From NCBI GenBank assembly GCA_964035545.1, contig CAXIUT010000113.1:1-22218 (forward strand): a stretch of DNA of 22,218 nt. Direction: 5' to 3'. Shown here piece by piece: positions 1 to 22,218 of this stretch. How positions within the stretch are numbered: the stretch's first letter is position 1; each line of letters opens with the position of its first letter. The notes under the pieces were generated by a model, which searched no databases, was not told the origin of the DNA, and saw only the letters and a program-made list of their open reading frames with translations. This stretch comes from Bugula neritina. Taxonomy: Eukaryota > Animalia > Bryozoa. The position numbers and the translations under genes are program-made.

Positions 1-93
1 CCCAACCCCAACCCCAACCCCAACCCCAACCCCAACCCCAACCCCAACCCCAACCCCAACCCCAACCCCAACCCCAACCCCAACCCCAACCCC
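1..93 (-). repeat. Left telomere (CCCCAA)n
   Basis: Perfect CCCCAA array at window start; Tetrahymena-type repeat; C-strand begins CCCAA. Confidence 0.98.
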
Positions 94-111
94 TAAATAT
101 ATATATCAACA

Positions 112-2715
112 ATGATAATACTTGATTGTAAGTCTATAAATATAAACTTATATATTGAATAAAATGAATAATAACTCAAAAAGATGTCTTAAAAATCAAA
201 TAACTCAAGCTTAACATCCAAAGTATCTAGCAAAAGATCAAAAGATCAATAAAATAACCATCCAAAAGAACATTATGATAACTATTAACACACAATATTT
301 AAACACTTAAGAATAAACAACTAAACAAAAAAAATACCAGTTAAATCACCTTTCGAATAGCATTTCACAACCAAAACACAATAACCCAAATAAAATAAAA
401 TAATTAAACCTAACACCTAGAATAAAACCTATAAATAAAACCAAATAAAATATTTGCTCTTAGATATTGATAGAATAAATAACATACGTAATCTTCATTA
501 ATAACATAAAAATAAATTAGTTAAATTCGGTAGCAAACTCATCTCCTAGTTCAAATTAAATTTATAATGGAAATATATAGAAATATCAAATACTATCAAA
601 TTGTCAACTGCTATTCAATTTATACTCAATTAATAATGGATATAATAGAAAAATACAGTTAAAATTTGGATATCAAAAATCAACCAAAATCGCTTTGAAT
701 AACATATCATCTCCATCATCAAAAAATAATAACCATCGCTCAATTCTAGTCATTTTATTTAAAATAAACAACTTGCATAGTGGTATACAATCGCACAACT
801 TCAATCCTACTTTAAATAGTCCTTCTTTATTGTCTAATATATTCATAAAAAATAATTATTAATAACCACTACTCCATCACTATGCCCAGTATGCACAGCA
901 AAGTAAGTTAAATCATGTCTTTGCCTTAAACCTTTTACATGCTCTTCATGTATTATTGATAAATAAGCTCGTCTTCATAAAATATTTTGCAAATACAGTA
1001 GTTAGTTCATTCTAACACACGAATCAATGCTAATTAACAAAAACTCAAGACTAGGTCTAATAGGTCTCACCAATCCTAACAACCTAAGCTACTTAAATAC
1101 AGCTCTGCAATGTTTACTTGCTATTTAACCTCTAAATAAATATTTTTTATCAAAATAGTACTTGCATGATATAAATGCAGGTAACATAGAAGGATCATTT
1201 GGATAAATATGTGTTAAATACGCATAGTTAGTTTATCATGCCTGGTGCTAGTCTAGTTGTGTGTACAATCCGAAATAATTGAGAAATTCATTGGGTAGAT
1301 TTTGTAATTAATTGCTAAAATAAAATATAAATATAAATAGCTATCAATGCTTCATAATTATTCTTAACTTCTTAAAATAAGATCTTAAAAGAACTTTATC
1401 TCCTTAAAAATAATCAAAATAAGAGAATAAAATAGTCAATAACTCAATAATAGACAAGATATTCACAATACAAATAAAATAATAAATAACTTGCAACTAT
1501 TGCACCGAAAATACAACAACATTCATAACCAATAAAACCCTATAACTAACATCCCTTCCCCCAAGATAGACAAAACACCAATCAAACGTTCTAAACTGTT
1601 TATTTATCCACTAAAACAGCAACCAAAAAAACATCCAACTAATTCTAGACTACTAGCATCTATAGCTATCATAAATATAAAACAAAATAAGATAAATCCT
1701 AAATATAAAAAACCATCGACATCTGGTCTTCTATCTACTGACCACTCATAGCAATATTTAAAGAATTAGTTGGAAATGTAACCTTTATCAGATATTATCT
1801 ACCTTATAACCTAATAAAAAATAATTTTGCTGTCTGGAGTATCCACAATCATAGCTTTCTTCATAAAATTTTGATATAACTATGACAATTCAACTAAGAA
1901 ATAATAAATTAGATTATTATAGTAATATATTCTTCAAAAAACCACTTTTCTTTTGTAAATATAATCGACCCAAATAAGCTAAATAACTCTTCAAAAAAAT
2001 ATTAATCTATCTATACCCAAGAATATACCTCAAATCTAATAAAAATACTATATAAAATTATATAAAACAGTATGTAGCTTGTCCTCCTTTCAAACTGTTT
2101 ATCTCTTCTGAGCATACAGATAGATAGTTTATATAAATAATGCCTTAAGATTAAATAAAACTATCCATCAATAACACTTAAATTATAGCCAAATTTAATA
2201 ATAATAAGTAGTTTGATGTTAATTAGTTGGCAAATACTAGAAAATATGATATATCAGGGCAACAATTTGGGTAGAAAAAGGTTGTAAGCAAAATGGTTGA
2301 TTGTTCTTTATTTGATTGTATTGAAAGTTATACTAAAAATCAAGTTGTTAGCAATTGGAAATGTCCTTAGTGTTTGAAATATAATAGTAATATCAGTAAA
2401 AATATATCAATATATAAAACTTCAAAAGTAATAGTTATTTTTTTGATAAAAGGTTAAAATATGGTTAATAAGATAGATTTTCCATTTTTATTATCAATAA
2501 AACAATAAAAGTAAAACAAACTAGTTGAATATCGACTAAAAGCAGTAGCTAAATATTATAAAAAAACAAATAATCAACCATATGATCACTATTCTATTTT
2601 AGTTAAACATTCTCATATTTGGTATTAAATAAATGATGATAAAATCAAACAAATCAATTCAGGTTAAATATGCACTCAATATGCCAACTATCTAATATAT
2701 TAAATCCTCTAATGA
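112..2715 (+). CDS. Ubiquitin-specific protease (USP/C19, USP4/15-like) with MYND-like Zn finger; catalytic Cys replaced by Ser
   Basis: Single TGA-free frame with TAR=Glu (867 aa from ATG112; alternative start ATG184). Zn-finger-like CPVC..CLC..CSSC..HKIFC at 883-990; Cys box GLIGLTNPNNLSYLNTALQCL; LKEDLKR; CNYC and WKCPEC Zn pair; His box YRLKAV..DHYS..WYEINDD..ANYLIY; stop TGA 2713-2715. Confidence 0.9.
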
Positions 2716-3069
2716 TTAAATATCTTATAATTATAATTATTTCAAATGGTTTTGTGATCAACTTTAAATAGTAGTTTTCTATTTCAAAAATTATTTATAG
2801 ATTAATAAGATTATTGGCAATAAAATTAATTTTTATAAATCAATTAAATGTCCTTTAGAATGAATAATCAACTAAGATGATCTAATGATAAAAAGATTAC
2901 ATTAATACTTGATTTATTTCCTTTTTGGGATTTCTCTGATTTCAAAAAAACCACTTATTTTCACTCTTAGGTCAGAAGTACTAATTTCCATCAAAACAAA
3001 AAGCCAATATTAATATTATTAATATTATTATCTATTAGATAATATATATAGAAGGGTTTTATCATTTCA

Positions 3070-4614
3070 TCATTCATCTCCTCTGATACTCCTTTCGACT
3101 TAAGAATTAAAATGATATAAAGATAACATCATATCATTCGAATTTATTTATCTGATTTTTCCAAGTGTTATTTTCTCAAACTCTTTGTAGTTTTGAAATC
3201 TCTCATTTTTTATATCTTTTTTCACTTCTTTCTCCAGTAAACCAAAAGGATTAGGTATTATATATTTAGAAGGAAGTTTTATAATATCGAAGTTTAACTC
3301 CTAAACACACTATGTAAACTTGGCAGCATTTTCAAGTCTATTTTTATCAACAAATATCAACTTTCTTCTGTTTTTATTATTTTAATTTTAAGATTCAAGC
3401 CTATTTAATAATTTATTAAATTTACTTTGAGAAAAAGAAGAAGAAAATTGAATACTCCAACTGCCTGCACCTTCATGATTTAACAAAAAGTTCATAACAA
3501 TATCTCTTTTCTCATAAGTGTTTTAAGGAATCTCGATCATTTGTCCATTTTTTGCCCACCCTGAGCCTCTACGATTTTCATACTTAAATTTTACCTCATG
3601 ATAGTAGTATATAGGAAATTCACGAGCAGTCAACTTCTTATAGTACTTGCAAAATTATATTTTTTCCTTCATTTATTTATCTCTCTAGATTTTATATGAA
3701 TTATTCTTTGATAATATTTTCTGATAAGTATAACCTTCAGCATATAGGATCTTTTTTATAGTTTAAACACTTAACTATTTTATACTTAATTGATTATTTT
3801 ACTCTTCTAGTTATTTTTTGAAGATAGCTCTTATTTCAGCACATGTCAAAGTTGGATTCCTATGAATTATCCGAATTAACCTTTTAGTCAAGAAAGAATT
3901 AGTCTATCTTTATTACTGTTTCTTCCAAGAATCTATTTGAGAGTAAATATAGTCCAAATTACCATGTTTTCTGTAGACAATCCAAGCATATTATGTCTGT
4001 TATGATGTCAAGCCCATTTGAGCTGATAGTTCTTTAAAACTAAAGTCATAGCAGGTTGTATTAAAATATGCCTCGAATTTCTTTTACGTTCTTTAGTATT
4101 TTTCCTTACCATTCCAACTTATAATATCCTATCCCATATCAATTTAATTAATATAATAATGATCAATTTGATCAGAAGAAGATTAATTAATTGATAATTA
4201 AATATTATAATTAAGATAGTAATCAATCGCTTCAGGAATAGTTCTTATCTCCTCTTATTAGACAAAAGTTTCATTGCTTTTTTATTTTTGATCTATCTAA
4301 ATATCTTCATACTTTATTTTATTTTATTCTTCTTTTAAGTGTTATTCTTTTAAGTGTTATTCTTTTAGATATTATTCTTTTAGATACTATTCTTTTAAAT
4401 TTTCTTATTTTATGCATTTTTATATAGATTCATCTTTGATGAAATCTTATTTATCTTTGCCTTTGAAATAAGATTGTTCTTAGATGCCTTCATCTATGAT
4501 TTAATCTTTTTCATTTGCAGAATCACTTTCGTTTATTAAAACTCTTTTTGTTAGATAATCATTATTTTCTAGTACTTTTAGCATGATTTTTTTTAGAATT
4601 TGATGCTTCATCAT
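3070..4614 (-). CDS. IS630/Tc1/mariner-family transposase-derived protein with degenerate DDE triad (H/D/G) and ~159-aa acidic N-terminal extension; probably domesticated
   Basis: Open 514-aa frame from ATG4614 (internal ATG4137) to TGA3072-3070. HTH-like SFKELSAQMGLTSEQTEYAWIVYRKHG; second HTH-like IIHRNPTLTCAEIR..LSVETIKKILYAEGYTYQK; catalytic-domain motifs IYYYHEVKF..RGSGWAKNG, LIFVDKN and KLPSKYIIPNPFG, with exactly 34 residues between the second Asp and the terminal-Glu position. Confidence 0.8.
4330..4398 (-). repeat. 15-nt coding tandem repeat (~4.6 copies) encoding LKEE[Y/H]
   Basis: Plus-strand units ttcttttaagtgtta x2, ttcttttagatatta, ttcttttagatacta, partial ttcttttaa; in frame within the transposase-like ORF. 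Confidence 0.9.
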
Positions 4615-4788
4615 GATATATCAAAATATTTACTCTTTTTAAATCTATAAATCATTTCTATAAATATGTTGACATATTTATAAATAAGAGATATATATTA
4701 ATAAAATAATAATATGACATCTTCTGAGAAGTTTATCAGTTCACCTGTGTTTTCAATATATAATTTTCATTACATATCTTCATAAATA

Positions 4789-6453
4789 TCATGATAATGA
4801 TAACAACATCTCCTTTATCAAAGCATCAGAAGATTGTTTTTTCTCAAATGTCTAATTGATAACTTTCTTATCTATCAAAGATACACTTCCAGTTATTCTC
4901 AGAAAAGCCTAGAATAGATTTTATGTAAATATAGGCATGCGATATATGAAGGGATCTGAACAGTCTTTCTTGTAATACACAAACACAGGAGTTGAATTGA
5001 AATTTCTAACCCCTTCTGCTTTGTTTCTATCATTGTTAATTCGGTAAAAATCAAGACCAGGATATCTCCTTCTGTTTCTAGCGAATTCTTAAAATTTTCC
5101 TCCAAACTTTTTGCAACTATGGCAATGATGAGAATAGTGAAAGATAACTTTATCGTGATTATCATCTCTTACCTTTTTATAATTACTTCCAACCAAAGTA
5201 CAAGCCCATTCATTTTCGGCCTTCTAACTCTTATAGTATTGGGATTCATTTTTATTCTAACCAGTACTTTATTTGATCCATTTTTGTATCATTTAAGAGT
5301 TTATTTAGTCAACTTTGTTAATAGGATATCTCCATTAATAACTATTTTTAAGAATCTATTTAACTTATTCTTTCTTCAATGGATTTATAGGATCATAAGC
5401 TTTCAATGACATCTTGGAATAGTTGTTCATTTAGATTACCAATGCTGCACTATCAACTTATCCTGAATAATAGATTTATTTATGCATCTGAGAATAAATA
5501 GGTTTTGATAGTTATTTGCATATCTATTCTTATATTTTAGATGTATTTTGGTTTTTGTTTATTAATACATTCAAGACCAACTAATTTGCTTGTAGATCTT
5601 ATTTTACAGGAGGAAAAACAAACACTTCTCTTAGGTTAGAATTAGCTGGAATTAGACAAAATTCTTTTCCACCGATTTTAAAACTCTCAACCTTTTATCT
5701 ATACTCAGGAAGTATATTTGAATTAACAGAAGAAAGCAAATAAATCCCAGAATTTTTATTTCCCACTCCAAGAATAGTTTTAGATTGACTATCTTTAAGA
5801 ACATATTTAGGACACAATCTCTATCTAACTTCATGGGCTTTAAGATAATCATATAACTACTTCTAACTTTTTTATTAATCTTAACCTGGAACTACCACCA
5901 GAGCTGAATATTTTTAAGTATTATTGATAGTAGATAGTTATTAAGAAATGTTTGATATTCTTACCTATCGAATTCCATTGATAGTTTATATCATCTTTCT
6001 CATTAATTGTTTATTACCAAATTTGATTTGATTTCTAGATCTGTTATGATTGATATACGGGTCCAAATTTATAATTCTTTATCCTCTTTCACTGTAAACT
6101 ATCAATATATTTTACAGCTCATCATCATTTGATTGCTCTCCCTTAATAAACAAAAACTAATAATCAGTACTCACTCGACCTTAAGAATATTCCACAAAAT
6201 CTTATGCTATTTTAATCAACTGATTATCAATAAATTCTTATCCATGCAATTCGCATATCAATACAGCTTTCTTGGGATCTGAACCATTTTCAACATATTC
6301 TCCAATGTCACTAATAACCTTAACTTTAGATGGATAGATAGAGCTAACGTCCTTAGAATGCAGAGAAACATAAGGATTAGCTAGTACATGAGATGATATT
6401 ACAAGAGAAAAAGGTAGTAGCCTCTTGAATGATCTTATAAATCTTCTGAACAT
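4789..6453 (-). CDS. Thioredoxin-fold / PDI-like protein with C-terminal CHSC motif and a mitochondrial-type N-terminus
   Basis: 554-aa open frame. C-terminal region YYKSEK..TLVGSNYKKVRDDNHDKVIFHYSHHCHSCKKFGGKFEEFA..FYRINNDRN..TPVFVYYKK resembles the PDI x-linker plus a' domain. N-terminus MFRRFIRSFKRLLPFS is Arg-rich and lacks acidic residues. Confidence 0.75.
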
Positions 6454-6615
6454 CTCAATTATTATTAAATATCTATAAATATCAATTTACATATCTTATT
6501 TAATAGCTAATTGAAATAATACTTAATTTGATTGATTTTTCATAAAAAACATAAAAAATGAAACCATCTTATATTTTATTGCACAATTCATCTTAATAAT
6601 TACATAATTATTAGC

Positions 6616-9600
6616 ATGTCCATTCATAATAGCTACAATCCTTCAGATTACGAATATCTACTTCGTTCTCTTTCAGAAGGAAGTTTAATCGCTAAGGCAG
6701 AAGCACTTAAAAGGTTTCAAATATTAGCAACATCAGATAAAAGACAATTTACAGTCTATTCCAAAAGAATAGTACTGGCTCTACAAGATCTAATAGGCAT
6801 CTAAAAAGTAATTCCCTCTAACTTAGTAATAAATCAATCTACAAACCACCATGCTAGTCCTCGAAATAATCAATCTCAACCCAAAAGACATAGAATATTA
6901 TATCAGAACTAAATTATTGAAGAAAATAATCAGTAATCTTGGTGACGCCAAAGCACAGTTAAGAAAGACATCACATTATTGCATTTTAGCATATATGAAA
7001 ACATATAAAAGTACAGATTAAATATTAGCTTTATATAACTAGCATGGAATCAATAGTCCAGAATCACAACTCAGACAAAAGTCAATCAATTCCTTTCAAT
7101 CCATTATCATCACGTAACCTAAATGTCTAAATTGGAATTCTAGCTAGTTCAAAAAAATATTTTAACAGTTTATTCTTAAACTCAAAGATTAAAGTCATTT
7201 TGTGCAAAAAGCTACAGAACAATGTCTATTAACTCTTGCAAGAATGAACTAATCACACTCTTTTGCTAAAAAATTATCACCATCTGCTGCAGGATTATAT
7301 AGAACATTTTGTGATGCTCAGAGATAATTGGGAAATCTATAAAGTCTACAAATATAAAAATAAAAGTAATATCATAAAAATAACCAATCACTTCCTCCTT
7401 AATCTAGAACATAAAAAATGTCCAACACCAATAGATCTCAACTATAAAGAATGACCAGAGAATAAACCATCAACAAACAAGCTTTAATCCAAAGAATATA
7501 AGAAATCAGAAAGAATTCTCAAACTCCTCATAAGATATAGACTAATAAATATCCATAAAATAATGAGAATAAGTAAAGATAAAAATATAGAAAACCTTCT
7601 CAATCACAAAAGAACCTATCGAAAATGGACGGATAAAAATCAATTATTCGATAGAAAAGTGCCAAAGAACTTCAACCTCTTATTTTTACTACTAAAACAT
7701 AAAAAATATAAAATGTTTTTGGAAAGAAGTTACTCGATGATCTCAAAAATTAAAGAGATTGGAAAGTAAGATTAAATGCTGTTTAATAACTTTAAACTAA
7801 AATACAAATCTACAAAGAAGCTGTTTAAACAGAAGTCCTTGTTAAAAATTTAGTACCTCCTCTAGTCAAACTACTATCAGATTCTAATTTCAAAATAGCT
7901 TCCATCACTCTTAAAGTCTTCTAATAATTACTAAGAATTCCATCAATTCCTTTATAAAGTCTAGCTCCTCAGGTCGTAGATAGACTAGGAGATGGAAAAG
8001 TAGCTCTTAGACAAGGAGTTGCTCGTCTAATTCGATCTTAGTATTTTAGACTCTACAATCCTATCTGGATTGAATCTCTTCTCGACTTATTAACCAAAAC
8101 AACCAGTTCCTCTCTAAAATAATAAATTTTAGGGATATTCAATCGACTCTACTAAGATGAAGTATTAAAATATCCTTTTTAAAAGATATTAGAATCAGTA
8201 TGTCCGTTGATGGACGATAGTAAAACAAAAATAAAGATAAAAGCCTTAGATTTACTCGTTCAAATAGCAACTGCTACAAATAAAATTGATATTAGCAAAA
8301 GAATCCTCTCAACCAAATTGAATCAAGTTTATTTTGAAATGTTTATTTAAAAAGTAACATTTTAGATAAAACAAAGAGTCACTCCAAGGATAGTAGAATC
8401 ATAGCCTCCACCCACTCGAGGAGAAGGTCGATCAATATCATTTCCATCTCTAAAAAAACATAAAAGTATATTCATCATCAATTAGATTCAGCAAATAATA
8501 CTACCACAAGTTCACTGAAGAAGTATGCCAAAACAATTGATACTAAACCTATCAAAAGAGGTTTATCCGATATGGGTAATAGTTATTTTATGTAGGTGAG
8601 AAACATGATATGAGTATTAATACTCCTGAATAGATAACTCCTTTCTAACCTTTGATAGTTAAAGAAAGAACTGTACTTACTCCAACATAAACTATCAGAA
8701 AAAAACCTGTTAGAAATGTTAAAAGAAGAATACAAAAAACTTTATAATCAAAACTATCCATTAATAATACTGCTGAGTCATAAGGTTTACGACCTTTCTC
8801 AGATCCATAAAAATAACTAAAAAGTCTTCCTTCTGATCTAAAATCATAAAATTGGCAAGTTTCTTTTGATGCTCTTACTAAATTTAGAAGAATCCTTAAA
8901 TTTCATCCAGATATTCTTATTCCAACCATAGCCAGACCTCTAGCTCTTGAAACAGCCAAATTAATTGATAGTCTTAGATCATCTTTGAGTAAAAATGCAG
9001 TAATAACACTTGCTGAATGCACCTAAGTTCTTGGAAGAACACTTGATCCGTAGTTAGATGGTATTTTTTCTCGTTTAATGAGGAAGACTTTAGACACTAA
9101 TTCATTTATTTCATAATAAGTAAAGAAAACATTGATATTAATAGGTACAAATTGTAATTAATCGAAAGTTCTATCTATTTTACATAATTATCATTCATCT
9201 CGAGCAAATCCTATAAAAATAAATATAGTTTGTATTTTATAAGCAATGTCAGCTCTTCAAAGAATATTATAGAAATAAATATAAAGAATTATATCTATTT
9301 TAGTTGATTTTATGAGTTAAGGAGCTCTTTAAATTAGATAAAGATCAAAAAATCTTCTTTCTAAATTAGTTTAAGGAGATAAATTAGGTAAACTAATATC
9401 TCTCATTCCAGCCAATATTTTATAAAAAATAAGAAAAAAATAAAAAAATTAAACCATAATCCCTAAAATAGTTAAATAGCCTTCTAGCAGTGCAATGTCT
9501 AACTATAAATAATAATAGATATCGCATAAATAGGAACCCGCCATCAAAAAGAAGAAAATAACTTCTTTCCCAAAATAATTCTAAGAACTATAATAACTAC

Positions 9601-10217
9601 TACTATCATGCTAAACTACTTAATGGAAAGCAAGACAGTCATCTCTATCGAAAATAGCTTCAATAACTAAAGCCTTTCCATCATAACTCACACAATACCG
9701 GCTCAATACTCGTATCATTTAGATTTTTGCAAAACAATCTAATGATCCCAATTCGAAAGTAGCCATCTCTGCTCTAACTCTCTTCATACAAATAGTTCCT
9801 CTTATCCCAAGAATTATCTAAACTAATCTAAGTGTCATATGCAATGAAATATTCAACTGCTTTGCTTCTCATAAAGCCTAAGTAAGAGAACTTTCTTTGA
9901 GCCTTTTTGATCATATTTCGTCTAAAGTATAGAATTGGATGCTTGTGCAACATCTATGCACTGGTGTACTATATGGTTCAGCAAAAGGGAAAGTTAATAT
10001 TTTAGTAAAGTTGATTAAAATTTTATCAACAGCTTTCAAATAGAAAAAGAATGCAATTTAGAAACATATATACTCTTTGATAAATAAGCTATCAGATTAA
10101 CCTAAAAGTTAAATAACTCCAGTAATCAGATAACTCATCAGCATAACAATAAATTTATGGAAATAGGAAGCCTACTCAGCTCTAAAGCAATCAGCTAAAA
10201 ATTTAATTTCATAATGA
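6616..10217 (+). CDS. TOGARAM1: Multi-TOG/HEAT microtubule-binding protein, TOGARAM1/FAM179/Crescerin (CHE-12)-like
   Basis: About 1180 aa after removing introns 6808-6826, 8466-8485 and 8576-8595. Four TOG-like blocks: NLGDAKAQLRK; DWKVRLNAVEEL..LLSDSNFKIA..RLGDGKVALRQ; LRPFSDPE..ENWQ..RRILKFHPDIL..SLRSSLSKNA; EWKARQ..DPNSKVAISAL. Confidence 0.8.
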
Positions 10218-10322
10218 TAACAACTCTGATCAGTAGTATTTTAATAATTCTTTTATAACTACTTAATATATCTAAATCCTCATAATATACTAAATATGAT
10301 AAATCTAGTTGATTATTATACA

Positions 10323-10421
10323 GGGGTTGGGGTTGGGGTTGGGGTTGGGGTTGGGGTTGGGGTTGGGGTTGGGGTTGGGGTTGGGGTTGGGGTTGGGGTT
10401 GGGGTTGGGGTTGGGGTTGGG
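10323..10421 (+). repeat. Telomeric tract (GGGGTT)n: right end of molecule 1, internal in this window
   Basis: 99-nt perfect array 105 nt after the TOG gene stop; ends TTGGG and abuts mid-CDS sequence. Confidence 0.97.
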
Positions 10422-11991
10422 TCCATCAAGAATCCTATAATTTTTACATGTTTTCCAATCATAACAATATATTTTGCCTCTCTAATCCCCTGATAACAAA
10501 TATTGACCATCATAGCTAAAATCAATTCCACATGCATAGCCAGCGCAGTAATGACTAGCAAATTTTTTAGCTCTCAACCTTCTAAAATTACCCCCTTTAT
10601 TCTAATATATAACTATCTGATTGTCAGAAGACTGTCCAGCAAAATACTACCCTGAAGGATGCATAGCAGTTGATGTAATAGTATGCATCTATGGTTCTGA
10701 AACATGTCTAGTTACTACTGGTACTCCATACTACCAAATAAATAATTTTTTATCATCAGAAGAACTTATAAATTTATTCTATTAGATAAATGTCAACGTA
10801 TTCACTGTACCCAAATGCTGATTGTATTACATTGTCTTCTGACCCGTCCTCAAATCGAATTGATAGATCTTCTTAGAACTTGAACCCACAAGAACGATAT
10901 TCGGGTAATGTTACGAAGGATGGTATTTCAATACAAATGGTATTCTCTTCAGATTGTATGTCGACAATACTATATTGAGATAGATAAATACCTTTGCCAT
11001 ATTAAGTATCCCAGTTAAGAACCTTATTATCAAAGGCGCAACTTACAAAGTTTTTGCCATTGTGAGAAAATTGAATATCTCGCACTGCTTTAGTATGACC
11101 AATATAAGAATGAGCACATGTCTTGTTTTTAACGATATCAAATAAATGAACCTTTCCCTCAGGATTTCCTAGTAAAAAGAAATGACCCACCTTAGGATAA
11201 AATCTCACCACCTGAAATCCCTATTTATTACTACCCACCCAACTAAACACTTCTTTCTTTGGTAAGTAACAGTTATCCCCACCTCGACGGTAATTAACTG
11301 GAGGTTCAACATAGCTGAGGCCTTTGTAGTCTTAAAAACTTCCCCAGTGAAAAGTAGAATAAGGTTAGAAGTTTTTTTATTGGATTTTAGCTTATTAAAT
11401 TTTGATTTGTTTAGTTTATTAGGCTTTAGCTAGTTGTTATTTTTGTTAAGCCGTAATAGCTCCATTATATAAATTTTATCCATAGCCTCCCCAAGGTCCT
11501 TGAAAATCATGAACAGCTGAGCCTTTAACTCTCATTTCTTTATACATTTTAGTTATTTATTTTTTATTTTTATTCGTGGTTTTTCCATAAAGTTTTTGAT
11601 AAAATTCTTAATGTTTCTCATCAATAACTTCTCCTTCTTGCTCTGTTCTTTCTTTAAACTATTTAAGTTTACTACTAAAAACCAAACTTTTAGCATTGAT
11701 ATCAGGATCATTGCAATACCCATTTCTTCTAAATTTATACATCTGCTCATTAAATTCATGAACAGGAAGAGAATAATTTTCTGTCTGGCAAGTCAATAAT
11801 GTTTTTGATCGATCTGCCTCCTAAAATGATACAAAATTGTATGCCTTCTTTATTTCATCATGTTTCTAAACCACCAATTAGTAAATATCAGTTTGAGGAT
11901 TTATATTCACATCGATCTTATCCACCTTCAACTTCTTAGTAAGTCTATCCATCTAGTTTTCACTATTGCTCTCGACCTATGATTCAGACAT
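10422..11991 (-). CDS. PRP17: Pre-mRNA splicing factor Prp17/CDC40 (WD40); 3'-truncated at the telomere junction
   Basis: Motifs FQGPWGGY, DYKGLSYVEPP, CYLPKK, GHTKAVRDIQFS, WDTEYG, EYNQHLGTVNT, SSDDK..IWEYGVPV, AGYACGIDFS, YDWKT. Intron 10970-10991. Ends at ILDG with no stop; roughly the last 30 aa of the final WD repeat are missing. Confidence 0.95.
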
Positions 11992-12047
11992 GATCTATTA
12001 TAAATAATTGAAAAAATTATATCAATTCTATCGATAATTATGAATCA

Positions 12048-12176
12048 GGGGTTGGGGTTGGGGTTGGGGTTGGGGTTGGGGTTGGGGTTGGGGTTGGGGT
12101 TGGGGTTGGGGTTGGGGTTGGGGTTGGGGTTGGGGTTGGGGTTGGGGTTGGGGTTGGGGTTGGGGTTGGGGTTGGG
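12048..12176 (+). repeat. Telomeric tract (GGGGTT)n: right end of molecule 2, internal in this window
   Basis: 129-nt perfect array 56 nt upstream of the PRP17 ATG; ends TTGGG and abuts mid-CDS sequence. Confidence 0.97.
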
Positions 12177-12177
12177 C

Positions 12178-13908
12178 CGGCAATCTGAAGTCTTTAACTA
12201 TCACAAAGACAGTGATGTCGAAGACTCCTTGCTAATTACTCCAAAAAGTGCAAAGAAATCACATCAATCAAGGACATCTTAAAATATCAAAGATGAAACA
12301 AGTCATTTAGATGCAAATGACGATGCATAAAATGCAGTATAATTGTAGCCAATTTAAGATCTTTTGGCAGAACTATAGGAAATGGAGAGGTAATCTAAGT
12401 TGAGAAGATAAAAATATAAGAAAAAACATGTTGTAGCAAATCCTGAATCTAAAGCTATTGAATAAGATTAAAGAATCACTGAAAATACTCATAAAGAAAC
12501 CTTTATTAGCACAAAGAAAAATCCTAATGATATCTAGCTCAATAAAAATGAAAAAGATGATTAATTAATCCTTTAAGGGAAAAAGAAAACTTCACTTCAA
12601 GACCTAGAATAAGGCTAATCTCCAAGCTTTGGTCACAATATAGCTGAATAACAATAAAAAAAGCTTTAATCTGATAAAAAGAGTTAAAAACAAGAATAAA
12701 ATGATGAATTTTAATCATCTTTATATGAAAGACTAAAAGAAAAATCAAAGTTAAAAGAAAAGAACAAGAAATAATATCAAAGAGTAACTTTAGATTTCAA
12801 AACATTGTTTTATGAAAACTTATTTTAAGAACCTCCTAAAAATTAAAATGAAAATCAAAGTAATATTCAAAAAAGACAATCTATTCGTTTGAGTGATAAA
12901 AAGGATTCTATTAGGAAAAGATAAAGAATTACTTTAGATTTAAATGATTTTAAAGCTTTACTAACTGGTCAATAAAATTAAAAACAATCAAGACAAAAAA
13001 GAATGTCTGGAATAAGATATTCTATCTAAAATTCTCATTAAAACTATCAAAAAAAACATCTCTAAATACAAAAATAAATCCAAGATCATATCAATTAGAC
13101 CTAGAAGAGAGAGTTAGGGATAAATAATATGACTTATTAGATAAAAACCTAAACACAATAAATATCTAATGATATAAAAAAGCAATAAAATAAAAATATT
13201 AACTTAGATCAACAAATAACAAAAATAAGAATATAAAACTAACATCTAAAACATAAAATATAAAACAATCTATCTCGAATTCTAACAACAAAATAAATAA
13301 AATAAGTATCAACTCCTAATATCTTCATGTAAAAAAATTATAAAATAAAAATAATAAAATTCTAAAGATAAAACAATAATTATATCCTCAATTGCATCCT
13401 TGATCAACATATCTATATCAAACTCAAAAGAAATAAAAACAATCAATCTATCCTTCAAATCAAATCCAGCTATTTATGGCAAAAGATGTCTCCTAAATGG
13501 TCCATCGAACTTGGTCTTAGAATCTAACTGATAATCAAATATTTTAACTCAAGATTAGGTGAATTATAACCTATCGATATTTGTATTCGTCTTGGAGATT
13601 TTTATAAAGAAATATAAATACTAGAACTTGATCTCTTAAGTCTTTAAAATTTATATGGAGTTAAATAACTTATTCTTGATTCGAAAACTGATATAATGAA
13701 ATTCAACTTTTAAGCATTAAATTCCTTTTGTATCAAAGTAACTATCAATATGATGAAATTCTAAGAAAATAAATATTTTGAAGTTGACATTCTTCAAATC
13801 AATGCTCTTAAAAAAGATAAATAAAATTTGATATTCCACTTCTAAAGCGAAGAAAAATCAACTCTACTTAACTTTATAGCCAAACAATTATAGAAAATAC
13901 CCCATTGA
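12178..13908 (+). CDS. 5'-truncated hypothetical protein: charged low-complexity region, coiled coil, globular C-terminus
   Basis: 576 open codons starting directly at the telomere junction (RQSEVFNY...) with no upstream UTR; ends TGA 13906-13908. Confidence 0.8.
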
Positions 13909-14022
13909 TTAAACCTTTTACCTTTATTATTTATTCAATTAAAATATATAAAATATGAATAGTTATATTTATTTTATTAACCCAAAATAAACTATATTCA
14001 ATTATTATTAAATATTTATTTC

Positions 14023-14763
14023 ATGTTCTCCCAAAATAGAAAAAGAGGCCTCAGTCTCGCCCACAACCTCAACAGACAAATTCAACCCACTTAAAAAGTA
14101 CAAATATCTAGCCAATACCCCATTATCAGATTCATCAACACCAACCCAGCCAAAGAAAGAAACAGACACTCATCCACTCCAAAACCTAATGTTCATTTTG
14201 AATATTCTTCACAAAATAAACCCATTATTCCCACTCCTATCTAAATCAGAACACAATAAATGGAAATAAGTGATGTCCAACGATATTCAAGGACTCCGAG
14301 ATCATCTATTCAAAATTAAACTGAGAGATTGTCAATCATTGATCAGAACTTCAATCGATTCTAAAGATATTAAACATTTGAACAATGCAAAGAAGTTCTA
14401 GGACAAAGATTATTTGGAAATATAAAAGAAACAAGCGAGAGGAAAAATAGTTTTCAATCATCGATGATTCTTCAATAAACTCAAGAAAGCAAAGAAAAGA
14501 AACGATGTCCTTTCAATTAAATAGTTAAAATGCCTTTAGAAATATCTTAAAAGCTGAATATATAAACAAGCTAAAATCTCAAAGAAAAGAAACAATATGA
14601 TTATAAGATCAATGACACTAAAAATAATAGCGAAAACATTAAAGTATCTCAAATTTTGAAATAGTCTAAAAAATAAAAAAAGGCTAAAAGAAAAAATGCT
14701 AATCTTGATCACATGGAACAACGTCTCTTAAAAATTATCAAAATATGTGACTAAAATATATGA
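14023..14763 (+). CDS. Hypothetical hydrophilic protein, 246 aa
   Basis: ATG after an AT-rich spacer, open to TGA 14761-14763, fills the gap between neighbours; no recognisable domain. Confidence 0.7.
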
Positions 14764-14816
14764 TTTTTTCGAGTATTATTCATATATATCTAATATATCT
14801 ATCAAATTATATCTCA

Positions 14817-17760
14817 TCATCCTTCTTTTTAAATAGTTTTACGCATCTATTACCATAAAAGTTAAGTCTTTTTTAATAATTTCTGTTTACGACTTTATTT
14901 TTCTTCTTCTCCAAATACCTTATCTAGTAGTTTATATAAATTATGATATTATTCACTATTTTCAAGAACTAGAGAAGAAAGGTGTTCATAGTGTTGAAGA
15001 TGTTAAGGAGTTTTCAAAAGTTATTCAATAGATTGAATAAAATGAGGATTAATATGACGTTAAGTTCGACTAAAAGCTAATTTTGATTCAGTTGGAGGCG
15101 GCATTTATGATTGACTAAAACCAAAATCTATTGATTAATGATGACTATGAGTAACTTTATCGAAAACTTCAGTTGAAACCCTTTCTTTACTATAATTATC
15201 TTAATTTATAACACTCTAGACAAAATTATTAGTAAATTTAGGTTGAACTTCTTCTTCTTTATTCTTTTATTTTGATTTTTATCCTCCAAAAATCCTTCTT
15301 TTAGGTCTCGATTGACTTAAAGAAGACTATTTTTGTTCAAAAATGGAATTATTGTCTATAATTGTAGCTTATTTAGAAGTATTTTATAAAGCCGGTTTCT
15401 GTTAAATATTCCTTTGAATGGCATTAACTTCTTTATACACTTTATTAACTTGATTAATAATAGAAGAAGGATTAAAAATAGATTTCTTATTATCTTAATT
15501 TTTATATGATAAATTAACGTTAGGAAACTATGGCTGTTTTAAACTAACACTCAAATCAGCCCAAGTACCTCCTCCCAATCGAATACTCTCAGAATTATCT
15601 ATCAATCCTTTTTTAACTTCATTACTTAATATCTAAGAAGATTTTTTGTTATTTTTCAGCTCTCCAGAAATAGATATAGAGTTAGATTTATTTTTACTAG
15701 CCCAAACACTACCATCCATCCAATTCATTTCATTCAGTTAAAACCATTTCTTTACATTTTTATCTATCTTCTTATATTTCTATGAAGTCTCTTGATTTCG
15801 AATTATCAATACTCCAGCTTAGGTCGATAAAATGATTTTTCCATGCTAAGTTATTTCAATATCAGTTACTAAACTATGTAATTCCTATGAATAAAGTACA
15901 GTAGCTGAAAAATTAACCAACAATAAACGGTTTTTACTTGATATTATTACTATCAACCAAGAATTACTTTTAATAGAAACTATAAATTCTTATTAATCAA
16001 GTTAATGATTCAAAGGAACCGATGTAGTTTTCTTTGACTTAGTTAAATTATAAATATTCAAAACTTTCTTCTAACAACTAAGTAAATAATTACCAGCTAT
16101 TCCTATCCTCTCAGATTTATAAAAAGTAGATAAAAAATTACCATCTAATGTTATACATTTAACCACTCCCTTACCATTGACTAATATCTTACCACTGCTT
16201 ATCATTAATCTTTCAATAGGAATCTCAGGATTTATTTATTTGACTTTTTATAATTTATCATCTTTTAGCCGATATATTTTTATTAGATTGTTATCATTTG
16301 CAAGGATTATATTATTTTCCCAAGTTTATAAGGCTAAAAGTCTTTAGTCTTAGAAATTTTATAAAAAAGCTAGTTAGAAATCATCCAAAGAATATACTAA
16401 TAACTCACTTCTAGATATACAAGCAATATGATGCTTCTGATATCCTTTTATATTAATAACAGGCAATTCTGAATGCGTATAAATAATGTGTGTCAGATGT
16501 CGACAATAAACATTTCTTTTCAAACCTAAAACAGCTCCAATATCCACAGACTGTCTCGGCTATGAATTTTACTTACCATACATATGCCATAGACGTACTA
16601 AATATAAAAATTCTTACATGTATGATCGTCAGCTGCACTAGCAAAAAATATCAACTCTCCTCCTTACACTTCTTCAAGGATAGATAAACAAGTTACTTTG
16701 GCTCTATGACTCAAAATAGAACGGACAGCCTGAATATCGCCTTACTATTTCATGTTCCAAACAAAGATTGTTCGGTTTGAGTAAAGAGTTACTATGAATT
16801 AACCTACTCTTCTCGCTCCTAAACATTTAGGAAATTAATCATTTTACAGACATTACAATGGCTAATTTTAACTTAAATTTTAACGAGCTGTAGGAGGAGG
16901 TTTAGGAAACTTTCCCTTGAAAGTCAATTCATGCAAATCAACTGCCTTAACCAAAGCATGATCTCCACAGCATAGAACTACTGAACCAACTAACTCTAAA
17001 GCAACTGCGCCTTGCATCATCACATCGACCCATTTTTATATTTTCTAATAACCAGAACTAAATATACATAATAGTCCTTCAGTTGATAAGAGTACTAATC
17101 TCTAAATTCCATCTTTAGTAATTAAAACAGCATCAACGAAATCTTGAGTACTAAACTTTTTTCCAAAAGACATAGCTTTTCCTTCAAGCATAAATTGATC
17201 ATTTTCTTCCTTTTTGATAACCTAACCTTACTTAAAAGACCAAAATTTGATATAACCTCTTCCTATGGTCAACAAATCCCCTTTTGAGCAAAAAGAGCTT
17301 TAGATATAGCTTTAGAATTTCTATTTTTTGTCAAAGTATCAGCTCCCTCCCACAAAAACATTCCTCCATCTTGATTACTAATAGTCAACATATACCTGCA
17401 ATTAGTTGAAAAAACAAAATAATCTATCCCAAATTTATGACCTCTCAATATCCATAAAACATCCATTTTACCTCCTCTTACCTCAGACAAATCCTCAAGA
17501 GAATAAATATAAGCATTCCCATGTTTGCCTCCCTCGCATATAGCCAAATACTATTCATCAGGACTGACAACAATCGATGAAATGTTGTCAGAAGAATGAT
17601 GAATGTACGATATCTGTTAATCAAGAAGAGGACTATAAAATACGATCAGATTTCCTGCAGGATAAAGAAGACATCCTTTTGCCTCGGCCAAATGAGATAT
17701 ATTTTGAACTGAAGAACCCAATATTTTCTAGATATTTAAACTCAATTTAGTTTGATTCAT
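14817..17760 (-). CDS. WDR62: WDR62/MAPKBP1-like WD40 protein (~974 aa) with one -1 frame discontinuity at ~17280
   Basis: LNIEKILG..LLYPAGNLIVFYSP..SPDEEYLAICEGG..LRGHKFGI, then in the -1 frame LLTIGRGYIKFW..LEGK..EGLLCIF..EKWVD..FPKPP..LYSNRTIFVW..ADDHTLRLW..RNVY. Intron 16598-16617; stop TGA 14819-14817. Confidence 0.82.
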
Positions 17761-17827
17761 CTTATTATATTTATACTAAGAGCTTAATCTATCAATCATT
17801 CAAATCAATAGATAAATAACAATCAAT

Positions 17828-18837
17828 ATGAAAATACGCAAAACTATTCCAAAAGGATAATTCTCTTTCCCTAATTGCCGCTACGTCATCATTGACACAG
17901 ACGCAGGAGGAGATGATGCCCAAGCTATCCTCCTAGCCATCAGCTAGGCCAAAAAAACAAATAAAACCATCCTTGGAATTACATGCATAGATGGCAACGC
18001 AGCAGTCGATGATGTGGCTATCAACTGTCTTATCACTACAACTATGGCAGGAGTTTAAATACCTATCTACAAAGGTAAATGTATAAATACTAAGGATCAA
18101 GAATGAGTATGACAGGACCAACACACAAAGATTTTTATTTCAGTTTTGACGGATTTGGTAAAAAACAAAAATAATATGTTGATAAGTTAAAAGAATAAAA
18201 AAGATGGAAAGAATAACAAATTCATAATGAAGGAGCCATCTAATTTTTAGTCAATAGCGCCAATAAATATCCAGAAGACGTCGCTATCATTGCTATAGGA
18301 CCTTTGACTAATTTAGCTCTAGCCTATCATTATGACAATTCCTTTCCAGAAAAAGTGGGAATAGTCAGTCTTATGGGAGGTTCTACTTCAGCCTTTGGAA
18401 TTCGATAGTTTTTTGCAGCATAATTTAATTTCTTCCTTGATAGTCAAGCTGCATACATCGTCATGGAAGTCTTTCCGAGAGTTTGTATCAATTCCTTTGA
18501 CCTTTCATTTGATTTAGGCACTTAAAAGACTCTTAGTCTATTTGAATAAGAAAAAAGACCAATAGCTAAACTAGTTCATGACATTCATTCAGTCATTCTT
18601 TAAACCCATAGACCAGCAATTTGTGACCCTTTAGCTTGCATTTCCGTCTTCCATCCTGAAATAATATAATCTCTTTGCGAGGCATATGGTTCAATTTAAG
18701 TAAATGGCAAACGAACAAGTGGTCTTCTGATGCTTGACTGGTTCACATAAAAAATATAAGGAAAAAACAAATTATGGATCGTAAAGAAGATAGACCTCAC
18801 AAAACTTATGCAAAAAATAGATGATTCATATAATTGA
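17828..18837 (+). CDS. Inosine-uridine preferring nucleoside hydrolase family protein, 329 aa
   Basis: IIDTDAGGDDAQA, GITCIDGNA, IPIYKG, DGFG, IGPLTNLALA, MGG, AEFNF, CDPLA; intron 18075-18094. Confidence 0.95.
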
Positions 18838-18858
18838 TAAATTATTCGGTTTTGTAGA

Positions 18859-19550
18859 TCACTTAGCACAGGCATCAATTTTAACTGATCCCTTATACTT
18901 GTCACAGACATACTTGACCATGTTTGATTCAACAGCTGACTCATCACTTGAATTGTGATCTCCATTAACAGTAATCCAAGGAGTATATTTATGAGGAGGG
19001 TTCAACTTCTCAGTCCAGTCAGCCATGTCAGCTTCCCATTGGTTTCCTTGTTTAGATGATGTGCAAGCATCAATCTTGTCCCAACTGAGACCCACTTGAG
19101 AAGCACATTTTTTTCCTTGAACAACCCAGTCGTATGAATTTCCTTCAAGACAGATGATAAAAGGAATAACTAAGTTATCATAGTTATCTTCATAAAGTTT
19201 AGCAGCACAAGTTTCAATTATATTTCCTTGACATTCCTTTTCTCCATGTTGACAGGTAAATTTCCATTATGTGCCAACTTTAGTTCTTCTGGCATTTCCG
19301 TAAGGGACGAATCTGAATTGGCAAATCTTCCAGAAATCCTAAATATTATCAAATATACTTTAGTATTGGCAGCCTTGGTGAGTTGACCTTTGATATATTG
19401 ATTGCATCCAGGACAGAGAGATTCGTAGAAAAGAACGACTTAAACTCTATCATCATTTCTAGGAGTAGTCTTAGCAATGTTGAAAAGCTTGAAAGATACT
19501 GTTGAAGCAACTAATAGTGCTAGACAGAGCAAGAAGACTGATTGTCTCAT
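18859..19550 (-). CDS. GILT: Gamma-interferon-inducible lysosomal thiol reductase (GILT/IFI30) family, 223 aa
   Basis: Signal peptide, FYESLCPGC, FVPYGNA, FTCQHGEKECQGNIIETC, YTPWITVNG; intron 19339-19358. Confidence 0.95.
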
Positions 19551-19860
19551 ATAACTTAGTAGGATTTATTATGATTAGAAATATCTAACTTTGAATTTCA
19601 AATTTTATATTTAAAATGATTCATATACCAAAAGTGACAATAATGATATCATATTGTTCTGAGTCTTAAACTATTGATGTGGAAGTTTTTCGAGTTCTTA
19701 GATAATAATATTTAATAAAATGATTAATTATGAATAGATTTGATTTTTAAACACTTAAATAATATTAAAATCAAGAAATAATCACCATTAAAACTTATTT
19801 TTTATTATTATTTATATTTAATGAATTAAGTTTATGACTATTCATTTTTTTGACATTTAA

Positions 19861-21024
19861 ATGTAAGATTTAACTCAAAAAGTAAACTCCCTTTCAATCA
19901 AATAACAAAAACCCATCATTTTTCATCATCCAGATACTCTCCTGCATCAATCTTCAAAAAAACACCCAGAACAACCCGCAAGAGTAAAATCTATCCTGCA
20001 CCACCTTTAAAAAGATTCCTCTCTTATCTTCAAAAACATTCAATAACTAAAATAAATAATAACCACATAAGAACTTTAAGTCTTAGCAGCATAACTACAA
20101 AGTTCAAGATATCTATAATTCATCCAAGAAATGTGGGACCCAAATACCACAAGAACTGAAATGTACATCAACACTGATACCTACTACAGTAAATATACCT
20201 ATCAATCTACTCTAGCTGCAGCTAAAACTACAGTAGCCGCAGTTTCTCATGTTCTGTCAAATAAATAGACTAAATCTTTTGCAGTTATCCGACCTCCAGG
20301 ACATCACAGTGGACTCAAAATGCAACCTCATGGATTCTCTTTTTTGAATAATATCGCACTTTCAGCAGTCAAAGCCATCAAAGATAAAAAGGCAGCAAAG
20401 ATAGCTATAGTCGATTGGGATGTTCATCATGGTGAAGGCACTCAAAATTTATTCTATCAAAGAGATGACATTCTTTATATATCATTGCATCGCTTTGATA
20501 AAGGAAAATTCTTTCCTCATATTCCTCAATCAGGCAGTAACTACATTGGATAAGGAAAAGGTAAAGGATTTAATATCAATATTTGCTGGAATTTACCATA
20601 AAAGAAACCAGGATCAACCAGATAAGCAAATCAAACAGTTGGAGATCGATAATATCAAGAAGCTTTTCAAAGAATAGTCCTACCAGTTCTTAAATAATAC
20701 AATCCATAGTTAATTTTAGTTAGTTGCGGCTTTGATTCTGCAGATGGAGATCCGATAGGAGATCTAAAACTAACTTCGAATGGATATTTATACATGATAA
20801 AGAAATTAGTTGATCTAAACAAACCTATTTCTGTTGTTCTAGAAGGAGGTTATAATCTTTAAGTTCTTTAATGGGGAAGTTAGGCAGTCATCAGAGGTTT
20901 AAAAGGTGTCTAACCATAAAAGTAAAATGAAAAAAACTAATGCAACTAAATAGGTCTAGAAGGAATATAAACCAGTATGAAATTTATTTCCTAATTTTGG
21001 AAATGTTTATCTTAAAAATCATGA
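19861..21024 (+). CDS. Class II (HDA1/HDAC6-like) single-domain histone deacetylase, 387 aa
   Basis: HPEQPAR, DTYY, IRPPGHH, GFSFLNN, VDWDVHHGEGTQ, YISLHR, FFP, GEGKGKGFNINI, SCGFDSADGDPIG, LEGGYNL, FWKCL. No frame-breaking intron; alternative in-frame ATG at 19834. Confidence 0.95.
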
Positions 21025-21066
21025 TAACATGAAATGATATATATCAACTATGATAATATTAATATA

Positions 21067-22076
21067 ATGAAGCTATAAAAAGTAAAAGAAATCAACGCCG
21101 AATAACGCATCTGGTCTATCGATTGGTACCTCTTCTAGCATAAAGGCATCCACATTCGCAACTACTTGCCACTGCAGGTTCCTCAAAAAAAGTTAAACTA
21201 TGGAAAAATTGTCCACAAAATGGATGGTACCTTCATGTATCTCTATCATCACAAAGGATACTATTACAACTAGTCATACCAAGTCAATTAGATGTGTTAA
21301 ATTCAGTCATAATGCTCATTTCTTGGCTACTGCATCTTTTGACGCAACTATCTAGATCTTCATCTCAGGAAACGATGGATTTGAAGATCTCACTGTCTTA
21401 TAAGGACACTAAAATTAGGTGAATACTCAATAATGCAGGTGAAAAGTATCAGTTGGAACCCAAAAGACACACAACTGGCTTCATGCAGTCGAGATAAGAA
21501 CGTCTGGATCTGGTCTTTCAACAACCACTCAAATGATTTCTAGTGCTAAACTGTTCTAGAAGGACACACAGATGATGTCAAATGCATCATTTGGCTCTAA
21601 GATGACTGTCTGGCATCAGCAAGTTATGACAATACAATAAGATTATGGGCTTAATAGGATGGATAGATGATTCCATTTCAACTTTTAGAAGGACACAATT
21701 CAACAGTCTGGAGTTTAGATTACTAACCAAAATCATAAACTCTATTTTCTTGTGGTGATAACTCAATGATAGTAAAATGGATTAGACAAAAACAAACAGG
21801 TAGATTTTAGAAGGCACAAACAATTCACAATATGCAGAATAACTATATTACTTCGATTTATGCGATATCAGTAATTACTCCAGATTTAATAATTACAGTA
21901 AGATTTGATAGATTTAGGGAAATGGAGACAACACAGTATCGATGATATATAAAGGAAATGTAGTCTTTAGAGGAGAACATGATGGAGATGTCAATTGCTT
22001 ATCTCTCAAATAAAATATCATTGCCTCAGGAGGAGATGACGAAAAAATAATCCTTTGGAAAGTTATAGGATCGTGA
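21067..22076 (+). CDS. CIA1: Cytosolic Fe-S assembly WD40 protein CIA1/CIAO1, 309 aa
   Basis: RIWSIDWHP, HTKSIR, LATASFDAT, LEGHENEVKSISW, ASCSRDKNVWIW, FEC..LEGHTDDVK, ASASYDNTIRLW, GHNSTVW, HDGDVNC, ASGGDD. Four 20-nt introns: 21126-21145, 21237-21256, 21419-21438, 21898-21917. Confidence 0.95.
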
Positions 22077-22136
22077 TTAGATTTACAGTTATAGATATTG
22101 TTATATTGATATTTTGGTATTTTGTTAGAAAATAAT

Positions 22137-22218
22137 GGGGTTGGGGGTTGGGGTTGGGGTTGGGGTTGGGGTTGGGGTTGGGGTTGGGGTTGGGGTTGGG
22201 GTTGGGGTTGGGGTTGGG
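22137..22218 (+). repeat. Right telomere (GGGGTT)n
   Basis: 82-nt array at window end, with one G5 variant unit at 22143-22147; ends TTGGG. Confidence 0.98.

Follow-up and report, generated by a model that had tools for sequence, protein, structure and literature searches.

Organization of the locus

The window analyzed here is a stretch of 22,218 nt that starts with a telomeric (CCCCAA)n array and ends with (GGGGTT)n. Near its left end, the minus strand carries a long open reading frame (hereafter the ORF), whose predicted protein resembles transposases of the IS630/Tc1 superfamily (Table 1). A first-pass annotation of this DNA had placed the ORF among ordinary genes, and genes for an HDAC, an inosine-uridine nucleoside hydrolase, and a WD40 protein were indeed found in the window. 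In the upstream neighbor (4789–6642, minus), the stretch HHCHSCKKF provides a CxxC motif whose context is thioredoxin-like, and Pfam searches with the stop-free pieces of this gene gave no match.

Table 1 Positions of the ORF, its parts, and the surrounding features in the window
Feature	Position	Strand	Remarks
Left telomere, (CCCCAA)n	1–93		Window start
3′ spacer	2716–3069		354 nt between convergent stops; no terminal inverted repeat
Transposase-derived ORF	3070–4614	minus	514 sense codons and TGA; IS630/Tc1 superfamily
Region significant with the IS630 profile (aa 269–465), including the DDE_3 (RNase H-like) core	3220–3810	minus	92-sequence profile
Gly458 (GGT), at the catalytic Glu	3241–3243	minus	Aligned on IS630 E297, moderate posterior
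Asp423 (GAT), second catalytic Asp, kept	3346–3348	minus	Aligned on IS630 D261
His339 (CAT), at the first catalytic Asp	3598–3600	minus	Aligned on IS630 D181, high posterior
HTH-like putative DNA-binding region (aa 179–300)	3715–4080	minus	hhalign collinearity with IS630 HTH_23/HTH_32/HTH_33
N-terminal extension (aa 1–178), K/E-rich	4081–4614	minus	No IS630 counterpart; hhalign alignment begins at aa 177–179
Tandem 15-nt repeat, ~5 in-register copies	4310–4414	minus	Encodes KE(E/Q)YL / KE(E/Q)HL pentapeptides
5′ intergenic spacer	4615–4788		174 nt, extending to the upstream gene's stop; no terminal inverted repeat
First (GGGGTT)n array right of the ORF, ~16 units	10322–10421	plus	Possible true right chromosome end

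The earlier description of the window as a telomere-capped chromosome holds only in part. Telomere repeats are present at both ends of the window, but two internal (GGGGTT)n arrays break the 22-kb unit. The second of these arrays (12047–12176, ~21 units) has its G-strand on the plus strand, and unique sequence directly follows each array. The window is composed of three head-to-tail units, the middle one of which has a single gene, encoding the WD40 protein (10756–12021, minus). Because of the two internal arrays, the properly capped unit that bears the ORF may be 1–10421. The arrays themselves could reflect an assembly or amplification chimera, alternative forms of telomere addition, or genuine interstitial repeats.

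Genetic code and host

TGA is the sole codon that behaves as a stop in this genome, and the meaning of TAA and TAG was assessed with the HDAC gene. GAA and GAG make up 2.2% of the HDAC codons, TAA and TAG 7.0%, and CAA and CAG 3.8%. Since the Glu content of HDAC is normal only when TAA and TAG are read as Glu, this assignment is favored over Gln. The BLOSUM sums of HDAC against six homologs (five bacterial and one archaeal) were slightly higher for Glu than for Gln, with homologs too divergent to decide between the two. TAA and TAG likely encode Glu, as in the peritrich-type code, and not Gln. Judging from this probable Glu code, the source of the ORF is probably a ciliate of the peritrich group. 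Depletion of GAA and GAG (0.9–6.4%) beside abundant TAA and TAG (5.5–8.9%) was seen at 19825–21024 of the window and in other long ORFs.

Reading frame and N-terminal extension

The ORF is uninterrupted over its 514 sense codons and ends with TGA, as the first-pass annotation had stated. Its sense codons include 31 TAA and 8 TAG, 39 in total. The terminal TGA is the only one in the frame, while 12 and 27 are present in the other two frames of the same strand. When the 2-kb region was shuffled 3000 times, 0.5% of the shuffles had a TGA-free run at least 516 codons long (P = 0.005). In this AT-rich genome, long TGA-free frames are fairly common by chance, and the median longest run in the shuffles was 262 codons, so that the openness of the frame by itself is only moderate evidence.

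The codon composition of the ORF resembles that of the host genes. Codon frequencies of the ORF and the other long host ORFs are correlated at 0.92, and the density of TAA and TAG is 7.6 per 100 codons, within the host range of 5.5–8.9. With a codon model of the host, the in-frame coding log-likelihood ratio (LLR) is positive for both halves of the ORF, and both flanks of the ORF score at or below 0.

The N-terminal extension spans 159–178 residues. For codons 1–159, the LLR is +20.2 in the reading frame and −13.2 and −38.3 in the other two frames. Since the in-frame score is positive and those of the other frames and the flanks are not, the extension is probably translated. The net charge of the extension is −25 when TAA and TAG are read as Glu and −8 when they are read as Gln. 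The in-frame extension of 159 residues proposed earlier is supported by the coding score, but its acidic character (net −25) depends on the Glu reading.

Homology to IS630/Tc1 transposases

The IS630/Tc1-superfamily (DDE_3) origin proposed for the ORF was supported by BLASTP, by IS630 profiles, and by hhalign. The test sequence, chosen beforehand, was an annotated IS630 ORF of the Shigella plasmid pCP301, in which Pfam maps HTH_23 to residues 28–73, HTH_32 to 56–136, HTH_33 to 108–157, and DDE_3 to 177–315. BLASTP of the full ORF translation against this single protein gave 36.6 bits (E = 9e-7) and aligned aa 274–415 of the ORF on residues 120–255 of IS630. At the first catalytic motif, the alignment keeps the register, with PIYYYHEV of the ORF on PVFYEDEV of IS630.

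A profile of 87 IS630 proteins matched the ORF with 18.3 bits (E = 4.5e-8 for one target). Among the 147 ORFs of at least 80 aa in the window, the ORF was its only match (E = 6.7e-6; runner-up, 2.6 bits), and the maximum among 1000 shuffles of the ORF protein was 8.1 bits. When five distant IS630-family members (21–26% identical to IS630) were added to make a 92-sequence profile, the score rose to 26.8–27.5 bits (E ~1e-10 with Z = 1). This profile gave E = 1.9e-8 among the 147 window ORFs, with a runner-up ORF of 3.2 bits, and its best shuffle of 1000 reached 10.9 bits. In pairwise phmmer comparisons, the Xenorhabdus and Salmonella IS630 members aligned collinearly with the ORF (E ~3e-4 to 5e-4), and the remaining three of the five distant members gave no significant match to it.

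hhalign extended the similarity to 303–305 collinear columns, which place aa 177–509 of the ORF on residues 28–346 of IS630 (E = 1.7e-5 to 4.8e-5), and the ORF follows IS630 without frameshifts. A DDE-only sub-profile scored 15.7 bits against the ORF. Of the 40 hits retrieved with language-model features of aa 321–363, 36 pointed to DDE_3/IS630 clusters, which we take as a lead only. Pfam searches with stop-free pieces of the ORF of up to 50 aa, which are short and diverged, gave no match. These alignments give good support for homology of the ORF to the IS630/Tc1 superfamily in two parts, namely the second HTH region and the RNase H-like core. For the narrower DD34E/Tc1 label that the ORF had been given, the comparison covered bacterial IS630 only, in which the D-to-E spacing is 35 and not 34.

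The two HTH-like segments noted in the first-pass annotation are collinear with IS630 but do not reach a significant score by themselves. Residues 269–300 fall within the significant IS630 profile alignment, and neither of two HTH-only sub-profiles was significant against the ORF. Since these separate sub-profiles are not significant, the assignment of the HTH segments rests on collinearity with IS630.

Degenerate catalytic site

The motifs and residue positions given in the first-pass annotation all match the sequence, and the IS630 alignments bear out its reading of the active site, in which the first catalytic Asp is replaced by His, the second Asp is kept, and the Glu 34 residues later is replaced by Gly. 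In place of an intact D, D, E/D triad, the ORF has His339, Asp423, and Gly458. The context of Gly458 is NPFG in the ORF and N-x-I/V-E in IS630, as aligned by both hhalign and the diverse profile, and the spacing between Asp423 and Gly458 is 34 residues compared with 35 in IS630. The DNxxH signature after Asp423 is lost, and the ORF reads DKNRLE.

Contigs from three runs (X1, the main DNA run, and X3 and X5), which are independent read sets from three studies, cover these codons. Among the differences listed, none falls on the codons of His339, Asp423, and Gly458 in X1, on those of His339 and Gly458 in X5, or on that of Gly458 in X3.

DDE enzymes cut DNA by a two-metal mechanism. Because catalysis depends on this mechanism, the replacements at two of the three positions predict its loss, and we infer that the ORF protein would be incapable of two-metal DNA cleavage or strand transfer. 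The ORF protein is probably catalytically dead.

Mobility, copy number, and constraint

The flanks of the ORF had been described as free of terminal inverted repeats, and a shuffle test agrees with this description: no such repeats were detected in the two flanks, where the best inverted match was equaled by 13% of shuffles and the inverted pairs seen were AT-rich and imperfect only. Copy number was assessed from contig depth. In X1, the depth is 72–85 and uniform over the ORF, the neighboring gene, and beyond. Since the depth of the ORF equals that of the adjacent gene, the ORF looks single-copy, with no sign of extra copies in this crude measure, which uses contigs and not reads.

Between the window and X1, the differences listed in the ORF fall on at least nine sites, six of them synonymous and three nonsynonymous. 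Under neutrality, this synonymous bias has a P value of 0.002–0.05, depending on the assumed transition bias and drawn from a small sample. The differences listed in the neighboring gene comprise nine synonymous and five nonsynonymous ones. The small polymorphism sample of the ORF resembles that of a constrained gene.

Search for relatives and transcripts

Searches for closer relatives used pieces of the ORF. Stop-free pieces of up to 50 aa gave nothing meaningful against PDB sequences, plasmids (tblastn), or, in a first query, the ESM Atlas. phmmer with a 43-aa piece of the core against 1.84 billion representatives returned no true relative, in a search that relatives below about 50% identity may escape. 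Its sole hit, an unrelated subtilase with InlB B-repeats, was rejected. A metagenome scan with a 50-aa piece matched 487 patterns, of which 0 were confirmed. No RNA run was found to contain the ORF sequence, and an RNA-like run covered 0 of 5.9 kb, neighboring genes included, and is uninformative for the ORF.

Comparison with known systems

Compared with bacterial IS630, the ORF shares the order of the motifs, the collinear arrangement from the second HTH region to the RNase H-like core, and a nearly equal D-to-E spacing. On the other hand, the identity is ~20%, two catalytic positions of the ORF are occupied by His and Gly, DNxxH is lost, and the ORF has no inverted repeats and carries an extra N-terminal extension of ~170 residues. 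The ORF also belongs to a eukaryotic host with a ciliate code.

Oxytricha TBE and Euplotes Tec elements are Tc1/mariner-type transposons that are multicopy and germline-limited and have terminal repeats and intact transposases. They share with the ORF a DDE_3-type transposase domain family and a ciliate host. In contrast, the ORF is apparently single-copy and somatic, has no transposon ends, and has a probably dead site.

PgmL of Paramecium, which is derived from piggyBac, and CENP-B/Abp1, which derive from pogo (Tc1/mariner-related), are proteins in which the catalytic site is degenerate and the DNA-binding part persists. The ORF likewise combines a degenerate catalytic site with a putative, probably retained DNA-binding part, and its possible acidic region would find a parallel in the acidic region of CENP-B. 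PgmL comes from another superfamily (piggyBac, DDE_Tnp_1_7), whereas the similarity of the ORF is to IS630 (DDE_3).

The ORF had been proposed as a new domesticated transposase, and the word "new" was an overstatement, since DDE_3 genes encoded in the macronucleus, none with an assigned role, were already described in Stylonychia (PMC4122937), Tetrahymena and Paramecium (PMC3558436), and Blepharisma (PMC9942806). Stylonychia has three DDE_3 genes on telomere-bearing contigs (PMC4122937). The Tetrahymena DDE_3 protein TTHERM_00227320 is induced early in conjugation, and the Paramecium protein is GSPATP00034752001 (PMC3558436). In Blepharisma, the DDE_3 genes lack terminal repeats, have complete triads, and are developmentally induced, and the same paper states that further somatic transposase families, whose role is unknown, occur in all ciliates (PMC9942806). 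Compared by description only, the ORF resembles these macronuclear genes in its somatic location and in its Pfam-level family. The Blepharisma genes are like the ORF in that transposon ends are not reported for them, but their triads are complete and that of the ORF is degenerate. Other ciliates' somatic DDE_3 genes have been proposed as domesticated.

A candidate domesticated transposase

We consider the ORF to be a host gene that no longer moves, apparently exists in a single copy, and descends from a transposase of the IS630/Tc1 superfamily (DDE_3). It is kept in a ciliate macronuclear genome, most likely because its product was domesticated for a non-catalytic role in DNA binding or as a scaffold, and we give this reading a probability of about 0.55. 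Apart from its novelty, the earlier proposal of domestication is consistent with the DDE_3 origin, the replacement of two catalytic positions, the lack of terminal inverted repeats and extra copies, the somatic location, and the host-like codons. If functional, the protein would be a non-catalytic DNA-binding or scaffold protein, like inactive PgmL or CENP-B. In such a protein, the HTH region may bind DNA, possibly at the termini of related elements in the germline. The RNase H-like core, although dead, may provide a platform for dimerization or partner binding, and the K/E-rich, acidic N-terminal extension may contact other chromatin proteins.

The main rival to domestication is a persisting, non-functional relic, a transposon copy that lost its ends and catalytic residues, escaped germline-limited elimination, and persists in the macronucleus, its frame still open by chance or owing to the recency of the decay. 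We regard this as possible but somewhat unlikely. The degenerate triad and the lost DNxxH signature would be expected of a relic, and the frequency of long TGA-free frames at such a composition is in its favor, as are the lack of orthologs in the 43-aa and 50-aa piece searches and the lack of expression evidence, from an RNA-like run that missed the neighboring genes too. However, the 514 codons are open and collinear with IS630 without frameshifts, the differences between the window and X1 are biased to synonymous sites like those of the neighboring gene, and the host-like in-frame codon usage continues into an extension that is not part of the transposase. Furthermore, all of the sequences found are far removed from the ORF, a divergence that points to an old gene and not to recent decay.

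Two further explanations concern what the protein might do. An inactive family member expressed in the soma could, much like truncated or inactive transposases that serve as repressors, repress related germline transposons or compete for their ends without belonging to the DNA-elimination machinery of the host, which would fit the probable retention of the DNA-binding region beside a dead catalytic site; competitive "taming" by DNA-binding, transposase-derived proteins has been raised as a possibility for Blepharisma (PMC9942806). This repressor role seems quite unlikely in its specific form, and nothing separates it from domestication in general. A transposase or nuclease that is still active through substitute residues, such as His339 with nearby Glu461 or Glu463, is highly improbable. 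Asp423 and a GWxxxG-like motif are kept, and acidic residues occur three and five positions past Gly458, but the substitution of the first Asp falls on a position aligned with high confidence and DNxxH is lost. Moreover, the lack of terminal inverted repeats and the depth equal to that of the neighboring gene give no visible sign of mobility.

In ciliates, tamed transposases eliminate DNA that derives from transposons, and, to our knowledge, only piggyBac-derived ones have proven roles in this process so far. Under the domestication reading, the ORF adds another lineage, probably a peritrich one with a Glu code, in which a DDE_3 copy is probably inactive and apparently constrained, and it is an annotation-level candidate for a second transposase superfamily recruited as a non-catalytic partner. 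A role of the ORF in programmed DNA elimination is speculative and one possibility among several. It is also conceivable, if unlikely, that dead IS630/Tc1-derived proteins with acidic extensions form a peritrich-specific family and act as DNA-recognition or scaffold subunits in IES excision or in chromosome fragmentation and telomere addition. Such a family would be a functional analog of PgmL from a different transposase superfamily.

Occurrence in other read sets and depth profile

A near-identical ORF sequence is present in runs from the three studies. X3 and X5, which come from two other studies and are filed under two other organism labels, contain low-depth, near-identical contigs of 151 nt. 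We considered these contigs as orthologs and rejected them, since near identity points to the same ciliate being present in those samples.

In X1, the contig word depth changes near position 2700, from ~17–25 on the left (1000–2700) to ~72–85 on the right (2900–6900). Small indels are found in the spacer at 2724–2733, and two allelic contigs occur near 2200. The depth step may stem from the splitting of alleles or from chromosome forms that differ in copy number.
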